In this document: piece after piece, positions 1 to 48,402 of the stretch
How positions within the stretch are numbered: position 1 is the first letter of the stretch
How the letters are laid out: each line of letters opens with the position of its first letter
IMG/VR virus record: IMGVR_UViG_3300045988_077050
Span: 1-48,402 of that record
Reading direction: 5' to 3' (one strand)
From: a virus
DNA: 48,402 nucleotides
Made by a program: the position numbers and the translations under genes
Notes under the pieces: model-generated
What the model was told of the DNA's origin: nothing
Seen by the model: the letters and a program-made list of their open reading frames with translations, nothing else
Database searches by the model: none

Positions 1-55
1 GTGTTACAACTTGTGAATCGGTTAGAAAAGCAGGGATATCGTGTAAATCTCAATG
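1..55. repeat. 55-bp terminal overlap, identical to 48348..48402; circular-assembly signature, so the contig is a closed 48,347-bp genome
   Basis: Read directly: bases 1-55 (gtgttacaacttgtgaatcggttagaaaagcagggatatcgtgtaaatctcaatg) recur exactly as the last 55 bases. Confidence 0.95.
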
Positions 56-357
56 TGATTTTTGGCACATCAAAAAGAAATCAAGTAATTACAAAAGTTA
101 GAATCAAGAACGCTTCACAGCGTTTAAATGTCAAACAAGTTGCTTTTCCATTGGTTCATCCAAGTATGTTACGAAGAATCATATTAGCTGTATGGGAGCG
201 TAGTAAAGAGTGTTCCTACCGTGGTTTTGAGTTAGGTTATGGACAAGCTATGGGCATAGATATGATAAAACAATATTTAAACAAAAACGAATATTTAATA
301 CCTAATGTTTTGGAAGAACAAGAAATCTGTGATATTGAACAATATAAAATAAATTAA
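1..357 (+). CDS. 3' part of the wrap-around gene (see 47904..48402)
   Basis: Open from base 1 with no start codon. In frame with 47904 across the 55-bp overlap. Confidence 0.7.
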   Translation: MLQLVNRLEKQGYRVNLNVIFGTSKRNQVITKVRIKNASQRLNVKQVAFPLVHPSMLRRIILAVWERSKECSYRGFELGYGQAMGIDMIKQYLNKNEYLIPNVLEEQEICDIEQYKIN

Positions 358-375
358 ATAATTTATAAAATATTA

Positions 376-404
376 TTGACATATATATTTATATATATTA
401 TAAT
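376..404 (+). promoter_or_regulatory. sigma-A type promoter
   Basis: TTGACA 376-381, 17-nt spacer, TATAAT 399-404. Confidence 0.6.
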
Positions 405-450
405 ATATTATAGTTAAAGAGATAAGTTGTATAAGTTAAGGAGAACAGTT

Positions 451-1593
451 ATGAAAACACTAAACATTTTAAAGGTAACAAAAACAGGTTATAACAAAGT
501 AACTATAAAAGTGAAAAAGGATTATGGAATTGTAGATATTAACAGAACAGTTAGAAAGCATACAAAAGAAATTCGAGAGTTACAAACAAAAGGTATTTAT
601 TGTTTTGAGATACAAGGTGTATTGTACTGGTATAGAGTACAAAAAGGAACAAATGAAATGGTTCAGTATAAAGAACCAGAAAACTTTCGTTCCGAAGATA
701 GAACAACAAACGAGTTAAAAAGTCAAGGAAGGAAAAGCAAAGAAGGAAAGGTTATTGACAATTCTATAGAGTTAGAAATACCAAAACAAAAAAAAGAAGA
801 GAAAACAAATGGAGAACAAAAAGAGGATTACAACAAAGAAGTAAAACACAGCAAGTTCGATATGATTAAGGCTTGTATCGAAAATGACATTCCTGTTTAT
901 CTTGCAGGACCAGCAGGAAGTGGAAAGAACTACACATTGGAACAAATCAGTTGGGAACTTGGTTTAGAGTTTTACTTTACAAACAGTGTTCAGCAGGAAT
1001 ACAAATTGACAGGTTTCATTGACGCAGGTGGACAGTACCATGAAACAGAGTTTTACAAAGCATTTAAAAACGGAGGGATTTTCTTCCTTGATGAAATGGA
1101 TGCAAGTATTCCAGAAGTATTGGTTTTACTCAATGCGGCAATCGCAAACAGATACTTCGAGTTCCCAAACGGAAAAATCAAAGCACATAAGAACTTCCGA
1201 GTTGTTGCGGCAGGAAATACAGTTGGAAGTGGTGCAGATGAAATGTACACAGGAAGATTAGTATTAGACCAAGCTACTTTAGACAGATTCGCAATCATTG
1301 ATTTCGGTTACGACAGAAACATTGAAATGCACATTGCAAAAGGAAACAAAGAACTTGTTGACTTTGTGGAAGCAATCAGAACAGAAGCAGAAACAAATGG
1401 GATTCGGGCAACATTCTCCTACAGATGTATCACAATGGTAACAAAGTTAGAAAAGGCAGGACTTGAATTAAAAGACATCTTAGCAATTGCAGTATTCAAG
1501 GGAATGGAAAAGGACACAATTAATAGTTTCCGTTGCTATAACTGTTTTAACAAATACAAAAATGCCATGAATGATTTACAGAGGGTAGCCTAA
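451..1593 (+). CDS. AAA+ ATPase (AAA_5 / MoxR / CobS-like)
   Basis: Walker A GPAGSGKN, Walker B FFLDEMD, and a downstream VVAAGN...R motif typical of MoxR/CobS ATPases. GGAG lies 7 nt before ATG 451. Confidence 0.75.
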   Translation: MKTLNILKVTKTGYNKVTIKVKKDYGIVDINRTVRKHTKEIRELQTKGIYCFEIQGVLYWYRVQKGTNEMVQYKEPENFRSEDRTTNELKSQGRKSKEGKVIDNSIELEIPKQKKEEKTNGEQKEDYNKEVKHSKFDMIKACIENDIPVYLAGPAGSGKNYTLEQISWELGLEFYFTNSVQQEYKLTGFIDAGGQYHETEFYKAFKNGGIFFLDEMDASIPEVLVLLNAAIANRYFEFPNGKIKAHKNFRVVAAGNTVGSGADEMYTGRLVLDQATLDRFAIIDFGYDRNIEMHIAKGNKELVDFVEAIRTEAETNGIRATFSYRCITMVTKLEKAGLELKDILAIAVFKGMEKDTINSFRCYNCFNKYKNAMNDLQRVA

Positions 1594-1612
1594 TATGGCT
1601 ACCTGTTCTGTT
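1584..1612 (+). terminator. Hairpin terminator overlapping the stop codon
   Basis: ggtagcc (1584-90) / ggctacc (1597-1603), followed by a T-rich stretch. Confidence 0.45.
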
Positions 1613-1655
1613 AAATAAAACAAAAACAAATTAAAAAAAAAGTTTCAAAATTATA

Positions 1656-1687
1656 TTGACTTTTGTTCTGTTATAGTGTAATATAAT
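1656..1687 (+). promoter_or_regulatory. sigma-A type promoter
   Basis: TTGACT 1656-61, 17-nt spacer, TAATAT 1679-84 (alternative TATAAT 1682-87). Confidence 0.5.
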
Positions 1688-1724
1688 AGATGTAAGGAAC
1701 AGAAAACAGAGGAGGAAAACATTC

Positions 1725-1955
1725 ATGTATTATACAATAGCAAGTTTAGAAGATATGGCAGGGAATCAAACAATTGATTTTAATAAAAATGGAAATAAGT
1801 ATACAGTTTCAGTGTACAACAAAGAAACAAAAGAAAGTTGTTCAAAAACATATAAAAATTTTGTAGATGCAGAATATGTTTATATGAAGTTTGTAAGGGC
1901 AGTATTAAAGGGTTTATATAGTTTTGAAGAAAGGAAAAAGTTTTTTGATGTATAA
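1725..1955 (+). CDS. hypothetical protein
   Basis: ORF with GGAGG upstream; no motif recognised. Confidence 0.6.
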   Translation: MYYTIASLEDMAGNQTIDFNKNGNKYTVSVYNKETKESCSKTYKNFVDAEYVYMKFVRAVLKGLYSFEERKKFFDV

Positions 1956-2259
1956 GTTTCCTATCTATTGGACGGATAAGTTACAAATAGACTTCCTACA
2001 AAGGGTGATTCTGATACACAGTTTCTTGTACTATGAAGCGGATGACAGTGTATGGACAGATAAACATTTTGACGAAGTAGCGAAGCAATTAGCAGAGATA
2101 CAAAGCAAACACAATGAACAATGGATTGCGAATAAAACACAGTATGGATATGCATTTTACGATTTTGATGGTACAACAGGTTTTCACCTTTGGGGAAGAT
2201 TAAACAATTTAGATAGAACAAAAATATTCGTGATTGCAATGGGATTGAAAAATGAATGA
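1948..2259 (+). CDS. hypothetical protein; weak resemblance to the NAD-ligase Ia N-terminal helix pattern (HSFLYYEADDSVWTDKHFDEVAKQL)
   Basis: ATG 1948 overlaps the upstream stop (ATGTATAA). The motif similarity is by eye only. Confidence 0.55.
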   Translation: MYKFPIYWTDKLQIDFLQRVILIHSFLYYEADDSVWTDKHFDEVAKQLAEIQSKHNEQWIANKTQYGYAFYDFDGTTGFHLWGRLNNLDRTKIFVIAMGLKNE

Positions 2260-2276
2260 AAGGGAGTGATAAACAT

Positions 2277-2471
2277 ATGTCAATAAAACATTGTATGGAT
2301 AACTATTCTTTCAGAGTAAGTGAACAGGAACATCAATTCAGAGACTTATTTGGAAAGGAAGAATTAAAAGAAGCAAGAGCAAGTTATTATTCAGAGCGCA
2401 GAACAGAAACATATTTAGAATATTTAAAAGAAGAAGCAGAAAGGAAATTAAGGGAACAAGATGGAGATTAG
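2277..2471 (+). CDS. hypothetical protein
   Basis: GGGAG lies before ATG 2277. Confidence 0.5.
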   Translation: MSIKHCMDNYSFRVSEQEHQFRDLFGKEELKEARASYYSERRTETYLEYLKEEAERKLREQDGD

Positions 2472-2901
2472 AAAGGAATATAATGTAGAAGAGTTATCAG
2501 AGAAATTGAAAGAGGAAATAGACAATTCTAAGAGATATAACGGAGTTGTAAAATTAGATGTTATAACAACGTTAGAAATCTTAGATGTGCTATTAGAGAC
2601 ACACAGAAGAGAACAGAAGCACCAGACGATAGAAAGTGCTTTGGTATTTGAAAGTGAGATTCCGTGTTGTTTTGGAAAGTATGATACAGATGATAAAGAA
2701 GTTTGTACTTGTGTATTCTGCGAATATGAGTTGGATTGTAAGAAAGAAACGGAAAGGAAAAAAAAGAAAAGACGTCCGGTTTGTTTTAATGTTACTATGA
2801 GTGGTAATTTCGAAGCATGTAAGCATTGTGAATATTATTCAGATTGTGTACATGAAGTGAAAGGACAAAAACAAAGAGAGGGCATAACTATAAATGAATA
2901 A
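2461..2901 (+). CDS. hypothetical Cys-rich protein
   Basis: Several CxxC-like clusters (CCFGKY...CTCVFC...CKHCEYYSDC). Confidence 0.55.
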   Translation: MEIRKEYNVEELSEKLKEEIDNSKRYNGVVKLDVITTLEILDVLLETHRREQKHQTIESALVFESEIPCCFGKYDTDDKEVCTCVFCEYELDCKKETERKKKKRRPVCFNVTMSGNFEACKHCEYYSDCVHEVKGQKQREGITINE

Positions 2902-3472
2902 GCGTTCTACAAAATTTTATCGCAAGAATGAAGCGGAGGTTATGAAAAGGTTAGGATTTGAGCCAACAAAGAATAGCGGTGCAGGATGGGTAGAAAAGTG
3001 TGATGGACAAAACGAATCTTTTATTTGCGAATTAAAATCAACAGACAAAGAAAGTTACACGTTGAAACAAAAGACACTACAAGAGTTAGAATACCATGCT
3101 TGTGTGGCTCATAAATTGCCCGTATTTGCTTTGCAATTCTTAAACCGTGATGAAATATGGGTTGCAGTCAAAGAGGACGAATTTAAGGAATATATGAAGT
3201 TCAAGAAACAGAAACAAATAGAAATACACTTATCACCATTGTTAGAACAGGAAGAAGAAACAATTGATTCTTTTGTTGACAAAGAAGAAAAAGAAAAGTA
3301 TAATGTATATATGCCTAGTAGAAATGTGGGAAAAACATATCTTGCGAGACATGCTTACATGAAACAAAAAGAGCAAGAAAGGGAACATAGCACAAAAGAG
3401 TTTCGAAAAAGGCAAAAAGAATTAGAAAGGAAAAACAGAGAAAGGAGAAAAAAAGTTGGAAAAGAAGTTTAA
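2894..3472 (+). CDS. PD-(D/E)XK nuclease, Hjc/RecU-like Holliday-junction resolvase candidate
   Basis: E...NSGAG...D...ELK spacing typical of archaeal-Hjc-type resolvases; basic C-terminal tail. Confidence 0.5.
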   Translation: MNKRSTKFYRKNEAEVMKRLGFEPTKNSGAGWVEKCDGQNESFICELKSTDKESYTLKQKTLQELEYHACVAHKLPVFALQFLNRDEIWVAVKEDEFKEYMKFKKQKQIEIHLSPLLEQEEETIDSFVDKEEKEKYNVYMPSRNVGKTYLARHAYMKQKEQEREHSTKEFRKRQKELERKNRERRKKVGKEV

Positions 3473-3839
3473 ACAAAAAGGTATTGCGACCTTTGAAGGA
3501 TTGAGTATTGGAAAGAACAGAACCGTTCAAGTAAAGTTTAAGTTGCGCTATGATGAAATTCTGACCAGTGTAGAATTGTTACAGGGTTTAAATAATGACA
3601 TTACAGTTCATGCAAAGACAGCAATAGGTAATCCAATGAGTTTGGGAATCTTTACAATCGGTGCAGTGAATTTTGACAAAGATGGTAATGCAACTATTCC
3701 ATTCAAGTCTTTAGTTGACAATGTGAATCTGGATAACATTTGTTCCTTGGTGGACGAAGAATATATCCAGTTACGATTCCAAGCTATTATTGAATTACCA
3801 GACAATAGCGAAGGAGGTGACGAAGAATGGGAGGATTAA
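3456..3839 (+). CDS. hypothetical protein with an acidic Trp-containing C-terminal tail (GGDEEWED)
   Basis: TTG start after GGAG; tail resembles the tails of 4255, 7114 and 38930. Confidence 0.5.
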   Translation: MEKKFKQKGIATFEGLSIGKNRTVQVKFKLRYDEILTSVELLQGLNNDITVHAKTAIGNPMSLGIFTIGAVNFDKDGNATIPFKSLVDNVNLDNICSLVDEEYIQLRFQAIIELPDNSEGGDEEWED

Positions 3840-4120
3840 ATTTTAAGGAACTTGCAAAAGAAAGAATCAAGAAAAGAAGAAACATTGTTATTTCCGAAGC
3901 GTTTAACAAGTCTGGCAACTTTGTTGGATATTCGATTGCGGAACAGTTTATTGCAGATGAAGAGGGAAAGAAAATGGGTATTTTCTTAAATGGTGGGTTA
4001 GGTATTTTAGACAAACAAGGATTGGCACACCTAAAATTGGCAGTTGACAAAGCTTGTGAAGAAGCAGGAATCACAGAACAAGATTTATGTGACATTGTAG
4101 TGAATGAAACAAAAGAATAA
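3827..4120 (+). CDS. hypothetical protein
   Basis: ORF overlaps the upstream stop; no motif recognised. Confidence 0.55.
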   Translation: MGGLNFKELAKERIKKRRNIVISEAFNKSGNFVGYSIAEQFIADEEGKKMGIFLNGGLGILDKQGLAHLKLAVDKACEEAGITEQDLCDIVVNETKE

Positions 4121-4138
4121 GAAAGTTTTAAAAAAGTG

Positions 4139-4167
4139 TTGACAAGAACAACAAAATGTAGTATAAT
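4139..4167 (+). promoter_or_regulatory. sigma-A type promoter
   Basis: TTGACA 4139-44, 17-nt spacer, TATAAT 4162-67. Confidence 0.7.
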
Positions 4168-4254
4168 AACAGTATCAAAAGAGAATGTTCTCTTAATGAT
4201 AAAGAAAACAAAAAAAAATCAAATCAAACTAAAAAAAGAAAAGGAGAAAACAAA

Positions 4255-4926
4255 ATGGCAAAAAATTGGATGGCGTACGAAGCCGCAGAGGTAATTATGG
4301 GAAACAACGTAGAAGAGATTGCAGAGGTTGGAAGTAGATACCCGTTATTTACAAGAACAGTATCTATGGCAAACAGTGATTATTTACTTGACCTTTTAAA
4401 AGCAATTCCAAAAGTAACAGCAAGAGTCGTTGAAACAGGATTAAAGGACATTAATCTTGATGAGGTAGAAGAGAAAGAAACAGAAGAAACACAGGAAGAA
4501 GCGCCAAAGAAATCACCGAAGAAAGAGACAAAGGCAAAAGCGAAAAAGGAAAAAGAAGAGGACGTAGAAGAGTCGGAGGACGATTATGAAAGTATGACAT
4601 CAAAAGACCTTTATAAGTTATGCTGTGATAGAGGAATCTCTTCTAAGTGTAAGAAACGTGATAAAGCAACATTGATTGCAGTTCTTAGAGAAAATGATGG
4701 TGCAGAACCAGAGACAGAAGAAGATGACAGTTGGGATGATGAAGAGGACGAAAATCCATATGCAGGAAAAACAGCAAGAGAGTTATATAAGATGTGCTGT
4801 GACAGAGGAATAAAGGCTAAAACAAAACAGTCCGCTGACGATTATGTAAAACTTCTGAAAAAGTATGATGAATCAGAAGCAGAAGTTGAAGAGGACGAAG
4901 ATGACGACGACGATTGGGAAATCTAA
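4255..4926 (+). CDS. acidic protein with two HeH/SAP (Rho_N-like) motifs
   Basis: Repeats YESMTSKDLYKLCCDRGISSK and YAGKTARELYKMCCDRGIKAK; K/E-rich linker; tail DEDDDDDWEI. Confidence 0.6.
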   Translation: MAKNWMAYEAAEVIMGNNVEEIAEVGSRYPLFTRTVSMANSDYLLDLLKAIPKVTARVVETGLKDINLDEVEEKETEETQEEAPKKSPKKETKAKAKKEKEEDVEESEDDYESMTSKDLYKLCCDRGISSKCKKRDKATLIAVLRENDGAEPETEEDDSWDDEEDENPYAGKTARELYKMCCDRGIKAKTKQSADDYVKLLKKYDESEAEVEEDEDDDDDWEI

Positions 4927-4961
4927 TCATATAAAAACATTAATATTATATAAAGTGTGAG

Positions 4962-4997
4962 AAAAGGCAGGTAGGTGGAAAGCTTACCTGCCTTTTT
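4962..4997 (+). terminator. rho-independent terminator
   Basis: ggcaggta (4966-73) / tacctgcc (4985-92), then TTTTT; an A-tract upstream suggests bidirectional potential. Confidence 0.8.
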
Positions 4998-5011
4998 AAT
5001 GAGGTAGAACA

Positions 5012-5398
5012 ATGAAAACAGAAAACATATTAGATTTAGATTGTACGAAAACAGAAAACATAAAACAAATAAATCGGTTCTTGTGGAAAATAAAACCGCT
5101 TGTTAAAATCTTAGAAAAGCAAGGATGTGCAAAAACAGAACAAGTACCGTTGGAATTATTAGAACAGACACTACAGGGAATGATGGTACATTATAAATAC
5201 AAAACACAAGGCATTAACCTTTATTTCGAAGAACAGGAAAATAAGGAAGTATTTGTGTTTTACAATGTAAGTGTTTTAAGAATTAGAAAAACAAGGGATT
5301 GGATAGGAAATGTATACGGTAAAACACTCTGGGAAGTTGTTGCAAAGTTATTGATTAAGATTTATGCAGACGTAAAAAAGGAGAAAGAAAAAGTATGA
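5012..5398 (+). CDS. hypothetical protein
   Basis: ORF translationally coupled (ATGA) to the RNase H gene. Confidence 0.55.
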   Translation: MKTENILDLDCTKTENIKQINRFLWKIKPLVKILEKQGCAKTEQVPLELLEQTLQGMMVHYKYKTQGINLYFEEQENKEVFVFYNVSVLRIRKTRDWIGNVYGKTLWEVVAKLLIKIYADVKKEKEKV

Positions 5399-5862
5399 AG
5401 AGTTTAACATTTTATACAGATGGTGCTTGTAGTGGTAATTCTGGTGATGGAGGTTGGGCTTGCATTGAAGTAGCACCATGTAGTTGCGGTCTTAAAACAA
5501 ATATTATGTCTGGGAACAAGAAAAACACAACAAACAACGAAATGGAATTAACAGCGGTTTATATGGCGTTAGTAAAAGCCTATAAGAGTAAAGCAAAAAA
5601 GGTGGCTATATATTGCGATAGTGCGTATGTGGTGAACGCTATAACAAAAGGATGGTTATTGAATTGGTGTAACAATGGATGGGTAACAAAAGAGGGTAAA
5701 CCAGTAAAGAACAAACATATATGGGAAAAGATGTATCGATTGCTATATGAAAAGAAGTTAGATGTTCGTTTAGTAAAAGTACAAGGGCATACAGGTGATG
5801 TATTGAATGAGTTGGCAGACAAGACAGCAGTAAGGGAAAAACAAAAACTTTCGGAGGAGTAA
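5395..5862 (+). CDS. rnhA: ribonuclease HI
   Basis: YTDGACSGN...GGW, NNEMELTAV, CDSAYVVNAI, GHTG..NELADKTA match the RNase HI catalytic DEDD layout. Confidence 0.85.
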   Translation: MKSLTFYTDGACSGNSGDGGWACIEVAPCSCGLKTNIMSGNKKNTTNNEMELTAVYMALVKAYKSKAKKVAIYCDSAYVVNAITKGWLLNWCNNGWVTKEGKPVKNKHIWEKMYRLLYEKKLDVRLVKVQGHTGDVLNELADKTAVREKQKLSEE

Positions 5863-5866
5863 AAAC

Positions 5867-6238
5867 ATGGATATGATAGTCGGTACAAAAATTATAGAAA
5901 AAGAGTTTCAATCGAGGACGACAAAGCAAGCGTATTTGGATTGTTGCAAATGGTTATCTACAAATATCATTGCAGTAAACAATTCAAATCATCTTGTATA
6001 CAGAATGGAAAAAGTGCAGGATGATTGGATAAGTAAAATAAGATTGACAGTGTATGTGATGGCAGAAGAACAGGACATACAGGAAAGGCATTGCAACATC
6101 TGTAAAGAAGTGACAGGCAGTTTCTTTATGAAACAAAACAAATATATGTGCGAGTCCTGCAAAATGAAGCCGTACAGAAACAGAATCAGAGAGAAGTTAA
6201 ATATCATTAAGGAAAGTTTGAAAGGGATAATTTTATGA
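5867..6238 (+). CDS. hypothetical protein with a C-terminal zinc ribbon (CNIC...CESC)
   Basis: Two CxxC pairs. Confidence 0.5.
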   Translation: MDMIVGTKIIEKEFQSRTTKQAYLDCCKWLSTNIIAVNNSNHLVYRMEKVQDDWISKIRLTVYVMAEEQDIQERHCNICKEVTGSFFMKQNKYMCESCKMKPYRNRIREKLNIIKESLKGIIL

Positions 6239-6636
6239 GAAATCGAAACAGTAAAAAGAAATATAACAAAGTACCATTTGCAATGTCTTTGACGTTGCGA
6301 GAAATGCTGAAAGGTTTAAAATATGGAATCATAGAAGAACTTGACAAAATAGCAACCATTATACAAATCGTGATACCAGTTGTGATTCTAAAGGCAACAG
6401 ATAACATCTTTGTAATGTTGGAATTGTCTATCTTATTTACAATATTTGCTAGATATGTAAAGGAAGTTGGATATAAATTAAATAATGTTACAGACAGAGG
6501 TTTTCCGATACCTGTACATAGGTTTACAAAAAGGGACGAGCAAGGTTTCATTGACATACAGGATGATGATGTAGAAGAAGCTCTTTTATATCTATGTGAT
6601 GTCGAGGACTATCTGAAAAGGAAAGGGATGTTATAG
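6235..6636 (+). CDS. hypothetical protein, possibly membrane-associated
   Basis: Central hydrophobic segments (IIQIVIPVVIL, LELSILFTIFA). Confidence 0.5.
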   Translation: MRNRNSKKKYNKVPFAMSLTLREMLKGLKYGIIEELDKIATIIQIVIPVVILKATDNIFVMLELSILFTIFARYVKEVGYKLNNVTDRGFPIPVHRFTKRDEQGFIDIQDDDVEEALLYLCDVEDYLKRKGML

Positions 6637-6637
6637 C

Positions 6638-6798
6638 TTGAAAGTACCGTGTAAGAAGTGTGAAAGGCGTTCTATGGAATGTCATGCAAGTTGTGAAGCA
6701 TATAAGAAATATCAAAAGGAAAATGAAGTAATGAAGAAAAATAAGAAGCATGATACAATCAATCGTTCTACTATTTTTCGTGCAAATCATTATAAATA
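6638..6798 (+). CDS. small Cys-rich protein (53 aa, TTG start)
   Basis: LKVPCKKCERRSMECHASCEAYKKY...; resembles the small ORF at 9531..9686. Confidence 0.35.
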
Positions 6799-6802
6799 AG
6801 TG

Positions 6803-6831
6803 TTGACAAGAAATGCAAAGTATGATACTAT
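6803..6831 (+). promoter_or_regulatory. sigma-A type promoter with extended -10
   Basis: TTGACA 6803-08, 17-nt spacer, TGaTACTAT ending at 6831. Confidence 0.6.
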
Positions 6832-6837
6832 AGAAGA

Positions 6838-7070
6838 AACAAAAGGAGTTGTGCTAGGATTGGTACAAATAAGTGGTAGCCAGTATGAATGGAAATGCCT
6901 GCCGATAAAAAAGAAAAAATACACATTATTATTACAAGCTTAGTTGCGCATTCACCTATCGTGTGCCTACAGGTTTTTTGTTGTTCCATGATTACTCCTC
7001 AAAAGAAAAAAAAAGAAAACAATAATAATGTGTGTTTTATGTAGGGCAAGGAATTTTCCTTGCCTTATTA
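6838..7070 (+). ncRNA. candidate structured non-coding transcript, or a cos/pac region
   Basis: About 230 nt between promoter 6803 and terminator 7045 with no credible ORF. An 18-bp interrupted inverted repeat (6916-6933 / 7021-7038) and several A-tracts. Confidence 0.3.
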
Positions 7071-7075
7071 TATAT
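7045..7075 (+). terminator. hairpin terminator
   Basis: ggcaagga / tccttgcc (7045-7064), followed by a T/A-rich stretch. Confidence 0.55.
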
Positions 7076-7113
7076 AAAAAACAAAATAATAAAACAGGAG
7101 GAAAAACAAGCAT

Positions 7114-7620
7114 ATGGGAAGAAGAAAAGGGAGAGAAGTAAAAGAAGCAAGTAATTTAATTCCGCTTAGTGAGCGGTCAAAGGAAGAAAGACAAAGGATT
7201 GCGAAAATGGGTGTGGAAGCAAGAAGGAAGAAGAAAGAACAGAACATGGCATTACAGAATTGTATGCGTCAGTTATTGGAAATGAAAACAAACAGTGATA
7301 AAAAGAAACAAATATTGCGTTCGTTTGGTTTTACAGATGAGGAATTAACAAACCGCTCCTTATTAATGGTGGCATTGTTTCAAAAAGGTTTGACAGGTGA
7401 TGTGTCTGCAATCAAAGAAATTACAAACATGATGGATAAGTTAGATATGTTCAAGAACACAGGAAAGATTACAAGTAACGTAACAATTAACCTAGTAGCA
7501 ACTGGGGAAAGCTACCAACCGAATGAAGCAGATGAGCAGGAAATCTGGAATGTGGAAAACGAAAGTGATTGGATGAATGAAGAGGATGAGGAGTGGGGCA
7601 ATGATATCTATGAGGGATAG
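7114..7620 (+). CDS. terS: putative terminase small subunit-like protein
   Basis: Basic N-terminus (GRRKG...EARRKKK) and LLMVALFQKGLTGDVSAIKEI, a motif I associate with small-terminase-like proteins of Firmicute phages. Acidic tail EEDEEWGNDIYEG. Confidence 0.4.
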   Translation: MGRRKGREVKEASNLIPLSERSKEERQRIAKMGVEARRKKKEQNMALQNCMRQLLEMKTNSDKKKQILRSFGFTDEELTNRSLLMVALFQKGLTGDVSAIKEITNMMDKLDMFKNTGKITSNVTINLVATGESYQPNEADEQEIWNVENESDWMNEEDEEWGNDIYEG

Positions 7621-7795
7621 CAGTACAAGGCGTTCTGTGATTGAAATGATGAAAGAAAATAGCCAACCCCTAAGAAGTATACACATACAAGATAAAAGTT
7701 GCTTAAAAGGGCAAATACAGAGTTTAAAGCATATCTCCGTTTTGGAGTGGATAGGAAAACACATGGAACAAAAGGAAACTTTTTGCAAAAATTTC

Positions 7796-7824
7796 TTGAC
7801 AAACATAAAAGAACAAAGTATAAT
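7796..7824 (+). promoter_or_regulatory. sigma-A type promoter
   Basis: TTGACA 7796-7801, 17-nt spacer, TATAAT 7819-24. Confidence 0.65.
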
Positions 7825-7839
7825 AGAGGTATAAAAGTA

Positions 7840-8157
7840 ATGAAGAACATAAAACAAGCTTTATTAATAATGGTTATATTAATTTTATTAACAGTTACAG
7901 GTTGTTTATTTGTGAAATATATAGAAGAAAGAATAAACATGCACAATGAAACAGAAGTAGAAGAACCAGTTAAAACAAAAACAGAAGATTTGGTGATTGA
8001 AGTTCCAAAACAAAACAGCACAGGGACAGTCACAATTGTTACTTATGATAAACAAACAGGAGAGGAAATAACCACAGAGGTACACGGAACAATTAAAGTG
8101 TTAAGTAATGGTTATGATGGTGAACAAAAATATCTTGTGTATACAATCACAGAATAG
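7840..8157 (+). CDS. putative secreted lipoprotein
   Basis: Signal peptide ending in the lipobox-like LTVTGC; start chosen downstream of promoter 7796. Confidence 0.55.
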   Translation: MKNIKQALLIMVILILLTVTGCLFVKYIEERINMHNETEVEEPVKTKTEDLVIEVPKQNSTGTVTIVTYDKQTGEEITTEVHGTIKVLSNGYDGEQKYLVYTITE

Positions 8158-8166
8158 AGGTGTAAC

Positions 8167-8580
8167 ATGAGTAGAGCAGAGTTAAGGAGAAAACAAAGGG
8201 AAGAAACAAAGAAAACAAAAACATATACATTGACTGCTTATGAGTTAGAACAAATAGAGCAGAGAATCAGAAAAGAAGAACAACAAAAAGCGAAAAAGCT
8301 AGTAATGGAAAGGGTAAATGATATTGCAGAACAAATACAAACTATGATGCTAGTAATTCCTACAAATGTGTTGATTGCTGATTATTGGGAAAAGTCAGCA
8401 AAGAAGCGAATACCAAAGTTTGTAGAAGATTGCATAAACCTTTATGAAGCATTTCTTAAAGGAACAGTAAAGATGTCAGAAATGGCAAAACTAACCGAAG
8501 ATTATGCAGGAATCAAATTAATCTATGATGAACAAATGTATATGTTTTCCGAAAAGGTGGGAGAACATGGCAAAGAGTAA
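8167..8580 (+). CDS. hypothetical protein
   Basis: ORF; no motif recognised. Confidence 0.55.
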   Translation: MSRAELRRKQREETKKTKTYTLTAYELEQIEQRIRKEEQQKAKKLVMERVNDIAEQIQTMMLVIPTNVLIADYWEKSAKKRIPKFVEDCINLYEAFLKGTVKMSEMAKLTEDYAGIKLIYDEQMYMFSEKVGEHGKE

Positions 8581-8725
8581 AACAAAGTTAAAAAAGAAAA
8601 TAGGGCGTTATGTAAGAGGATATGCAAAAAGAAATAACATGACAGAAGAACAAGCATTAGAACAAGACATTGTACAAAATGTGATTACATGGATAAATTT
8701 AAGGGAACAGGAGAACAAACAATGA
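8567..8725 (+). CDS. hypothetical small basic protein
   Basis: GGTGGGAG lies before ATG 8567. Confidence 0.4.
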   Translation: MAKSKTKLKKKIGRYVRGYAKRNNMTEEQALEQDIVQNVITWINLREQENKQ

Positions 8726-9090
8726 ACGAATACAAAAATAAAATGTATAAACAGGCAGAACATTTTGGGTTAGAAAATAGAATGTTACAATGTACCGAAG
8801 AATGTGGAGAACTTATTCAAGCGTTAAGCAAGTACAAAAGAACTTTACAGGGAGATAAAACTTGTAAGATGAAAAGAAGCCAAGCTATTAACATGGTGTT
8901 AGAAGAAATTGCAGATGTAGAAATCACCTTAAAACAATTAAAATATCTATTGTGCAAAACAGAAGCAGTAGAACACATAAAGGTAAGAAAAGTTATTCGA
9001 ACAGAAAAAAGAATATTAGAACCAAAGGAACAAGAACAAACACAAGCACAGTATGAACATTTCAAGGATAGATTTTTAAATGTAGAATAG
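8722..9090 (+). CDS. mazG: MazG-like nucleotide pyrophosphohydrolase
   Basis: EECGELIQAL ... LEEIADVEITL, the all-alpha NTP-PPase EExxE/EExxD pattern. Confidence 0.6.
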   Translation: MNEYKNKMYKQAEHFGLENRMLQCTEECGELIQALSKYKRTLQGDKTCKMKRSQAINMVLEEIADVEITLKQLKYLLCKTEAVEHIKVRKVIRTEKRILEPKEQEQTQAQYEHFKDRFLNVE

Positions 9091-9204
9091 AAACAAACAC
9101 AAGCTTGTATTTTGCGTTTTAAGACGTTACAAACAAATGCCCTATAAATATATAGGTAAATAAATAAAAGTATATCAGAGAGCAAGCTAGAGGTATCAGA
9201 AAGG

Positions 9205-9507
9205 ATGGCAACAATGGCAAAGTATAGAAAGAAACCAGTTGAAATTGAAGCGTTCCAATATGATGGAGATTTAAAAGGCTCAGATGGGGAATATTATGTT
9301 CCAGAGTGGGCGGTAAAAGCATTTGAAAACGGAACACTAATGTATACGTCTTTTTCACCGTCACAAATTCCATGTGGTTTATGTGTTAGAACACTAAACG
9401 GTGATAGATATGCACAAGTAGGAGATTACATCATTAAGGACGAAAACGGAGAACTTTATCCGTGTAAGCCAGACATCTTCGAGAAAACATATGAGGTGGT
9501 GGATTAA
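9205..9507 (+). CDS. hypothetical protein (PGDYG-like C-terminal pattern VGDYIIKDENGELYPCKPDIFEKTYE)
   Basis: Motif seen by eye. Confidence 0.5.
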   Translation: MATMAKYRKKPVEIEAFQYDGDLKGSDGEYYVPEWAVKAFENGTLMYTSFSPSQIPCGLCVRTLNGDRYAQVGDYIIKDENGELYPCKPDIFEKTYEVVD

Positions 9508-9530
9508 ATTAGGGTTTAGGAGGAATCTGT

Positions 9531-9686
9531 ATGGATCATCCATGTAAACACTGTGACAAAGCAGATATCGAAAGAAAAACACTTGAAAAATGTGAAAAGC
9601 CATGCAAGCAATATAATAAATGTTGGTATGAATGCGAGAATAAGCTGATAGATATTTTGGTTGGAGGGTTAGAACATATCATTTAA
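9531..9686 (+). CDS. small Cys-rich protein (51 aa)
   Basis: MDHPCKHCDKADIERKTLEKCEKPCKQYNKCWYEC; GGAGG upstream; resembles 6638..6798. Confidence 0.4.
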   Translation: MDHPCKHCDKADIERKTLEKCEKPCKQYNKCWYECENKLIDILVGGLEHII

Positions 9687-9737
9687 AACAAAGAACAAAC
9701 AACGAACATAAGAACATAGAAAGGAGAATCAAAACAA

Positions 9738-10280
9738 ATGGAAAAGAAACAAGAATTAAACATTGTTTATAGAAACATTAAAGAACTAAAACCATATAAG
9801 AAGAACGCAAAGAAGCATCCAAAAGAACAGGTGGAACGAATAGCAAACAGCATTAAAGAGTTTGGGTTTACACAGCCAGTTATTGTAGATAAAAACAATT
9901 GTGTTGTTGCAGGGCATGGAAGAATACTAGGAGCAAAGAAAGCAGGATTAAAACAAGTACCTACTGTTATGTTGGAAGAACTCACAGAAGAACAAATAAA
10001 AGCATACAGGCTAGTGGATAACAAACTGAATGAAAGCGATTGGGATTTTAGTTTGTTGGATGAAGAACTAGGAATACTATCAGACGATATTGATATGGAG
10101 TTGTTTGGATTTGATACAGATATGTCAGATGAAGAATTGGAACGGGCGATAAAAGAAGTAAAGTTTAAAACAAAAGAAAAACACCTTGTCATTGTACCAT
10201 GCAAGAATGAAAAGGAAACAATAAAGGTGCAGAAAGAGATTGAGCAGTTGGGTTACAAGTGTGATATTAAGAATACATAA
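9738..10280 (+). CDS. ParB-like nuclease-domain protein (possible DpdB-like partner of DpdA)
   Basis: ELKPYKKNAKKHP...GFTQPVIVDKNNCVVAGHGRILGAKKAG matches the ParB/Srx N-terminal domain. Its stop overlaps the start of the next gene (TAATG). Confidence 0.7.
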   Translation: MEKKQELNIVYRNIKELKPYKKNAKKHPKEQVERIANSIKEFGFTQPVIVDKNNCVVAGHGRILGAKKAGLKQVPTVMLEELTEEQIKAYRLVDNKLNESDWDFSLLDEELGILSDDIDMELFGFDTDMSDEELERAIKEVKFKTKEKHLVIVPCKNEKETIKVQKEIEQLGYKCDIKNT

Positions 10281-11035
10281 TGGAGTTATATCTGAGTGGA
10301 AGTTATACAAATTCCGAAAGACAACATTTAAGAGATTTTGGTTGCTTGTTTTTGCTAAATACATATTATGATATGAGAACTTGGAATAAACAAAATGTAA
10401 TAGATTTAATAACAATTCCACAGTGTAGTTTTATGTTAGATTCTGGTGCGTTCACATTTATGAACAGCGGAAAGAAAGTGCATTGGAAAACATATGTGGA
10501 TGAATACATAGCATTTATAAACAAATATGATATACAGTATTTTATAGAACTCGACTTATATGGTGTACTGGGAGTTGAAACAACAGAGAAAATAAGAAGG
10601 TATATAGAACACCATACAGGGAAGAAACCTATACCAGTATATCATGGAACTATGCCAGTATCTTATTTTAGAAAGTTATGCCAAGAGTATCCGTATGTTG
10701 CCATATCAGCCACAGGAACATTAGAAAGCAGTAAATGGACACGAAACAAACAGGCATTGAAACAGATTATTAAAATAGGACATAGTTATGGAACAAAATT
10801 ACATGGATTAGGATATAGCAGATTAGAAAACATCAACAAACCGGATGTGCTATTTGATAGTGTTGATTCTACAAGTTGGCTAAGTGGGTGTAGGTTTGGA
10901 ACATGGTATGATTTAAAACATGGGGAATTAAAACAAAAAAATATGGCAGGGTATGGAATAACAAGAGAGAATTTTAATAGACATAATGCGAAAATATGGA
11001 TTGACAAACAAAAAGAATTATATTATAATAAATAA
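10280..11035 (+). CDS. dpdA: DpdA-like DNA-guanine transglycosylase (7-deazaguanine insertion into DNA)
   Basis: FMLDSGAFTF parallels the TGT catalytic DSGGFQ motif. A second Asp-containing segment is FDSVDSTSW. Size and context fit phage DpdA. Confidence 0.6.
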   Translation: MELYLSGSYTNSERQHLRDFGCLFLLNTYYDMRTWNKQNVIDLITIPQCSFMLDSGAFTFMNSGKKVHWKTYVDEYIAFINKYDIQYFIELDLYGVLGVETTEKIRRYIEHHTGKKPIPVYHGTMPVSYFRKLCQEYPYVAISATGTLESSKWTRNKQALKQIIKIGHSYGTKLHGLGYSRLENINKPDVLFDSVDSTSWLSGCRFGTWYDLKHGELKQKNMAGYGITRENFNRHNAKIWIDKQKELYYNK

Positions 11036-11040
11036 AATAT

Positions 11041-11078
11041 TGTTGTATGTAAAAACCAACATTAAAAAACTAAAGGAG
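11041..11078 (+). promoter_or_regulatory. candidate preQ1-I riboswitch aptamer
   Basis: P1 tgttg (11041-45) / caaca (11057-61), an 11-nt loop starting with U and ending with C, and the tail ttAAAAAACTAAaGGAG running into the SD of the yhhQ-like gene. Confidence 0.55.
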
Positions 11079-11086
11079 AAACAAAT

Positions 11087-11695
11087 ATGAAAATTACAAA
11101 GAAACAAAACATTTATTTTATCTTATCAACATTATACTGTTGTATGTTGATAGTTAGTAACATTTTGGCAAACAGAACATTTGAATTATTTAACTTTATG
11201 TTACCATCAGCAGTAATTGTATTTCCGATTGTGTACATCATTAACGATGTTATGACAGAATGTTTCGGAATTAAAAATGCAAGTAAAACAATCATGTTAG
11301 CATTTTCAATCAATTTGTTATGTGTTGTATTTTTTAATATAGCGATACAGTTACCAACAACACAGGACTTTTCAAGTTATAGTATAGTTTTGGGAAATAC
11401 TTTAAAAGCGTTACTTGCATCATTCGTTGCATATTTATCTGGTAGTTTTGTAAATGCAGGAATTATGCATATTATGAAAAACAAAACAGAAAAATATCTT
11501 ATGCTAAGGTGTGTTATATCTACTTTGTTTGGAGAAGGAATTGACGCCCTTATATTTATAAGTGTAATGTTCATTGGAGTGTTGCCAGTTAAAGTAGTAT
11601 CTACTATGATTATCACACAAGCATTATTCAAAACAATATATGAGGTTGTAGTGTATCCTGTTACAAGACGGGTTATAAAACAAATAAACAAATAA
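11087..11695 (+). CDS. yhhQ: queuosine-precursor (preQ0/preQ1) transporter, YhhQ/VUT family
   Basis: Multi-pass membrane protein. VSNILANR..., FPIVYIINDVMTECFG, ASFVAYLSGSFVN and STLFGEGIDALIF align with YhhQ (COG1738) signatures. Confidence 0.8.
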   Translation: MKITKKQNIYFILSTLYCCMLIVSNILANRTFELFNFMLPSAVIVFPIVYIINDVMTECFGIKNASKTIMLAFSINLLCVVFFNIAIQLPTTQDFSSYSIVLGNTLKALLASFVAYLSGSFVNAGIMHIMKNKTEKYLMLRCVISTLFGEGIDALIFISVMFIGVLPVKVVSTMIITQALFKTIYEVVVYPVTRRVIKQINK

Positions 11696-11728
11696 ACATT
11701 AAAATATACAACAATATAATTAATTAAG

Positions 11729-11755
11729 GACAGAACATTGTTTCTGTCTTTTTTA
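11729..11755 (+). terminator. rho-independent terminator
   Basis: gacagaa / ttctgtc, then TTTTTT. Confidence 0.75.
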
Positions 11756-11783
11756 TTTATTTAAAAATATTTATAAAAACCTA

Positions 11784-11811
11784 TTGACATTTCTATATGC
11801 TATGTTATAAT
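11784..11811 (+). promoter_or_regulatory. sigma-A type promoter with extended -10
   Basis: TTGACA 11784-89, 16-nt spacer, TGtTATAAT ending at 11811. Confidence 0.65.
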
Positions 11812-11862
11812 ATAACCATCAAGAGGAAAACAAAGAACAAGGAGACAAAGGAGAGCAAGGAA

Positions 11863-12063
11863 ATGTTTGAAGTAGGAAAGATTTATGGAGAAGATGCAGT
11901 AAAGTATGAGGTAGTTGCAAGAACAAAGAAAACAGCAACAATCGTAGAAGTCCATCATTTTGGTAAGTTTAATGAGAAAAGAAGAAATGAAAGAACAGTG
12001 AAAATTTCTAATTGGAACGGAAGAGAAGCAATTGTGTTCGGAAGTAGAACAGTGTTAGCATAA
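11863..12063 (+). CDS. hypothetical protein
   Basis: AAGGAG lies before ATG 11863. The earlier ATG at 11797 is inside the promoter. Confidence 0.55.
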   Translation: MFEVGKIYGEDAVKYEVVARTKKTATIVEVHHFGKFNEKRRNERTVKISNWNGREAIVFGSRTVLA

Positions 12064-12248
12064 AACAAAAGATGTTGACAAAACAAAGCATATGACAGGT
12101 GTTAAAGTCATTAAAACACAACGCTATCTCACAACTGGGTATGCAGTCAATCGAAATGTGAGTATCGAAATGAAAATCATACAAGGTGTGATAAGTCGAA
12201 CAATGTCACATGCGAACCACCTAGCGAAAGAAACATTGTTCGCAATAA

Positions 12249-12320
12249 TGCTCTATAGTGTAAAGGTTAGCACACAAGATTTTGATTCTTGTAATATTGG
12301 TTCAATTCCAATTAGGGCAG
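12249..12320 (+). tRNA. tRNA-Gln (anticodon UUG)
   Basis: Hand-folded cloverleaf. Acceptor tgctcta/tagggca (U1-A72), D arm gtgt/gcac with GG in the loop, anticodon stem caaga/tcttg, loop tTTTGat, T arm attgg-ttcaatt-ccaat, discriminator G. No encoded CCA. Confidence 0.9.
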
Positions 12321-12359
12321 TTGCAGAAATGCAGAAATAAAACAAAAGGAGAATAAAGT

Positions 12360-12797
12360 ATGAGTGAGAACAAGAAGAACAAACTAGTTGTAGACGATAT
12401 TGAGGTTATCGTAAGAGGCGGTATTGTAGACAAACCGTATTATGAGATTAGATACAGAGAGGTCGGGAAAGATTATTATTGCGTTGGTTTTGGTTCGTAT
12501 TATTTAAGCAATGTCCTCAAGTGGAAAGAGGAAGAGTTTGAGGTTGTTTCCGAGAAAGCGGAGAAAGAAACAAAGGAAGTAACAAACAAGCAGATTTTAG
12601 AACATTTGAAAGAAATTGAAAAATCACAATGTGCGGTTGTAAATGGTATTAATACATTGCTTAGTGTTGTGGGAGAAAGAAAGAAACAGTTAAAGTTAAG
12701 CAGAGATGAAATGGAAATGATTAGAAATGGACACAAGGCATTGTTATATATCGCAAATAATATGGCTAATATCTCTGGATTGAATAAGAAAGATTAA
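12360..12797 (+). CDS. hypothetical protein
   Basis: AAGGAG upstream; no motif recognised. Confidence 0.55.
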   Translation: MSENKKNKLVVDDIEVIVRGGIVDKPYYEIRYREVGKDYYCVGFGSYYLSNVLKWKEEEFEVVSEKAEKETKEVTNKQILEHLKEIEKSQCAVVNGINTLLSVVGERKKQLKLSRDEMEMIRNGHKALLYIANNMANISGLNKKD

Positions 12798-12882
12798 AGA
12801 ACGCAATGAAGAAGTGAATGTTGTGAATGAATCAGAAATGAAAGATTGTATTGATTTATTGAAAGAAATTTTTGAATAATCA

Positions 12883-12912
12883 TTGACAAACAAAAATTAA
12901 ATATGGTATAAT
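12883..12912 (+). promoter_or_regulatory. sigma-A type promoter with extended -10 (drives terL)
   Basis: TTGACA 12883-88, 18-nt spacer, TGgTATAAT ending at 12912. Confidence 0.65.
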
Positions 12913-12919
12913 AAACATA

Positions 12920-12988
12920 ACAAAACAGATATGGTTTTTATTTACATCAACTCCCCAAAATTATGTAAATTTAACATATCTGTTTTGT
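12920..12988 (+). promoter_or_regulatory. long 5'-leader hairpin of the terL transcript
   Basis: 14-bp stem (12920-33 / 12975-88) plus inner 8-bp stem (12940-47 / 12963-70). The 15-nt loop caaCTCCCCaaaatt is complementary to GGAG-type SD sequences. Confidence 0.45.
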
Positions 12989-13015
12989 GCATATAAAATA
13001 AAAGGAGCAAACAAT

Positions 13016-14295
13016 ATGAATGTAAATGTTGAAGTATCAAACCGTTTTGCTTCGTTTCTTACTGATTGGGATTATGAACAATATTTATTGTTTGGTGGCT
13101 ATGGAAGTGGAAAAAGTTATCATGTAGCATTAAAGATTATATTGAAGCTATTAGAAGAAAAAAGAACAGCGTTAGTTGTTAGACAGGTTAGAGAGACAAT
13201 CAAGGAATCATGTTTTGCGCTATTTAAAGAAATATTAGAAACAATGGATTTGTTATCGGATGAAGTGATTCGATATAATGGAAAGTCAAAGACAGGAAAA
13301 GTTATAGCAATTTCAAGCCCATTAGAAATTAGGTTTCCAAATGGTTCAAGAATCATATTCAGAGGGATGGACAATACGGAAAAAATTAAGTCCATACACG
13401 GAGTTTCTATCGTGTGGATGGAAGAATGTAGCGAGATACGGTATGAAGCGTATACAGAGTTGTTAGGGCGTGTCAGAGAGCCTAAAGTATCTTTACACTT
13501 CTTCCTTACTACGAACCCTGTAGGCAAGGAAAATTGGGTATACAACACATTCTTTGTGAATACGGATGATAAAGGAAAAGAAGAAGTGATACAAGATGAA
13601 GAAGAGGTTTACAGGCGTAGAACATTGGTAAACAAAAAAAATGGTATATATTATCACCACAGTTTACCGGACGATAATCCATTTTTACCAACTTCTTACA
13701 TTAGACGTTTGGACAGCTTAAGACAAACAGACAAAAGATTGTGGATTGTTGCAAGATGGGGAAGATTTGGAGCAAGCGGAACATTGGTATTGCCAAACTT
13801 TGTTGTTGCGAAAAACAGTAAAGAGTTTAAGAATGCAGTGAACAATATTTCTGCACAGTTCCATTTCTTTGGACTTGATTTTGGCTTTGAAGAGAGTTAT
13901 AATGCACTTATTAGTTGTTGTGTGGATGATACAAACAAGATATTATATATCTATGATGAGGTATATATGAACAAAATTACAGACGATAGATTTTGTAAGA
14001 GGGATGATGTGATAGCGGTTGCAGAACGAGCAGAGAGGTGTGACAAACCTATTTGTGCGGATAGCGCAGAGCCAAAAACAATACAGTATTACAGACAGCA
14101 AGGATATCGAATGTATGGAGCAAAAAAGTATATCGGTAGTAGGTTACAGAACACAAAGAAGTTGAAACGTTTTAACAAAATTGTTTGTTCGCCCAAATGT
14201 AAGAACACAATAAGGGAATTAAAAGATTTGACGTATAAAAAGGACTCAAAAGGGAATGCAATTTATGATGAATTTAACATTGACCCTCACACGTT
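13016..14295 (+). CDS. terL: terminase large subunit, exon 1
   Basis: Walker A GGYGSGKS; Terminase_3 / PBSX XtmB-like layout. The conserved C-terminal motif breaks off after ...FNIDPHTF. Confidence 0.8.
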
Positions 14296-15249
14296 TAAAT
14301 ACCACAAGCTAGGCGTGTATAAAAGGATGGAAGAAACTGGGAAAGCTGAAATGCTAATCAGAGCGGAAGTTATTAAGCGTATAGCATAATAACACGCACA
14401 ACGCATAGGGATTGAGGAAACAATAATATCCCCACGAGCCATTGTAATTTAAAATAGGAGGTAGCAAATAATGTATGAAAGAATAAAAGTAAATACATTA
14501 GCGAAAGAATACGAACAGGCATTAGATATCTATGAAGTAGATAAGTATGGAAATGTCTATGGAAATAATGGAATGGAATTAAAACAAAGTTATAATAGGA
14601 GTGGATATAAACAAGTATCTTTAAAGTTAAAAAATAAAAGAAGATGGAAGAAATGTCTTGTACATAGATTGGTCGCACTTGCTTTTGTTTCTGGGAGGAC
14701 AGAACAATATAATGAGGTAGACCATTTAGATACAAACAAAAACAATAACAAGTGGAATAATTTAAGATGGACAGATAGAATAGGAAATATGAACAATGAA
14801 AACACAGTTTTTAAAATGTGGAATCAGAATGGAATTGAATGTTATGTGTATGATTTTAAATTGAATTATATCGGAAAGTTTGGTTCTTTGGATGAAGCAC
14901 AGGAAGCAATCGGTAGAGTAATACATGGAATAAATACAAGAGTAAAAGAATATTATATTTTAGATAGTCCAGATTTAAAGAAAGTGCTAAAAATAAACAA
15001 AAAACAAAAGATACAATCTATTGTTATAACAGATATTGAAACAAATGAAAAATATTATTTCTATTCCAACAGACAGGCAAGAAAGTTTTTTGATGGAAAG
15101 GTAAACATTACGCAAGCCATACAGAAGAATTGGACAGTAAGAGGGAAATATAAGGTTCGTAATTTAAACTATAAAAAATTAATAGGTATGCTAGACTTAT
15201 AGGAATAGTAACTATAAGAGGATAGGATAAAAAGCCTATCGAATTAACG
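14296..15249 (+). mobile_element. putative group I intron carrying an HNH homing endonuclease
   Basis: Exon end acacgtt (14289-95) pairs with intron ggcgtgt (14312-18), with a U.G pair at the splice site. The intron ends in G 15249. Splicing restores ...DPHTF-SALWYALDRY..., the terminase H..DALRYAL-type motif. Confidence 0.6.
14471..15202 (+). CDS. HNH homing endonuclease (NUMOD4 + HNH_3, I-HmuI-like)
   Basis: YEVDKYGNVYG...SGYKQVSL (NUMOD4) and VHRLVALAFV...VDHLDTNKNNNKWNNLRW (HNH); its own GGAGG RBS. Confidence 0.85.
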   Translation: MYERIKVNTLAKEYEQALDIYEVDKYGNVYGNNGMELKQSYNRSGYKQVSLKLKNKRRWKKCLVHRLVALAFVSGRTEQYNEVDHLDTNKNNNKWNNLRWTDRIGNMNNENTVFKMWNQNGIECYVYDFKLNYIGKFGSLDEAQEAIGRVIHGINTRVKEYYILDSPDLKKVLKINKKQKIQSIVITDIETNEKYYFYSNRQARKFFDGKVNITQAIQKNWTVRGKYKVRNLNYKKLIGMLDL

Positions 15250-15328
15250 TAGTGCTTTGTGGTACGCATTAGACCGTTATACGGTTGCAGATGTAAAAGA
15301 AATTAAAACAAACAGTAAGGCAGGTTAG
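15250..15328 (+). CDS. terL: terminase large subunit, exon 2 (26 codons)
   Basis: No start codon or RBS. In frame with exon 1 after removing 14296..15249. Encodes (F)SALWYALDRYTVADVKEIKTNSKAG*. Confidence 0.55.
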
Positions 15329-15330
15329 AT

Positions 15331-15570
15331 ATGTTTAAAAAAAGTAAAACAAAACAAATAAAAAAGATTAAAGAAATACAAAAACAAAACATAGACAGAA
15401 CAAAAGACGATTATATGGTTGGCATTTATAATGGATTGGAGTTGGCAGTTTCTATTCTGGAAGAAAGAGAACCAGAATTTGTTTGTACAGTATCAGACGA
15501 ACATCCATGTATTGAAAGTGAACCAGAAACTTTAGGAAGAACAGTTGCAAGCGGAATAAAAAGGAGGTAG
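15331..15570 (+). CDS. hypothetical protein
   Basis: ORF; no motif recognised. Confidence 0.5.
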   Translation: MFKKSKTKQIKKIKEIQKQNIDRTKDDYMVGIYNGLELAVSILEEREPEFVCTVSDEHPCIESEPETLGRTVASGIKRR

Positions 15571-15573
15571 TGA

Positions 15574-15864
15574 ATGTATCAAACTGAATTTATTGGAATG
15601 ATGATTGTAGGGCTATCTACATTAGTTGGTTTATTTATAGCTATTTTTAAACCAATCAATGAGAACACAAAAACAATGACAGAGTTATTGTTGAAAATGG
15701 ACGTAATGACAGAAAAGATGGATGAAAGAGACGAAGAGTTGAAACAACACATTAAAGATTTTGAAGATTATAAGAACAAAGTAAGGGAAAGCCAAAAAAG
15801 ACAATGGAATAAGATTGATGAATTAAGTGATGATATGATTAAGATTAAACATTCAATCAAATAA
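15574..15864 (+). CDS. BhlA/UviB-like holin-like protein
   Basis: A single N-terminal TM (IGMMIVGLSTLVGLFIAIF) followed by a charged coiled coil; sits next to the holin and lysin. Confidence 0.4.
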   Translation: MYQTEFIGMMIVGLSTLVGLFIAIFKPINENTKTMTELLLKMDVMTEKMDERDEELKQHIKDFEDYKNKVRESQKRQWNKIDELSDDMIKIKHSIK

Positions 15865-15877
15865 AGGAGGTAAAATT

Positions 15878-16105
15878 ATGTTTAAAAACACAGTGTTTAA
15901 AGTATCGGTTGATACAAAGAAATGGGCAAAGGCTACGTTGATTCGTGCGGTGAAAACATTTGCAGAAACATTCGTATCAATGGTAACAGTAGGACAGGCG
16001 TTTAATGAGGTAGGATGGTCACATATTCTATCAGTGTCTGGCGTAGCGGCAGTAATTAGCATTGCAATCAGTGTAGCAGGACTACCAGAAGTAGAGGGCG
16101 AGTAA
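15878..16105 (+). CDS. holin (LL-H-like family)
   Basis: LIRAVKTFAETFVSMVTVGQ...GWSHILSVSGVAAVISIAISVAGLPE matches the LL-H holin pattern; immediately upstream of the endolysin. Confidence 0.65.
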   Translation: MFKNTVFKVSVDTKKWAKATLIRAVKTFAETFVSMVTVGQAFNEVGWSHILSVSGVAAVISIAISVAGLPEVEGE

Positions 16106-16136
16106 TCGCCATTATTTTTTAACAGGAGGTATTATT

Positions 16137-17054
16137 ATGGGAACATATAACGTACATGCAGGACATTGTCCACAGGGCAAAGGAGCAAGCGGAGCAGTTG
16201 GATTGTTACAAGAATCAGTAGAAGATAGAAAAGTCAAGAATCGTGTTATTTCTGCGCTTAAAAATGCAGGTCATACAGTCTATGATTGTACTTGTGAAGA
16301 AAATACGACACAAAGCGGATGTCTGAAAAAGATAGTAGCGAAGTGCAATGCACATAGTGTAGACTTAGATGTATCAATCCATCTTAATGCAGGTGGTGGA
16401 AGTGGTGTTGAAGTATGGTGCTATGACAGTAAGACCGCTGCTATCGCATCTCAGATTTGTGTGAATGTATCTAATGCGCTTGGAATCCAAAACAGAGGAG
16501 TGAAATACTCTAAGAGCCTGTACGTGCTTAAGCACACAAAGGCGCCGGCTCTTTTGGTGGAGTGTTGTTTTGTGGATAGTCAGAATGATTACAGCAAATG
16601 GAATGCTGACAAGTGTGGAGATGCTATTGCTTCAGCTATCGCCGGAAAGACTGTACAAGGCAGCACAAGTTCTGGAAGTACAGCGACGTCTAAGCCATCA
16701 GCTCCGGTGAGTACAGGGAGACTAAAGGTGGACGGATACTGGGGACCGAAACTCACACGTAGGCTTCAGCAGATTTTCGGAACGCAGGTGGACGGAGTGG
16801 TATCTAATCAGTTTAGTTGTTACAGAGCGCAGAATCCTGGGCTTGATGCAGGTTGGGAGTGGGAATCTAAGCCATCTGGCTATTCTCCGCTCATCAAGGA
16901 AATTCAGCGTCATGTAGGAGTTAAACAGGACGGACATATCGGGCCGAACACAATCAGAGCAATTCAGAAGTGGCTTGGATGTGTACAAGACGGATGCTTT
17001 AGCCGGAAGTCTCCGTGCATTAAAAAATTGCAAGAATGGTGTAATAGACAGTAA
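16137..17054 (+). CDS. endolysin: N-acetylmuramoyl-L-alanine amidase (Amidase_3) with two PG_binding_1 repeats
   Basis: HAGH...GA.G...E, SIHLNAGGG, LVECCFVDS (amidase_3). C-terminal VDGYWGPKLTRRLQ and VKQDGHIGPNTIRAIQKWL repeats. Visibly higher G+C than the neighbours. Confidence 0.85.
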   Translation: MGTYNVHAGHCPQGKGASGAVGLLQESVEDRKVKNRVISALKNAGHTVYDCTCEENTTQSGCLKKIVAKCNAHSVDLDVSIHLNAGGGSGVEVWCYDSKTAAIASQICVNVSNALGIQNRGVKYSKSLYVLKHTKAPALLVECCFVDSQNDYSKWNADKCGDAIASAIAGKTVQGSTSSGSTATSKPSAPVSTGRLKVDGYWGPKLTRRLQQIFGTQVDGVVSNQFSCYRAQNPGLDAGWEWESKPSGYSPLIKEIQRHVGVKQDGHIGPNTIRAIQKWLGCVQDGCFSRKSPCIKKLQEWCNRQ

Positions 17055-17065
17055 CATTAAAAATT

Positions 17066-17089
17066 CCCGACAGCCTAAAAACTGTCGGG
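17066..17089 (+). terminator. hairpin after the endolysin gene (no clear U-tract)
   Basis: cccgacag / ctgtcggg. Confidence 0.4.
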
Positions 17090-17092
17090 AGT

Positions 17093-17230
17093 ATGTTAAA
17101 GAACCATTGGCTCACAACATCAGATGGCAGAAAGTATTACCTCAAAGATGATGGAGTGATGGCTTGTGATGAAACAATGACAATCAGTGTAAAAGAGTAT
17201 ACATTTGACGCAATCGGTGCGTTGGTGTAA
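17093..17230 (+). pseudogene. orphan cell-wall-binding repeat (CW_binding_1-like); probable remnant of a displaced endolysin 3' end
   Basis: 45-codon ORF MLKNHWLTTSDGRKYYLKDDGVMACDETMTISVKEYTFDAIGALV contains the W..dG.wYY....G.m......Y.Fd..G motif; no RBS. Confidence 0.5.
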
Positions 17231-17236
17231 GGAATG

Positions 17237-17260
17237 GGCGGCAATAAGCCGCCTTTTCTT
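17237..17260 (+). terminator. rho-independent terminator
   Basis: ggcggc / gccgcc, then TTTTCTT. Confidence 0.75.
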
Positions 17261-17261
17261 G

Positions 17262-17290
17262 TTGACAGAATAAAATTGTTATGTTAAAAT
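17262..17290 (+). promoter_or_regulatory. sigma-A type promoter
   Basis: TTGACA 17262-67, 17-nt spacer, TAAAAT 17285-90. Confidence 0.6.
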
Positions 17291-17319
17291 AAAAGAAAAG
17301 TAAAGGAGGATTGTTTTCG

Positions 17320-18861
17320 TTGAAAGATAAAAATTATAATATCGAAACAATGCGAGCATTAACAGGGTTTCCTTATTTTGTTTTAAAAAAAGAAATGGAA
17401 ACAGGATATAATCAATATACAAAAGAAATTCTTGAAATCAAACAGAATTATATTGATTATAAAAAAGGTGCAAAGTTTTATCCAGAGGGTAGTTCTGGTG
17501 ATTATGTTCCGTCAGATGTTCGTTTTAAGATTGCAAAAACATTGATTGACAAAGAAGCTAGATTTATGTTCTCACAAACACCGGACATTTTTGTTCAGTC
17601 GGTTGATGTAGAAGAAAAACAAACAGAACGAGCAAAACAATACCAGACACTTGTAGACAAAGTGTTGAAACATAAACATAACAATTTTTCGAAGTTGTTG
17701 TTGCAAAGTGCAAAGGATTGTTTTATTGGAAAACGTGTTGCGTGTTTGGTTGATTTTTCCGAGAGAGATGGAATACAAACACATTTTTACAATGCGTTAC
17801 AATTTTATTATGAGACAGAGTATGGTTCGGACAGAATAACAAAGTTTGTGTGTTTTGAAAGTGTAAATGAAACAAAATCAACGAATGAAAAGTTATTCCT
17901 TGTGAACAAGTATGAGGAAAGAAATGATAAAATATATATGAGTTCTATTCTTTACAATGGTGTTGGTGGTGTTGTAGAAACAGTAATTGCAGAACAGGAG
18001 ACAAATCTATCTTATATCCCTGCTGTCGTGATTGTAAATGATGGAACATTAGAGGAAAAGAAAGGCGTGTCCGAGATTGAAAGCTTATCTGAATATGAAA
18101 GCACATATAGCAGGTTAAGCAATGGAGACATTGACAGCGAACGAAAAGGAATGAACCCAGTACGTTATGTGGTAGATATGAATAGTCAGACAACAAAAAA
18201 CCTTAGTTCCGGTGCAGGTGCTTTTTGGGATTTAAAATCAGAACAAAACCAAGAAAATGTTTCCCCAAAAGTGGGAACATTAGCACCTAATATGAACCAT
18301 ACCGAACCAGTAAAAGTGACGCTTGATAGAATTAAGACAACTATGTATAACGAGGTGGATGTACCGAATATTTCTGAGGAAACAATGACAGGAACGATTA
18401 CAAGCGGCAAAGCATTGAAAGCCTTGTATTATCCGTTACAAGTCCGTTGTGATGAAAAGCTAAAGACTTGGAAACCTGCAATTGAAACAATCGTAAACAC
18501 GATTATAGACCTTGCAAAGTTAAACAAAGAAAAGGTGATTGCTAAGTATGTTCTTACCTCTTTAGACGAGGTGCAGTATAACATTGAAGTTATGGAAAAT
18601 TATGCTCTAATGGATGATGAAGAAACAGAGAAAAGTTCTGACTTGTCGGAGATTGCGGCTAATGCAAGAAGTCGAAAATCTTATATTAAAAAGTGGAGAA
18701 AATCAGAGTTTAAAACAGATAAACAGATTGAAGAAGAATTAATGCAGATTGCGATTGAAAATAACATGTTTGACACTATGAGTATAAATACACAGGTACA
18801 AGCAAGGTTGGACAAAGAAACAATAGAACAAGAAATTGAAGAAAACATAGAAGAATTGTAA
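17320..18861 (+). CDS. portal protein (SPP1 gp6-like size and position)
   Basis: About 513 aa, first gene of the head module, followed by a Mu F / gp7-like gene. TTG 17320 lies 10 nt after GGAGG (alternative start 17311). Confidence 0.65.
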   Translation: MKDKNYNIETMRALTGFPYFVLKKEMETGYNQYTKEILEIKQNYIDYKKGAKFYPEGSSGDYVPSDVRFKIAKTLIDKEARFMFSQTPDIFVQSVDVEEKQTERAKQYQTLVDKVLKHKHNNFSKLLLQSAKDCFIGKRVACLVDFSERDGIQTHFYNALQFYYETEYGSDRITKFVCFESVNETKSTNEKLFLVNKYEERNDKIYMSSILYNGVGGVVETVIAEQETNLSYIPAVVIVNDGTLEEKKGVSEIESLSEYESTYSRLSNGDIDSERKGMNPVRYVVDMNSQTTKNLSSGAGAFWDLKSEQNQENVSPKVGTLAPNMNHTEPVKVTLDRIKTTMYNEVDVPNISEETMTGTITSGKALKALYYPLQVRCDEKLKTWKPAIETIVNTIIDLAKLNKEKVIAKYVLTSLDEVQYNIEVMENYALMDDEETEKSSDLSEIAANARSRKSYIKKWRKSEFKTDKQIEEELMQIAIENNMFDTMSINTQVQARLDKETIEQEIEENIEEL

Positions 18862-18868
18862 AAAAGTA

Positions 18869-18897
18869 TTGACATTGTTTTGTTTTTAGTATATAAT
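18869..18897 (+). promoter_or_regulatory. sigma-A type promoter
   Basis: TTGACA 18869-74, 17-nt spacer, TATAAT 18892-97. Confidence 0.7.
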
Positions 18898-18935
18898 TAT
18901 AAATATAAACAAGGAAAGCAAACAAAGAGGTAAAA

Positions 18936-19913
18936 ATGAGCAAGCAAAAGTTTAGTCTAAAAAATACAGAACAAGTAAGACAAACAACAACAATGCAAAT
19001 GCAAAAAGACATTAAAAAAATGTATGAGCAATTGTATAAAGATGTTACAAAAAAAGTGTCAACAATGGGCAACAGTAACATACAGAAACAAAACCTATTG
19101 TTGTTACAACGTGATATTAAGAACAGAATTGAACAGTTAAACAATGACATTAAAAATAATGTGATAAGAAACATGACTATTGTATCAAATGAAGTTGTAA
19201 GTGATACAAGGACGTTTTTAAAACAATGTGGATTTAAAGACGAAGATATTCATAACGCTTTTAGTTATGTTCCAGAGCAAGTTGTAAGTAATATCATAAA
19301 TGGAAATATCTATCAAGATGGATGGACTTTGAGTGGTGCTATTTGGGGATATAACAAAAAAGTGCAAGAGACACTAAATAAGATTATCTCTATTGAAACA
19401 GCACAAGGAAAATCAGCTTATGAGATTGCAAAACAGTTAGAACAGTATGTAAACCCGTCTGCAAAGAAAACAGCAAAAACAATCCATTCGTGGAGATATG
19501 CAACAATGAATGATGTTGTTGCAGGGAGGGCAAACTATATCGGAGAAAAAATAAAAGACAGTGTATATTTTGGAAAGATTGATTATAATGCTTTGAGGTT
19601 AGCAAGGACATTAATCAGTCATGCGTACCAACAAAGTTTTGAAACAGTAAACAGAAACGACCCTTTTGTGATTGGATATCGTTGGTTAACATCTAACTTC
19701 CATGGAAGAGTGTGTGATATATGCAGAAGTAGGGAAGGTCATATATTTAAAAAAAATGAGTTGCCTTTAGATCATCCGAATGGAATGTGCACATTTGAAG
19801 CTGTGATACCAGATAGCATGACAGAAATTGCTAAGAAGATTGGACAATGGTATCAAGCGCCTATTGGAACATATCCAGATATAGACAGATATGCTCTAGA
19901 TTTTATGAATTAA
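18936..19913 (+). CDS. head morphogenesis protein (SPP1 gp7 / Phage_Mu_F family)
   Basis: C-terminal GRVCDICRSREGHIFKKNELPLDHPNGMCTFEAV matches the Mu F-like C..C...PP.HPNC.C signature. Confidence 0.7.
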   Translation: MSKQKFSLKNTEQVRQTTTMQMQKDIKKMYEQLYKDVTKKVSTMGNSNIQKQNLLLLQRDIKNRIEQLNNDIKNNVIRNMTIVSNEVVSDTRTFLKQCGFKDEDIHNAFSYVPEQVVSNIINGNIYQDGWTLSGAIWGYNKKVQETLNKIISIETAQGKSAYEIAKQLEQYVNPSAKKTAKTIHSWRYATMNDVVAGRANYIGEKIKDSVYFGKIDYNALRLARTLISHAYQQSFETVNRNDPFVIGYRWLTSNFHGRVCDICRSREGHIFKKNELPLDHPNGMCTFEAVIPDSMTEIAKKIGQWYQAPIGTYPDIDRYALDFMN

Positions 19914-19928
19914 AAGGAGAACAAAAAA

Positions 19929-20360
19929 ATGGAGAGTTTGAGAACAAGCAGAGTGTGTTCAAATTGTGGAGAGTTAAACGTTGTTAATGAAGAGAATTTG
20001 AAAGAAAAAGAAGTATATGGTAAAAATGGAGAATGGTTTAGAATCCTATTTATTGAATGTAAAAGATGTAAACACATGGAAATTGTACAGATTGATAGTA
20101 AACAAACTTATGACCTTATGTGTAGATTAAAAACACTGATATTAAAAAATGCAAAGAAGAACAGAAAAGGTGAAACGATTAGTCCAAAAGATATAAAAAG
20201 AAAAAATAAGTGGATGAAGCAGTTGAGGAATGATAGAAAAGAGTTAGAAGAAAAATATAATGGAGAAAAATTATTTGATGAAAATAAAAATATTGTAGTC
20301 GAAACCTTGACTTTTTTGAAAGTAGGTGATATAATTGAACATGACAAAAGTAATTTGTAA
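19929..20360 (+). CDS. zinc-ribbon protein, hypothetical
   Basis: CSNC...CKRC. Confidence 0.5.
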   Translation: MESLRTSRVCSNCGELNVVNEENLKEKEVYGKNGEWFRILFIECKRCKHMEIVQIDSKQTYDLMCRLKTLILKNAKKNRKGETISPKDIKRKNKWMKQLRNDRKELEEKYNGEKLFDENKNIVVETLTFLKVGDIIEHDKSNL

Positions 20361-20658
20361 TAAATGCAATGAAGAGTTTGATAATCTGTTAAAGGAAGAA
20401 ACAAAAGAAGTAGAAGGAATGGAAATCACACACACTTATTTACAGTGTCCGAATTGTGGTGAAGTCTATACAGTGTGTTATGATAGCATTGCTACTATTG
20501 TTTTAAAAAAACAAATTAGAAAATGTGTAGTTGCATTACAAACAATCAAAGACACTCGACGATATGAACAAAAATTAAAAGAAATTAAAAAGAAGAAAAA
20601 CAGGTTAGAAAGAGAAACAAATATCTTGCAAACAAAGTATTGCAAGTATTTTGTGTAA
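20341..20658 (+). CDS. zinc-ribbon protein, hypothetical (same architecture as 19929..20360)
   Basis: CNKC...CPNC, then a basic coiled coil as in the upstream gene. Confidence 0.5.
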   Translation: MTKVICNKCNEEFDNLLKEETKEVEGMEITHTYLQCPNCGEVYTVCYDSIATIVLKKQIRKCVVALQTIKDTRRYEQKLKEIKKKKNRLERETNILQTKYCKYFV

Positions 20659-20686
20659 TTACAAAAACAAGAAAGGAAGTAGAAAG

Positions 20687-21319
20687 ATGGCAGAAGAAGT
20701 AACAAAAAAAGAAGAACAGGTTAAAGAAGAAACAAAACCAACTGAGAAAAAAGAAGAACAAAAACACGAAGAAAAAGTTGATGTTGAGAAAGTGAAGAGT
20801 GAAGCGTTGTCAAATTTTATGAAAGAAATTGGAGTCGAGGACAAGGACGCTTTAAAGGGAATCATTGCAAAAGCAAAAGAAGAAGAAAACAAAAACAAGA
20901 CAGATTTACAGAAAGCGAATGACAGTCTAACAGAAGCAACAAAGCAGTTAGCAGAAGAAAGAAAAGCAAGACTTGTAGCAGAAGCAAAAGTATCCGCTAT
21001 GCAGTTAGGTGCAAAACCAGAACTTGTCGAAGATTTAGTGATTGTTGCTATGACAAAAGTAACAAAAGAAAAAGACATTAATACAGTTATTTCGGAAATG
21101 AAAGACAGTCAGACAGGAAAAGTTTATTTTGCAGAAGAAAAAGAGGAAGAGGAAAATGAAAAAGGAACGGTGACAAGAGGAAAGGTTACCAAACCAAGTG
21201 AAAAGAAAGAAACAAAGAAAGAAGAAGAGAAACAGGACGAAAAGAAACACGCAGGCTCTATGGCTGAACGTCTTTTGGCAGGGCGTAAAGTCAAGAAAAA
21301 AAGCAGTTATTTTGATTAA
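20687..21319 (+). CDS. scaffolding protein
   Basis: K/E-rich helical protein just upstream of the decoration and capsid genes. Confidence 0.55.
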   Translation: MAEEVTKKEEQVKEETKPTEKKEEQKHEEKVDVEKVKSEALSNFMKEIGVEDKDALKGIIAKAKEEENKNKTDLQKANDSLTEATKQLAEERKARLVAEAKVSAMQLGAKPELVEDLVIVAMTKVTKEKDINTVISEMKDSQTGKVYFAEEKEEEENEKGTVTRGKVTKPSEKKETKKEEEKQDEKKHAGSMAERLLAGRKVKKKSSYFD

Positions 21320-21340
21320 ACATATCAAGGAGGGAAACAG

Positions 21341-21727
21341 ATGTTAAATAACACAAATGTTGTAAAAACAAAATATAATTCTGGCAACCAGATTCTTTTT
21401 GCAGTTGAACATCAAGTATCTATTGGTGTAACGGTCGCTCAGAGCGTTGGAGTTACAGAAGGGAACAAGAAAATTGCAAAAGCAGGAACACCGATTACAG
21501 GAAGCCTTGATTCTAGGGAAACAGCTTTTACAGAGGCAACAGACACAGAGGATTCTAATGTTGTTGGAGTGCTTCTGCATGATGTGGATGTTACAGTTGC
21601 AGACAATAACGGAGCAATTCTTTTGTTTGGTTTTGTGAACACAAACAGGCTCGATAGTAAAGTAAAAGCAAAAATCACAGAGAATATTAAAAAGGCTCTG
21701 CCTATGATTAAGTTTGTGGCTTGTTAG
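21341..21727 (+). CDS. putative head decoration protein
   Basis: A 128-aa gene immediately before a gpE-family capsid gene, the lambda D-E order. Confidence 0.4.
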   Translation: MLNNTNVVKTKYNSGNQILFAVEHQVSIGVTVAQSVGVTEGNKKIAKAGTPITGSLDSRETAFTEATDTEDSNVVGVLLHDVDVTVADNNGAILLFGFVNTNRLDSKVKAKITENIKKALPMIKFVAC

Positions 21728-21761
21728 AAGATAAAAAAAACAAAACGGAGGGAGAGAAAAC

Positions 21762-22796
21762 ATGAGCATTTATGATTTAATTATTAGTGAAGAGATTGTT
21801 GCGTACTGGGAACTTCTGACACAGGACAGAGCGCCATATTTGGGGGAAGAACTTTTTCCAGACGATAAAAAGTTAGGACTTGACCTTAAATGGTTAAAGG
21901 GTTCGAATGGACTCCCTGTTGTTCTAAAGCCATCTGCATTTGACGTAGCGGCTATTCCTCGTCCGAGAATTGGATTCGAAGAGTTAAGAGCAGAAATGCC
22001 ATTCTTCAAAGAATCTAAGTACATTGACGAAGAACTTAGACAGCAGTTAAACAAAGTAATTGAAAGTAACAATGACGCATATATTGATGCTATTGTGAAC
22101 AGAATTTTCGCAGATGAAATGAACTTATTAGAGGGTGCGGCGGCTCAAAGAGAGCGTATGCGTATGATGATGTTGTCCACTGGTACAATTGCCATTGAGG
22201 GTAATGGACAGGTGTATGAGTATGATTATGGTATGCCAGAGGGACACAAAAAGACGGTATCTAAGTCTTGGAGCGACCCGACAGCAACAATTCTCGGTGA
22301 TATTAGAAATGGTATCGCACAGATTGAAGAAGATACAGGAGTTACAGTGGAAAGAGCGGTATGTTCTGGAAAGGTACTCGGATATTTTAGAAATAACAAT
22401 GAAATTCGTGCTTCTCTGACAAATGCAGAAACAGGAGAACGTTTTATTTCAGACAACAAAATTTTACAGTTCGTTTCTGATGAATTAGGTATCAAGATTG
22501 TTAAGAATGACAAGAGGTTTAAAGATGAGGATGGAACGACACAGAGATATATTCCAGAAGATGTGTTTGTTATGTTCCCATCTGGTAGACTTGGCACAAC
22601 ATGGTTCGGAACAACACCAGAAGAATCTGACCTTATGACTGGAAGTGTTGCGAATGTATCTATTACAGATACAGGAGTAGCAGTTACTACAATCAAAAAG
22701 GCAGACCCAGTAACCGTAGAAACGAAAGTAACTATGATTTGTTTACCGGACTTCCCAACAGCAGACCAAGTTTATATTCTTGACACTACAGCTTAG
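21762..22796 (+). CDS. major capsid protein (Phage_cap_E / lambda gpE-like)
   Basis: 344 aa. The N-terminal ...APYLGEELFP... and C-terminal ...LPDFPTADQVYILD pattern resembles the gpE family. Codon usage is typical of highly expressed genes. Confidence 0.7.
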   Translation: MSIYDLIISEEIVAYWELLTQDRAPYLGEELFPDDKKLGLDLKWLKGSNGLPVVLKPSAFDVAAIPRPRIGFEELRAEMPFFKESKYIDEELRQQLNKVIESNNDAYIDAIVNRIFADEMNLLEGAAAQRERMRMMMLSTGTIAIEGNGQVYEYDYGMPEGHKKTVSKSWSDPTATILGDIRNGIAQIEEDTGVTVERAVCSGKVLGYFRNNNEIRASLTNAETGERFISDNKILQFVSDELGIKIVKNDKRFKDEDGTTQRYIPEDVFVMFPSGRLGTTWFGTTPEESDLMTGSVANVSITDTGVAVTTIKKADPVTVETKVTMICLPDFPTADQVYILDTTA

Positions 22797-22808
22797 GGGG
22801 GTGAGAAT

Positions 22809-23144
22809 ATGGCAATGGTAATCGCAGTAAGAGGAAAGAATGTAATAAAGGTAAGCAGAAAAGCTTATGAAACCATGTTTAAAAAGCGTGGATATAGAAT
22901 TTTGGATGAAAAGCCAGAACAGGATAGATTGAATGTTGATTTTGAGGAAGAATCAGAAGAACAGGAAGAAGAACAGGAACAGGAAGAGCATGAGCAGGAG
23001 ATTGAAACAATCCCAATTTCTGAAATGAACAAAGAACAGCTTGCAGAGTATGCGAAAGAACATAACATTGACACTTCTGGTGCAAGAAATGTTCGAGAAG
23101 CAAGACAAATTATCCAGAAGGCAATCAGAGAAGCGAAGATGTAG
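22809..23144 (+). CDS. hypothetical acidic protein with a C-terminal HeH/Rho_N-like motif
   Basis: ISEMNKEQLAEYAKEHNIDTSGARNVREARQII. Confidence 0.5.
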   Translation: MAMVIAVRGKNVIKVSRKAYETMFKKRGYRILDEKPEQDRLNVDFEEESEEQEEEQEQEEHEQEIETIPISEMNKEQLAEYAKEHNIDTSGARNVREARQIIQKAIREAKM

Positions 23145-23164
23145 ACAATATGGGAGGTGAACAG

Positions 23165-23416
23165 ATGGAAAAGCTAGAACAGCTAAAATTTAATCTTAGA
23201 GAAAAGCAAGTTCCTTATTTTGACGAGGAAGAACTAAAGTTGTTATTGCAGAAGAACAATGATGATGTGAACAAAGCAAGTTACGAGGGATTGATTTTGA
23301 AAGCTGAGGTTACAGGGTTGAACGTTAGCGGTTTGACTACAAAGGACAGTTCTGGATATTTTAAAATGTTAGCCTCCCATTTTGTTGAAACAAATAGTGG
23401 GGTGTTAGCAGGATGA
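23165..23416 (+). CDS. putative head-tail connector (gp6-like)
   Basis: Position and size; GGGAGG lies 7 nt before ATG 23165. Confidence 0.35.
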   Translation: MEKLEQLKFNLREKQVPYFDEEELKLLLQKNNDDVNKASYEGLILKAEVTGLNVSGLTTKDSSGYFKMLASHFVETNSGVLAG

Positions 23417-23796
23417 ACGAAGCAAGATTAAAAATGGAACTCCACAAGGTTTTGAGAGAGATACAGATACATGGAACAGAGTATACATTCTTCCGAAAAA
23501 AGGTTGATAAATATGGAGAACCAACAAAAGAAGAACCAGAGCAAATTGCAAAGGTTCAAGGGTTGTTCCATGTATCAAAAGGGTATGTTACAGAAACGAC
23601 ACAAGACGGAACAAGAACACATTTAAAAGGGCAACCAATGTTGCTGTGTAAGCACGAAGAAACAAAAGATATACAAACAGGTGATTATATTAGAATCAAC
23701 CAAAATATGTATAAAGTTATTGACAAAAACAACATACAGGAGTATAATATTATTACAGACATATCAATGGAGTTGATGTTGAGTGGCAAGAATTAG
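23413..23796 (+). CDS. putative head closure / head-tail adaptor protein
   Basis: Position and size only. Confidence 0.3.
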   Translation: MNEARLKMELHKVLREIQIHGTEYTFFRKKVDKYGEPTKEEPEQIAKVQGLFHVSKGYVTETTQDGTRTHLKGQPMLLCKHEETKDIQTGDYIRINQNMYKVIDKNNIQEYNIITDISMELMLSGKN

Positions 23797-24136
23797 AATT
23801 GACGCAAAAAGCTTATTGAAAAGCTTAGAAGTTGCTGAAACAAAGTCACAGGTTGCGATTCGAATGTTCGCACAAGAGGGTGCAAAAAAGTTTGAAAACT
23901 ATGCAAAGGTAAACAGACCTTGGACAGATAGAACAGGGCATGCAAGACAGAGATTAATTGGTTGGGTGGAAACATTTGCCGATAAGGTTCGTATACACAT
24001 TGGACATGGTGTTGATTATGGCGTGTATCTGGAACTTTGTAACGAAAGAAGATTTGCAATCTTGCAACAAACAATCAATGCTATGTCTAAAGAAGTGTTA
24101 GAGGGGTATTCAGAATTGTTGAGGTATTTAAGATGA
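23783..24136 (+). CDS. HK97 gp10-like neck/tail-component protein
   Basis: ...AKKFENYAKVNRPWTDRTGHARQRL... resembles the HK97 gp10 family motif. Confidence 0.45.
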   Translation: MARIRIDAKSLLKSLEVAETKSQVAIRMFAQEGAKKFENYAKVNRPWTDRTGHARQRLIGWVETFADKVRIHIGHGVDYGVYLELCNERRFAILQQTINAMSKEVLEGYSELLRYLR

Positions 24137-24483
24137 TTTTGAAACAAATTTTTGATATTTTAGGAGCAAATGATACAGATGTATATTTTCCGACACAACA
24201 TAAAGGCGAGTGCAACAAAGAATATCTTGTGATTAAAGCAGATGGAGCAATGAAAGAAATTAACGTTTCCAGTGAGCGTCCAATTTACACAATTATGTGC
24301 TATGTTCCGGTGAATGAATACACAAGATTAGAAAGTTTTGTTTTTGAAACGAAGTTAAAAATGAAAAAGTTGTTCCCAATGTTGATGTATTTAGGGAATG
24401 AAACACCAAGCTTTTATGATGATAGTGTGAAAGCTCATATGATTAGCTTTCAGTATCAAGGTTGCAGGAAGATAGAAAAGTAA
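24133..24483 (+). CDS. putative tail terminator/completion protein
   Basis: Position immediately before the major tail gene. Confidence 0.3.
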   Translation: MILKQIFDILGANDTDVYFPTQHKGECNKEYLVIKADGAMKEINVSSERPIYTIMCYVPVNEYTRLESFVFETKLKMKKLFPMLMYLGNETPSFYDDSVKAHMISFQYQGCRKIEK

Positions 24484-24501
24484 TAAAGGAGGTAGAATTA
24501 A

Positions 24502-25203
24502 ATGTCTAGAACAAAAAAGAAAGCGGTAGGAATCCCAACAATTGATGTTGAGTTGATTGTGATTCGAACAGGCACAGAAGATAGTGGACTTGAGATTGCA
24601 ATTGACACAGCGAACAAGTTAGGAGTAGAACCGCAGACAGAAACAACGGACGCAATTAAGTTAATGAAATTAAACAAATTGTTGGCGCAGAAACCGTCCA
24701 GAACAATCATTACAGGACATAAATTAACATTATTAGATAATGTGTTTACACCGGAACTTGCAAAGATTTTACAGGGCGGTGAATTAAGTGGAGATGGTGA
24801 ATCTTTGACTTATACCCCACCTGCTTCTGATAGTGGGGAAGTTGGGGAAGTGTTCGAAGTGGACGCATATTCCGCAGAGTATGATGCAAGTGGGCAAATT
24901 GTGAAGTATGAAAAAATCACATATCCGAATTGCCAAGGTACGCCATTCGGAATCACATCCGAAGATAATGTATTCCGTATTCCAGAATATGTGATTAACT
25001 CAGCACCGAGCAAAGGACAGCCGCCATATAAGTTGTCTTATGTAAAAACATTACCGTCTTTTCCTAATTCCTCTTCAGAAAACACAGCCAGTTTAGCGGC
25101 GTTGTCAGACAGTGGAGAGGATAGCGAAGTTGCTCGGTTGAGTGACGGAGCAGAAACAGGTCTGACGGAGAGTGAGAAAACAACAGCAGTAAAAACAAAG
25201 TAG
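24502..25203 (+). CDS. major tail protein
   Basis: Position upstream of the chaperone pair and tape measure gene; size; codon style of highly expressed genes. Confidence 0.55.
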   Translation: MSRTKKKAVGIPTIDVELIVIRTGTEDSGLEIAIDTANKLGVEPQTETTDAIKLMKLNKLLAQKPSRTIITGHKLTLLDNVFTPELAKILQGGELSGDGESLTYTPPASDSGEVGEVFEVDAYSAEYDASGQIVKYEKITYPNCQGTPFGITSEDNVFRIPEYVINSAPSKGQPPYKLSYVKTLPSFPNSSSENTASLAALSDSGEDSEVARLSDGAETGLTESEKTTAVKTK

Positions 25204-25232
25204 AACAAAAAAAAGAAATGGAGAAATAAAAA

Positions 25233-25640
25233 ATGGAAGAAGTAAAACAGATAAATGTAACAAGTGTGGAAGATTTAAAAAAAATGTCTGGTGTTAGAAG
25301 TGTGTTAATGCCACCTTTTTATGTTGGAGAGGATGTTATTTTTAAACTAAAAAGACCGTCCTTATTGTCTATGGCTTCGAAAGGAAGAATCCCAAATGCT
25401 TTGTTGGGAGAAGCTAACGAGTTATTTATGACAGGAATCTCTGATGAAGATATGGACGAAAACACGTTAAAAAATATGCACGACTTGTTTGAACTAATGG
25501 CAGTCGAAAGCATGGTAGAGCCGACATATGAAGAATTGAAAGAAGCAGGAATTGAATTGACAGACGCACAGTTGCTATTTATTTACAACTATTCCCAACA
25601 TGGAATCACTTCCTTGTCTCCCTTTCGTCAAGAGCAGTAA
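25233..25640 (+). CDS. tail assembly chaperone (G-like)
   Basis: Canonical position between the major tail and tape measure genes. Confidence 0.6.
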   Translation: MEEVKQINVTSVEDLKKMSGVRSVLMPPFYVGEDVIFKLKRPSLLSMASKGRIPNALLGEANELFMTGISDEDMDENTLKNMHDLFELMAVESMVEPTYEELKEAGIELTDAQLLFIYNYSQHGITSLSPFRQEQ

Positions 25641-25851
25641 AGTACAGACAGTATTGTATGTGTCGAAGCGGTATAATCAGTTGCCAAGTGCGGTAATGCA
25701 CATAGAGGATGATTATACCGCTTTTTGCTTTGATGAAGCTTGTGCGGAGATTATCGCAAGAATCGAAGCAGGAGAAGAACCTGTATGGGAAGAAACAAAA
25801 CAAGAACAAAAGAATTATAGTAAGTTTAGTGATTTGTATAAAAAGTATTAA
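25561..25851 (+). CDS. tail assembly chaperone frameshift extension (T-like), open in the +1 frame relative to 25233..25640
   Basis: The alternative frame is open from 25561 (stop at 25558-60) and overlaps the last 80 nt of the G-like ORF. Confidence 0.45.
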   Translation, partial: QTHSCYLFTTIPNMESLPCLPFVKSSKVQTVLYVSKRYNQLPSAVMHIEDDYTAFCFDEACAEIIARIEAGEEPVWEETKQEQKNYSKFSDLYKKY

Positions 25852-25879
25852 ATAAAAAATAGAAAGGAGGAATAAAACA

Positions 25880-28800
25880 ATGAGTGTAAACATGGGAAGT
25901 GCAGTAGCTTATCTGGAATTAGACACAAGCAAGTTTACACAAGGGTTTCGTAAAGCAGGAAATGAATTAAAAGTGTTTGCGGATAAAAGTGCGACAACAG
26001 AACAAAAATTGAATGGTGTGTCGAATACCATGATGGCAGTCGGTAGCGTTCTGACAAAAAGTGTGACAGTTCCCCTTGTTGGTGTTGGTGCGTTAGCAGT
26101 TAAGACAGCGGCAGATTTTGAAAGCGGTATGTCTGAGGTTAAGGCTATATCTGGTGCAACAGGAGAAGAACTAAAAGCGTTAGAGAACAAAGCAATTGAA
26201 ATGGGAGCGAAAACAAAGTTTTCTGCAAGCGATTCTGCCGAAGCATTTAAGTACATGGCAATGGCAGGGTGGGACGCTTCTGCTATGATGGATGGTATTG
26301 CAGGAGTCATGGATTTAGCGGCGGCTTCTGGAGAAGATTTAGCCACAACTTCTGACATTGTTACAGACGCATTAACAGCATTTGGATTGCAAGCAAAAGA
26401 TTCTGCACATTTTGCAGATGTACTCGCACAGGCAAGTTCTAAATCAAACACAAATGTAGGATTGATGGGCGAAACATTTAAATATGTTGCACCAGTAGCA
26501 GGAGCGTTAGGCTATAGCGTAGAAGATACTGCAATTGCTATTGGATTGATGGCGAACAATGGAATTAAAGGAAGTCAAGCAGGTACGGCATTACGTTCTA
26601 CCATAACAAGATTAGCGAAACCTGTTGGAGAAGCAGAAAAAGCGGTAAATGATTTAGGAATCAGTATCACAAATGCGGATGGAACAATGAAACCGTTGAG
26701 CCAAACAATGGTTGATTTGAGAGAAAAATTTGCAGGGTTAACAGAAGAACAAAAAGCACAGTATGCGGCTATGATAGCAGGACAAGAGGGAATGTCTGGG
26801 CTTTTGGCAATTGTTAATTCGAGCGAAGCTGATTTTAACAAATTGACACATGAGATAAACAATTCAAGTGGTGCGGCAGAAGATATGGCAGAGGTGATGA
26901 TGGATAACACAAAAGGTGCAGTTGAGCAATTAACTGGTGCATTGGAATCAGCAGGAATTGTTGTAGGAAAACAATTAACACCGTATATTAGAAAAGCCGC
27001 AGAGATTATAACAAAACTTGTTGACAACTTTAATGATTTGTCAGAAGAAGAACAAAAGAACATAACAAAATGGGCGTCACTTGTTGCTGGTATTCCTCCT
27101 TTTTTGATGGTAGGCTCTAGGGTGTTGAAACTAGGCACAAGTCTTGTCGGAGGGTTTAAAAGTATCACTGCCGCTATAAGTGCGTATCAAGCGGCAAGTG
27201 CATTGGCAAGTATTGGTATGGAAAGTACCGCAGTTAAAATGTCAAAGTTATATAGTATGTCAAGTATGTTACAAGGAAAATATGTTTCTTTCGCACACCC
27301 TATAGGAATTGCAGTAACAGCAGTAGGAGCATTGGCGGCAGGAATGGTAGCGGCAGAGGTTGCAGAACAGGCACAGATAGAAAAGCTCTCAGAACTCTCT
27401 GGAAAAGAAGGAGAACTTGCAAAAGAGATTCAAAACATGAGTGAAAGTTACGAATCTATGATTGAAAAAAGAAAAGAAAATTTAAGTGGTATTAGTGAAG
27501 AAGCAACAACAAACCAGTCTCTTGCAAATGAACTAAAATCTATTGTTGATGAAAATGGAAAGGTAACAAAAGGAAATGAAACAAGAGCAGGAATCATTAC
27601 AGGTTTGTTGTCTGAAGCACTTGGAATTGAAATTGAAATGACGGATGGTGTGATTCAGAATTATGGAGAACTGCAAAATGAGATTGACAAAACAATCGAG
27701 AAACAAAAAGCGTTAGCAATGCAAGAAGCTTTACAGGATGATTATGCCGAAGCAATTACAAATCGAGTAGAAAGCCAGAGAAAGTACAATGAAGCACTTG
27801 AAACACAACAAAAATGGAGCAATAAAGTACAGTCCATAGAGGATGAGATTGCAAGGAAACAAAATGGAGAATGGAAAGAAGCACAAGAAAAATATGGTAT
27901 TGAGGGAACATATGCAGTAAGACATATGCAGGAAGAGTTGAGCAGAGAGTTGGAGATTGCGAAAGGCAAATATGAAAATGCTTCCGAAGCAGTAGAAAAG
28001 GCAGAGGACGCATATGTCGGTTATAATGAAACCGTGAAAAACTATGAGGGTTTAACGAAAGCAATTGCAGAGAATGACGCAGAGGGTATAAGGTTAGCAA
28101 TGCTAAAAGTAGAACAAGCCTTTTTGACAGCAGGAGATTCCACTGTTGAAGCGTTGACAGAACAGCGTGACAATTTGAAAGAACAACTTGAAAATATGAA
28201 ACAAGAAATGGCAGATGGAAATACTCAGATTACGCAACAAATGGTTGACGATATGTCCTCTTTGGTGGAACAATCAGAAACAGAGTTACAGAATGGAATC
28301 GAGCAACAGAAAAATTTGATTGTTTCAGAGTTTGGAAAACTAGGGATTGAGTTGCCGGAAGAACTTGCTAATGCAATTATGGAGACAGAGCCAGAAGTAC
28401 AACAAACAGTGATTGCAATGTTACAACGTTTAAAGGATGGAACAGCTTTAAAAAAAGATGAAATCAAAACAATATTTAAAGCTATAGGGTATGAAGCACC
28501 ACAAGAGTTAGTCACACAATTGTCGGAACTTTCTCCACAGGTACAAGCACAAGCTATTAATTTATTAACACAACTGCAAACCGCAGAGAGTTCTAAAAGA
28601 CCAGAGATTTTACAACAATTAAATGATTTAGGCATTAAGATGGATGACAATTTGATTAGTGGTTTAGATTCCAAAAAAGGAGAAGTCGAGAATAAAGGTA
28701 AAGAGGTAGGGAAAAAGGGAAACCAAGGAATATCAAAAGAAGTTGGTGTATCTGTCAATGCTCCAAAAGTAAAAGATGTTTCAAACGCTGACGAGGTTGG

Positions 28801-29122
28801 AAGAAGAGCAAGAGCCGCTATTGCTTCACACTTTACCACAGCTATAGGGGTAAAGATTAAAGCAACAATCGACAATGTAAAAGCAAACATTAGTGGTAGT
28901 CATGCAAATGGTTTAGACTATGTTCCGTATAACGGATATATTGCAGAACTACATGAGGGAGAAAGGGTATTGACAAAACAAGAGAACATGCTATATAATA
29001 AAGGTAGGTCATTAAACGGGCAAAGTGGTGATACATTTAATTTTTACAACGTACAGCCAAGTCCTTATGAATATGCGAGACAAATGAAGAAAGCAAAAAG
29101 GGAATTGTTTTACGGGTTTTAA
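25880..29122 (+). CDS. tape measure protein
   Basis: 1080 aa. The TP901-type N-terminal region (AADFESGMSEVKAISGATGEEL...AFKYMAMAGWDA...DIVTDALTAFGL), hydrophobic segments and a long coiled coil. Confidence 0.9.
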   Translation: MSVNMGSAVAYLELDTSKFTQGFRKAGNELKVFADKSATTEQKLNGVSNTMMAVGSVLTKSVTVPLVGVGALAVKTAADFESGMSEVKAISGATGEELKALENKAIEMGAKTKFSASDSAEAFKYMAMAGWDASAMMDGIAGVMDLAAASGEDLATTSDIVTDALTAFGLQAKDSAHFADVLAQASSKSNTNVGLMGETFKYVAPVAGALGYSVEDTAIAIGLMANNGIKGSQAGTALRSTITRLAKPVGEAEKAVNDLGISITNADGTMKPLSQTMVDLREKFAGLTEEQKAQYAAMIAGQEGMSGLLAIVNSSEADFNKLTHEINNSSGAAEDMAEVMMDNTKGAVEQLTGALESAGIVVGKQLTPYIRKAAEIITKLVDNFNDLSEEEQKNITKWASLVAGIPPFLMVGSRVLKLGTSLVGGFKSITAAISAYQAASALASIGMESTAVKMSKLYSMSSMLQGKYVSFAHPIGIAVTAVGALAAGMVAAEVAEQAQIEKLSELSGKEGELAKEIQNMSESYESMIEKRKENLSGISEEATTNQSLANELKSIVDENGKVTKGNETRAGIITGLLSEALGIEIEMTDGVIQNYGELQNEIDKTIEKQKALAMQEALQDDYAEAITNRVESQRKYNEALETQQKWSNKVQSIEDEIARKQNGEWKEAQEKYGIEGTYAVRHMQEELSRELEIAKGKYENASEAVEKAEDAYVGYNETVKNYEGLTKAIAENDAEGIRLAMLKVEQAFLTAGDSTVEALTEQRDNLKEQLENMKQEMADGNTQITQQMVDDMSSLVEQSETELQNGIEQQKNLIVSEFGKLGIELPEELANAIMETEPEVQQTVIAMLQRLKDGTALKKDEIKTIFKAIGYEAPQELVTQLSELSPQVQAQAINLLTQLQTAESSKRPEILQQLNDLGIKMDDNLISGLDSKKGEVENKGKEVGKKGNQGISKEVGVSVNAPKVKDVSNADEVGRRARAAIASHFTTAIGVKIKATIDNVKANISGSHANGLDYVPYNGYIAELHEGERVLTKQENMLYNKGRSLNGQSGDTFNFYNVQPSPYEYARQMKKAKRELFYGF

Positions 29123-29152
29123 ACAAAACAAAGCAGAAAGGAGGTGTGTCTG

Positions 29153-30094
29153 TTGATAGAACGGTTAAAGATAAGCAACATTGTAACAAACAAAAGTATT
29201 GAGTTGTCGAAAGAGGGAGGTAATTATATATTAGATTCTATTGATTGGGGCTTTCCAACCGTAACAAAACAATCTTTCCGCGTTCCGTATCAGATTGGAG
29301 AAACACAGACAGGTGTTATTATTGGAACACGAAAACCAGTAATCATTGGATATGTTATTGCAGACATCAGTCAACCTGTCGGAATATCTTTGGATGATTA
29401 TTACAAAAAACAACTTGAAATCATTGAGCGGAAAAAGGGAGAATTGAATAAATTATTCTCGGTGTTCCAAGAAGTTGTGTTGGAGGTACAGGGAGGATAT
29501 TTTTTAAAAGCAGTTTCAACACAGCCTGTGTCGTATTCAAGTATGGAGAATGAAAATAATGAAGTCCTTTGTTTATTCCAAATTGAGTTGGAAAGTTATC
29601 AGCCGTTGTTTTACAAGGGAGAAAAAAAAGTAAGTCTTGCGGTGATAACAGGAAAATTTCATTTTCCTTTGATTATTCCAGAAGAAGGAATGATTTTCGG
29701 AGAGATTAAAAGAAGACAGGCAATTATGATTGAAAATGCAGGGGATTCAGAAGTTGGTTGTGTTATCGAAATTGTGGCTAATGGTGGAACGGTAAGAAAT
29801 CCAAAAATATATAATGTTGCAACAGGAGATTTTATTGAGCTTGAAAATGTTGAGTTGCAGAATGGAGATTATATTACAATCACAACAGAGACACAGGAGG
29901 AAAATGTGATAAAACATGAAATTGAGACAGGAGAAGAAATCTCGTTAGTTGGGAATATAAAAGAGGGTAGCAAGTTCATCCAGATTCTACAAGGGAACAA
30001 CTTTTATGCTTATTCTGTGGAACAGCAGTATATGAATAATATTGAAGTGAGTATAAGGTTTACAGAGAAGTTTTTTAATTTTGAAGCCATGTAG
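29153..30094 (+). CDS. distal tail protein (Dit-like)
   Basis: First gene after the tape measure gene. TTG 29153 lies 8 nt after GGAGG; the GTG at 29144 overlaps the RBS. Confidence 0.5.
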   Translation: MIERLKISNIVTNKSIELSKEGGNYILDSIDWGFPTVTKQSFRVPYQIGETQTGVIIGTRKPVIIGYVIADISQPVGISLDDYYKKQLEIIERKKGELNKLFSVFQEVVLEVQGGYFLKAVSTQPVSYSSMENENNEVLCLFQIELESYQPLFYKGEKKVSLAVITGKFHFPLIIPEEGMIFGEIKRRQAIMIENAGDSEVGCVIEIVANGGTVRNPKIYNVATGDFIELENVELQNGDYITITTETQEENVIKHEIETGEEISLVGNIKEGSKFIQILQGNNFYAYSVEQQYMNNIEVSIRFTEKFFNFEAM

Positions 30095-30113
30095 TGTGTA
30101 AAGAGGTGAAACA

Positions 30114-31649
30114 ATGATAGAAATATTAGACGAGAATTTGAAAAAGGTTGACATTTTAAGAAAATACACATTTGCACAATATTCAGACAGGTTTCGTGAT
30201 GTCGGAACATTTGTGATAAATGTAAGAATCCTAAGAGAGAATCTATATTTGTTGAACAAAAACAAACAATATTATGTTTTGTTTGATGGAAAGGTTTTCG
30301 GAAAAATAGAAAGCGTTAAAAGGAACAGTGACAGCGAATATGAAAAGACGATTGAATTAAGAGGACGCTTAAGTCCTGTCTTGTTTACAGAACGTGTGGT
30401 AACTGGAACACTTAATTTTAAAGGAAACACCGCACAACTTGTTAGGACGCTTGTTGAAAATGAAATTACAAAAGATGTGAACAGTGACCGTTATGTGAAT
30501 ATTAACATAAAGTACGACAATGAGGAATATTTAAACAGTATTTGTAGTAAGGTAGACAAACAAATAACTGGCGGCTATGTTTGGGATGGAATGAAGCCAG
30601 TGTTAGAACAAGATAAGCTAGGTTTATTTTTTGTTCCAAATGTTACAACAGAGCAACTGGTGGAAGAAGAGGTTACAAATATTCCGTCTTGGGATTTTAC
30701 GATAAGTGCAGGAACAGACAGAACAAAAGGAAACAAACAAGGGAACACGCCTGTTGTGTTTTCGCAGAGTTTAAGTAATATAGAAAGGACAGAATATGGT
30801 TTGGATGTATCGAAGTTTCGAAATGTTGCATATGTAGCAGGAGAGGGAGAAGCAGATAAGAGAAAATGGTATGAGATACATTTAAACAGCGAACAAGCGA
30901 ATAAAAACAAAGGTTGGAAAAGAAAAGAGTTGTGGATTGACGCACGAGACATACAAAGTAAAAATAATGATGGAGCTGTTATATCGCAAACAGAATATGA
31001 ACAGTTGATAAAGCAAAGGGCAAATGAAAAGTTTGCTGAAAATACAACTGTAGAAAGTTATTCGGGAACGATTTTTGAAGCAAATAAACAATACACATAT
31101 GGGAGAGACTATAAAATCGGTGATTTTGTTACTATTATAGACAAAGAACTTGGAATAAGCGTTAATGTACAGATTACAGAGGTCATAAAATCATGGCAGG
31201 AGTTTGGAGAGATTATTGACATTGATTTTACTTATGGAGCAATAAATGGGGAGCCAGTAGATAAACTGGAAAACGTGAGTGTAGCCGTAAATCAATTAAC
31301 AAATTCTATATTATATCTGGAAAATGAAGCAAAACATAATAAACTAGATGTTGAAAGACGTCTGGATGAACTCGAAAAAATAAAGATTAAATATATATAT
31401 GTTAAAGCTACAAATTACCCAAAAGGAATTCATAACATTGTCAAACATGGATTAAATTACAATAAAATTCTGGGAGTTGTAGGTAGGATTGGAGATTATA
31501 TAATCAACGTTCCGTTAATGAGTACAAGTGGGGATTATTCGCAGAACTATGGCGTATATGTTAGAGTAAATAGTGAGTGGGTAGTAGGTAGCTTTGGAGG
31601 TGAATGGAACGGGTACGAAATGCTCTTGGGGGTAATTTACATGGAATAG
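30114..31649 (+). CDS. tail-associated protein (Sipho_Gp37 / prophage-tail-like, Tal position)
   Basis: The N-terminus MIEILDENLKKVDILRKYTFAQYSDRFRDVGTFVINV resembles Gp37-like tail proteins. Confidence 0.5.
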   Translation: MIEILDENLKKVDILRKYTFAQYSDRFRDVGTFVINVRILRENLYLLNKNKQYYVLFDGKVFGKIESVKRNSDSEYEKTIELRGRLSPVLFTERVVTGTLNFKGNTAQLVRTLVENEITKDVNSDRYVNINIKYDNEEYLNSICSKVDKQITGGYVWDGMKPVLEQDKLGLFFVPNVTTEQLVEEEVTNIPSWDFTISAGTDRTKGNKQGNTPVVFSQSLSNIERTEYGLDVSKFRNVAYVAGEGEADKRKWYEIHLNSEQANKNKGWKRKELWIDARDIQSKNNDGAVISQTEYEQLIKQRANEKFAENTTVESYSGTIFEANKQYTYGRDYKIGDFVTIIDKELGISVNVQITEVIKSWQEFGEIIDIDFTYGAINGEPVDKLENVSVAVNQLTNSILYLENEAKHNKLDVERRLDELEKIKIKYIYVKATNYPKGIHNIVKHGLNYNKILGVVGRIGDYIINVPLMSTSGDYSQNYGVYVRVNSEWVVGSFGGEWNGYEMLLGVIYME

Positions 31650-31678
31650 TTGACAGAGGAATAAAAGTATGTTATTGT
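31650..31678 (+). promoter_or_regulatory. possible weak promoter
   Basis: TTGACA 31650-55, 17-nt spacer, TGtTATTGT. Confidence 0.35.
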
Positions 31679-31706
31679 TTTAATAAAAAAAGAAAGGAGA
31701 TAAAAC

Positions 31707-32843
31707 ATGGCAGAACAAAGTGGATTTTTTAATGCAATGAATCAATCGGGAATATATGACCGAGTGTATGATTCCTCAGATTTTGCAAACTACTTTTCAA
31801 AGTTTATATCTGATGGGGTGTTTATTAACCCAACAAACCAACTAAAGGTTGTTGAAAGTGAGGGGTTAACAGTAACAATTAGGAAAGGCTCTGCATTTAT
31901 AGAGGGGTATTGGTACACACTAGATGAAGACATGAATATGACAATCTCTCCAAATCCGACAGGGTATGAGACGCAAGTAAAGATATGTTGCACGTTAAAT
32001 CGGTCAGAGAGAAAGATATCGGTAACAAAAGAAGAGAGTGCAACAAACTTAAAACCTGTAAATGATGAAGTGAAACACGAGTTAGTGTTAGCAACAATAT
32101 CTCTAGGAGTTAGTGCTTCGACAATAACAGATTCTGTGATTACAGACCGCAGACCAGATGATTCTTATTGTGGATTCGTAAAAGGAGTTGTTGAACAAAT
32201 AGAGACAGAGGAATTATTTTTGCAATTTTCAGATTCGTTTGAAGAATGGTTCGATACAGTAAAAGGACAGTTAAGTGGTGACATAGCCGGAAAGTTACAA
32301 CAACAGATAAATGGGTTGGCAGGAGATGCGTCGCAATTGAGTAAACAAATTATAGACGTGAAAGAATGGAAAGTGTTAAAAGGTTTACAAGACAAAACAA
32401 ATTATGGCTTTCCAAATGTAAAAACGTTGCACCATGCAAATGCAGTTCTGTATAACAAAGAAATGAATGCTTTTAACTTTTTTATACAGATTCTTTCCGA
32501 AGCTTCTTCACCAATGAATAAACCAATTGGTGCATATAAAATTTTGAATCTAAAGAAATTAGTGACATCAACAATGAGTGACGTGAGCAATATTTCGTAT
32601 TCGCATGAATTAACAAAGTTACAAGATTCGTCTGGAAATCCAACTGGAGATGATTGCATAGCGATAGGTTTTTGCATAGGTACGTGTACTAAAAACGAAC
32701 AATATCCTGTATATGTTGGGAGAGCGACACAATTTGATTTGTATTACAACGTGGTAGATGGATATTTATATTGCTTTATACCAGACCCGAATTGGTGGGG
32801 TACATCCGTGATTATAAATATAACTGGAACATTTATTTTTTAA
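31707..32843 (+). CDS. tail fiber / receptor-binding protein candidate
   Basis: The N-terminal GFFNA...YDRVYDSSDFANYFSKFISDGVF...IRKGSAFIEGYWY pattern is common in Firmicute prophage fiber/baseplate proteins. Last gene of the tail module. Confidence 0.5.
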   Translation: MAEQSGFFNAMNQSGIYDRVYDSSDFANYFSKFISDGVFINPTNQLKVVESEGLTVTIRKGSAFIEGYWYTLDEDMNMTISPNPTGYETQVKICCTLNRSERKISVTKEESATNLKPVNDEVKHELVLATISLGVSASTITDSVITDRRPDDSYCGFVKGVVEQIETEELFLQFSDSFEEWFDTVKGQLSGDIAGKLQQQINGLAGDASQLSKQIIDVKEWKVLKGLQDKTNYGFPNVKTLHHANAVLYNKEMNAFNFFIQILSEASSPMNKPIGAYKILNLKKLVTSTMSDVSNISYSHELTKLQDSSGNPTGDDCIAIGFCIGTCTKNEQYPVYVGRATQFDLYYNVVDGYLYCFIPDPNWWGTSVIINITGTFIF

Positions 32844-32851
32844 AATGTAAC

Positions 32852-32882
32852 AAAAAGGAGTGCAAAAGCACTCCTTTTTTTG
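32852..32882 (+). terminator. strong rho-independent terminator ending the morphogenesis module
   Basis: ggagtgc / gcactcc with an aaaa loop, then T8; A-tract upstream. Confidence 0.85.
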
Positions 32883-32999
32883 TTTGTGTCTTTTAAATAT
32901 ACAATCTGTATACTTTCTTTATACTTCATTTAAAAATCACAAGATATAATATAAATGTAAGATAAAAAAATAAATAAAAACAAAACAGGAGGGAGAACA

Positions 33000-33485
33000 G
33001 TGTACGGAAATTATAACGGTGGGTATGGGGTTAGTCCGTATCAACAGCAGTTAGCACAGCAGAGAATGAGCCAGATAGAACAGCAATATAATGTGGGTGC
33101 ATATCCACAAAACAACTATCAAATGCAAAGCAATCAGATGGGAACGTTGCAAACTTTAAAAGGTAGACCAGTATCAAGTTTTGATGAAGCAAAAGCAAGT
33201 ATGATAGACCTTGATGGAAGTTTGTACGTTTTCACTGATTTGTCAAATAATTGCATTTACACGAAACAAATATTGTTAGATGGTTCAGCAGAATTAAAAA
33301 CTTATGTGTTGCAGGAACAAAAACAAAAAGAAGTCGAAACAAAACAAACAGAAGAAAAAAGCGTTACATACGTTTTAAAGAAAGATTTTGATAAGACAGT
33401 TAGAGAACTAAAGAAACAAATTGAAGTGTTGAAAGGGGAAGTATCTTATGATTCCAAAAATGATGAACCAAATGCTAAAAAATAA
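33000..33485 (+). CDS. cassette protein A: Q/N/Y-rich N-terminus, globular core, K/E coiled coil
   Basis: GTG start 7 nt after GGAGG. MYGNYNGGYGVSPYQQQLAQQ..., then GRPVSSFDEAKASMIDLDGSLYVFTD. Confidence 0.6.
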   Translation: MYGNYNGGYGVSPYQQQLAQQRMSQIEQQYNVGAYPQNNYQMQSNQMGTLQTLKGRPVSSFDEAKASMIDLDGSLYVFTDLSNNCIYTKQILLDGSAELKTYVLQEQKQKEVETKQTEEKSVTYVLKKDFDKTVRELKKQIEVLKGEVSYDSKNDEPNAKK

Positions 33486-33648
33486 TCCATTATTCCAGAG
33501 AGCAACTCAGATGGCACAAGGAAAGTCGGAGCAGGAATTAAAACAAATTGCGAGTAATTTGTGCAAACAAAGAGGAATAAACATGGATGAAGCATATAGA
33601 CAATTTGAACAACAGTTTTCCGTTATGATTGGGAGACAAAACAATTAA
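33448..33648 (+). CDS. cassette protein B: small helical protein
   Basis: 66 aa; overlaps the end of A; no motif recognised. Confidence 0.45.
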   Translation: MIPKMMNQMLKNNPLFQRATQMAQGKSEQELKQIASNLCKQRGINMDEAYRQFEQQFSVMIGRQNN

Positions 33649-33700
33649 GGTATAAGCCTAAATGGTTTATATAAATAAAAATTTAAAGGAGGTACATACT

Positions 33701-34492
33701 ATGGGTATGGACGGAAATGGTTTAAGTGTTGCAGATGCTCTCGCATTACAGAGAGATGGAAACGGTGACGGAATGTTCGGAGACGGAGGTTATTGGATTT
33801 TCTTTCTGTTTTTCCTCTTAGCGTGGGGCAATAACGGATGGGGAAATGGATTCGGTAGCGGTTCTGGTGGAACACAGGGAGCAGGATTCCAAGGATGGGC
33901 TACAAGAGCAGACATCAATGAAGGATTTGCGTTGAACAATCTCCAGAGTGGAATCAATTCCTTACAGCAGGGAATTTGTGATAGCACTTATGCTCTGACA
34001 AATGCAATCACAAATGGCTTTAACAACACAAACATGGGCGTTATGCAGGGCTTTAATGGTGTAGAAAGAAGCATGTGCAATATGTCCGCACAGCTTGCTA
34101 ATTGTTGTTGCGAAACAAGAGAGGCTATCCAAGGCGTAAATTACAATATGGCAAAGAACACTTGTGATTTACAGAACACAATGAACAACAATACAAGAGA
34201 TATTCTTGAGAGCCAGAACGCAGGAACAAGAGCAATTCTTGACTACCTTTGCCAAGACAAGATTTCTACACTACAGGCAGAGAACCAGAGTCTTAGACTT
34301 GCGGCTTCACAGGCAGACCAGAACGCAGTTCTTAGAGCGGCTATGGATGCTAACACAGCAGAAATTATTAGACGTACTGGAAATGACTGTCCAGTTCCTG
34401 CTTACGTTGTTCCGAACCCAAATTGCTGTTATGGCAATCCAGTAGGAGTCAGCTACAATGGATATGGGAATAACTGTGGATGTGGTTGTTAG
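33701..34492 (+). CDS. cassette protein C: single-pass membrane protein, Gly/Asn-rich juxtamembrane region, Cys-rich ectodomain and CGCGC terminus
   Basis: GGAGG RBS; TM GGYWIFFLFFLLAW; GNNGWGNGFGSGSGG; CCCETRE; ends NCCYGNPVGVSYNGYGNNCGCGC. C-ending codon preference like the capsid gene. Confidence 0.65.
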   Translation: MGMDGNGLSVADALALQRDGNGDGMFGDGGYWIFFLFFLLAWGNNGWGNGFGSGSGGTQGAGFQGWATRADINEGFALNNLQSGINSLQQGICDSTYALTNAITNGFNNTNMGVMQGFNGVERSMCNMSAQLANCCCETREAIQGVNYNMAKNTCDLQNTMNNNTRDILESQNAGTRAILDYLCQDKISTLQAENQSLRLAASQADQNAVLRAAMDANTAEIIRRTGNDCPVPAYVVPNPNCCYGNPVGVSYNGYGNNCGCGC

Positions 34493-34514
34493 TTCCGCTA
34501 AATGCGTGAGGGTT

Positions 34515-34540
34515 GGGCGGTCATAGTACCGCCCTTTTTA
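34515..34540 (+). terminator. rho-independent terminator inside the cassette (after C)
   Basis: gggcggt / accgccc, then TTTTT. Confidence 0.8.
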
Positions 34541-34566
34541 TTAAATAAAAAAAGGAGGTAAAACAA

Positions 34567-34962
34567 ATGCCATGTAGATTATACAATAACAATGGGTTTG
34601 GATGTGGAGGATGTGAACATTTTGTTCGGACAAACAGCGTAACATTGGTAGATTCTGTTCTTGTTTTAAACATTCCGCAGAAAACATACAGTAACAAAGA
34701 AAAGGTGTGTATTTGTGTTGCACAGGCAATTCCAGAGGTAACGTCAGAACAAACAGTTGCCATTACGATTGGAACAGAAGCAACACAGTATCCGTTAAGA
34801 ACAAAGTGCGGAAATAATGTTCATGCCGACCAGATAAGGAATCGGAGAGTATATCATACAAACGTAGCAACAGACACAGGAACATTTGTGATTTCTTCTT
34901 GCGAGTTGTGCAAAACATCTTTTAATTTTCCGGTAGTTCCAACAGCACCGGCAACAGTGTAA
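34567..34962 (+). CDS. cassette protein D: Cys-rich beta-rich protein
   Basis: GGAGG RBS; MPCRLYNNNGFGCGGCEHF...CICVAQ...SSCELCK. Confidence 0.6.
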   Translation: MPCRLYNNNGFGCGGCEHFVRTNSVTLVDSVLVLNIPQKTYSNKEKVCICVAQAIPEVTSEQTVAITIGTEATQYPLRTKCGNNVHADQIRNRRVYHTNVATDTGTFVISSCELCKTSFNFPVVPTAPATV

Positions 34963-34964
34963 TT

Positions 34965-35174
34965 ATGGGAGAAGAAAAAAGATGGAATCTTTTGGATGCT
35001 ATGACGTTTGTAGGTTTTTTCTTGGGAGTTGCGAACTATGGTGAGAACATATCGCAGAGCGATTTACAAGAAACAATGGGAAATGTGCTGAAGGATGTAC
35101 ATAGACATTTAGAAGAACAAGACAAAAAGTTAAATGACATTTTGGAAATGTTAAACGAATCAAGGGAGGGCTAA
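34965..35174 (+). CDS. cassette protein E: small N-terminal-TM protein with a coiled coil
   Basis: LLDAMTFVGFFLGVANY, then a charged helix. Same architecture as the BhlA-like gene at 15574. Confidence 0.5.
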   Translation: MGEEKRWNLLDAMTFVGFFLGVANYGENISQSDLQETMGNVLKDVHRHLEEQDKKLNDILEMLNESREG

Positions 35175-35177
35175 AGC

Positions 35178-35984
35178 ATGAACGATTATGATATGCAGGA
35201 ACAAAGCAGACGAAATGATAATGGAGAAGATTATGACAGAAGAACAAGAAACACAATGGACATGAGAATGGGAACGGATTCTATGCAGGGAAGTATGAAC
35301 ATTGGAAATATTAAAACAAACAATAGTGAAAGAGCAAGAATGGTGGAAGATGTTTATTTGAAACTTGACGAAAGAATGTGTAAGGCTTTAAATTTCCATG
35401 AACAGTTAGCAGATTATTTTTGTTTCCTAGGTTTACAGGGATTTAAACGAATGTGTGAATATCAGTACATGAAAGAATGTGCGGAGAAAAGAAAGGTACA
35501 TAAACGGTATATTGATATTCACCACAAAATTCTTCCTACTGTTGGTTGTACAGGAATGAATATCATACCAAAGGAATGGGAAAGACACACAACACATGAT
35601 ATTGATGATAGTGTGATTCCAAAGTACACAAAAATGGCATTGAAAACTTATTACGAATGGGAAATCGAAACAAAAGAATTGTTCAAGGAACTTTGTAACA
35701 AATTGCTACAGATGGGAGAACATTCTGACTACGAATTTCTGAAAGAACTTGTTCTGGGGGTAGAAAAAGAAATCAAGAAAATCATGCGGTTGTATGAGTC
35801 GTTAAATGGAACAGGGTATGACGTGAACGCTATCCAGAGTGTACAAGATAAATACCATGAAAAGTATAAGAAAAAGTATAATGACAGGTTTACAACAAAG
35901 AACAATTATAGACAGATACCGCCTTATCCGCAATATGGAGAGGACGAGGAAAGAAGAACAAGACGAATTGGATTCGAATATTAG
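35178..35984 (+). CDS. cassette protein F: ferritin-like four-helix-bundle candidate with disordered ends
   Basis: LNFHEQLADYFCFLGLQGFKRMCEYQYMKECAEKRKVHKRY and ALKTYYEWEIETKELFKELCNKLLQMGEHSDYEFLKELV resemble the ferritin helix pairs, but the canonical ExxH ligands are not evident. Confidence 0.5.
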   Translation: MNDYDMQEQSRRNDNGEDYDRRTRNTMDMRMGTDSMQGSMNIGNIKTNNSERARMVEDVYLKLDERMCKALNFHEQLADYFCFLGLQGFKRMCEYQYMKECAEKRKVHKRYIDIHHKILPTVGCTGMNIIPKEWERHTTHDIDDSVIPKYTKMALKTYYEWEIETKELFKELCNKLLQMGEHSDYEFLKELVLGVEKEIKKIMRLYESLNGTGYDVNAIQSVQDKYHEKYKKKYNDRFTTKNNYRQIPPYPQYGEDEERRTRRIGFEY

Positions 35985-35990
35985 AACATA

Positions 35991-36019
35991 GCACACCTTT
36001 TCTGGTGTGCTTTTGTTTT
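35991..36019 (+). terminator. rho-independent terminator ending the cassette
   Basis: gcacacc / ggtgtgc, then TTTTGTTTT. Confidence 0.8.
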
Positions 36020-36053
36020 GCAAAAAATTTTTAAAAATATTTTTAAAAAAGTG

Positions 36054-36082
36054 TTGACTGATATAAATATATATGTTATTAT
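36054..36082 (+). promoter_or_regulatory. sigma-A type promoter with extended -10
   Basis: TTGACT 36054-59, 17-nt spacer, TGtTATTAT; preceded by an A/T palindrome. Confidence 0.55.
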
Positions 36083-36206
36083 AATATCAAGTTAATGGAA
36101 AACAAAAAAGTTAAAAACAAAACAAGTTAAAGGAGAACAGAGTTATGATGGAAAGCAGAAACAACTATGTAGATATGTTTTGTTTGTAAAATAGGAGGGC
36201 AGAACA

Positions 36207-36335
36207 ATGAAAAGAAAAATAAAAAGATTATGGCGAGAATGGGGTATAACATTAGAAGAATTTGAAATGTTTATTTGTGCAGTAGGATTCTTTGTTTTAC
36301 CTTTGGCATTAAGATTATTATTTTTTATAATTTAG
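36207..36335 (+). CDS. small hydrophobic protein (42 aa)
   Basis: GGAGGG RBS; MKRKIKRLWREWGITLEEFEMFICAVGFFVLPLALRLLFFII. Confidence 0.35.
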   Translation: MKRKIKRLWREWGITLEEFEMFICAVGFFVLPLALRLLFFII

Positions 36336-36346
36336 GTAATTTAGTA

Positions 36347-36375
36347 TTGACAAACAAAAAGTAAGGTAGTATAAT
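36347..36375 (+). promoter_or_regulatory. sigma-A type promoter
   Basis: TTGACA 36347-52, 17-nt spacer, TATAAT 36370-75. Confidence 0.7.
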
Positions 36376-36408
36376 AAATACATCAAATAAAGTTAGGAGA
36401 ACAATAAA

Positions 36409-37062
36409 GTGGAGAATATGAATTTTGAGTCTATGAAAGTGGCAGAGTTAAAAGAAGAAAGCAGAAAGCGTGGTTTGAAGTTAGAACACAAAGGACATAA
36501 GTTTACAAAGGGTGAGTTGATTGAAAGGTTAGTCCGTTATGAAAAAGAACAACATGACATTGATAGTGATATCCAGAAAGCAATTGAAGAAGCAGGAGAA
36601 GAGCCAAAAGAAACAAAATGTGAAGAAGTGAAGACTTGTGCAGACTGTAGCAAGTCACCATGTGAGAACACACCAGAGGTCAAAGAAAACAAAACAATAT
36701 TTGCGACAACGCTAGAAGAAATCGAGAAAAAGTATGGTGTGCGGAAACCACAGTTTATATATGATAAAGATTTGAAAGTAGGAAGTACCGTAGTCTTTGT
36801 TGAGGTTGTAGAAGCGAAAAGCGGATGGCTTGGTAAAAAGTTAAGAAAGGGAGTTGTTAAAGGAGTTAATCGCAAAAAAGAATTAGTGAAAGTAGAAATG
36901 TTCTTTGGAAAAGAGTATATACTAGGTTTTGAAGAACTGTTGTTTATTAAAGATAATGAGAGAGGCGGTTGGCTTCCGAAAGATATTAAAAATTTTTTGT
37001 GGAATCAAAATAACAGAAATAGGAGAAAGGAAGAAAATGAAAGAACAAACAAGTCTTATTAA
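36409..37062 (+). CDS. HeH/SAP-motif DNA-binding protein candidate with an SH3-like C-terminus
   Basis: FESMKVAELKEESRKRGLKLEHKG at the N-terminus; first gene of the replication module. Confidence 0.5.
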   Translation: MENMNFESMKVAELKEESRKRGLKLEHKGHKFTKGELIERLVRYEKEQHDIDSDIQKAIEEAGEEPKETKCEEVKTCADCSKSPCENTPEVKENKTIFATTLEEIEKKYGVRKPQFIYDKDLKVGSTVVFVEVVEAKSGWLGKKLRKGVVKGVNRKKELVKVEMFFGKEYILGFEELLFIKDNERGGWLPKDIKNFLWNQNNRNRRKEENERTNKSY

Positions 37063-37570
37063 GGAAAGTGTGCGAAAGTTATATGAAGCAAAAAAAGAAA
37101 AAGAAAGAGTTGACTCTTTTTATGATGAAGTAAAGAAAAAAGAACAAATAGCAATTTCAAATTTTATGTTCACAAATTTACCACAAGAACAAAAAAGCTT
37201 TGATATCGAACTTGATGAGGGTGTGGCATATTATACAAACCATGTGAGACTGCAAGTAACAAGAGTTCGTAGACAAAAAGTAATTTGGTTATTAGACAAG
37301 CTGAAAAAGAAGTTAAGCAAAGAAATGTACAAGGATGTCGTTAAAAAGACATATACTATAAATGATATGCAAGGGCTTGTGAGGTATTTAAAATCTTGCG
37401 GAGTGGACGCTAAAAAGTTTAAGAAGTTTATTAATGTTTCGGAAGAAGCAGACGAAACAAAACTTGATTATCTGTACGACACAGGAAAGTTAAATAAAAA
37501 GGATATTGCAGGATGTTACGAAGTGCAAATGTCCGAGCCATATATAAGATTAACAGAAATAAAGAGGTAG
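37037..37570 (+). CDS. hypothetical protein
   Basis: GGAG..GGAAG lies before ATG 37037. Confidence 0.5.
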   Translation: MKEQTSLIKESVRKLYEAKKEKERVDSFYDEVKKKEQIAISNFMFTNLPQEQKSFDIELDEGVAYYTNHVRLQVTRVRRQKVIWLLDKLKKKLSKEMYKDVVKKTYTINDMQGLVRYLKSCGVDAKKFKKFINVSEEADETKLDYLYDTGKLNKKDIAGCYEVQMSEPYIRLTEIKR

Positions 37571-37574
37571 TGTT

Positions 37575-38537
37575 ATGATTCGCCAATATGGAGGGAAAGA
37601 ACTTGCAAAAGTGTTGATATATTATGGATTGGTTGTAGACATAGTGAGTTCAGATTTTAACATTATATGCCCTTTCCATGACGACATTAACCCGTCAATG
37701 AAAATATGTTTAGAAGACGGTTCTTTTTATTGTTTTGGTTGTGGAGTGAAAGGAAATGCGTTAGACTTTGTAATAAAAGCACAGCCAGAATTAAATGACT
37801 TACAAGCTTGCGTGTTATTAGAACAAATACTGAATAGTGAAGAAGTAAAAAAGTTGAATGTGAAATATCGAAAGAAACGAAGATTGCAGAATAAACAAGC
37901 ATTGTGTGAAGCATATGATTATTATTATGGAATCAGACAAACGGATTGGAACGATATACAAACAAAGGAAGAGCAAAAAGTGTTTGAATATATGAGCAAG
38001 CGAGGTTTTAATAGAAAGTCATTAAATGTTTCACACTGTAAAGTAAGTTACAATATTGCCTATCCGATATTGTTTCCAATCCTTGATAATGGAGAGTTTA
38101 AAGGATGGGTTGGAAGAACAACAAACAAATATGTTGAAAAGAAAAGAAAGTATTTGTACAATGAGGGATTCAGAAAGCGTGATACGTTGTGTGGAAATTA
38201 TGAGCAGAACAAAGTTGTGTACATTTGCGAGGGTTTTATGGACTATTTAAGCCTTAGAACAAGAGGACATATAAAAAATGTTGTTGCAATCTTAGGGTGG
38301 CATATCTCGGATGAACAAGTACAAAAATTAAAAGATAAAGGTATAACAACAGTTGTGTCTGCCTTGGACAACGATAAAGCAGGAAAGAAAGGAACAGAAT
38401 ATTTGAAGCATTTTTTCAAGGTGATTCGTTTTCAGTATCCAGATGATAAAAAAGATGTTGGAGAAATGACGGAACAAGAATTAAAGTTAGCAATCAAACA
38501 AACAAAGGAGGCATACAGATGTGAAAGTAGGCGTTAA
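37575..38537 (+). CDS. dnaG: DNA primase (DnaG-like: CHC2 zinc finger + TOPRIM)
   Basis: CPFHDDINPSMKICLEDGSFYCFGCGVKGNALDFV (zinc finger); ICEGFMDYLS and ALDNDKAGKKG (TOPRIM). Confidence 0.8.
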   Translation: MIRQYGGKELAKVLIYYGLVVDIVSSDFNIICPFHDDINPSMKICLEDGSFYCFGCGVKGNALDFVIKAQPELNDLQACVLLEQILNSEEVKKLNVKYRKKRRLQNKQALCEAYDYYYGIRQTDWNDIQTKEEQKVFEYMSKRGFNRKSLNVSHCKVSYNIAYPILFPILDNGEFKGWVGRTTNKYVEKKRKYLYNEGFRKRDTLCGNYEQNKVVYICEGFMDYLSLRTRGHIKNVVAILGWHISDEQVQKLKDKGITTVVSALDNDKAGKKGTEYLKHFFKVIRFQYPDDKKDVGEMTEQELKLAIKQTKEAYRCESRR

Positions 38538-38904
38538 AATAAAGATGGGAATGACCTTGTTCCATGCTCAGACAATGAAAGAATTGTGTATTGACAACAC
38601 AATTGAAGTATGTTATGATGAAGAAAGTACAGAGTACAAAAACCTTTGTGATGAATATACAGAAGTTATAGGGTTCAAAAGGGAGGAAGATAAGATTGCA
38701 TTTGACAAAGAACTTTTGATTGAACTTGCAAAAGAAGTAAAAAGCAGAGAAATGGAAACAATAAAAACAATCGAGGAAACAATAAAGACCTGTTATTTGA
38801 AAAACACATCTGCTTATGTTACTTTTGCAGGGTATATCATAAACCCAAAAGATTTTTGTGCAGTTCGTATCGATGGGTTTAATGTACAATTCTCAAAAAA
38901 ATAA
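38521..38904 (+). CDS. hypothetical protein
   Basis: GTG 38521 lies 9 nt after GGAGG. Confidence 0.45.
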   Translation: MKVGVKIKMGMTLFHAQTMKELCIDNTIEVCYDEESTEYKNLCDEYTEVIGFKREEDKIAFDKELLIELAKEVKSREMETIKTIEETIKTCYLKNTSAYVTFAGYIINPKDFCAVRIDGFNVQFSKK

Positions 38905-38929
38905 AAAAAAGTGGAAAGGAAACAAAGAA

Positions 38930-39733
38930 ATGGGAAAAATTAAGTTATCAAGCATTAAAAACGAGATTAAAAAAAGCGGAACAAACAAAGGAAAGTTTTT
39001 GTATTTTAAAGAAGATAGCAAGATTCGTGTTCGATTCTTAAATGATATGGAGGACGGTCTCGAAATTAAGTTTCACGACAGCTTCCAGTTGGGTATCAAT
39101 GTTCCGTGCCAAGAAGAATTTGGTCGAGATTGTGAATATTGCGAAAACGAAGATTTAAGAACACGGAGTATGTATGTATGGTCTGTCTATGATTATGAGA
39201 GTAAAGAAGTTAAATTATTGATGGCGGCAACAAATAACTGTTCTCCTGTACCCGCACTGGCTTCTCTGTATGAAAGTTATGGAACGTTATGTGATAGAGA
39301 TTATGAGATTAAAAGAATCGGAAAAGGACAGAACACAACATATAGCGTGATTCCTTTAGAGAAGCTGAAATTCAGAAATACAAAAGTGAAACCAATGTCA
39401 GAACAGGCAATGTTAAAGTGTATTGATAAGGCTTATCCTGCTGACAATTCGGAGGATTTTGATGAAGAGGATGAAAAGCCAAAAAAACAAAACAAAACAA
39501 AGCAGAACAAACTAAAGGGAAAAATGAATGAACCAGAGGACGATTGGGGAGAAGAAGAGGAAACAAATGACTACGAAAGTATGTCTGCAAAAGAGTTATA
39601 CCAGTTGTGTAAAGAGCGTGGAATTGAATGTAAGCCGAGAAAATCTAAGGAGTATTATTTTGATTTGTTAGAGGAAGCAGATGAAGAAGATTCCGATGAT
39701 GATTGGGACGAAGAAGAGAACGATTGGGAATAA
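38930..39733 (+). CDS. ssDNA-binding protein candidate (T4 gp32-like zinc pattern) with a HeH motif and acidic tail
   Basis: IRVRFL...FHDSF...PC...CEYC resembles the gp32 RFL / H-C-C-C zinc site; C-terminal YESMSAKELYQLCKERGIECK plus DDDWDEEENDWE. Confidence 0.4.
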   Translation: MGKIKLSSIKNEIKKSGTNKGKFLYFKEDSKIRVRFLNDMEDGLEIKFHDSFQLGINVPCQEEFGRDCEYCENEDLRTRSMYVWSVYDYESKEVKLLMAATNNCSPVPALASLYESYGTLCDRDYEIKRIGKGQNTTYSVIPLEKLKFRNTKVKPMSEQAMLKCIDKAYPADNSEDFDEEDEKPKKQNKTKQNKLKGKMNEPEDDWGEEEETNDYESMSAKELYQLCKERGIECKPRKSKEYYFDLLEEADEEDSDDDWDEEENDWE

Positions 39734-39741
39734 AAAAATTA

Positions 39742-39763
39742 GGGGTTGACTTTGTGTCAGCCC
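39742..39763 (+). repeat. 22-bp element ggggttgactttgtgtcagccc, copy 1 (hairpin overlapping the -35)
   Basis: Identical to 45113..45134. Imperfect palindrome gggttgac-tttgt-gtcagccc. Confidence 0.9.
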
Positions 39764-39775
39764 TTTTGTTATAAT
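39746..39775 (+). promoter_or_regulatory. sigma-A type promoter with extended -10 (drives dnaE)
   Basis: TTGACT 39746-51, 18-nt spacer, TGtTATAAT ending at 39775. Confidence 0.6.
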
Positions 39776-39802
39776 GAAAGAGAACAAAGGAAGGAAACAA
39801 AC

Positions 39803-42532
39803 ATGGGAAATTTTTTTGATTTACATAGGCATGATGAAAATTCCTTTTTTGATGGTTTTGGAAAACCAATTGAATTAGCAAAAAGGGCAAAAGGATTAGG
39901 ATATACTGCATTAGGAACAAGTAATCATGGGAATATTACAGGTTTGGTACAACATTGGTTAGCGTGTAAAGAAATTGGAATTAAACCAGTGTTGGGTTGT
40001 GAAGTATATTTTCAACCAAAATTTAACAGAGAAAAACCACAAAGAAAATCATACCATTTATGTTTGTTCGCAAGAAACAAACAAGGGTACGAAAACTTGT
40101 GTCACATTTTAACAGAAGCAAATACGAAACAATTTTATTATAAGGCTATTGTTGATTTTAAGTTATTAGAAAAGTATGCAGATGGTTTAATATGCTCTAC
40201 CGCTTGTATTGCATCAGCAACAAGTCAAGCTATTATGAATGGAAATGTTGAGACAGCGGAACGTTTGCTAAATAAGTTTAAAAGTATTTTCAAAGAACAT
40301 TTATACGTGGAAATACAACCATATAAGATTGATAAAAATGGAACACAACAGAAAACAGATTATGTTTTGATGAAGTTAGCAAGGGAACTGAAAATCAAGT
40401 GCATACTAACGTCAGACAGCCATTTTGGAAGCAAGGAAGATTTTGACACTTATTGTAAGATGCACGAAATTGGAAAAACAACACTTGATGTAAAGAACAC
40501 ATATTCAGAAAGGTATATGCCTAGTGAGTATGAGATTGTAGAACGGTTTGCAAAAACTTATAAGAACAAATTTAAAAATGCATTTGAACTAGCAGAGAAA
40601 TTTGTTGATAATCTTGGAAAGTTACAAGATAGCGTTGAGGATGATATATTATCAGAGTGTGAACTTGTGTTACCTAAGATTGAAACAAATGGAGAATCAA
40701 GCGAAACGGTGTTGCGTAAGATGGTACAAAAAGGATTGAAGAAGAGAGGGAAGAACACAAAACAGTACATACAGAGATGTAAACAGGAACTTGATGTGAT
40801 ACATTATCATGGGTTCGATGATTATTTCCTCATGGTACAGGACTATGTGAACTGGGCGAAAGAACAAGGCATTGCGGTTGGCGCAGGACGTGGTTCTGCC
40901 TGTAATTGTTTGGTTGCGTATGCAATTGGAATCACAGACGTAGATAGTATCAAATACAATCTTGATTTTAGCAGATTTATGAGGAAGGAGAAAAAGAAAC
41001 TACCGGACATAGATGTAGACTTTGAGACAGATAGAAGGCAGGAAGTCATTGATTATGTTGTAAATAAGTATAAGGGGCAAGCAGTACAGATATGCTCCTA
41101 TGGGGAATATAAGATTGATAATCTTATTAATGACCTTTCAGGCGTATGTGGATTACCTACAAGTGGAAAAGAATTAGATGATTATGACAAATCGGAAAAT
41201 AAAAGAATTGTTGCAGAAATCAAACACTTTATTCGTGAGTACGAAGAAGATGGAAGTTTGAACATGAATAAAATGTTACAAGATGAAAGGGCTGAAATCT
41301 ATAACAGTCAGTATGATAATATCATAAAGCACTTTTCTAAGTTATTCGGAAAAATAAGACAACTTGGAAAGCACGCCGCAGGGGTGGCAGTTGTAGGCTC
41401 TGATATATCCAATTATACAGCGGTTGTACATGGGAAAGATGGGATGTACAATAGTAGTTATGATTTGAATGATTTAGAACATATTAATTGTACAAAATTT
41501 GATATGTTAGGATTAAAAACAATGTCAGAAATGCGAGAATTGGAAGAGTACACAGAGCATATTGTAACGGATGAGGATAGAGAAGAACAAGAGATATACA
41601 GGCAGTTTAGAGAGGGTAATACAGATGGCATATTCCAGATGGAAAAATCAGCACCTAAAAAGATTTTAGATATGATAAAATGTGACTGCATCGAGGATGT
41701 GATAGCAGTTAACGCCTTAAATCGTCCTGCTCCATTACAGTTAAAAATGCACGAAACATACGCTTATAACAAGTTATCTGGAAAGGTTGACACAAGTACA
41801 CCATATTATAAGTATACCAAGGAAACATATGGAACAATGTTATATCAAGAACAGACGGTTGAAGTTGCCCAGAAGCTAGGACATTTGACACCACAACAAA
41901 GTTTTGATTTGTTAAAAATTATGAAAAAAGCGGAGAATCTAAACAAACCGGAGTACATACCGATTATCGAGCAAATGAAAAAAGACTTTTTTAAAGGGTG
42001 TAGAAGTGAAGGGCTTACAAAAGAACAGACAAAAGAAATATGGGCTAGTATGCTGATTTATGGCTTTAACAAAGGACATAGTACAGGGTATACGCTGATA
42101 TCAGTTGACCAGATGTGGTACAAGATACACCATCCTGCGGAATTTTGGTATGTAAAAATGAAGTATGCGGATAATGATGTAGATATACACAAATATTCAC
42201 ACCTTGCAGTAAAAGACAATGCGGTGGTAATGTTACCCCATGTAAACTATACTGCAAAAACTTCCATGCGTATGATGGACGGTGAAAATGTAATTCAACA
42301 AGGTTTGAGCATTATTAAAGGAATTGGAGAAAAGGCGGCAAAGACAATAGAGGATGAAAGAAAAGAACATGGAGCATTTAAAGATTATGATGATTTTTAT
42401 GATAGGTGTAAGGGAAGAGCGGTAACAAGTAGAGTGATTGATATTTTAAAAGAACAAGGAGCATTAGAGTTTAACAAACGAAGATACTTGTCAAGAGTAG
42501 TAAAGTATAATAGCAGTTTATTAGGGAGGTAA
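39803..42532 (+). CDS. dnaE: DNA polymerase III alpha subunit (DnaE-type, PHP domain N-terminus)
   Basis: FFDLHRHDENSFFDG...LGTSNHGNITG (PHP), GRGSACNCLVAYAIGITDVD, PDIDVDFE and GLKTM motifs typical of Pol III alpha. Confidence 0.85.
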   Translation: MGNFFDLHRHDENSFFDGFGKPIELAKRAKGLGYTALGTSNHGNITGLVQHWLACKEIGIKPVLGCEVYFQPKFNREKPQRKSYHLCLFARNKQGYENLCHILTEANTKQFYYKAIVDFKLLEKYADGLICSTACIASATSQAIMNGNVETAERLLNKFKSIFKEHLYVEIQPYKIDKNGTQQKTDYVLMKLARELKIKCILTSDSHFGSKEDFDTYCKMHEIGKTTLDVKNTYSERYMPSEYEIVERFAKTYKNKFKNAFELAEKFVDNLGKLQDSVEDDILSECELVLPKIETNGESSETVLRKMVQKGLKKRGKNTKQYIQRCKQELDVIHYHGFDDYFLMVQDYVNWAKEQGIAVGAGRGSACNCLVAYAIGITDVDSIKYNLDFSRFMRKEKKKLPDIDVDFETDRRQEVIDYVVNKYKGQAVQICSYGEYKIDNLINDLSGVCGLPTSGKELDDYDKSENKRIVAEIKHFIREYEEDGSLNMNKMLQDERAEIYNSQYDNIIKHFSKLFGKIRQLGKHAAGVAVVGSDISNYTAVVHGKDGMYNSSYDLNDLEHINCTKFDMLGLKTMSEMRELEEYTEHIVTDEDREEQEIYRQFREGNTDGIFQMEKSAPKKILDMIKCDCIEDVIAVNALNRPAPLQLKMHETYAYNKLSGKVDTSTPYYKYTKETYGTMLYQEQTVEVAQKLGHLTPQQSFDLLKIMKKAENLNKPEYIPIIEQMKKDFFKGCRSEGLTKEQTKEIWASMLIYGFNKGHSTGYTLISVDQMWYKIHHPAEFWYVKMKYADNDVDIHKYSHLAVKDNAVVMLPHVNYTAKTSMRMMDGENVIQQGLSIIKGIGEKAAKTIEDERKEHGAFKDYDDFYDRCKGRAVTSRVIDILKEQGALEFNKRRYLSRVVKYNSSLLGR

Positions 42533-42538
42533 AAAAAT

Positions 42539-42724
42539 ATGAATTTGGTAGAACATTATGTAACGAACATCACATACGAAAATAGAACAAACTATAATGG
42601 TGTAGTAATGTATGAGTTAACTTGTGATATTGATTGTTATGGAATAAAAAAGAAAAATGAAAACATTTTGTTAATGGAAGAAGATTACAATATGGTAAAA
42701 GAACAAGGATATTATTTAGCATAG
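42539..42724 (+). CDS. hypothetical protein
   Basis: Short ORF in the operon. Confidence 0.45.
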   Translation: MNLVEHYVTNITYENRTNYNGVVMYELTCDIDCYGIKKKNENILLMEEDYNMVKEQGYYLA

Positions 42725-42733
42725 GAGAAAAAG

Positions 42734-43063
42734 ATGAAAGAGTATATACATGAACAAGAATATTCTGAGAAAGCAGATGAATTAAGAAAGAACAGGGTAC
42801 AAACGTCTTTTTACAAATATGGTTCTGCTAAGGTGAATTTTGGAAGAGGTTATGTCGACGCATTAGGTAGCCATGAAAAGTGTATTGAAGCGTACAATCG
42901 TACAGGGAACAAAGAATATTTACTTGATGCCATGAATTATTTAATGTTTGAGTTTATGTATCCACAAAAGAAAGGTGCGTATTTTAAACCGACAGGAAGC
43001 GAAGAAAGTGCAGGAATTGTTGGGATTAGCATTAATGAAATGGAGGAATTTAAAAATGGCTAG
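42734..43063 (+). CDS. hypothetical protein
   Basis: ORF with GGAG RBS; no firm motif. Confidence 0.5.
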   Translation: MKEYIHEQEYSEKADELRKNRVQTSFYKYGSAKVNFGRGYVDALGSHEKCIEAYNRTGNKEYLLDAMNYLMFEFMYPQKKGAYFKPTGSEESAGIVGISINEMEEFKNG

Positions 43064-43985
43064 GAAAGAAATGAACAAAGAAGCGATAATGAAATTATGC
43101 AGTGAGATATCAAAAAAAGAAGGAGATGGAATTGTTTACAGTTTGGGAAATAAAAATGGTGCATTAAATATTCCACGTTGGAGTACAGGATTACCAGACC
43201 TTGATGCAATTATCGGAGGGGGAGTACCAAAAGGAAGAACAATAGAGATATTCGGGGCAGAATCAGCAGGAAAAACAACGCTCGCGTATCAATTAGCGGC
43301 ACAACATGAAATGTGTCTCGATATACCGATTGAAGGTACGTTTGACGCAGAGCGTGCAAAGTTATTCGGAAACAGACCAAAACAAATGTTGGTATACAGA
43401 GCGAGATATGGAGAAAAGGCTTTCAACAGGGCAATCAGATTTGCGGAAGAGGGCATACCTATGATTGTGATAGATAGTGTTCCATCCATGCAACCGAAGG
43501 ATGATATCGACAAGATTAGAAAGGCAGTAAATACAGACAGTGAACAGGAAATGCGTATTGGTGGTGTTGCAAGGCTCATGGACAAATACTTACCAACTCT
43601 AGAAGATGTGATAGAACAAACAGGAACAACAGTTGTATTTATAAACCAGATTCGGGATAAAATGAATGCACTACCTTTTGGAGATAACATACAAACTCCG
43701 GGCGGTCATAAATTAAAACACAGTGCGAGTTTGAGAATACAGGTGGCAAGAAAAGGATATATTGACATTCCGAACCATAATCCTTATAATAGTGCTAACA
43801 AAGAAACAATTGGCATGATTATGAAATGTAAGGTGGTAAAGTCGAAAGTGTGTAATCCAAAAGGAGAATGTGAAATACCATTATTCTATGAAAGAGGGTT
43901 CATAGACTTTGCAGACCTCGAAGAAGTAAGAAAAGAAATAATGATAGAGCATAAGAAAAAGTATAAGGAAATGTTAGAACAATAA
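43056..43985 (+). CDS. recA: RecA-like recombinase
   Basis: LDAIIGGGVPKGRTIEIFGAESAGKTTLA (Walker A), VIDSV, VVFINQIRDKM and TPGGHKLKHSASLRIQV align with RecA. GGAGG lies 9 nt before the ATG. Confidence 0.85.
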   Translation: MARKEMNKEAIMKLCSEISKKEGDGIVYSLGNKNGALNIPRWSTGLPDLDAIIGGGVPKGRTIEIFGAESAGKTTLAYQLAAQHEMCLDIPIEGTFDAERAKLFGNRPKQMLVYRARYGEKAFNRAIRFAEEGIPMIVIDSVPSMQPKDDIDKIRKAVNTDSEQEMRIGGVARLMDKYLPTLEDVIEQTGTTVVFINQIRDKMNALPFGDNIQTPGGHKLKHSASLRIQVARKGYIDIPNHNPYNSANKETIGMIMKCKVVKSKVCNPKGECEIPLFYERGFIDFADLEEVRKEIMIEHKKKYKEMLEQ

Positions 43986-44146
43986 TGGTCTTGTATTGTA
44001 TTACTTTTTATAGGATTTATCCAGATAAGGAAAAGACAGAACATAAGTTTTTTGTATATGAAAAGACGAAACAAAAAGCAGTACAAAAATTCTGTCTTTC
44101 CACTGGATGTAGAAAAACAAATGTTCTATCAGTTCATGTTATTTAA
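43985..44146 (+). CDS. small hypothetical protein (53 aa)
   Basis: TAATG overlap with the recA stop. Confidence 0.3.
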   Translation: MVLYCITFYRIYPDKEKTEHKFFVYEKTKQKAVQKFCLSTGCRKTNVLSVHVI

Positions 44147-44163
44147 AAAAAGGCGGTGAAAAA

Positions 44164-44979
44164 ATGGGAATTGTTGATAGCATTAAAAAAGAAGCGGCGA
44201 GAAATGGAACAAAGATACAGAGTGATAAAGAAGAAGAGTTAGAACAAAAATTAAATGCTCTATTTTATTTAGATAAAGATATACCAAATGAATTGAAGTT
44301 TTTAAAATCTGTAATGACAAGAGGGCAGGAGACTACAGAAAGAAAAGGGCTACACGCAAGTGCAGTTATTGTTTCGGAGGATAAGTTTTGCTACAGACAG
44401 CAAGTGTTGAGTTTGTTCTACAAACAGGCACAGGGTGAACAAGTACCAGTTGGATTGAAGCGGATATTTTCAGAGGGTGATGCAATCCATGAAAAGTGGC
44501 AAAGATTGTTTATTCGTGGAGGATATGCAGAACCATTAGACTGTGATAGAACACAATTTGTAAAAGAATTTGATTTACAATTTACGCCAGACATTATCTG
44601 TAATATAGATGGTTTCGGTGAAATGGTGGGAGAAATCAAGTCGGTAAACAGTTTTACGTTTAAGAAACAAAAGAATCATGCAAGTGGGAAAAAGCAATTG
44701 CAATTGTATATGTATTTAACGGGAATCAAAAAAGGGTTCGTGTTGTGTGAGGACAAAAATACACAAGAAGTCAAATTGTATCTGTATGATGCAGATTATA
44801 AACAAGTAAAGCCTTATATTGCAAGATTGGAGAAAATACAGTATTATAAACATAGGTTAGTGGACAAAGGAAAGCTTGTTTCAAGGCACGAAAAATGCAC
44901 AGAGTATAATTGTAAGATGGCAGAACAGTGTCCGATGCGTGAAGTATGTTATGGAAAGAAAAAGGAGAAACTACAATGA
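44164..44979 (+). CDS. Cas4/RecB-like PD-(D/E)XK exonuclease with Fe-S cysteines
   Basis: N-terminal Cys (FCYRQ), D...GEIKS (D..ExK), QLQLY (QxxxY), C-terminal CTEYNCKMAEQCPMREVC. Confidence 0.6.
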   Translation: MGIVDSIKKEAARNGTKIQSDKEEELEQKLNALFYLDKDIPNELKFLKSVMTRGQETTERKGLHASAVIVSEDKFCYRQQVLSLFYKQAQGEQVPVGLKRIFSEGDAIHEKWQRLFIRGGYAEPLDCDRTQFVKEFDLQFTPDIICNIDGFGEMVGEIKSVNSFTFKKQKNHASGKKQLQLYMYLTGIKKGFVLCEDKNTQEVKLYLYDADYKQVKPYIARLEKIQYYKHRLVDKGKLVSRHEKCTEYNCKMAEQCPMREVCYGKKKEKLQ

Positions 44980-45101
44980 TTGATAAATTGATTAAAAGGT
45001 TTATTGTTTGGTATCTAAAAAATAACAATGTTATGTTCTATCATGGAATTTTTGTTGTAAGAATGTTCACACAAGAATATTATGAAAAAAGATTTGAATA
45101 G
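44976..45101 (+). CDS. small hypothetical protein (41 aa)
   Basis: ATGA overlap with the upstream stop. Confidence 0.25.
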   Translation: MIDKLIKRFIVWYLKNNNVMFYHGIFVVRMFTQEYYEKRFE

Positions 45102-45112
45102 TTTACATTTAA

Positions 45113-45134
45113 GGGGTTGACTTTGTGTCAGCCC
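45113..45134 (+). repeat. 22-bp element ggggttgactttgtgtcagccc, copy 2
   Basis: Identical to 39742..39763. Confidence 0.9.
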
Positions 45135-45145
45135 TATGTTAATAT
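45117..45145 (+). promoter_or_regulatory. sigma-A type promoter with extended -10
   Basis: TTGACT 45117-22, 17-nt spacer, TGtTAATAT ending at 45145. Confidence 0.6.
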
Positions 45146-45190
45146 ATAAGCATAGAAACAAGAGAACAATCGTTGAAGGAGAAAAATAAA

Positions 45191-45400
45191 ATGAAACAGT
45201 TCAAAATAAAAAATACAAAAAGTGGAAATTGTGCTTGTCGTTATTGTGGAAAATATCAAGAAGGTGATAAATTACAACCTTTCACAGTATGGTGGAAAGA
45301 AGAAAATGAAAAAAGAGGGCATCAAGAGCCAATGTGCAGTATCGAGTGTTGTAATGATTATATAAGAGAACAGGAAACGGGATGTGTAATACATGTTTGA
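45191..45400 (+). CDS. hypothetical zinc-binding protein
   Basis: CACRYC ... CSIECC. Confidence 0.5.
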   Translation: MKQFKIKNTKSGNCACRYCGKYQEGDKLQPFTVWWKEENEKRGHQEPMCSIECCNDYIREQETGCVIHV

Positions 45401-45474
45401 AGCTGTTTCGAGTACAGGATTAGTTAGGTTTATAGGAACAAGAAAAGTTAAGCAAATAATAAGGAGTACATAAA

Positions 45475-45705
45475 ATGAAAAACAGAGTATCTGGATATGT
45501 TAGAATAAAAAGATGGTGGCTACAGAAAAATAATATGTATGCAAGTTGTCCATGCCAAATAAGAGAAGGAAGATACACAGAGTATAGTTGGTTACATATT
45601 ACATTTGAAACAGAAAGAGCATACCATTTTAATGAAATGCAAAGATATATTCCGCAAATTCCATTTGTACCAAAAAGTGCTGTGTTAGAGTTTAAGTATG
45701 AGTAA
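45475..45705 (+). CDS. hypothetical protein
   Basis: AAGGAG RBS. Confidence 0.5.
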   Translation: MKNRVSGYVRIKRWWLQKNNMYASCPCQIREGRYTEYSWLHITFETERAYHFNEMQRYIPQIPFVPKSAVLEFKYE

Positions 45706-46102
45706 ATATTGTAAACCAATGGGATTGCATGTAACATATTTAGATTGTATGGATTGCGAAGATAAAGAGTGTATACAATCCCATAGAAAGGAAGAAGAAA
45801 TGGAAAAAAGATATCTGGATGTAGAACCAGAACAGATTGTATATATTGTTTTGGAATCTAAAAGGGAAGGAAAACAAAACAATATAATTGCAGAATGTAG
45901 ATGTGAAAAAGCGGTAGTGTATAGAATGACCACAGTATATTGTTTTAAAGTATTAAAAATTGTGACAAAAACAAAAACAACCATAAAAGCAGAACTATTA
46001 ATGTGCGAAAATGCAAACATCAATACAGGACACAGAAAAACACCAAACAGGTATCCGGTGTTTACAACAAAAGAAAAATGTTTGGAGTGGATTAAAGGTT
46101 GA
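45698..46102 (+). CDS. hypothetical Cys-rich protein
   Basis: ORF overlaps its neighbour. Confidence 0.5.
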   Translation: MSKYCKPMGLHVTYLDCMDCEDKECIQSHRKEEEMEKRYLDVEPEQIVYIVLESKREGKQNNIIAECRCEKAVVYRMTTVYCFKVLKIVTKTKTTIKAELLMCENANINTGHRKTPNRYPVFTTKEKCLEWIKG

Positions 46103-46103
46103 A

Positions 46104-46889
46104 ATGAAAAAAGAAGAAAATAAAAATTATAAACAAAGATTTATGAATGGATTTAAGATATTAACGCATACAAAGTCACCATATAAAGTTTGGTCTGAAT
46201 TAATGTTGTTATATGCGATTGAAATTGCGAACACAACATTAAGACCATTAAAAGAAAGTAAACCTTTTAAAAGTGTGTGGGAAGAGCGTGAAAAACAATA
46301 TATCGAAACAATAAAAACATACACAAAGAAAGAACAAAAAATAATCTCACAAATGTTCACACTATTAGTGTTAGAATTAGAAGAAAATCCGAACCAAGAT
46401 TTGTTAGGAGAATTGTATATGAAGTTGGGAATCTCAAACAATCGTGCAGGACAGTTCTTCACACCGTACAGTGTATGTGAGTTAATGTCTGGGGTAACAA
46501 TCAACAAGAAACAGTTGGCAAAAGATGTACATAACAAAGGGTATGTGATTATCAATGATTGTGCTTGTGGCGCAGGTGCGACATTAATATCGGCAACAGA
46601 ATATTGCAAGTCCATGTTCAAGAAATTAAATTACCAAGACCATGTAGGGGTAGTTGCACAGGACATTGATATTACTTGTGTACATATGTGTTATATCCAG
46701 TTGTCTTTACATGGGTTGTCTGGATATGTTATACACGGGAATACATTGACAGAACCAGAAGTAACAGATTTGCACAGAATCTGGTTTACACCAATCTATT
46801 TTAGTGATGTGTGGACAATGCGAAGGTTGTTCCATGGACAAGACATTTTAGGCAGAGAAAGGAAACAAAAGGAAAATGAAAAAGCATAA
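46104..46889 (+). CDS. truncated HsdM-like (N6_Mtase-like) SAM-binding protein lacking a canonical catalytic motif
   Basis: GQFFTPYSVCELM (motif X) and VIINDCACGAGATL (motif I) resemble gamma-class N6-adenine methylases. TPIY stands where NPPF/Y is expected, and the protein ends about 30 aa later. Confidence 0.55.
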   Translation: MKKEENKNYKQRFMNGFKILTHTKSPYKVWSELMLLYAIEIANTTLRPLKESKPFKSVWEEREKQYIETIKTYTKKEQKIISQMFTLLVLELEENPNQDLLGELYMKLGISNNRAGQFFTPYSVCELMSGVTINKKQLAKDVHNKGYVIINDCACGAGATLISATEYCKSMFKKLNYQDHVGVVAQDIDITCVHMCYIQLSLHGLSGYVIHGNTLTEPEVTDLHRIWFTPIYFSDVWTMRRLFHGQDILGRERKQKENEKA

Positions 46890-47520
46890 TTATGTGATAG
46901 GAATTGACCAATCTTATACAAGGACTGGAATCACAGTATTAAAGAACAAAGAAATTGTAGAAATGTACAGTATGGATTTTAAGGGATGTACAGATAATAC
47001 CAGTAAAAGGCAACGTTTGGGTAGTTTTCTTTGTGAATTACTTGTTGACTTAGATTCCGTGGAAAATGAAATCATGGTAATCACAGAGCGTATTCGTTTA
47101 AGGTCACAAGGCTTTCTGTCTGAGAATTACATCAAGGCAACAGGGGCGTTGATTGCAACTATTATAGATGTTTGTACTTCCTTTGGGATTAAAGTATATA
47201 GTGTAGATACAAGGGCTTGGAAATCTGCTATTGTAGGTACGAGCAAACCTTTAGATAATCCATATGGAATCAATGCAGAGAAGTACCGTACAATCTTGTA
47301 TATGCGTGATAGGGGGCTTTTAAAGCATATAGCTGAGGAATATAAGGGCAGAGGAAAGAAAGGCGTTATAAACGTCAAAATGGACGTTATAGAGCATGGC
47401 AAAAAGGTAAGAAAGAAAGTCCCATGTAAAATCAATGATGATTTGGCAGATTCTTACTGCATTGCCTTATATGGGTATCTTCCTAAAACAAAACAAAAGT
47501 TAAAAAAAGAACGATTCTAG
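46876..47520 (+). CDS. ruvC: RuvC-like Holliday junction resolvase
   Basis: VIGIDQSYTRTGITVL, VITERIRL and DDLADSYCIALYGY match the RuvC catalytic acidic residues. Confidence 0.7.
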   Translation: MKKHNYVIGIDQSYTRTGITVLKNKEIVEMYSMDFKGCTDNTSKRQRLGSFLCELLVDLDSVENEIMVITERIRLRSQGFLSENYIKATGALIATIIDVCTSFGIKVYSVDTRAWKSAIVGTSKPLDNPYGINAEKYRTILYMRDRGLLKHIAEEYKGRGKKGVINVKMDVIEHGKKVRKKVPCKINDDLADSYCIALYGYLPKTKQKLKKERF

Positions 47521-47571
47521 GGTGTGAACAATCATGCCCTAATTTTATTGCAACAAATTAAAACAAAACGC

Positions 47572-47600
47572 TTTACATTATTCTGAATGTGTGTTACTAT
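47572..47600 (+). promoter_or_regulatory. promoter (TTTACA -35, extended -10)
   Basis: TTTACA 47572-77, 17-nt spacer, TGtTACTAT ending at 47600. Confidence 0.5.
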
Positions 47601-47692
47601 ATAATCAAGAAATGAAATAAAATTTTTGATTATAAGTTGCATTATGAACATATTTAGAAATTATTAGACAGCAAATAAGCTGTCTTTTTTAT
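47601..47692 (+). ncRNA. candidate small RNA (promoter to terminator, no ORF)
   Basis: 8-bp stem 47601-08 / 47626-33, then the terminator hairpin agacagc / gctgtct (47666-85) with a T-run. The only ORF inside is a 2-codon mini-ORF. Confidence 0.35.
47666..47692 (+). terminator. rho-independent terminator
   Basis: agacagc / gctgtct, then TTTTTT. Confidence 0.8.
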
Positions 47693-47705
47693 TACAACAA
47701 AACAC

Positions 47706-47734
47706 TTGACAACATAACAAAACAATGTTATAGT
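47706..47734 (+). promoter_or_regulatory. sigma-A type promoter with extended -10
   Basis: TTGACA 47706-11, 17-nt spacer, TGtTATAGT ending at 47734. Confidence 0.6.
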
Positions 47735-47829
47735 TATACCATAGAAGAGTTAAGCAGAGATGGTTAGCAAACATTCAAGATGCAACAATAACAGATTGAA
47801 ACAAAAACAAAGAAATTTAACAGAATTTG

Positions 47830-47858
47830 TTTACATTTGTTTTGTTTTGTGTTAATAT
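47830..47858 (+). promoter_or_regulatory. promoter (TTTACA -35, extended -10) upstream of the wrap-around gene
   Basis: TTTACA 47830-35, 17-nt spacer, TGtTAATAT ending at 47858. Confidence 0.5.
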
Positions 47859-47903
47859 AGTATCAGAACAAAGGAAGAAATAGAAAAACAGGAGATATGA
47901 ACA

Positions 47904-48402
47904 ATGAAAAAGAAACAACAAGGAAATGTTTATGTTACAGAGTTTGAAACCATCACAGAATTATCACATTTTATCGAAACAAATGAACCGTATGAAAACT
48001 TTTTAAACAAGAAAACTGGTTGTGACAGTATAAGCGGTGATTATACATTCACTCAAACAAACAATTTTGAAGAAGCAAAAGATTTGTTATTGCATGGGTG
48101 GGAACATGGCACAAAGGAAATCAAAAGACAAATAGATGTGAAACAAACTGGAATTTCCACAAAACAAAAGAACGTTTATGATGTGGTAGGATATCAATGT
48201 TCTGTTCCAAGATATTTACAGGGAATCCCAACAAACATGATAAATAACAAACCTGTTCCACAGAAAAACAAAGTCATAACCATTAACAAAATGGCTTGTT
48301 ATAGTTATAATGTTGATAGGAAAACAATCATAAAAGAAAGTGTGAAAGTGTTACAACTTGTGAATCGGTTAGAAAAGCAGGGATATCGTGTAAATCTCAA
48401 TG
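47904..48402 (+). CDS. 5' part of the wrap-around gene (continues through 1..357; 266 aa once the overlap is collapsed). Hypothetical; possibly a MIDAS-less vWA/CobT-like partner of the downstream AAA+ ATPase
   Basis: ATG 47904 follows GGAG at 47891-94. The frame runs off the contig end and is continuous with ORF 1..357 through the overlap. Confidence 0.7.
   Translation, partial: MKKKQQGNVYVTEFETITELSHFIETNEPYENFLNKKTGCDSISGDYTFTQTNNFEEAKDLLLHGWEHGTKEIKRQIDVKQTGISTKQKNVYDVVGYQCSVPRYLQGIPTNMINNKPVPQKNKVITINKMACYSYNVDRKTIIKESVKVLQLVNRLEKQGYRVNLN
48348..48402. repeat. Second copy of the 55-bp terminal overlap
   Basis: Identical to 1..55. Confidence 0.95.

Follow-up and report, generated by a model that had tools for sequence, protein, structure and literature searches.

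Background

How does a phage that carries a predicted DNA-guanine transglycosylase and no genes for preQ0 synthesis come by the base to be inserted, and what is the ParB-like gene immediately upstream of the enzyme doing there? The window analyzed here, a stretch of 48,402 nt, is a complete phage genome of human-gut origin that was assembled as a circle. Because an identical stretch of 55 nt is common to both of its ends, it can be treated as a whole circular genome, in which the absence of genes is testable genome-wide. The first-pass annotation had described a salvage-based module of four genes (MazG-like, ParB-like, DpdA-like and YhhQ), and all four lie at the places claimed, on the + strand. 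The core is a cassette of three genes, ParB-like, DpdA and YhhQ, at 9738-11695. With a probability of about 0.6 we read it as a system for the post-replicative exchange of guanine for preQ0 that uses an imported precursor and the ParB-like protein as an accessory factor.

Several related systems have been described. In Queuovirinae phages like 9g and CAjan, DpdA1 exchanges guanine for preQ0 or G+ after replication, which protects the DNA from restriction (PMC6884629, PMC7544227). These phages have a DpdA of 306 aa without a ParB partner and a full synthesis pathway, encoded in the replication module and not beside the terminase; CAjan also has an annotated 'putative preQ0 transporter'. In the Dpd system of Salmonella Montevideo a TGT-like transglycosylase, DpdA, inserts preQ0 into DNA and requires the ParB-fold ATPase DpdB for its activity (PMC10164549). 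Phages 7-11 and Orion encode DpdA without preQ0 synthesis genes and are presumed to use precursor from the host or an external source (PMC6884629); in 7-11 no ParB gene lies beside dpdA, and the 6.5-kb stretch retrieved contains no transporter. Such DpdA-only phages, as well as phage-encoded YhhQ, were already noted by Hutinet 2019 (PMC6884629).

Results and discussion

The DpdA-like enzyme

The gene at 10280-11035 (+ strand) encodes a predicted DpdA-family DNA-guanine transglycosylase of 251 aa, which matches phrog_887 (1.1e-41), a family annotated as 'queuine tRNA-ribosyltransferase'. The protein amounts to a minimal TIM barrel, in which the zinc-binding or Ins8 subdomain known from TGT and bacterial DpdA is missing. 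Its matches to the DpdA models of NCBIfam and PADLOC are weak and cover residues 111-201 (NCBIfam 21.9 bits vs a 200-bit cut-off). The HMM of the protein's clade matches the DpdAs of CAjan (4e-20), Sonali (1e-24) and phage 7-11 (1e-22), as well as other phage DpdAs at 1e-15 to 1e-34; the CAjan enzyme has been validated experimentally (PMC6884629). The structure model is a confident TIM barrel (pLDDT 92.7). Its best BFVD matches are phage queuine tRNA-ribosyltransferases, and the best viral structural matches include DpdA2 of nt-1 and DpdA3 of phiST; a fold search of the PDB did not separate TGT from other TIM barrels.

In an alignment of 60 DpdA-clade sequences (alignment A4) residues D54, F58, D92, H122, L177 and D196 are invariant, and they are the counterparts of Asp95, Phe99, Asp130, His181, Leu236 and Asp256 of bacterial DpdA. 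The DSGAF motif reported by the first-pass annotation was read at residues 54-58 (10439-10453, + strand) and aligns with the DpdAs of CAjan, HD01, Sonali and 7-11; its D54 and F58 correspond to the general acid/base Asp95 and the base-stacking Phe99 of the bacterial enzyme (PMC10164549). The predicted catalytic nucleophile, comparable to Asp256, is D196 in FDSVDSTSW (10865-10867, + strand). In the NCBIfam alignment residues 111-201 map to model positions 169-260, by which D196 would fall near position 256 and H122 near 181. The assignment of the 10280 product to the DpdA family, and not to an unrelated TIM barrel, on which the earlier proposal depended, is thus supported by the match of the clade HMM to CAjan DpdA, by the invariant catalytic residues, by the phage DpdAs among its viral structural neighbours and by the queC, queD, queE and folE genes that adjoin the clade in 65 of 83 viral loci; the same genes adjoin it in 22 of 66 bacterial-genome loci.

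Precursor supply and the nature of the inserted base

Synthesis genes had been reported as missing, and this was borne out. A phmmer search of the six reading frames with phage QueC, QueD, QueE and FolE sequences gave a best E-value of 0.24, and no member of the QueC, PTPS, radical-SAM, GTP cyclohydrolase I or QueF families turned up when 27 and 29 further ORFs and 10 around the module were scanned with Pfam. The proposed importer is present downstream of dpdA: the gene at 11087-11695 (+ strand) encodes a predicted 7-deazaguanine precursor importer of the YhhQ/QPTR family (COG1738, 202 aa), which matches PF02592 Vut_1 (131.9 bits, 3.2e-38) and TIGR00697 'queuosine precursor transporter' (97.8 bits, cut-off 50.95). 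The ribosome-binding site AAAGGAG precedes its ATG at 11087. A perfect sigma-70-type consensus (TTGACA, 17 nt, TATAAT; 11001-11029, + strand), located in the 3'-terminal part of dpdA and 58 nt ahead of yhhQ, is a possible promoter of this gene, judged from its consensus match at 12 of 12 positions only. The module is closed by a terminator-like hairpin with a T run (11726-11751, + strand; likewise a consensus match only), in which a 10-pair stem is followed by TTTATTTATT.

Precursor supply is interchangeable among the relatives, which have QueC-D-E with FolE, YhhQ alone, or nothing. YhhQ lies downstream of ParB-DpdA with no queD, queE or folE nearby in 10 viral and 27 genome loci, and at least 6 lineages have gained the transporter independently of one another. 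A QueF or an amidotransferase is not a conserved neighbour of the DpdA-clade loci. The product of QueC is preQ0. Since the full supply operons of the relatives stop at QueC, the imported base would most likely be preQ0.

The module might be real and the inserted base another one, such as preQ1, queuine, CDG or a further 7-deazaguanine of the gut, with a DpdA of matching specificity. Substrates of COG1738 transporters do vary, from preQ0 and preQ1 in E. coli (PMC5372724) to queuine in Chlamydia and both in Bartonella (PMC5372724, PMC11570991), and phage DpdAs are known to insert a number of different bases (PMC10516641). The yhhQ gene and its counterpart in a close relative share only 30.8% identity, as against 94% for ParB, so the transporter is easily exchanged. 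Salvage of CDG is hinted at by loci that have QueC and YhhQ but neither QueD nor QueE. We nevertheless regard another base as unlikely: in most loci of the DpdA clade the supply operon ends at QueC, that is at preQ0, and dPreQ0 has been shown experimentally in the DNA of Rosebush, a phage of the same layout (PMC6884629).

It is similarly doubtful that the genes are intact while the phage DNA stays unmodified or modified in traces, at a level set by precursor supply and with little protection. In this direction point the DpdA-only phages, with no modification in Orion and about 50 dPreQ0 per million nucleotides in 7-11 (PMC6884629), the yhhQ gene split into two ORFs in a close relative (L084), and the 5 viral loci (one of them, L033, cut downstream) and 17 genome loci in which ParB-DpdA has no supply gene in the fetched flanks. 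Against it stand the strict conservation of the catalytic residues, a constraint on ParB that is stronger than on the terminase, and the repeated gain of the transporter, which argues for selection on precursor supply.

The ParB-like protein

In the reading favoured here, exchange for preQ0 assisted by an accessory factor, the remaining element is the ParB N-domain protein of 180 aa encoded at 9738-10280 (+ strand; PF02195 ParB_N 39.5 bits, cut-off 26.3). It matches phrog_620 (8.6e-52); phrog_498, a ParB-methyltransferase fusion, covers its residues 2-172 (3.2e-43), and the N-terminus of PADLOC MTase_II matches it as well (3.1e-26). In addition to a fold of the ParB/Srx nucleotide-binding type, the protein has a helical extension with the pattern 'DN...WD...GF', an acidic linker and, at the C-terminus, a small tail; it has no recognizable DNA-binding HTH domain. 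With the profile of the partner family, matches at 7.9e-14 were obtained to 7bnk and 6sdk, both of them ParB CTPase domains. The structure model (pLDDT 81.5, with the C-terminal third of low confidence) gave 6sdk, 7bnk, Noc and KorB as best Foldseek matches, and the structures nearest to the protein are CDP- or CTP-bound ParB.

Alignments place G59-H-G-R62 (9912-9923, + strand) as the counterpart of the GxxR nucleotide-binding motif of ParB, in line with GERR of the B. subtilis and M. xanthus proteins. Among 31 diverse partner ParB proteins N23 (9804-9806, + strand), G59 and N95 show no variation, and at least 90% of them have R62; in a set of 46 sequences all four residues are invariant. Nucleotide binding by the partner ParBs may not be universal, because in the L002 and L037 subclade GNGV replaces the arginine of GxxR.

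The suggestion that this protein is a minimal phage DpdB could be upheld in part only. Orthology to DpdB was rejected, as neither PADLOC nor NCBIfam gave a DpdB match and the nearest structures are canonical ParB CTPase domains; the protein is at most an analogue. DpdB itself is of the DndB/SspE type; it carries a DGQQR motif and a helical domain at its C-terminus, and has about twice the mass of the phage protein. The latter is a canonical ParB module of the type also fused to phage DNA methyltransferases: the N-terminal module of ParB (PF02195)-methyltransferase and CmoX proteins matches it over nearly its whole length. A link of ParBc with DNA-modifying enzymes has been reported (PMC12783734). 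There the client is a methyl- or carboxymethyl-transferase fused or adjacent to ParB, whereas here it is a base-exchanging transglycosylase and the ParB is a separate, translationally coupled polypeptide.

Conserved pairing of ParB and DpdA

The stop codon of the ParB-like gene and the start codon of dpdA overlap in TAATG (10278-10282, + strand), as the first-pass annotation had stated, an arrangement read from the sequence as translational coupling; the usual junction in relatives is an equivalent 4-nt ATGA overlap. ParB lies directly upstream of the DpdA clade in 77 of 77 assessable viral loci, which form 24 clusters below 60% identity, and in 57 of 62 assessable bacterial-genome loci, 134 of 139 overall. 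ParB is also the best-conserved gene of the region, with 94.4% identity to one relative as compared with 82.8% for DpdA and 72.0% for TerL. These data support the ParB gene as a real conserved partner of DpdA, and its near-constant presence points to an overlooked partner protein.

The same layout recurs in Mycobacterium phage Rosebush (cluster B) and Arthrobacter phage Sonali, where a ParB-like gene overlaps dpdA by 4 nt and is followed by supply genes and the terminase. Rosebush gp1 matches the partner-ParB HMM (1.6e-11) and overlaps gp2, the DpdA, upstream of QueC, D, E and FolE. Both phages make preQ0 with these four proteins, whereas the phage studied here has the transporter only, and their DpdAs are distant (59 bits for Sonali gp87 with phmmer, and only 16 bits for Rosebush gp2 with the clade HMM). 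The idea of a link between ParB and dpdA is not wholly new: the Rosebush-type protein had been mentioned only as a possible dpdB homologue, a suggestion made in a 2019 mycobacteriophage paper for the ParB-superfamily ORF beside dpdA (PMC6392294).

The ParB could have a job of its own, in packaging help, partition or regulation or as a nuclease, and stand beside dpdA through a conserved pre-terminase block, with DpdA working alone. Phage DpdA1 of the 9g/CAjan type is active in E. coli without a ParB partner (PMC6884629), and no ParB gene adjoins dpdA in the loci of CAjan, HD01, 7-11, SfI, BCD7 and GiJojo. The cassette is often found shortly before terS and terL; phages commonly carry ParB-like genes, in many settings, and phiFN37 has three of them within 12 kb, one next to a PAPS reductase gene; and a few DpdA loci have no ParB (at least 2 genome loci, L105 and L107, the former inspected directly). 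This explanation is nevertheless decidedly unlikely. The pairing extends across lineages and hosts that are very divergent, mostly with an overlap of the codons, and survives where queD, queE and folE have moved upstream (L019, L041 and L132); four supply genes stand between ParB and the terminase in most loci; DpdA directly follows 5 of 5 sampled members of the ParB family; and in gp1 of phage Funsized a ParB-like N-terminus (hhalign 5e-6, HMM 8e-10) is fused to DUF6610, the DpdA4 family (PMC10516641).

Proposed mechanism

From the observed gene content, motifs, folds, conserved pairing and absent synthesis genes we propose that a fraction of the guanines in the double-stranded phage DNA is swapped for a 7-deazaguanine after replication. 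As its family membership suggests, YhhQ, which may be expressed from its own promoter, would import the free base across the host membrane, and host-made preQ0 could add to the pool. Judging from the conserved catalytic residues, DpdA would flip the target guanine out, Asp196 would displace it with formation of a covalent enzyme-DNA intermediate, and the exchange would be completed once Asp54 has activated the incoming base, a course known from bacterial DpdA and TGT. The phage enzyme shares the catalytic residues of bacterial DpdA, and differs from it in lacking the large Ins8 insertion and in not being part of a restriction system. The accessory step is suggested by genomics: the ParB-like protein, made in amounts coupled to DpdA, would act as an accessory subunit, most likely as a nucleotide-gated dimerizing module by which DpdA, very small and poor in domains, is loaded or held on duplex DNA. 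Such a role would parallel that of the ATPase DpdB with bacterial DpdA, with its origin in a canonical ParB module. The phage DNA would be expected to gain protection against restriction and other defences that target DNA, to a degree set by the precursor available.

That the enzyme and the transporter instead tune translation through the host tRNA/queuosine precursor pool is highly improbable: the family does descend from tRNA-guanine transglycosylases, and boosting of Q precursors has been proposed for phages with preQ0 genes and no DpdA (Hutinet 2019, PMC6884629), but the protein has neither the zinc nor the C-terminal subdomain of TGT and no PF01702 match, every DpdA tested modifies DNA (PMC6884629, PMC10516641), and the protein is partnered by a ParB module that is associated with DNA and serves DNA methyltransferases too.

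The MazG-like gene, which had been placed at the head of the island, is present at 8689-9090 (+ strand), 8722 being an internal ATG. It gave no sequence match in Pfam, NCBIfam or PDB, and matched phrog_2245 'nucleoside triphosphate pyrophosphohydrolase' at 4.4e-21. Its membership in the module did not hold: MazG is found near DpdA at only about 4 of 150 loci, other genes occupy its position in close relatives, and it is not a conserved member of the module.

Gene content of the phage genome

The first 55 nt of the window (1-55) are identical to its last 55 nt (48348-48402), which marks the window as a complete phage genome, assembled as a circle and still containing the assembly overlap. The G+C content is about 33%, and nearly all genes are carried by the + strand. 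The replication genes comprise Pol III alpha with a PHP domain, RecA, a DnaG-type primase, RNase H and an N6 DNA methyltransferase, and the siphovirus structural and lysis genes comprise terminase, capsid protein E, tape measure, Amidase_3 and an r1t-type holin. The methyltransferase (292-aa N6_Mtase at 46011-46889; PF02384, 1.3e-12) is a second, independent DNA-modification gene. No close relative was found in the bacterial genomes searched (best match 45% identity). A look-up by exact sequence gave no record for the window DpdA; a ParB protein identical to that of the window is encoded on a 46.8-kb contig, apparently from a human gut metagenome by its record name.

The four ORFs which the first-pass annotation had assembled into a salvage-based 7-deazaguanine DNA-modification island were found where it had placed them. 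The MazG-like gene (8689-9090) matched PHROG NTP-pyrophosphohydrolase families only, the ParB-like gene (9738-10280) scored above the Pfam ParB_N cut-off, the DpdA-like gene (10280-11035) matched phrog_887 'queuine tRNA-ribosyltransferase' at 1.1e-41 with the DSGAF motif at residues 54-58, and yhhQ (11087-11695) scored above the cut-offs of both PF02592 and TIGR00697 'queuosine precursor transporter'. The TAATG in which the parB-like stop codon overlaps the dpdA-like start codon, the basis of the proposed translational coupling, was also confirmed.

Family assignment of the DpdA-like protein

The product of the gene starting at 10280 belongs to the phage DpdA family. The alternative, an unrelated TIM-barrel enzyme, was weighed in structure and profile searches. 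The AlphaFold model of the protein is a confident TIM barrel (pLDDT 92.7). In Foldseek against the PDB the TGT chains gave the highest query TM-scores (0.62-0.65), with PdxJ, TrpA and ribulose-phosphate epimerase at E-values like those of TGT, so that the PDB fold search alone cannot separate DpdA from other TIM barrels. The question is settled in favor of DpdA by the search of predicted viral structures (BFVD) together with profile matches to validated DpdAs. The top BFVD matches are phage queuine tRNA-ribosyltransferases with E-values down to 5.5e-18, among them those of Sonali, Mufasa8, Megan and mycobacteriophages; DpdA2 of nt-1 and DpdA3 of phiST appear lower, and the placement of the window protein relative to DpdA2, DpdA3 and DpdA4 is given by Foldseek E-values only (nt-1 1e-4, phiST 3e-3). 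A profile HMM built from the relatives of the window DpdA (hereafter the clade) matched gp35 of CAjan, a DpdA validated by deletion (PMC6884629), with E 4.1e-20 and 62 bits, and annotated DpdAs of other phages with E-values between 1e-15 and 1e-34; direct phmmer comparison with gp35 gave 1.3e-8. Against PDB chain sequences the clade profile retrieved only spurious matches to Homer EVH1 and neither TGT nor DpdA, which puts solved structures out of reach by sequence alone.

Two more specific assignments were rejected. The bacterial DpdA equivalog (NF041059) scored 21.9 bits versus a cut-off of 200 over residues 111-201 only, and the PADLOC bacterial DpdA model gave an equally placed, weak match of 19.6 bits; the window protein has 251 aa versus about 406 positions in NF041059, and the combination of cut-off score and Ins8 subdomain that marks the equivalog was not found in it. 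A tRNA-guanine transglycosylase (PF01702) is dismissed, as the Pfam scan at E up to 0.01 gave no match and the zinc site of TGT (CxCxxC...H) is missing: CxCxxC is absent from the sequence, which has four scattered cysteines. The clade comprises 507 clusters at 50% identity (E <= 1e-30), with hosts including gut Firmicutes, Bacteroidota, Veillonella and Staphylococcus, and in the 120 homologues listed no precomputed Pfam domain covers the DpdA part.

Six residues (D54, F58, D92, H122, L177, D196) do not vary among 60 clade sequences, and D54, H122, H175-G176 and D196 align across the DpdAs of CAjan, HD01, Sonali, Funsized and 7-11. When numbering is transferred through the NCBIfam alignment offset and the DSGxF spacing, the six would correspond to Asp95, Phe99, Asp130, His181, Leu236 and Asp256 of bacterial DpdA, an enzyme that uses Asp95 as acid/base and Asp256 as nucleophile (PMC10164549). 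Judged from the sequence, a predicted TGT-type catalytic set is present, consisting of the acid/base Asp of DSGxF, a base-recognition Asp and His, and the nucleophile Asp.

Nature of the ParB partner

The ParB-like protein (180 aa) matched PF02195 with 39.5 bits versus a gathering cut-off of 26.3. Both its family profile, which matches 7bnk and 6sdk at 7.9e-14, and its structure model (pLDDT 81.5; Foldseek match to 6sdk at 1.6e-6; top structures ParB, Noc and KorB) resemble the N-domains of canonical CTP-binding ParB, Noc and KorB. Counterparts of three ParB nucleotide-site motifs are kept in the predicted site, N23-x-K/R, G59-x-x-R62 and D-N95; one subclade has GNGV in place of the motif with the GxxR arginine. 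Downstream of the N-domain there is a conserved helical stretch (WD...L...WGF), then an acidic linker; the tail varies and in many relatives is a CPxCG zinc ribbon, and no HTH domain follows the N-domain in the structure model.

A partition ParB (TIGR00180) was considered and rejected, as the match reached 41.8 bits versus a cut-off of 58.45 and covered residues 14-98 only. The protein had also been regarded as a possible minimal phage analogue of DpdB, the ParB-fold ATPase required in bacterial Dpd systems (PMC10164549). Of this suggestion the analogy in proposed role may be retained, whereas family identity did not hold: no DpdB/DndB model matched in NCBIfam, Pfam or PADLOC, the motif of the window protein is AGHGR versus DGQQR of DpdB, which has a DndB/SspE-type domain and a helical domain at its C-terminus, and the two are of different origin. 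SspE was absent among the 50 structural matches listed for the model. The N-terminal module of ParB-methyltransferase fusions matches nearly the whole protein (phrog_498 3e-43, PADLOC MTase_II 3e-26), and the partner is a methyltransferase-type ParB module rather than a DpdB.

Pairing of ParB and DpdA across the clade

Modification of phage DNA with 7-deazaguanines is an established means of countering restriction, in which the transglycosylase has been treated as a stand-alone signature enzyme. In the clade studied here, which is large and mostly uncultured, DpdA is almost never found without a coupled gene for a ParB N-domain. The viral set consisted of 80 viral contigs with DpdA relatives, the window and two phage records; loci were annotated by HMMs built iteratively from the window, phage phiFN37 and one faecal contig, and a locus was considered assessable when at least 500 nt of sequence was available upstream of dpdA. 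A parB-like gene lies directly upstream on the same strand in all 77 assessable viral loci and in 57 of the 62 assessable loci from bacterial genomes and MAGs, the latter covering Oscillospiraceae, Faecalibacterium, Prevotella, Muribaculaceae, Veillonella, Staphylococcus, Enterococcus, Peptoniphilus and others. The viral loci form 24 clusters below 60% DpdA identity, one of which (locus L003) falls outside the 77, and the commonest junction between the two genes in the viral set is a 4-nt overlap. The reverse relation was also observed: a clade dpdA directly follows the parB-like gene in 5/5 sampled members of the ParB family. Three loci (L019, L041, L132) have queD/queE/folE upstream, yet parB still adjoins dpdA. 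A genuine exception is locus L105, where a 304-aa ORF (RecT-like by eye) and a gap precede dpdA and there is no parB. Between the window and its close relative L085 the identities are 94.4% for ParB, 82.8% for DpdA, 72.0% for TerL and 30.8% for YhhQ; ParB is thus better conserved than the terminase in this pair.

The same arrangement can be recognized in cultured actinophages with more distant DpdAs. Arthrobacter phage Sonali encodes a ParB (gp86) overlapping DpdA (gp87), followed by QueC, D, E and FolE, and Mycobacterium phage Rosebush a ParB-like gp1 overlapping DpdA gp2, followed by QueC, D, E, FolE and TerL; Rosebush DNA contains about 96,500 dPreQ0 per million nucleotides (PMC6884629). 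Other DpdA lineages, those of CAjan, HD01, 7-11, SfI, BCD7 and GiJojo, have no ParB neighbor. The DpdAs of Bacillus phage BCD7 (gp21, 757 aa; L089 2812-5085) and Streptomyces phage GiJojo (gp181, 501 aa; L092 2501-4006) carry long C-terminal extensions, which may be built-in accessory domains; a ParB-like nature of these extensions was rejected, as they do not resemble ParB, and BCD7 gp21, the one of the two included in the Pfam scan, had no Pfam match anywhere.

Earlier work has described DpdA systems of phages, YhhQ encoded by phages, and phages in which DpdA occurs alone (PMC6884629), and a putative preQ0 transporter is annotated in CAjan. It has been suggested in one sentence that ORF1 (ParB superfamily) of a cluster B mycobacteriophage could be a dpdB homolog (PMC6392294), and a frequent, unexplained association of ParBc with CmoX and with the DNA methyltransferases of phages has been noted (PMC12783734). 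In the literature searched we have found no description of a near-obligate, translationally coupled ParB-DpdA cassette across a large clade, of its ParB as a methyltransferase-type module rather than DpdB, or of an interchangeable supply part.

Precursor supply

The absence of preQ0 synthesis genes from the genome was upheld: six-frame searches with phage QueC, QueD, QueE and FolE queries found nothing, and Pfam scans of the remaining ORFs of the window revealed no QueC, PTPS, radical-SAM, GTP cyclohydrolase I or QueF. The downstream importer gene was likewise substantiated, with 97.8 bits versus 50.95 for TIGR00697 and 131.9 bits versus 27.2 for PF02592. Orthology to E. coli YhhQ (NF008406) was rejected at 45.9 bits versus a cut-off of 252; the scores point to the COG1738 (YhhQ/QPTR) family, within which the choice between preQ0, preQ1 and queuine is not readable from sequence.

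Comparison of the loci shows precursor supply to be an exchangeable part, provided by de novo synthesis, by import, or by neither. Genes queD/queE/folE, usually with queC, adjoin dpdA downstream in 65/83 loci of the viral set, where the window has the transporter instead, and in 20 genome loci; yhhQ only is found in 10 viral and 27 genome loci, the genome figure including loci with queC and yhhQ, which in the viral set number two. Both QueD/E/FolE and YhhQ are encoded in one viral and two genome loci, and neither type of supply in 5 and 17, respectively. Loci of the yhhQ-only type are spread over at least six separate DpdA clusters, so that the transporter was acquired repeatedly; as this import-only form is common in gut prophages, it ties phage DNA armour to the exchange of queuosine precursors in the microbiome. 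No conserved QueF or amidotransferase neighbor of clade dpdA was detected, so preQ0 would be the usual end product of the clade.

Several variants of the supply part were encountered. In eight loci (L040, L045, L098, L105, L108, L129, L131, L146) queC and yhhQ are present without queD/queE/folE in the fetched flanks, which hints that CDG or another QueC substrate is imported and then converted to preQ0. In L085 (3528-4163) yhhQ is swapped for a distant homologue of the window gene (11087-11695) with its neighbors kept, and in another close relative, L084 (3658-4293), it is split into ORFs of 73 and 132 aa, representing either a decaying transporter or an assembly error. Two protein calls, P0450 (465 aa) and P0041 (298 aa), combine a DpdA part and a Vut_1 (YhhQ) part and are either real fusions or read-through calls. 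By consensus matches only, a perfect sigma-70 promoter lies 58 nt upstream of yhhQ in the window and a terminator-like hairpin follows the gene. Three 12/12 sigma-70 consensus promoters (TTGACA, 16-18 nt, TATAAT) occur within 2 kb, before yhhQ (11001-11029), after its terminator (11784-11811) and before terL (12883-12912); the total of promoter-like sites is not above shuffled expectation, and it is the perfect matches that are unusual.

Proposed mechanism

The gene content, motifs, folds and ParB-DpdA pairing observed here may be accommodated in the following scheme. PreQ0 would be imported or host-made, and DpdA would exchange guanine in duplex phage DNA for it via a covalent intermediate at Asp196; enzymatic activity, the inserted base and the level of modification are inferred here. 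ParB, made in amounts coupled with those of DpdA, would probably serve as a nucleotide-gated loading or clamping subunit in presumed physical contact with the enzyme. Several facts speak against such a scheme: in E. coli DpdA1 is active by itself, modification in the two tested DpdA-only phages, 7-11 and Orion, is at trace level or absent (PMC6884629), ParB is lacking from a few clade loci, and the partner carries no obvious DNA-binding domain.

A wider reading, to which we give only about three chances in ten, is that small ParB N-domain proteins are a general nucleotide-gated DNA-loading adaptor for methyltransferases, CmoX and DpdA, and an obligate subunit in the DpdA clade. An obligate adaptor would explain how a 250-residue TIM barrel without a DNA-binding domain works on duplex DNA, and might explain why some phage DpdA subfamilies failed in heterologous tests when expressed alone. 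As a corollary, if this wider reading is true, the armour of salvage-type phages such as this one would depend on the 7-deazaguanine bases that circulate within the gut community. The pairing itself bears on how DpdA engages duplex DNA, on what the ParB modules so often attached to DNA-modifying enzymes of phages do, and on the inactivity of some DpdA subfamilies expressed alone.

Neighboring genes and related loci

The MazG-like gene, previously placed at the head of the island, appears to be a neighbor rather than a component of the module. It lies near dpdA in four loci only (the window, L015, L103 and L144), and other genes take this position in close relatives. Its matches are confined to PHROG (phrog_2245 4.4e-21, phrog_4856 1.2e-6), with none in NCBIfam, PADLOC or PDB sequences, and Pfam gave nothing for it or for the window DpdA. 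Two small ORFs separate it from parB (9205-9507 and 9531-9686), neither conserved with the module; one belongs to phrog_419, a family of unknown function found upstream of parB in L006 too, and the other encodes a 51-aa cysteine-rich peptide.

Gp1 of Mycobacterium phage Funsized (L091 1-1299) is a ParB-like N-terminus fused to DUF6610, and a second, ordinary DpdA is encoded two genes further downstream. The link of DUF6610 to DpdA4, described as archaeal-virus-specific, is that of Hutinet 2023 (PMC10516641); hhalign of the DpdA clade with the DUF6610 half of gp1 gave E 0.018 and a probability of 2.6%. A fusion of this type may also be represented by the BFVD entry A0A6J5RUN9 ('ParB/Sulfiredoxin', 424 aa).

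In Fusobacterium phage phiFN37, a cultivable relative that shares the ParB-DpdA-YhhQ layout, the interval between dpdA and yhhQ (L001 6805-7239) is occupied by a DUF6884 gene (6e-41) that has no counterpart in the window; it matches PF03883 (YaaA/DUF328, the DpdC family; 3.4e-5) weakly, and its product may convert dPreQ0 to dADG. The same locus contains a PAPS-reductase-like gene directly followed by another ParB-like gene (772-2560), resembling an IbrA/IbrB pair, and over its 12.6 kb it carries three ParB-like genes.

Follow-up and report, generated by a model that had tools for sequence, protein, structure and literature searches.

A putative divergent preQ1-I riboswitch ahead of the yhhQ-type transporter gene in a phage module with a DpdA-like transglycosylase

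Class-I preQ1 riboswitches fall into three described subtypes, which have in common the determinants of the alpha ligand site: the G5-C18 floor, U6, the cytosine before the 3' strand of P1 and A30 in L3 (PMC11625349). Type II is defined by an adenine just before the specificity cytosine, and yhhQ is a documented preQ1-riboswitch-regulated gene (PMC11625349). The pseudoknot mechanism of the Can riboswitch, a type I representative, works even when it is separated from its Shine-Dalgarno sequence (SD; PMC10018353). Riboswitches have been called a rare feature in phages (PMC9004378). For phages that carry DpdA without the genes for preQ0 synthesis, host preQ0 and uptake have been named as possible sources (PMC6884629). 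The word riboswitch is absent from that study, and in the literature that we searched no paper combined DpdA with a riboswitch and nothing relevant was found on preQ1 riboswitches together with phages and YhhQ or DpdA.

The locus described here lies on IMG/VR virus record IMGVR_UViG_3300045988_077050, of which we analysed positions 1 to 48,402 (48,402 nt, hereafter the window). An initial annotation, made from the letters alone, had read the gap between a dpdA-like stop codon and a yhhQ-like ATG as a phage-encoded preQ1-I riboswitch. Its description of the site was confirmed in the sequence: the gap is 51 nt long (11036–11086) and contains a 5-bp P1 (11041–45/11057–61) around an 11-nt loop that begins with U and ends with C, and the ATG stands at 11087 (Table 1). 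The tail behind P1 reads AAAAAACUAAAGGAG. As had been claimed, its A-rich part is identical to the B. subtilis tail AAAAAACUAA and runs into GGAG. The whole tail including the SD, UUAAAAAACUAAAGGAG, spans 11062–11078 and is followed by an 8-nt spacer and the ATG. Within it, AAAAAA-C (11064–11070) comprises the last A of L3 (A30) and then the C of the tail, and these columns are invariant; in every relative an SD comes after the tail with the same spacing. Class-I aptamers are expected in the leaders of queCDEF, queT or yhhQ, and the site lies directly before yhhQ.

Table 1. Features of the aptamer locus and its surroundings (positions in the window).
Feature	Position	Strand	Basis and remarks
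DpdA-like (TGT-superfamily) transglycosylase gene	10280..11035	+	phrog_887; AF2 model; TAA stop 11033-11035
Perfect sigma-70-type promoter (TTGACA, 17 nt, TATAAT)	11001..11029	+	12/12 consensus; inside the dpdA-like 3' end
P1 5' strand, UGUUG	11041..11045	+	Sequence; P1 covariation in A2, A7 and RNAalifold; G11045 is the conserved floor guanine (G5)
11-nt loop, UAUGUAAAAAC	11046..11056	+	U11046 is the counterpart of U6 and C11056 that of the specificity cytosine; candidate P2 partners G11049, U11050, A11052
P1 3' strand, CAACA	11057..11061	+	Sequence; covariation; RNAalifold
A-rich L3, UUAAAAAA	11062..11069	+	A-run invariant in alignments; A11069 corresponds to ligand-contacting A30, a role taken from class-I structures
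Tail CUAAA, 3' strand of the putative P2 pseudoknot	11070..11074	+	CUA invariant in A4; pairing proposed by analogy with the Can type-I structure
Shine-Dalgarno sequence, GGAG	11075..11078	+	Sequence; 8 nt ahead of the start codon
yhhQ-type queuosine-precursor (preQ0/preQ1) transporter gene	11087..11695	+	PF02592, TIGR00697; candidate regulated gene
Intrinsic-terminator-like hairpin and T-run closing the yhhQ unit	11726..11761 (hairpin 11726-11751)	+	10-bp stem, then TTTATTTATT

The names first given to the two flanking genes held up, with PF02592, TIGR00697, phrog_887 and an AlphaFold model in agreement. The upstream protein matched phrog_887, 'queuine tRNA-ribosyltransferase', at 1e-41 and shared 33% identity (E 1e-25) with the TGT annotated in Fusobacterium phage phiFN37. 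Its AlphaFold (AF2) model, with a pLDDT of 92.2, had a TGT fold, and in a Foldseek search of the PDB tRNA-guanine transglycosylases took all of the first 24 places and most of the top 50 (TMq 0.57–0.67). The same protein scored 21.9 bits against NCBIfam DpdA, far under the cut-off of 200, and had no Pfam match and no sequence match in the PDB; at 251 aa it is short and represents a Pfam-negative branch. Judged by sequence and model, 'DpdA-like' is a fair label for this ORF, not a proven one. The downstream ORF is Vut_1/YhhQ (PF02592 at 3e-38; 97.8 bits against TIGR00697 'queuosine precursor transporter', cut-off 51). Full-length YhhQ homologues of 203 aa favour the start at 11087 over a shorter JGI call, and this is the only yhhQ gene of the window.

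The large terminase gene lies 1.3 kb 3' of yhhQ, with its start about 2 kb from the aptamer, and therefore identifies the window as phage. QueC, QueD, QueE and FolE were not found in the window, so the phage must use a host or imported base, and a feedback-controlled salvage transporter makes physiological sense.

Twelve perfect promoter matches occur in the window, where 0.16 would be expected; all 12 are on the + strand, and the promoter before P1 is among them. This promoter is kept at 11–12 of 12 positions in the window's relatives. Judging by this promoter, transcription is expected to start at about 11035–11038, a few nucleotides before P1. The next perfect promoter is at 11784–11811. 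With a promoter upstream and a terminator-like hairpin downstream, yhhQ and its aptamer look like a self-contained transcription unit in the window clade, with an RNA that would start a few bases before P1. The window aptamer is positioned at the 5' end of its own transcription unit as well as in an intercistronic gap.

Similar elements occurred before yhhQ genes across many viral contigs. A DNA pattern modelled on the window sequence, in which only one of the five stem positions was fixed, found 35 IMG/VR loci. Matches with stem-forming flanks all lay 10–14 nt before a start codon, except L159 (6 nt) and L150, for which no start codon was found. We note that the L150 locus looks truncated. 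Nine different P1 stems were seen (e.g., AGAGG/CCUCU, CCUGG/CCAGG and AGCGG/CCGCU). Among the GC-rich relatives is the L153 aptamer, AGAGGUAUGCAAUAACCCUCUAUAAAAAACUAAGG. Nine of the 10 genes tested behind stem-forming matches were Vut_1/YhhQ and one was QueC, and stemless pattern matches were not followed by yhhQ/queC-type genes. The YhhQ proteins downstream of pattern-found instances were 16–40% identical to that of the window, which indicates that the motif is not kept merely through recent common descent. A DNA pattern with a fixed stem gave mostly chance hits among the matches listed, and only those with an A-rich tail were usable.

We also considered a sample of 150 viral YhhQ loci, taken regardless of their upstream sequence. 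A covariance model (R1) built from 16 non-window viral instances placed an aptamer immediately ahead of yhhQ at 45 of the 70 loci from one YhhQ lineage and at nine of the 80 from another. On the window, it marked a single site, 11039–11079, at 52.3 bits (E 2e-14), with the runner-up at 16.4 bits. Almost all aptamer loci share a viral module of ParB, the DpdA-like gene, sometimes QueC, the aptamer and YhhQ. In most of these module loci the aptamer follows the upstream stop codon by 2–8 nt, with no promoter, so that it is intercistronic and can act only on yhhQ translation. The window element is part of this widespread viral module, not a one-off.

Several other searches added no instances. GenBank phages with YhhQ (CDKM15, MS1, phiFN37 and a fecal contig) had no gap before yhhQ and no Rfam match at E <= 1, and among the GenBank YhhQ phages checked we found no isolate phage carrying the aptamer. 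Bacterial counterparts were sought via YhhQ homologues, of which the best 120 were all on contigs of <=63 kb. Scanning viral contigs with a single protein turned up no relatives, and alignment-based searches of genome and metagenome collections yielded only distant YhhQ loci, which lacked the motif. A 16-sequence YhhQ alignment was too diverse to serve as the seed of a scan.

The P1 helix was conserved as a structure. In alignment A2, for which the seed pattern came from the window and rows were pre-filtered for at least four pairs, 99.2% of cells were paired, with double changes at four of the five pairs. The YhhQ-anchored alignment A7, which was aligned to the model, had 99.5% of cells paired and 52 cells with compensatory changes. 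Controls in which P1 was slid by 1–3 columns were 17–62% paired, and RNAalifold yielded the same helix. The gene association described above serves as an independent check on this alignment-based evidence. The closing G-C pair was invariant (24/24 and 40/40 sequences), as were the first U of the loop (U6), G9, A12 and the terminal AAC in A2. The U6- and C17-equivalent loop ends proposed in the initial annotation, U11046 and C11056, are present, and their columns were invariant in both A2 and A4. All of the alpha-site determinants are found in the window (G11045-C11057, U11046, C11056 and A11069) and are invariant in the family. Conservation, P1 covariation and gene association together indicate that the element is not a product of chance, and they support the central claim of the annotation, a preQ1-I-type aptamer in a phage, placed to control YhhQ translation beside a DpdA-like gene.

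From these comparisons, we consider it likely that the RNA at 11041–11078 is a divergent preQ1-I aptamer and acts as a functional preQ1/preQ0-responsive translational OFF switch for yhhQ. Most probably it would serve to repress synthesis of the transporter by feedback when there is ample preQ1 or preQ0. We infer the following mechanism, and with it the ligand, the P2 pseudoknot, the sense of the regulation and the site where transcription starts: the mRNA probably begins a few nucleotides upstream of P1, from the promoter at 11001–11029. When the free 7-deazaguanine base (preQ1, probably also preQ0) is scarce, the tail and the SD would be single-stranded, and YhhQ would be made and would import the base. 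When it is abundant, the base would stack on G11045-C11057 and be read by C11056 (Watson-Crick), U11046 and A11069. The A-run would dock in the P1 minor groove, and the CUAAA tail would fold onto G11049, U11050 and A11052 to form an H-type pseudoknot that abuts GGAG and lowers ribosome loading. Watson-Crick pairing cannot directly occlude GGAG in this element, and repression would work via the pseudoknot next to the SD. The outcome would be feedback control of precursor salvage in a phage with a DpdA-like transglycosylase and without its own preQ0 synthesis genes. A role of the element as a transcription terminator was rejected, as it has no U-run and the SD lies within 13 nt downstream.

The loop is where the element departs from described aptamers. 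The initial annotation had proposed a B. subtilis-like (Bsu-like) Watson-Crick P2, UAG:CUA with a bulged U, and we abandoned this proposal because the pairing would consume U6 and cannot form. The Rfam alignment sets the window loop not on the Bsu loop but on the type-I-like consensus loop UUCGuAAaCcUC (UUCG-UAAA vs UAUG-UAAA). We looked for covariation supporting a P2 between the variable tail base (A/C) and positions 8, 10 and 13 of the loop and found none; the candidate columns show almost no variation. A P2 of largely non-canonical pairs like that of Can (A12-U32, G9-A33, C10-G34) is possible and could, by analogy, be mapped onto the window loop. Loops from the YhhQ-anchored sample form a continuum, beginning with UAUG, UACG, UUCG, UCUG or UUUG and continuing with CAA-N-AAC, and a few end in AUC.

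This loop fits none of the three described subtypes cleanly, with UA for UU and AC for UC, yet with a type-I CUA tail. In type I, P1 is followed by UU, its 3' strand is preceded by UC, and the CUA tail includes C31; of these, the window has only the CUA tail and C31, with UA and AC in the other places. Type III likewise has UU behind P1, together with AC and a pyrimidine-rich loop that forms Watson-Crick pairs with AAGG, whereas the loop of the window is purine/A-rich and has no anti-SD. The AC of type II is present, as A11055-C11056. By the published criteria, the element is closest to type II, but with the type-I CUA tail and G9/A11/A12, and without the beta-site uridines.

A real aptamer of the preQ1-I fold but with another effector or binding mode, for example a preQ0-preferring aptamer or a type-I-like scaffold that has lost its beta site and takes one ligand, is a reading that we regard as unlikely. 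The modules carry DpdA and often QueC, so the relevant pool may be preQ0, the base that QueC makes and DpdA inserts. Where type I has the beta-site uridines U7 and U16, this loop type has A, though C31 and the CUA tail are kept. Among 63 distinct viral aptamers, AC forms the loop end in 54, and AU occupies positions 7-8 in 39. However, all alpha-site contacts are conserved, including the floor guanine that touches the preQ1 aminomethyl group, and positions 7-8 vary freely among relatives (AU, AC, UC, UU and CU), which argues against a new fixed recognition motif. Known class-I aptamers bind both preQ1 and preQ0, which also counts against a different effector.

A broader and tentative idea, which we think rather doubtful, is that the 11-nt-loop aptamers (U-N-Y-G-C/U-A-A-N-A-A-C with a CUA tail) are a distinct, virus-enriched fourth preQ1-I subtype. 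Such a subtype would join the AC of type II to the P2/tail scaffold of type I and bind one base only, perhaps with a preference for preQ0, and it would travel as a mobile riboswitch-yhhQ cassette in phage DNA-hypermodification modules. If this were true, it would let a phage sense the precursor pool for anti-restriction modification.

The close relatives of the phage, reached via YhhQ homologues of 68–93% identity, have the gene order of the window: ParB, the DpdA-like gene, the gap, YhhQ and terminase. In eight relatives both the core of the aptamer, GUUGUAUG(N)AA(N)AACCAAC, and its tail are conserved, whereas divergence is seen in the 3' coding region of dpdA, the 5–9 nt before P1 and the SD-ATG spacer. 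The basal P1 pair is U-A in the window and A-U in relatives L015–L019. In relative L017 the aptamer is cleanly deleted, with promoter and SD kept, which shows it to be a discrete, dispensable module. In the window clade, loop position 10 is U and GGAG is preceded by an additional A, which places the SD farther from the putative pseudoknot. In another close relative, L032 (74% identity in DpdA, 73% in terminase), the corresponding position is taken by a yhhQ from a different lineage, again behind this aptamer type; this replacement suggests cassette exchange.

The initial annotation had proposed a check against RF00522. In a permissive Rfam scan of 10980–11140 (161 nt), RF00522 (PreQ1) was the best of 4227 families, at 17.4 bits and E = 0.17, and the match covered the full model (1–45); for RF00522 alone over the whole window, we estimate arithmetically an E of about 0.01. 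This is less than half of the RF00522 gathering score of 39 bits, an outcome that the initial annotation had listed first as counting against its reading; the gathering score is an operational threshold rather than a biological feature. At the gathering threshold, the scan of the window returned tRNA only and no preQ1 match.

Low scores were common in the family. Relatives with a UAUG loop scored 21.9–36.1 bits and relatives overall about 21–37 bits, the window being lowest at 17.4. The exception, L183 (loop UUCGCAAAAAC), is two loop bases away and passes the RF00522 threshold at 41.2 bits; it is the one of about 23 scored viral aptamers that does so. Given the sub-threshold relatives and the passing near-relative, the failure of the window reflects an AU-rich P1 and a minority loop type. 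The features that lower its score are the AU-rich stem, the U at position 10 and the extra A in the tail, and the element is joined to certified RF00522 members by small steps. The gathering threshold misses almost all of these viral aptamers, and counts of riboswitches in viromes are therefore underestimates.

The lowest score of the series and the weak P1, the deletion in L017 and the extra A that parts the tail from the SD could also be signs of decay, that is, of a riboswitch relic that came with a captured yhhQ cassette and no longer regulates. We find this very improbable: eight relatives with YhhQ proteins of only 68–93% identity retain the core although the neighbouring non-coding bases have changed, the basal P1 pair is preserved by a compensatory swap, and all ligand-contact positions are intact.

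Taken alone, the element is only marginally above chance. When the AT-rich window was dinucleotide-shuffled, a generic class-I descriptor (a 5-bp stem closed by G-C, a U...C loop, and an A-run then C) was present in 41% of the shuffles, or in 1.7% once a following Shine-Dalgarno sequence was required. The folding MFE of -2.1 kcal/mol (z = +0.89) was no more stable than that of shuffles, and we set aside single-sequence thermodynamics as uninformative. A chance hairpin in an A-rich leader with an ordinary SD and no sensing function, which the frequency of the generic descriptor and the folding energy would permit, is scarcely credible, since few shuffles contain the descriptor with an SD, the window has a single yhhQ gene and the site lies in the gap ahead of it, and the conservation, covariation and exclusive yhhQ/queC association across dozens of viral contigs effectively refute it.

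A metabolite sensor within a phage DNA-hypermodification (anti-restriction) module would imply feedback-controlled salvage of a modification precursor. It also offers a handle on phages with DpdA and without a preQ0 pathway, which form the largest group in Hutinet et al. 2019 (PMC6884629) and the one least understood, and suggests that such phages depend on an imported or host base and that the size of its pool matters to them. In addition, the natural variation at loop positions 7, 8 and 16 provides test cases for one- versus two-ligand binding in class I.

Among described riboswitches, those of type II (B. subtilis queC and T. tengcongensis; RF00522) resemble the element in the 5-bp P1 closed by G-C, U6, the AC, the A-rich L3 and the tail that runs into the SD, and the T. 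tengcongensis (Tte) example also in its translational design. The window differs from them in its 11-nt loop, the lack of the Bsu UAG:CUA P2, the 17.4 bits vs 39 and a phage setting right after a DpdA-like gene. With type I (Carnobacterium antarcticum; PDB 7REX/8FB3) it shares the G9-U10-A11-A12-A13 loop segment and the CUA tail and, by analogy, may share a non-canonical P2 of the Can kind in which only the 5' edge of the SD is involved. Unlike type I, it lacks UU after P1 and UC before the 3' strand, has A for U7 and U16 and U for C8, and its loop is 1 nt shorter; with A at both beta-site positions, binding of two ligands is doubtful.

The gene content of the locus matches the phage 7-deazaguanine gene sets of Hutinet et al. 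2019 (PMC6884629) in having a DpdA-type transglycosylase and YhhQ and no preQ0 synthesis genes. It differs from them in that the transporter sits behind a predicted RNA sensor and that the DpdA-like protein is short and Pfam-negative. The glutamine riboswitches of marine phages (PMC9004378) are likewise metabolite-sensing leaders on phage genomes, but differ in class, ligand and regulated function. The RNA class and its target gene are thus already known, and the novelty of this locus is the phage DNA-modification setting.

Relatives of the window phage share the order ParB, DpdA-like gene, gap, YhhQ and terminase. One of them, L017, has a YhhQ of 69% identity and shows an exact loss of the aptamer (L017:2470-2500): a 12-nt gap remains, and the promoter (TTGAAA...TATAAT) and the Shine-Dalgarno sequence are retained. 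This locus is a natural deletion control for the aptamer. A second locus, L032, comes from a phage closely related to that of the window, its DpdA being 74% and its terminase 73% identical. There, the same position (L032:10710-12150, minus strand) holds a yhhQ of another lineage, the TDVIGEIWGK type, preceded by the same aptamer type with its tail altered to CUAUUAAAAAGAG. This arrangement suggests that riboswitch-yhhQ cassettes have been exchanged.

We also noted a database protein (P0281, 298 aa) in which about 66% of the DpdA-like sequence, at 76% identity, is joined to a Vut_1 domain. This is either a fused DpdA-YhhQ ORF, in which the aptamer-bearing gap was lost or frameshifted, or an artefact of assembly or gene calling.

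The public JGI call for the window yhhQ (P0004) is a 165-aa protein with an internal start, and under this short call the aptamer would look distant from its gene. Homologues of 203 aa and the Shine-Dalgarno sequence at 11075-11078 support instead a predicted 202-aa ORF beginning at 11087 (11087-11695).

A 10-nt direct repeat, TGTTGTATGT, occurs in the window at 11041-11050, where it forms the P1 5' strand and the start of the loop, and at 11138-11147 inside yhhQ (L-Y-C-C-M codons). This repeat is probably a coincidence, since in relatives with AGUUG stems the coding copy reads GCAGTATGC. The second-best window match of the custom aptamer model, at 15152-15188 (plus strand, 16.4 bits, E 0.0035), consists of a 4-bp stem and AUAAAAAAUUAAUAGG. 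Located away from the yhhQ region and without supporting context, it is probably a chance match.

Perfect TTGACA-N16-18-TATAAT promoters were found 12 times in the window (spanning 376-43790), all on the plus strand, against a chance expectation of 0.16, and several share the extended form TTGACAAACAAAAA. Judged from these motifs, the phage seems to depend throughout on promoters of the host-sigma consensus type. One promoter (11784-11811) and a small ORF (11797-12063) lie 5' of a tRNA-Gln, which is outside the set of queuosine-modified tRNAs.

Examples of perfect promoters and the tRNA gene in the window
Feature	Position	Strand	Detail
Promoter	3276-3304	+	TTGACA-N16-18-TATAAT
Promoter	7796-7824	+	TTGACA-N16-18-TATAAT
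Promoter	11001-11029	+	TTGACA-N16-18-TATAAT
Promoter	11784-11811	+	TTGACA-N16-18-TATAAT
Promoter	12883-12912	+	TTGACA-N16-18-TATAAT
Promoter	36347-36375	+	TTGACA-N16-18-TATAAT
tRNA-Gln	12249-12320	+	anticodon UUG

Other riboswitch-like sequences were seen on two further contigs. The viral contig L094, which also has a preQ1-type aptamer ahead of yhhQ, contains a sub-threshold Glutamine-II riboswitch match (L094:3457-3519, plus strand; 22.3 bits versus a gathering score of 33, E 0.23). The metagenome contig L007 contains, within 2440-2500 and ahead of a distantly related YhhQ (40% identity), the sequence GUGUG-UAUCUGAUAAC-CACAU-AAAAAAC-AGGAG. By its sequence this candidate resembles preQ1-I aptamers of type II, with CUG:CAG as its P2, yet an Rfam search gave zero matches at E <= 1.

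What the first reader, a model, noticed from the sequence alone, without database searches (positions are those of the whole stretch)
14289..15330. terL appears split by a group I intron carrying an I-HmuI-like HNH endonuclease
- The terminase ORF diverges from the family's conserved C-terminus right after ...EFNIDPHTF. It then reads 31 unrelated codons to a stop at 14389.
- An HNH/NUMOD4 endonuclease gene follows (14471..15202).
- After that there is a 79-nt frame with no start codon or RBS. It encodes SALWYALDRYTVADVKEIKTNSKAG*.
- Joining 14295 to 15250 restores DPHTF-SALWYAL, which matches the terminase H..DALRYAL-type motif. The joined length is divisible by three (452 aa).
- The exon end acacgtU (14289-95) can pair with the intron sequence ggcgtgt (14312-18), placing the obligatory U.G wobble at the 5' splice site.
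- The proposed intron ends in G (15249), as group I introns do.

An intron in the essential packaging ATPase would make packaging dependent on splicing.
Basis: partly seen in the sequence, partly recalled or inferred. Interest (0 to 1): 0.68.

Follow-up and report, generated by a model that had tools for sequence, protein, structure and literature searches.

The report
Group I intron splitting phage terminase
The phage's DNA-packaging motor gene (terL) is interrupted by a 954-base self-splicing group I intron that carries its own HNH homing-endonuclease gene; the finding is correct, but this is a well-known kind of selfish element in phage terminase genes.

Summary

- **Junction:** Window 14296..15249 (954 nt) is a precise insertion in terL. 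Removing it joins 13016..14295 to 15250..15328 into a 452-aa TerL. About 100 of the 120 best database homologues are uninterrupted and read the same way across the junction (best 98% identical). A 96%-identical intron-less allele puts the DNA breakpoints exactly there.
- **Exon 2 is translated:** 10 synonymous versus 1 non-synonymous codon difference against phage CS266P4. The read-through tail shows 2 versus 3.
- **RNA structure:** The non-coding parts fold into a group I core (P1, P3 to P9, P3/P7 pseudoknot, bulged G-C site in P7, U.G at the 5' splice site, terminal G, P10). In 17 related introns from other genes and sites, 92.7% of cells pair versus 72.7% when shuffled (0 of 500 shuffles reach this), and 38 of 53 pairs change on both sides.
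- **Endonuclease:** The ORF in the P8 loop matches I-HmuI (PDB 1U3E, E=1.4e-9).
- **Rfam:** RF00028 finds nothing, but it also misses the T4-type td intron, so that negative is uninformative.

Group I introns with HNH genes in phage terL are already documented. This is a new member of a known kind. Splicing itself was not tested.

The parts
13016..14295 (+). terL exon 1 (codons 1-426 plus the first two bases of Phe427)
   Evidence: Pfam Terminase_3 (E=1e-57) and Terminase_3C profile positions 1-145 of 155. 96% nt identity to the intron-less allele L019 up to window 14297.
14289..14295 (+). P1, 5' strand (exon ACACGUU); 5' splice site after U14295
   Evidence: Pairs with 14312-14318, including U14295.G14312. 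Intron-bearing alleles W, CS266P4, L020 and L021 all keep CAC ACG TT here, while only 2 of 99 intron-less alleles have this exact sequence.
14296..15249 (+). Group I intron, 954 nt
   Evidence: Precise insertion relative to intron-less alleles L019, Dulem virus 36 and about 100 uninterrupted proteins. Structured core supported by covariation.
14308..14318 (+). Internal guide sequence: GCUA (P10 strand, 14308-11) plus GGCGUGU (P1 strand, 14312-18)
   Evidence: Contiguous pairing with 3' exon UAGU (15250-53) and 5' exon ACACGUU. Its translation LGVYK is the only conserved part of the read-through tails in intron-bearing homologues.
14326..14443 (+). Catalytic core, 5' half. P3 14326-30/14439-43; P4 14337-40/14358-61; P5 14344-46/14353-55; P6 14363-65/14395-97; P6a 14369-75/14387-93; P7 5' strand A14401, bulged C14402, G14403-U14406; P7.x hairpin 14408-12/14428-32.
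   Evidence: The MFE and centroid fold of 14319-14444 alone reproduces P3, P4, P5, P6, P6a and P7.x (z=-2.53).
14445..15181 (+). P8 (UAAUUU 14445-50 / AAAUUA 15176-81), with the endonuclease ORF in its loop
   Evidence: Position matches P8 of the ORF-less relatives. P8 in W itself is a 6-bp A/U helix proposed by hand and is the weakest helix (73.5% of cells paired family-wide on the MAFFT alignment).
14471..15202 (+). HNH homing-endonuclease gene (243 aa), RBS AGGAGG at 14456-61. Its 3' end overlaps P8', J8/7, P7' and the P9 5' strand.
   Evidence: PDB 1U3E I-HmuI, E=1.4e-9 over aa 20-110, with the DH...N..N HNH motif aligned. Pfam HNH_3 and NUMOD1. phrog_959 and phrog_59. 50 synonymous versus 25 non-synonymous codon differences against CS266P4.
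15182..15249 (+). Catalytic core, 3' half. J8/7 AUAGGU 15182-87; P7 3' strand AUGCU 15188-92; P9 15196-202/15212-18; P9.x 15221-26/15235-40 with loop AUAAAAAG; tail GAAUUAACG ending in omega-G15249.
   Evidence: The family consensus AAGAUAUGCU resembles the canonical group I J8/7-P7 'S' element AAGAUAUAGUC. P9 and P9.x fold on their own. P7, P9 and P9.x covary.
15250..15328 (+). terL exon 2 (last base of Phe427, then SALWYALDRYTVADVKEIKTNSKAG and the stop TAG 15326-28)
   Evidence: 10 synonymous versus 1 non-synonymous codon difference against CS266P4, with differences at codon positions 1/2/3 = 1/1/11. Completes Terminase_3C to profile position 154 of 155. Identical to the C-terminus of uninterrupted P0001.

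Best explanation
Window 14296..15249 is a mobile group I intron of subgroup-IA-like architecture, with an extra hairpin between P7 and P3'. It sits in the large terminase gene of a Clostridium-type gut siphophage.

Proposed mechanism:
- terL is transcribed as one pre-mRNA.
- The intron's guide sequence (14308-18) pairs with the end of exon 1 (P1, U14295.G14312) and the start of exon 2 (P10).
- The folded core (P3-P9, with a G-binding G14403-C15191 pair next to bulged C14402 in P7) catalyses the two guanosine-dependent transesterifications.
- This releases the intron, which ends in G15249, and ligates the exons into an mRNA for a 452-aa TerL with an intact RNase-H-like nuclease domain.
- The P8 loop carries an I-HmuI-like HNH endonuclease gene with its own RBS. 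This enzyme presumably nicks or cuts intron-less terL alleles during co-infection and drives homing of the intron, with co-conversion of flanking exon sequence.

Shown here: the exact insertion boundaries, the identity of the joined protein, coding selection on exon 2, the RNA secondary structure and its pseudoknot topology, and the endonuclease homology.

Inferred only: that splicing actually happens and is self-catalysed, and that the endonuclease is active and targets this site.
For: **1. Junction**
- Dulem virus 36 TerL reads ...NIDAHTFDSIAYALDTYTVAD... straight across the site, with the same length.
- About 100 of the 120 best homologues are uninterrupted and read ...DPHTFSALWYALD.YTVAD..K.NSKAG. 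P0001 is 98% identical overall and identical at the junction.
- The intron-less allele L019 (96% nt identity) gives BLAST breakpoints at 14297/15250 with a 2-nt TA overlap.
- Terminase_3C rises from 107.9 bits (profile 1-145) to 124.4 bits (profile 1-154 of 155) on joining.

**2. Exon 2 is coding, the read-through tail is not**
- 10 synonymous to 1 non-synonymous versus 2 to 3.

**3. RNA structure**
- Seventeen distinct family members were aligned (alignment A1). They come from other genes and sites, and include ORF-less copies of about 250 nt and copies with the ORF in P8 or in P7.x.
- They form 92.7% standard pairs versus 72.7% in shuffles (0 of 500 reach this).
- 38 of 53 pairs change on both sides. 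The covariation score is 0.558, versus 0.189 shuffled and 0.08-0.12 with slid partners.
- The order P3-P4-P5-P6-P7-[P7.x]-P3'-P8-P7'-P9 is the group I pseudoknot topology.
- The first P7 pair covaries A-U to G-C beside a bulged base and an invariant G-C pair.
- The window's own sequence folds into the same helices.

**4. Splice-site rules**
- U.G at the 5' splice site, G at the intron 3' end, and P1 contiguous with P10 on one guide sequence, in W and in relatives with unrelated exons: L003A, L003B, L006, L013, L021.
- In each of these the reading frame and conserved protein motifs are restored (for example SESARG|NRANYIIIEE, DTQG|VGISIFD).

**5. Endonuclease**
- I-HmuI homologue, phrog_59.

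**6. Precedent**
- Group I introns with HNH genes in phage terL are documented (PMC11878797, PMC4299906).
Against: - Rfam RF00028 gives no match at E<=10 to the window, to CS266P4, Dulem virus 36 or MT835481, or to the isolated ORF-less relative. This is weakened by the same scan missing the T4-type td intron, and by the published remark that the Rfam and GISSD models can miss phage variants (PMC11878797).
- There is no transcript or biochemical evidence of splicing.
- P8 in the window is a short A/U helix.
- P4 is nearly invariant in the family, so it is not tested by covariation.
- The structure was drawn by hand from three of the sequences later counted, which favours it somewhat in the slide control.
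- The exon-1 reading frame runs 30 codons into the core (through P3-P6a), so ribosomes on unspliced RNA would compete with folding.
Confidence: 0.93

Rival explanations
1. A free-standing HNH homing endonuclease gene inserted into terL without any intron ('intron-less homing'). It leaves a truncated but functional 457-aa TerL (13016..14389), plus either a dead C-terminal remnant or a separately made 23-26-aa peptide.
For: - The unspliced ORF is what gene callers and GenBank annotate: P0005, and 'terminase large subunit' plus 'hypothetical protein' in CS266P4.
- A TTG at 15257 could in principle start a 23-aa ORF.
- Rfam finds no intron.
Against: - Exon 2 is under strong purifying selection in the TerL frame (10 synonymous to 1 non-synonymous), and it has no Shine-Dalgarno sequence.
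- The 30-aa read-through tail is not conserved as protein. Its tails vary among alleles and share only the LGVYK guide sequence.
- The non-coding flanks of the ORF form a conserved, covarying RNA.
- ORF-less relatives of about 250 nt interrupt genes at in-frame positions, which a free-standing endonuclease gene cannot explain.
Confidence: 0.03
2. A structured insertion that is removed or bypassed by some mechanism other than group I self-splicing. Candidates are a group II intron, an intein, long-range ribosomal bypassing, or a new ribozyme class that only resembles group I.
For: RF00028 does not match, even on the ORF-less relative. No biochemical data exist.
Against: - Group II: no reverse transcriptase, no domain V, and no Rfam group II hit.
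- Intein: in-frame stop codons at 14387-89 and beyond exclude it.
- Ribosomal bypass: 954 nt is far beyond known bypassing (50 nt in T4 gene 60, established knowledge).
- New ribozyme class: every group I hallmark that sequence can show is present. These are the U.G 5' splice site, the terminal G, a contiguous P1/P10 guide, the P3/P7 pseudoknot order, the bulge plus G-C pair in P7, the A-rich J4/5, and an AAGAUAU J8/7 motif.
Confidence: 0.03
3. Assembly artefact or chimera that places an HNH gene inside terL.
For: The window is a single assembled contig of unknown origin.
Against: - The same insertion at the same site is present in four independently isolated and sequenced phages, CS266P1 to CS266P4.
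- It is also present in divergent metagenomic alleles L020, L021 and L022.
- The 457-aa read-through protein cluster has 31 member sequences from NCBI, JGI, ENA and Logan.
Confidence: 0.01

Closest known systems
Group I introns in terminase large-subunit genes of Bastillevirinae Bacillus phages (PMC11878797), Bacillus phage Moonbeam (PMC4299906) and Lactobacillus phage LL-H (Mikkonen & Alatossava 1995, cited in PMC4299906)
   Same: Same host gene (terL) and same element type: a group I intron, mostly IA-like, with the ribozyme interrupted by a loop encoding an HNH homing endonuclease. Some of those endonucleases belong to phrog_59, which the window's ORF also matches. terL genes with two or three introns occur there, as in CS266P4 here.
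   Different: Different terminase family and phage lineage: Terminase_3 of Clostridium-type gut siphophages of about 44-54 kb. The insertion site is also different, in the last conserved nuclease-domain motif H-T-F|S-A-L-W-Y-A-L-D. The core sequence is not picked up by RF00028 here. Splicing of those Bacillus introns was verified by cDNA, while this one is untested.
Bacillus phage SPO1/SP82 DNA-polymerase intron encoding I-HmuI / I-HmuII
   Same: An HNH (His-Me finger) nicking endonuclease with NUMOD-type DNA-binding modules, encoded inside a phage group I intron. The window's ORF aligns to I-HmuI (1U3E) over residues 20-110 at E=1.4e-9, with the DH...N...N motif conserved.
   Different: Host gene is the DNA polymerase rather than terL. 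The proteins share only the N-terminal and catalytic half at detectable identity. The C-terminal 130 aa here matches NUMOD1 only.
T4 td, nrdB and nrdD (sunY) introns, subgroup IA2
   Same: Phage group I introns with extra pairing between P7 and P3' (P7.1/P7.2 in IA, established knowledge: Michel & Westhof 1990), an endonuclease ORF looped out of a peripheral helix, and an exon reading frame that runs into the intron.
   Different: The T4 endonucleases are GIY-YIG (I-TevI, I-TevII) rather than HNH. In T4 td the ORF sits in P6 rather than P8. The family here has a single, sometimes bipartite, hairpin between P7 and P3' rather than two. There is no detectable primary-sequence similarity.

Membership tests
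Group I self-splicing intron | P1 helix between the 5' exon end and an internal guide sequence, with a U.G wobble at the 5' splice site | tested here: met
   ACACGUU (14289-95) pairs with GGCGUGU (14312-18), with U14295.G14312. Relatives in unrelated exons keep a U.G-terminated P1 with different sequences: GGGGU/GCCCC, AGAGGU/GCCUCU, UGGU/GCCG. Exon codons are fixed to the pairing version in intron-bearing alleles.
Group I self-splicing intron | Intron ends in G (omega-G), and P10 forms between the 3' exon and the guide sequence next to P1 | tested here: met
   G15249 immediately precedes the homologue-defined junction. 3' exon UAGU (15250-53) pairs with GCUA (14308-11), which is contiguous with the P1 strand. 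Relatives show P10 of 4-8 bp.
Group I self-splicing intron | Conserved core helices in the order P3-P4-P5-P6-P7-P3'-P8-P7'-P9, forming the P3/P7 pseudoknot | tested here: met
   Structure counted on alignment A1: 92.7% of cells paired, 38 of 53 pairs with changes on both sides, 0 of 500 shuffles reach the observed values, slide controls 33-43% paired. P3, P6, P6a, P7.x, P9 and P9.x each show multiple compensatory pairs. P4 and most of P7 are invariant and so uninformative. The MFE fold of the window sequence agrees.
Group I self-splicing intron | Guanosine-binding site: a G-C pair in P7 next to a bulged nucleotide; conserved J8/7, J4/5 and J3/4 junctions | tested here: met
   P7 = A14401-U15192, bulged C14402, G14403-C15191 (invariant in 17 of 17), C-G, A-U, U-A. 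The first pair covaries A-U (14 sequences) to G-C (3 sequences). J8/7-P7' is AAGAUAUGC in the family, versus the canonical AAGAUAUAGUC seen in the neighbouring CS266P4 intron. J3/4 and J4/5 are A-rich. The pattern is consistent; function was not tested.
Group I self-splicing intron | Match to the curated covariance model Rfam RF00028 (Intron_gpI) | tested here: inconclusive
   No hit at E<=10 on the window, CS266P4, Dulem virus 36 or MT835481, including an isolated ORF-less copy. The positive control, the T4-type td intron in phage LZ2, is also missed. The test therefore lacks sensitivity for phage IA-type introns, and PMC11878797 states the same limitation.
Group I self-splicing intron | Guanosine-dependent self-splicing in vitro, or ligated exons in vivo | not testable with these tools
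   No transcript data are available. Needs RT-PCR or RNA-seq and a GTP-dependent in-vitro splicing assay.
HNH (His-Me finger) intron-encoded homing endonuclease, I-HmuI type | HNH catalytic motif with N-terminal and NUMOD DNA-binding modules, encoded within an intron loop | tested here: met
   Pfam HNH_3 (29.6 bits, cut-off 24.8) and NUMOD1 (28.3 bits, cut-off 22.8). NUMOD4 is sub-threshold. 1U3E at E=1.4e-9, with the VDH...NNL motif aligned. phrog_959 and phrog_59 'HNH endonuclease'. The ORF sits in the P8 loop. Cleavage activity and target were not tested.
Large terminase, Terminase_3 / Terminase_3C (PBSX-type) | N-terminal ATPase plus a complete C-terminal RNase-H-like nuclease domain | tested here: met
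   The joined 452-aa protein scores Terminase_3 at E=1.1e-57 and Terminase_3C at E=6.8e-36, covering profile positions 1-154 of 155. The unspliced ORF reaches only position 145.

The most novel reading that the evidence does not exclude
The intron belongs to a coherent, previously uncatalogued lineage of phage group I introns. The lineage has a conserved core (CUGGAAAGCUGAAAUGCUAAUCAGAG ... CAACGCAUAG ... CCA(A/C)GAG ... AAGAUAUGCUGA ... GAUAAAAAGC), and the current Rfam model does not recognise it. It has spread across very different phages: gut Clostridium-type siphophages, other terminase families in human-gut phages, Yersinia jumbo phage phiR1-37 gyrase A, C. difficile jumbo phages, Staphylococcus phages and a crAss-like phage. 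It can carry its endonuclease in either of two loops (P8 or the P7.x hairpin). If so, many 'truncated' or 'split' phage genes in public records are unrecognised intron hosts.
Probability: 0.4. Interest if true: 0.45.

Novelty: new member of a known kind. Interest (0 to 1): 0.3.

Why it matters
**Annotation.** Gene callers and GenBank records give this terL as a 457-aa protein with a spurious 30-aa tail, and they miss the last 25 residues of the nuclease domain. This applies to the window's own cluster P0005 and to CS266P1-4. Dulem virus 36 shows the same problem at a different intron. The correct product is 452 aa.

**Biology.** An essential late gene depends on RNA self-splicing, and a selfish HNH element targets one of the most conserved motifs of the packaging nuclease. 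This is expected behaviour for homing introns.

**Methods.** RF00028 missed this intron, its ORF-less relatives and the T4-type td control. The covarying alignment built here could seed a better model for phage introns in gut viromes.

Tried and rejected
- **Rfam cmscan with permissive thresholds** on the window region, on three relatives and on an isolated 301-nt ORF-less copy gave no Intron_gpI or group II hit. I did not count this as evidence against group I, because the td positive control also failed.
- **First anchor regex** for parsing intron modules was wrong and found nothing. It was replaced by fuzzy anchors.
- **Unconstrained automatic P1/P10/ORF-continuity search** was swamped by chance A/U helices, and it dropped W because exon 2 ends within the test window. 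The constrained version recovers the homologue-supported junctions for L003A, L003B, L006, L013 and L021. It still picks spurious sites in several AT-rich copies (L004, L005, L007, L008, L009, L012, L015, L016). For W and CS266P4 it ties with an out-of-frame alternative, so P1/P10 evidence is quoted only where protein continuity fixes the junction.
- **Literature search for the CS266P phages** found nothing.
- **Further copies of the core in the window:** none. There is one exact hit only, and the 3'-motif hits are at chance level.
- **Considered and rejected:** intein (in-frame stops), group II intron (no RT or domain V), ribosomal bypass (954 nt), assembly artefact (seen in independent isolates).
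- **Not attempted:** building a covariance model of the family, and scanning metagenome or genome collections for the spliced junction. DNA alleles with an identical empty site exist (2 of 99), so a hit there could not prove splicing.
Full report
**1. What is in the sequence**

The region reads as the first-stage reader described.
- The terL ORF starts at 13016. It carries Pfam Terminase_3 and Terminase_3C.
- It leaves the family consensus after ...EFNIDPHTF and runs 30 more codons to a TAA stop at 14387-89.
- A 243-aa ORF (14471..15202) follows. It has an AGGAGG ribosome-binding site at 14456-61 and hits HNH_3 and NUMOD1. NUMOD4 is only sub-threshold.
- A 79-nt frame (15250..15328) without a Shine-Dalgarno sequence encodes (F)SALWYALDRYTVADVKEIKTNSKAG*.
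- Joining 14295 to 15250 gives 1359 nt, which is 452 aa plus the stop.
- The finding's end coordinate (15330) is 2 nt beyond the stop codon.

**2. The insertion is real and precise**

Relatives in the phage collection:
- Clostridium phages CS266P1-4 are about 83% identical. They have the same insertion with a homologous 243-aa endonuclease, plus a second insertion upstream.
- Dulem virus 36 has only the upstream insertion. Its second terminase CDS reads ...DEFNIDAHTFDSIAYALDTYTVADLKYKGTNTKAG* without interruption across our site, with the same spacing as the joined window product.

Protein search with the joined 452-aa product:
- About 100 of the 120 best hits are uninterrupted proteins of 447-456 aa. 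They cover 100% of the query and end ...DPHTFSALWYALD.YTVAD..K.NSKAG.
- The best hit, P0001, is 98% identical and identical at the junction.
- About 20 hits, including the window's own 457-aa read-through ORF (P0005), diverge right after HTF. Their tails differ from one another and share only LGVYK.
- LGVYK is the translation of CUA GGC GUG UAU AAA, the proposed internal guide sequence. These hits are therefore intron-bearing alleles.

DNA breakpoints and domain completeness:
- The DNA of P0001 (locus L019) is 96% identical to the window up to 14297 and resumes at 15250, with a 2-nt TA overlap. The insertion is thus exactly 954 nt.
- Among the three equivalent registers, only 14296..15249 gives an exon ending in U and an intron ending in G.
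- Joining lifts Terminase_3C from 107.9 bits (profile 1-145 of 155) to 124.4 bits (profile 1-154 of 155).

**3. Exon 2 is translated, the read-through tail is not**

Comparison with CS266P4:

| Region | Synonymous codon differences | Non-synonymous | Differences at codon positions 1/2/3 |
|---|---|---|---|
| Exon 2 | 10 | 1 | 1/1/11 |
| Read-through tail | 2 | 3 | 2/2/2 |
| HNH ORF | 50 | 25 | 19/11/55 |

Exon 2 is under purifying selection in the TerL frame even though it has no start signal of its own. The tail behaves as expected for RNA-level constraint rather than protein-level constraint.

**4. The non-coding parts are a group I ribozyme**

Finding relatives:
- BLAST of the region found an ~85-nt match to the intron's 5' part, twice, in an unannotated human-gut phage (MT835481, L003).
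- There an unrelated terminase is interrupted once by an ORF-less ~260-nt element and once by an HNH-containing one.
- A 23-nt core motif retrieved 15 more loci from IMG/VR.
- Divergent alleles at our own site were fetched through their read-through proteins (L020-L022).
- After the ORF-bearing loops were trimmed, 17 distinct P3-to-omega-G sequences were aligned (alignment A1).

Helix model (window coordinates and by hand):

| Element | Window coordinates |
|---|---|
| P1 | 14289-95 / 14312-18 |
| P10 | 14308-11 / 15250-53 |
| P3 | 14326-30 / 14439-43 |
| P4 | 14337-40 / 14358-61 |
| P5 | 14344-46 / 14353-55 |
| P6 | 14363-65 / 14395-97 |
| P6a | 14369-75 / 14387-93 |
| P7 | A14401, bulged C14402, 14403-06 / 15188-92 |
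| P7.x (hairpin between P7 and P3') | 14408-12 / 14428-32 |
| P8 (ORF in its loop) | 14445-50 / 15176-81 |
| P9 | 15196-202 / 15212-18 |
| P9.x | 15221-26 / 15235-40 |
| omega-G | 15249 |

Covariation test on A1:
- 92.7% of cells form standard pairs, versus 72.7% in shuffles (0 of 500 shuffles reach the observed value).
- 38 of 53 pairs change on both sides.
- The covariation score is 0.558, versus 0.189 shuffled and 0.08-0.12 when partners are slid by 1-3 columns (33-43% paired).
- P3, P6, P6a, P7.x, P9 and P9.x each have several compensatory pairs.
- P7 has an invariant G-C pair next to a bulged base, and its first pair covaries A-U to G-C.
- P4 and the rest of P7 are invariant and so uninformative.

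Further support:
- The strand order (P3 5' ... P7 5', hairpin, P3 3', P8, P7 3') is the pseudoknot that defines group I introns. An extra hairpin between P7 and P3' is typical of subgroup IA (established knowledge, Michel & Westhof 1990).
- The window's own 14319-14444 folds into P3, P4, P5, P6, P6a and P7.x as both MFE and centroid structure (z=-2.53).
- The window's own 15182-15253 folds into P9 and P9.x (z=-1.94).
- The family's J8/7-P7' motif AAGAUAUGCU resembles the canonical AAGAUAUAGUC. That canonical motif is present verbatim in the other, upstream intron of CS266P4 and Dulem virus 36.

**5. Splice-site rules**

In the window, U14295 pairs with G14312. The P1 and P10 strands lie side by side on one guide sequence, and the intron ends in G. 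Relatives sit in unrelated exons, and wherever protein continuity fixes the junction the same rules hold with different sequences:

| Copy | P1 (bp) | P10 (bp) |
|---|---|---|
| L021 | 7 | 4 |
| L003B | 5 | 8 |
| L006 | 4 | 8 |
| L013 | 6 | 5 |
| L003A | 3 | 7 |

- Conserved protein motifs are restored, for example SESARG|NRANYIIIEE, SENALG|IRTNILIVDE and DTQG|VGISIFD.
- Among 99 intron-less alleles of our terL family in IMG/VR, only 2 carry the exact ACACGTT|TAGT sequence. Most use CAT-ACA or CAT-ACT instead.
- All complete intron-bearing alleles at this site keep CAC-ACG-TT. This fits a P1 pairing constraint and/or co-conversion during homing.

**6. The endonuclease**

- The ORF aligns to I-HmuI (PDB 1U3E) over residues 20-110 at E=1.4e-9, with the catalytic DH...N...N motif conserved.
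- It falls in phrog_959 and phrog_59. phrog_59 is the main cluster of intron-encoded HNH proteins reported in Bastillevirinae (PMC11878797).
- Its last ~27 nt overlap P8', J8/7, P7' and the 5' strand of P9, so translating the endonuclease and folding the ribozyme are mutually exclusive on a single RNA. This is an inference, and a familiar feature of phage introns.

**7. The Rfam negative**

- RF00028 gave nothing at E<=10 on the window, on three relatives or on an isolated ORF-less copy.
- As a control I fetched a T4-type td gene with its I-TevI-bearing intron (phage LZ2). The same scan missed that too.
- The negative therefore says little. PMC11878797 states that the Rfam and GISSD models are incomplete and may fail on phage introns.

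**8. Rivals**

- **Free-standing endonuclease insertion with a truncated TerL:** contradicted by selection on exon 2, by the covarying RNA and by the ORF-less relatives.
- **Intein, group II intron, ribosomal bypass:** excluded by in-frame stops, the lack of RT or domain V, and the 954-nt distance.
- **Assembly artefact:** excluded because the insertion recurs in four isolated phages and in several metagenomic alleles.

**9. Novelty and verdict**

Group I introns carrying HNH genes in phage terL are established: LL-H and Moonbeam (PMC4299906), and 5 of 52 Bastillevirinae with cDNA-verified splicing (PMC11878797). This is a new member of a known kind.

Modest extras:
- The public annotations of this terL are wrong.
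- The intron belongs to a widespread, apparently uncatalogued lineage. Relatives are also seen in Yersinia phage phiR1-37 between two gyrase-A fragments, in C. difficile jumbo phages, in Staphylococcus phages and in a crAss-like phage.
- Current models miss this lineage.

Splicing itself remains to be shown experimentally.

Noticed in passing
window about 14066-14074 (..GAT AGC GCA | GAG CCA AAA.. = ..ADSA|EPK..); L001 2560-3430; L002 1111-1881: CS266P1-4 and Dulem virus 36 carry a second, different intron in terL at ...ICADSA|EPKTIQ..., with a 196-197-aa I-HmuI-like HNH ORF. The window is intron-less at that site. The 3' part of that intron contains AAGATATAGTC, the canonical group I J8/7-P7 element. 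It is annotated only as split 'terminase' / 'hypothetical protein' CDSs.
   Followed up: partly
L003 (MT835481) about 1935-2195 and about 2956-4085; L009; L011; L018: An unrelated terminase in human-gut phages is interrupted twice by relatives of this intron. One copy lies at the ATPase motif ...SENALG|IRTNILIVDE (ORF-less, about 260 nt). The other lies at the nuclease motif ...DTQG|VGISIFD (with a 289-aa HNH ORF in L003, ORF-less in L009). The record has no annotation.
   Followed up: partly
L004, L012, L016, L017 (IMG/VR contigs): In some family members the endonuclease ORF sits in the hairpin between P7 and P3' instead of in P8. The same ribozyme lineage has therefore been colonised, or rearranged, at two different loops. 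Hosts include a P-loop protein (junction ...IYGAP|KVGKTT...). L016 carries two introns about 1.2 kb apart.
   Followed up: partly
L023 = Yersinia phage phiR1-37 (AJ972879) 244658-244826, between g328 and g329: A 75%-identical relative of the intron core lies in the unannotated gap between two CDSs of a jumbo Yersinia phage. The downstream CDS is annotated DNA-gyrase A subunit, which suggests an unrecognised intron splitting that gene. Similar partial matches occur in C. difficile jumbo phages (phiCD211, phiCDIF1296T), Staphylococcus phages and crAss-like phage cr128_1.
   Followed up: no
L022 (Logan SRR29472729 contig) about 1330-1400: One allele at the same terL site appears to have its 5' splice site 2 nt upstream (..CACACU|AAACAUGG..). 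Its guide sequence is changed to GGUGUG, which pairs with CACACU. This could be intron sliding or an independent insertion. The contig ends before the 3' splice site, so it could not be confirmed.
   Followed up: no
window 12249-12320 (+): tRNA-Gln (anticodon UUG) about 700 nt upstream of terL. This is the only Rfam gathering-level hit in the whole window.
   Followed up: no
L123 (phage LZ2 td gene, AY262149): The Rfam 15 RF00028 scan as run here does not report the classic T4-type td group I intron, even at E<=10. Negative RF00028 results on phage sequences should not be read as absence of a group I intron.
   Followed up: yes
L001 5349-5424 (CS266P4, downstream of terL): Sub-threshold Rfam match to RT-17 RNA (32.8 bits against a gathering score of 40.4, E=0.0056) in an intergenic stretch of CS266P4. 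The equivalent window region was not checked.
   Followed up: no

What the first reader, a model, noticed from the sequence alone, without database searches (positions are those of the whole stretch)
32883..36019. Terminator-bounded six-gene cassette of low-complexity, Cys-rich, membrane-anchored and ferritin-like proteins with no assignable function
A self-contained unit sits between the strong terminator that ends the tail module (32852-82) and the terminator before the replication module (35991-36019). It has an internal terminator after the third gene (34515-40).

Contents:
- A (33000): a prion-like Q/N/Y-rich N-terminus, a small globular core (GRPVSSFDEAKASMIDLDGSLYVFTD) and a K/E coiled coil.
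- B (33448): a 66-aa helical protein.
- C (33701): a type-II single-pass membrane protein with a GNNGWGNGFGSGSGG stretch, a repetitive N/Q/Cys-rich ectodomain (CCCETRE...) and a C-terminus ending CCYGNPVGVSYNGYGNNCGCGC.
- D (34567): a Cys-rich protein beginning MPCRLYNNNGFGCGGCEHF.
- E (34965): a 69-aa protein with an N-terminal TM and a coiled coil.
- F (35178): a ferritin-like helix-pair pattern without obvious ExxH iron ligands.

Why it stands out:
- Five of the six genes (all except B) have strong GGAGG sites.
- C uses the C-ending codon style (CAG, CTT, AAC, GAC, TTC) also seen in the capsid gene, which implies high late expression.
- The upstream region has a TATAAT (32945-50) but lacks the TTGACA -35 present at about 15 other promoters. 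It carries a tataca/tgtata inverted repeat instead, which suggests separate regulation.
- The phage already has a complete holin and endolysin set elsewhere, so this is not simply the lysis module.

The composition recalls spore-coat or YjcZ-like proteins, or a secreted or membrane-embedded disulfide-linked assembly. Possible roles are an envelope-remodelling, superinfection-exclusion or virion-decoration system. I cannot match it to any described system.
Basis: partly seen in the sequence, partly recalled or inferred. Interest (0 to 1): 0.78.

Follow-up and report, generated by a model that had tools for sequence, protein, structure and literature searches.

The report
Conserved phage membrane stalk-and-head gene module
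The six genes are a real, very widespread and completely uncharacterised gene module of gut-anaerobe phages, built around a cysteine-rich helical protein with a greasy N-terminal anchor and a small fibre-head-like partner; it usually sits next to the lysis genes, and nobody knows what it does.

Summary
The cassette is real. There are six co-oriented ORFs, A to F, between terminators at 32852-79 and 35990-36011, with an internal terminator at 34515-34.

It is a conserved module, not a set of unrelated morons. In 185 related loci (viral contigs, Clostridia genomes, cultured phages) the order is fixed: A, B/B', C, (E), D/D', then a last slot holding F, c6, c8 or c12. Clostridium perfringens phage XP41-N3 has all six genes in the same order.

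- **C** (phrog_16490) has at least 8000 clusters. It also occurs in crAss-like and Bacteroides phages and in viruses assigned to methanogens. A CCC motif is invariant.
- **D** is a beta-sandwich that resembles phage fibre heads.
- **D'**, the alternative in D's slot, is homologous to the C1q-like head of F-BclA.
- **F** is a ferritin homologue without the conserved ExxH.

No Pfam, NCBIfam, PADLOC or PHROG function fits any of the six.

Relatives usually carry the module just downstream of endolysin and holin genes. My best guess is a late, membrane-anchored stalk-and-head assembly that acts at the host membrane around lysis or egress (confidence about 0.35). A virion fibre is the main rival.

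The parts
32852..32879 (+). Strong hairpin terminator (12-bp stem, reads on both strands) ending the tail operon; upstream boundary of the module
   Evidence: sequence
32898..32912 (+). Perfect inverted repeat TATACAatcTGTATA, a possible regulator site
   Evidence: the only exact copy in the window; 13 matches at <=2 mismatches against 4.6 expected
32945..32950 (+). TATAAT -10-like hexamer with no TTGACA -35; candidate weak or activator-dependent promoter
   Evidence: contrast with >=12 consensus promoters elsewhere in the window
33000..33485 (+). Gene A, 161 aa: Q/N/Y-rich N-terminus, small conserved beta-rich core, helix, basic-then-acidic tail. It is the first module slot.
   Evidence: phrog_21718, 2e-6; 79 of 83 loci; 69 of 80 genome loci; no PDB match
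33448..33648 (+). Gene B, 66 aa: Met/Gln/Asn-rich small helical protein, overlapping the end of A. Second slot; the alternative family B' fills it in other phages.
   Evidence: 11% Met, 17% Gln; B co-varies with the last-slot family
33701..34492 (+). Gene C, 263 aa, the core of the module. It has an acidic/Gly-rich N-terminus, a 12-13-residue hydrophobic core between Gly-rich flanks, long N/Q-rich helices with an invariant CCC, a conserved PxPAY motif and a Cys-rich ...CGCGC end.
   Evidence: phrog_16490, 4e-79; >=7998 proteins; all-helical model, pLDDT 48
34515..34534 (+). Internal terminator-like hairpin after C (7-bp stem, 6 GC pairs, T-run); it would lower D-F expression relative to A-C
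   Evidence: sequence
34567..34962 (+). Gene D, 131 aa: disordered Cys-rich N-terminal peptide (C3, C13, C16) followed by an 8-strand beta-sandwich resembling phage fibre heads. Fourth slot; the alternative is the C1q-like D'.
   Evidence: 7479 proteins; pLDDT 65, pTM 0.61; BFVD; 442 clusters at 50% identity
34965..35174 (+). Gene E, 69 aa: small helical protein, translationally coupled to D. It is an optional slot, lying between C and D in other phages.
35178..35984 (+). Gene F, 268 aa: ferritin-like four-helix core flanked by R/D/N/Y-rich disordered ends. It occupies the last slot, which is filled elsewhere by c6/c12 or DUF7841 proteins.
   Evidence: phrog_17879; 25 loci, always at the end of A-B-C-D/E; ferritins, E 2e-6
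35990..36011 (+). Terminator-like hairpin closing the module; consensus early promoters follow at 36054-36085 and 36347-36375

Best explanation
A-F are one copy of a portable, strongly conserved accessory module of phages of gut anaerobes.

**What is shown**
- The slot order is fixed: A, B or B', C, optional E, D or D', then a last slot with F, c6/c12 or a DUF7841 protein.
- C is the only member with a hydrophobic segment.
- D has a fibre-head-like beta-sandwich fold, and the alternative D' is homologous to a C1q-like head.
- F is a ferritin homologue.
- In relatives the module normally lies just after, or inside, the lysis cassette.

**What is inferred**
- C forms an oligomeric, probably trimeric, alpha-helical stalk held at or in the cytoplasmic membrane by its short hydrophobic, Gly-flanked N-terminus. 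Its CCC layer and Cys-rich tail bind metal or form cross-links.
- D is a separately encoded head that docks on the Cys-rich end of C through its own Cys-rich N-terminal peptide.
- A and B, which are Q/M-rich, and the R/Y-rich last-slot protein F are assembly or chaperone-like helpers. None has a signal peptide, so they work on the cytoplasmic side.
- The assembly is made late and acts on a host feature common to monoderm, diderm and archaeal hosts. That feature would be the cytoplasmic membrane itself. The role would be accessory to lysis or egress, not that of a holin, spanin or endolysin.
For: **Module and synteny**
- jackhmmer on 83 loci finds A in 79, B in 55, C in 80 and D in 35, always in the same order.
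- An independent set of 80 Clostridia genome loci gives A 69, B or B' 70, C 80, D or D' 77, and c6/c8/c12 72.
- In 25 F-containing loci, F always comes last.
- C. perfringens phage XP41-N3 carries all six genes in order.
- Between the window and its closest relative, C (88%), D (84%) and F (93%) are far more conserved than the tail fibres (42-50%).

**Portability across hosts**
- C occurs in crAss-like phages, a Bacteroides phage, an extrachromosomal Bacteroides element and viruses assigned to Methanomassiliicoccales.
- The Q[LM]AxCCC motif is invariant across them.
- In crAss-like phages the DUF7841 protein lies next to C (hmmsearch E 7e-44). A D-like fold is fused to DUF7841 in one crAss-like protein.

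**Lysis context**
- cr53_1, cr4_1, cr1_1 and cr116_1 all have holin and/or endolysin genes within about 3 kb of C. In cr1_1 the cluster lies between the holin and an L,D-peptidase.
- Among 150 ORFs upstream of the module in Clostridia loci, the commonest Pfam families are Amidase_2/3, PG_binding_1, NAGPA, CHAP and four holin families.

**Late or high expression hints**
- Gene C shares the capsid gene's codon style.
- The crAss C gene carries an in-frame recoded stop. A review links recoding to late and lysis genes (PMC10136315).

**Folds**
- C model is all-helical.
- D model and its BFVD matches.
- D' against 9H38, the F-BclA C-terminal domain, E 6e-4.
- F against ferritins.

**Hydrophobicity**
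- Only C has a hydrophobic segment; no member shows a signal-peptide-like start.
Against: - No experiment and no annotated homologue supports any function. The lysis link is guilt by association only.
- The same genome position, after the lysin, is also where morons and conversion genes sit.
- In this window the module is 16 kb from the lysis genes. In C. perfringens phage XP41-N3 and Bacteroides phage C3_41T2LP it lies among early or recombination genes.
- C's hydrophobic core (12-13 residues, KD19 1.34) is short for a membrane span, so membrane anchoring is itself an inference.
- The C model is low-confidence (pLDDT 48). The oligomeric state and the C-D contact are untested.
- C tail types do not co-vary with D versus D'.
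- Fibre-head folds are typical of virion proteins, not of lysis proteins.
Confidence: 0.35

Rival explanations
1. Virion fibre or needle. C would be a trimeric coiled-coil shaft and D (or D') its separately encoded head or adhesin, mounted on the capsid or tail. The hydrophobic Gly-flanked N-terminus would be either the virion socket or a fusion-peptide-like membrane-inserting tip. A and B would be assembly chaperones.
For: - D's model matches parts of long phage fibre-like proteins in BFVD: collagen-like, T7 tail fibre, hyaluronidase tail fibre, tail-collar fibre and receptor-binding proteins, at E 5e-5 to 1e-2.
- D' is homologous to a C1q-like fibre head.
- Others have annotated crAss C homologues as 'spike protein' or 'viral fiber'.
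- In the window the module directly follows the last tail gene.
- In crAss-like phages it is interleaved with collagen-like and 'virion structural' genes. In vir335 it lies next to a tail protein.
- Codon style resembles the capsid gene.
Against: - The module travels between siphovirus-like, crAss-like and other backbones while staying 50-90% identical. Between the window and its closest relative (L001) the tail fibres share only 42-50% identity, and most other related loci show no tail-fibre similarity at all. That is unexpected for a part that must fit a particular virion.
- It has its own terminators and a distinct promoter. In relatives it has a dedicated small sigma-r4-like regulator.
- It usually lies after the lysis genes, and sometimes among early genes.
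- It includes disordered R/Y-rich and ferritin-like proteins that are not typical of virions.
- The Foldseek PDB search gave no significant match (best E 0.18).
Confidence: 0.25
2. Superinfection exclusion or receptor masking. A membrane-anchored complex would block DNA entry by, or adsorption of, other phages or the phage's own progeny, with D acting as a receptor-binding decoy.
For: - C has a single hydrophobic anchor.
- The module sits in the accessory region with its own promoter and terminators.
- It is present in prophages of Clostridia isolates.
- D has a fibre-head-like fold.
Against: - Known exclusion functions are single, fast-evolving genes. This is a 5-6 gene module under strong purifying selection.
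- D is conserved across phages whose tail fibres differ.
- In virulent crAss-like phages it sits in the late region and carries recoded stops.
- No partner has an export signal.
Confidence: 0.12
3. Spore-surface or lysogenic-conversion module. Phage-encoded coat- or exosporium-like proteins would be deposited on the host spore or cell surface of spore-forming Clostridia.
For: - D' is homologous to the F-BclA C1q-like head of Bacillus endospore appendages.
- F belongs to the ferritin-like superfamily.
- The Cys-rich, Q-rich and Y/R-rich compositions resemble those of spore outer-layer proteins.
- Bacterial carriers found in the genome scan are Clostridia, many of them in spore-forming families.
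- The promoter lacks a sigma-A -35 element.
Against: - C, D-like and DUF7841 partners also occur in phages of non-sporulating Bacteroides and in viruses assigned to archaea.
- The window phage shows no integrase in a by-eye ORF scan.
- There are no collagen repeats, no exosporium leader, and no Pfam BclA_C, DUF4183 or DUF3992 hit.
- The window's own D shows no sequence similarity to D'.
Confidence: 0.08
4. The six genes are unrelated small morons that happen to be adjacent, and the low-complexity ORFs are not a system.
For: No member has a known function. E and F are restricted to some lineages.
Against: - The order is fixed and co-occurrence is strong in about 185 loci from three independent searches.
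- All six are present in a distant C. perfringens phage.
- The B-slot and last-slot families co-vary perfectly: 52 of 52 and 71 of 71.
- D-like and DUF7841 domains are fused in a crAss-like protein.
Confidence: 0.01

Closest known systems
BclA / F-BclA type exosporium and endospore-appendage fibres (Bacillus; PDB 9H38; Sleutel et al. 2025, PMC12357932)
   Same: Both have an anchor, stalk and C1q/TNF-like head layout. The D' family that fills D's slot in many relatives matches the F-BclA C-terminal head at E 6e-4. Both involve Cys-rich partner proteins.
   Different: The stalk here is alpha-helical, not collagen, and the head is a separate polypeptide. There is no exosporium leader. The window's own D shows no sequence similarity to D' or to BclA. 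The module also occurs in phages of non-sporulating hosts.
Sf6/HK620-type tail needle (trimeric coiled coil with a TNF-like knob) and the T2-type gp37 fibre with its separate gp38 adhesin (from my own knowledge, not tested here)
   Same: A long helical shaft plus a jelly-roll-like head. In the gp37/gp38 case the head or adhesin is also encoded by a separate downstream gene.
   Different: No sequence or Pfam similarity. Those proteins lack a hydrophobic N-terminus and belong to specific tail types. This module is found on many different phage backbones and outside the tail operon.
Rz-type i-spanin (with o-spanin partner)
   Same: An N-terminal hydrophobic anchor followed by a long helical domain with functionally important cysteines, and placement near holin genes in crAss-like phages.
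   Different: Most carriers infect monoderm Clostridia. There is no lipoprotein partner: D and the crAss D-like proteins have no signal peptide or lipobox. crAss-like phages carry a separate LysB-like candidate upstream. No spanin family hit was found.
Ferritin (for example Archaeoglobus fulgidus ferritin, PDB 1S3Q/3KX9), for gene F only
   Same: The F-family profile aligns to helices A-B (E about 1e-4 for that stretch) and more weakly to helices C-D of ferritins. The whole-sequence E-value is 2e-6.
   Different: The ExxH ferroxidase position varies (E, G or H) across the family. F has long disordered R/D/Y-rich ends and sits in a slot that other phages fill with unrelated R/Y/G-rich or DUF7841 proteins.
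S-ENA endospore pili (Ena1A/1B: jellyroll subunits cross-linked through Cys-rich N-terminal connector peptides; bioRxiv 10.1101/2020.08.21.260141, abstract seen)
   Same: D is a roughly 130-aa beta-sandwich with a disordered Cys-rich N-terminal peptide and conserved core cysteines, the same general design as Ena subunits.
   Different: There is no Pfam DUF3992 hit. No Ena structure appears among the 50 best PDB Foldseek matches. Polymerisation of D is pure analogy.

Membership tests
PHROG phrog_16490 (gene C) | Full-length profile match | tested here: met
   E 4.4e-79 over residues 16-276, profile positions 3-281 of 286. The family is annotated 'unknown function'. vir335 gene 29 carries the same PHROG label.
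Canonical holin | Small membrane protein (usually under about 150 aa) with one or more full transmembrane domains and a charged C-terminus, matching a holin family and paired with the endolysin | tested here: not met
   C is 263 aa with a 12-13-residue hydrophobic core and an uncharged Cys-rich C-terminus. It has no holin hit in Pfam, PHROGs or NCBIfam. The window's holin is 15878-16105 (Phage_r1t_holin, 2.8e-12), next to the Amidase_3 endolysin.
Two-component spanin (i-spanin plus o-spanin) | i-spanin: N-terminal transmembrane domain plus a periplasmic coiled coil | tested here: inconclusive
   C has an N-terminal hydrophobic segment and long predicted helices. Topology is unresolved, and there is no spanin family hit.
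Two-component spanin (i-spanin plus o-spanin) | Partner outer-membrane lipoprotein with a signal peptide and lipobox; diderm host | tested here: not met
   D, E and the crAss D-like proteins start without a signal peptide or lipobox. The bacterial carriers found are Clostridia.
BclA_C / C1q-TNF-like fibre head | Sequence homology to a solved C1q-like head domain | tested here: not met
   The window's D profile has no PDB match at E<=10, no Pfam hit and no hhalign similarity to D'. By contrast the D' family, in relatives only, matches 9H38 (the F-BclA C-terminal domain) at E 6e-4.
Phage fibre head or tip domain (fold level) | Structural match of D to the heads of known fibres | tested here: inconclusive
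   BFVD gives 21 hits at E<=1e-3. They include collagen-like and tail-fibre proteins and a D-like plus DUF7841 fusion (TM 0.61, rmsd 1.8). These are predicted structures with automatic names. Against the PDB the best match is E 0.18, TM 0.39. The D model has pLDDT 65.
Ferritin-like superfamily (gene F) | Profile homology to ferritin four-helix bundles | tested here: met
   The F-family profile (11 sequences) matches ferritins 3KX9, 5LS9, 1S3Q and 5V5K at E 2e-6 to 1e-5, with stretches on helices A-B and C-D.
Ferritin-like superfamily (gene F) | Conserved di-iron ferroxidase ligands (E, ExxH, E) | tested here: not met
   The position aligned to the ferritin His is E in the window and G, E or H in relatives. 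H74, E100, E162 and E198 are conserved instead.
Tail-fibre chaperone / baseplate accessory | Match to a known chaperone or baseplate family | tested here: not met
   No such hit for A-F in Pfam, PHROGs or NCBIfam.
Known anti-phage defence or exclusion systems (PADLOC) | Match to a defence-system protein model | tested here: not met
   The only hit is a chance-level ZorA match for C (E 0.034). Nothing was found for A, B, D, E, F, D', c6, c8 or B'.
Superinfection-exclusion membrane proteins | Blocks entry of superinfecting phage; no shared sequence family | not testable with these tools
   Requires expression and plating assays.

The most novel reading that the evidence does not exclude
The module encodes a previously undescribed kind of phage machine shared by viruses of Firmicutes, Bacteroidota and perhaps methanogenic archaea in anaerobic guts. 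It would be a membrane-inserting, metal- or thiol-cross-linked coiled-coil stalk (C, with its invariant CCC layer) carrying a detachable C1q- or fibre-head-like cap (D or D'). Met/Gln-rich and Arg/Tyr-rich helper proteins would assemble it. It would act on the one structure all these hosts share, the cytoplasmic membrane. Its cysteines might act as a redox or oxygen switch on leaving the anaerobic cell.
Probability: 0.3. Interest if true: 0.9.

Novelty: categorically new. Interest (0 to 1): 0.72.

Why it matters
C and D each have thousands of 90%-identity clusters in public metagenomes. The module recurs in phages and prophages of the dominant gut Clostridia, in crAss-like and other Bacteroides phages, and in viruses assigned to gut methanogens. 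Every database still calls its proteins 'hypothetical'.

A gene set that is this common, this conserved (more so than the tail fibres next to it) and this portable across unrelated hosts must do something important in the infection cycle of gut phages. Defining it would fill one of the larger blanks in gut virome annotation.

If the lysis or egress link is right, it would add a new class of players to phage lysis. If the virion reading is right, it would define a new, widely shared fibre. Three cultured phages carry it: C. perfringens XP41-N3, Butyrivibrio Ceridwen and Bacteroides C3_41T2LP. The question is therefore directly testable.

Tried and rejected
- **Family searches.** Pfam, NCBIfam, PADLOC and PHROG scans of A-F and of the alternative slot families gave no functional assignment.
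- **Nucleotide search.** A near-identity search of GenBank phages found only a 223-nt match.
- **AlphaFold2 of C.** The model was too poor for fold search (pLDDT 48).
- **PDB profile searches.** A, C, D, c6/c12, DUF7841 (c8) and cluster 13 gave nothing significant.
- **Foldseek of D against the PDB.** Nothing significant.
- **hhalign between slot alternatives.** D vs D', B vs B', and F vs c6/c8/c12 showed no detectable homology. Only c6 and c12 are related.
- **Search for C-D fusion proteins.** The exhaustive representative search with the D profile returned stand-alone proteins. The few long hits are chimeric or frameshifted calls: D fragments joined to Big_2, small terminase or ROK kinase.
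- **Co-variation of C's tail type with D versus D'.** Not seen.
- **B as a detached N-terminal extension of the longer crAss or archaeal-virus C proteins.** The by-eye resemblance has no HMM support, so I dropped the idea.
- **D or the crAss D-like proteins as o-spanins.** Rejected: they have no lipobox or signal peptide.
- **Sporulation-sigma promoter reading of the upstream region.** Matches in such AT-rich DNA are too weak to use, so I make no claim.
- **Literature.** Searches for DUF7841, for the carrier phages and for the crAss 'spike protein' annotation gave no functional data.
- **Source names.** NCBI members of the C and D clusters are all 'hypothetical protein'.

Full report
**What is in the window**

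The window is a complete, circularly permuted phage genome with every gene on the + strand. Region 32883-36019 holds six ORFs:
- A, 33000-33485, GTG start
- B, 33448-33648
- C, 33701-34492
- D, 34567-34962
- E, 34965-35174
- F, 35178-35984

Terminator-like hairpins lie at 32852-32879, 34515-34534 and 35990-36011. The scanned stretch has 8 such sites against 2.3 +/- 1.5 in shuffles.

Upstream are a tape-measure protein, Dit, a Sipho_Gp37-like tail protein and a 378-aa fibre-like protein. Downstream are two consensus promoters and then a SAP-domain protein and a primase. The phage's canonical lysis genes are elsewhere: a Phage_r1t_holin at 15878-16105 and an Amidase_3/PG_binding endolysin at 16137-17054.

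The cassette's upstream region has a TATAAT (32945-50) without a TTGACA. It also has a perfect inverted repeat, TATACAatcTGTATA, that is unique in the window. At least twelve other intergenic regions carry TTGACA-17-TATAAT.

GGAGG sites precede A, C, D and F but not B or E. E starts two bases after the D stop codon.

Gene C stands out in codon use:

| Measure | Gene C | Window mean (sd) |
|---|---|---|
| G-ending fraction at Gln/Glu/Lys | 0.72 | 0.32 (0.11) |
| C-ending fraction at two-fold Y codons | 0.46 | 0.29 (0.09) |
| GC content | 0.44 | 0.35 |

On the C-ending measure C matches the capsid gene (0.45), while its G-ending fraction (0.72) is well above the capsid's 0.44.

E has no GGAGG site. 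E's 'transmembrane' stretch is weak (KD19 maximum 1.05) and is polar in its homologues.

**No known family fits**

Pfam and NCBIfam give nothing above noise for A-F, and PADLOC gives nothing. PHROGs places C in phrog_16490 (4e-79), A in phrog_21718 and F in phrog_17879, all of 'unknown function'. NCBI members of the C and D clusters are all 'hypothetical protein'.

**The six genes are a conserved module**

C has at least 7998 relatives among 90%-identity clusters and at least 587 IMG/VR loci. I ran three independent locus sets.

| Locus set | A | B or B' | C | D or D' | Last slot |
|---|---|---|---|---|---|
| 80 viral loci plus three cultured/reference phages (83) | 79 | 55 B (+21 B') | 80 | 35 D (+39 D') | varied |
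| 80 Clostridia genome loci | 69 | 70 | 80 | 77 | 72 (c6/c8/c12) |
| 25 loci found through F | present | present | present | D or E | F, always last |

The first set was searched iteratively with jackhmmer. The second was scanned with the resulting HMMs. The genome loci include isolates such as Anaerotruncus colihominis DSM 17241, Agathobaculum desmolans and Muriventricola aceti.

The order is always A, B, C, D, E, F on one strand. Clustering of neighbours showed that empty-looking slots are filled by alternative families:
- B' in the B position, in 21 loci.
- D' in the D position, in 39 loci.
- After that, R/Y/G/D-rich proteins. These are c6 and c12, related to each other by hhalign at 92%, or c8, which is Pfam DUF7841.

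Clostridium perfringens phage XP41-N3 carries all six genes in the same order at about 30% identity. In the F-derived loci a small sigma-r4-like gene usually lies upstream.

Between the window and its closest relative the cassette is far more conserved than its neighbours:

| Protein | Identity to closest relative |
|---|---|
| A | 66% |
| B | 80% |
| C | 88% |
| D | 84% |
| E | 57% |
| F | 93% |
| Two tail-fibre proteins | 42-50% |

The B-slot and last-slot families co-vary without exception in 147 non-identical loci. B' occurs only with c12 (52 of 52), and B only with F, c6 or c8 (71 of 71). D and D' mix freely with the other slots.

**Reach beyond Clostridia**

tblastn finds C homologues in several other groups:
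- Butyrivibrio phage Ceridwen
- Bacteroides phage C3_41T2LP
- an extrachromosomal element of B. thetaiotaomicron
- about twenty crAss-like genomes of two families, where they are annotated 'spike protein/glycoprotein' or 'outer capsid protein/viral fiber'
- two viruses assigned to Methanomassiliicoccales, one already labelled phrog_16490

An alignment of nine distant members keeps the hydrophobic, Gly-rich N-terminal design and an invariant Q[LM]AxCCC motif. The bacterial-virus members also keep a P[VI]PAY motif and a terminal CGCGC-like tail.

In crAss-like phages the gene immediately upstream of C is a DUF7841 protein (hmmsearch E 7e-44). It carries a C-terminal R/G/Y/D-rich tail. The gene immediately downstream is a 128-146-aa protein without a signal peptide or lipobox.

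**What the parts look like**

- **C.** It has an acidic, Gly-rich N-terminus (K+R 0.5 and D+E 3.2 on average) and a 12-13-residue hydrophobic core between Gly-rich flanks. Long N/Q/A/S-rich helices with 13 cysteines follow. AlphaFold2 predicts it all-helical, with helix 122-226, but at pLDDT 48, as expected for an obligate oligomer. The model is not fit for fold search, and the topology cannot be decided from flanking charges.
- **D.** With a 72-sequence alignment, the AlphaFold2 model has pLDDT 65 and pTM 0.61, with the core at 70-84. It shows a disordered Cys-rich N-terminal peptide followed by an eight-strand beta-sandwich. Foldseek finds nothing significant in the PDB. In BFVD it finds D's own family first. 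Next come parts of long collagen-like, tail-fibre, tail-collar and receptor-binding proteins, then small crAss-like proteins. It also finds a 294-aa crAss-like 'DUF7841 domain-containing protein' (TM 0.61, rmsd 1.8 over 93 columns), which fuses a D-like fold to DUF7841. The D family has 442 clusters at 50% identity, essentially all stand-alone. The few long hits are chimeric gene calls.
- **D'.** Its profile matches PDB 9H38 at E 6e-4. That entry is the C1q-like C-terminal head of F-BclA, the tip fibrillum of Bacillus thuringiensis endospore appendages (PMC12357932).
- **F.** Its profile matches ferritins at E 2e-6 over helices A-B and, more weakly, C-D. The ferroxidase His position is not conserved.
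- **A.** It has a Q/P/Y-rich N-terminus, a small conserved core, a helix and a basic-then-acidic tail.
- **B.** It is a Met/Gln/Asn-rich mini-protein.

None of A, B, D, E or F has a signal-peptide-like start.

**Genomic context**

In cr53_1, cr4_1, cr1_1 and cr116_1 the C cluster lies within about 3 kb of holin and/or endolysin genes. In cr1_1 it lies between the holin and an L,D-peptidase. These regions also hold collagen-like and 'virion structural' genes.

Among 150 ORFs within 3.5 kb upstream of the module in non-redundant Clostridia loci, the commonest Pfam families are these:
- Amidase_3, Amidase_2 and PG_binding_1, five members each
- NAGPA (four) and CHAP (three)
- four holin families, nine members in all
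- sigma-70 region 4 and GerE helix-turn-helix proteins

Downstream neighbours are mixed: scaffold proteins, ImmA-like peptidases, recombination genes and host genes. The usual place of the module is therefore the end of the late region, right after the lysis genes.

There are exceptions. In this window the lysis genes have moved between the terminase and the portal. In XP41-N3 and C3_41T2LP the module lies among early or recombination genes. One crAss C gene carries an in-frame TAG. A review notes that recoded stops concentrate in late structural and lysis genes (PMC10136315).

**Interpretation**

*Shown:*
- A fixed-order, portable, strongly conserved module.
- A single hydrophobic-anchored, Cys-rich helical core protein.
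- A fibre-head-like partner, with a C1q-like alternative.
- A ferritin-like last-slot protein.
- The usual linkage to lysis genes.

*Inferred:*
- C forms an oligomeric stalk held at the cytoplasmic membrane.
- D caps its Cys-rich end through Cys-mediated metal or disulfide links.
- A, B and F are cytoplasmic helpers.
- The assembly acts late, on the membrane, in lysis or egress.

I put this at about 0.35. The reasoning has three steps. The module moves between unrelated virion types while staying more conserved than the tail fibres, which argues for a host-side or self-contained target. Its hosts share only the cytoplasmic membrane. Its neighbours are lysis genes.

The main rival, at about 0.25, is a virion fibre or needle with a separately encoded head. 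The head-like folds, the adjacency to tail genes here, and the existing crAss annotations favour it. Superinfection exclusion (0.12) and a spore-surface or conversion role (0.08) are less likely, for the reasons given under the rival explanations.

**Comparison with known systems**

By design the module resembles four things:
- anchor-stalk-C1q-head fibres such as BclA and F-BclA
- coiled-coil tail needles with TNF-like knobs
- fibres with a separate adhesin (gp37/gp38)
- in outline only, i-spanins

It fails the membership tests I could run for holins, spanins, BclA_C/DUF4183/DUF3992 families, tail-fibre chaperones and defence systems. Only F (ferritin-like fold, without the iron site) and C (phrog_16490, unknown function) belong to named families.

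I found no paper describing the module. I therefore rate it as lying outside every described kind of phage system. If either of the two leading readings proves right, it would become a new variant of lysis accessory or of virion fibre.

Noticed in passing
window 47900-48402 and 1-357: The ORF at the right end of the window continues into the ORF at the left end (...VLQLVNRLEKQGYRVNLN...). The window is therefore a complete, circularly permuted or terminally redundant phage genome.
   Followed up: partly
window 15574-17054: The canonical lysis cassette sits between the terminase/HNH-like genes and the portal, not after the tail genes. It comprises a 96-aa N-terminal-TM coiled-coil protein, a Phage_r1t_holin and an Amidase_3/PG_binding endolysin. 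The A-F module occupies the place where relatives have lysis genes followed by the module.
   Followed up: partly
window intergenic regions, e.g. 1660-1700, 4137-4170, 6800-6835, 12897-12930, 17260-17290, 18866-18895, 36054-36085, 36347-36375, 45130-45165: Near-consensus TTGACA-17-TATAAT promoters occur all round the genome, including in front of portal and head genes. The phage seems to rely on the host's main sigma factor throughout. The A-F promoter is the odd one out.
   Followed up: partly
relatives, e.g. L054:4856-5233, L085:4775-5146 (absent from the window): A 125-aa family (phrog_3754, unknown function) with invariant D-C, H and D residues, possibly a papain-like triad, lies just upstream of gene A in 43 of 80 genome loci. 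It has no Pfam or PDB match, and could be a processing peptidase or a wall hydrolase.
   Followed up: partly
relatives, e.g. L166:1373-1660, L067:3767-4024, L075:151-372: Small (73-95 aa) sigma-70 region-4-like HTH proteins lie directly upstream of the module in many loci, including the window's closest relative. The window has none, only a 156-bp gap with an inverted repeat.
   Followed up: partly
147 non-identical related loci: The B-slot and last-slot families co-vary perfectly: B' only with c12 (52 of 52), B only with F, c6 or c8 (71 of 71). D and D' combine freely. This hints at a direct B to last-slot interaction, or at two module lineages.
   Followed up: partly
L083:4725-5639 (crAss-like phage cr53_1) and neighbouring genes: The crAss-like C homologue and its neighbours contain in-frame TAG codons, so this phage recodes stop codons in this gene cluster.
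   Followed up: no
L164:4650-5573 (Caudoviricetes sp. vir335) and vir215: C homologues occur in viruses whose GenBank host field is Methanomassiliicoccales. They keep the CCC motif but lack the Cys-rich tail. Either the family crosses domains or the host assignment is wrong.
   Followed up: no
window 37034-37570: A weak, below-threshold match to the DSBA-like thioredoxin domain (E 0.0018, 18.5 bits against a cutoff of 25.6) in the gene after the SAP-domain protein. There is no CxxC motif, so it is probably noise. I note it because the neighbouring module is so Cys-rich.
   Followed up: no
window 36207-36335: A 42-aa ORF with a hydrophobic C-terminal half and its own GGAGG site lies between the two consensus promoters that open the replication module.
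   Followed up: no
L165:6798-7031 and L083:4060-4695, L193:2964-3707: The Bacteroides and crAss-like versions of the cluster also include proteins with extreme R/D/E/Y/G-rich tails that end in an aromatic residue, like the ends of F. This recurrent compositional feature of the last slot is unexplained.
   Followed up: no
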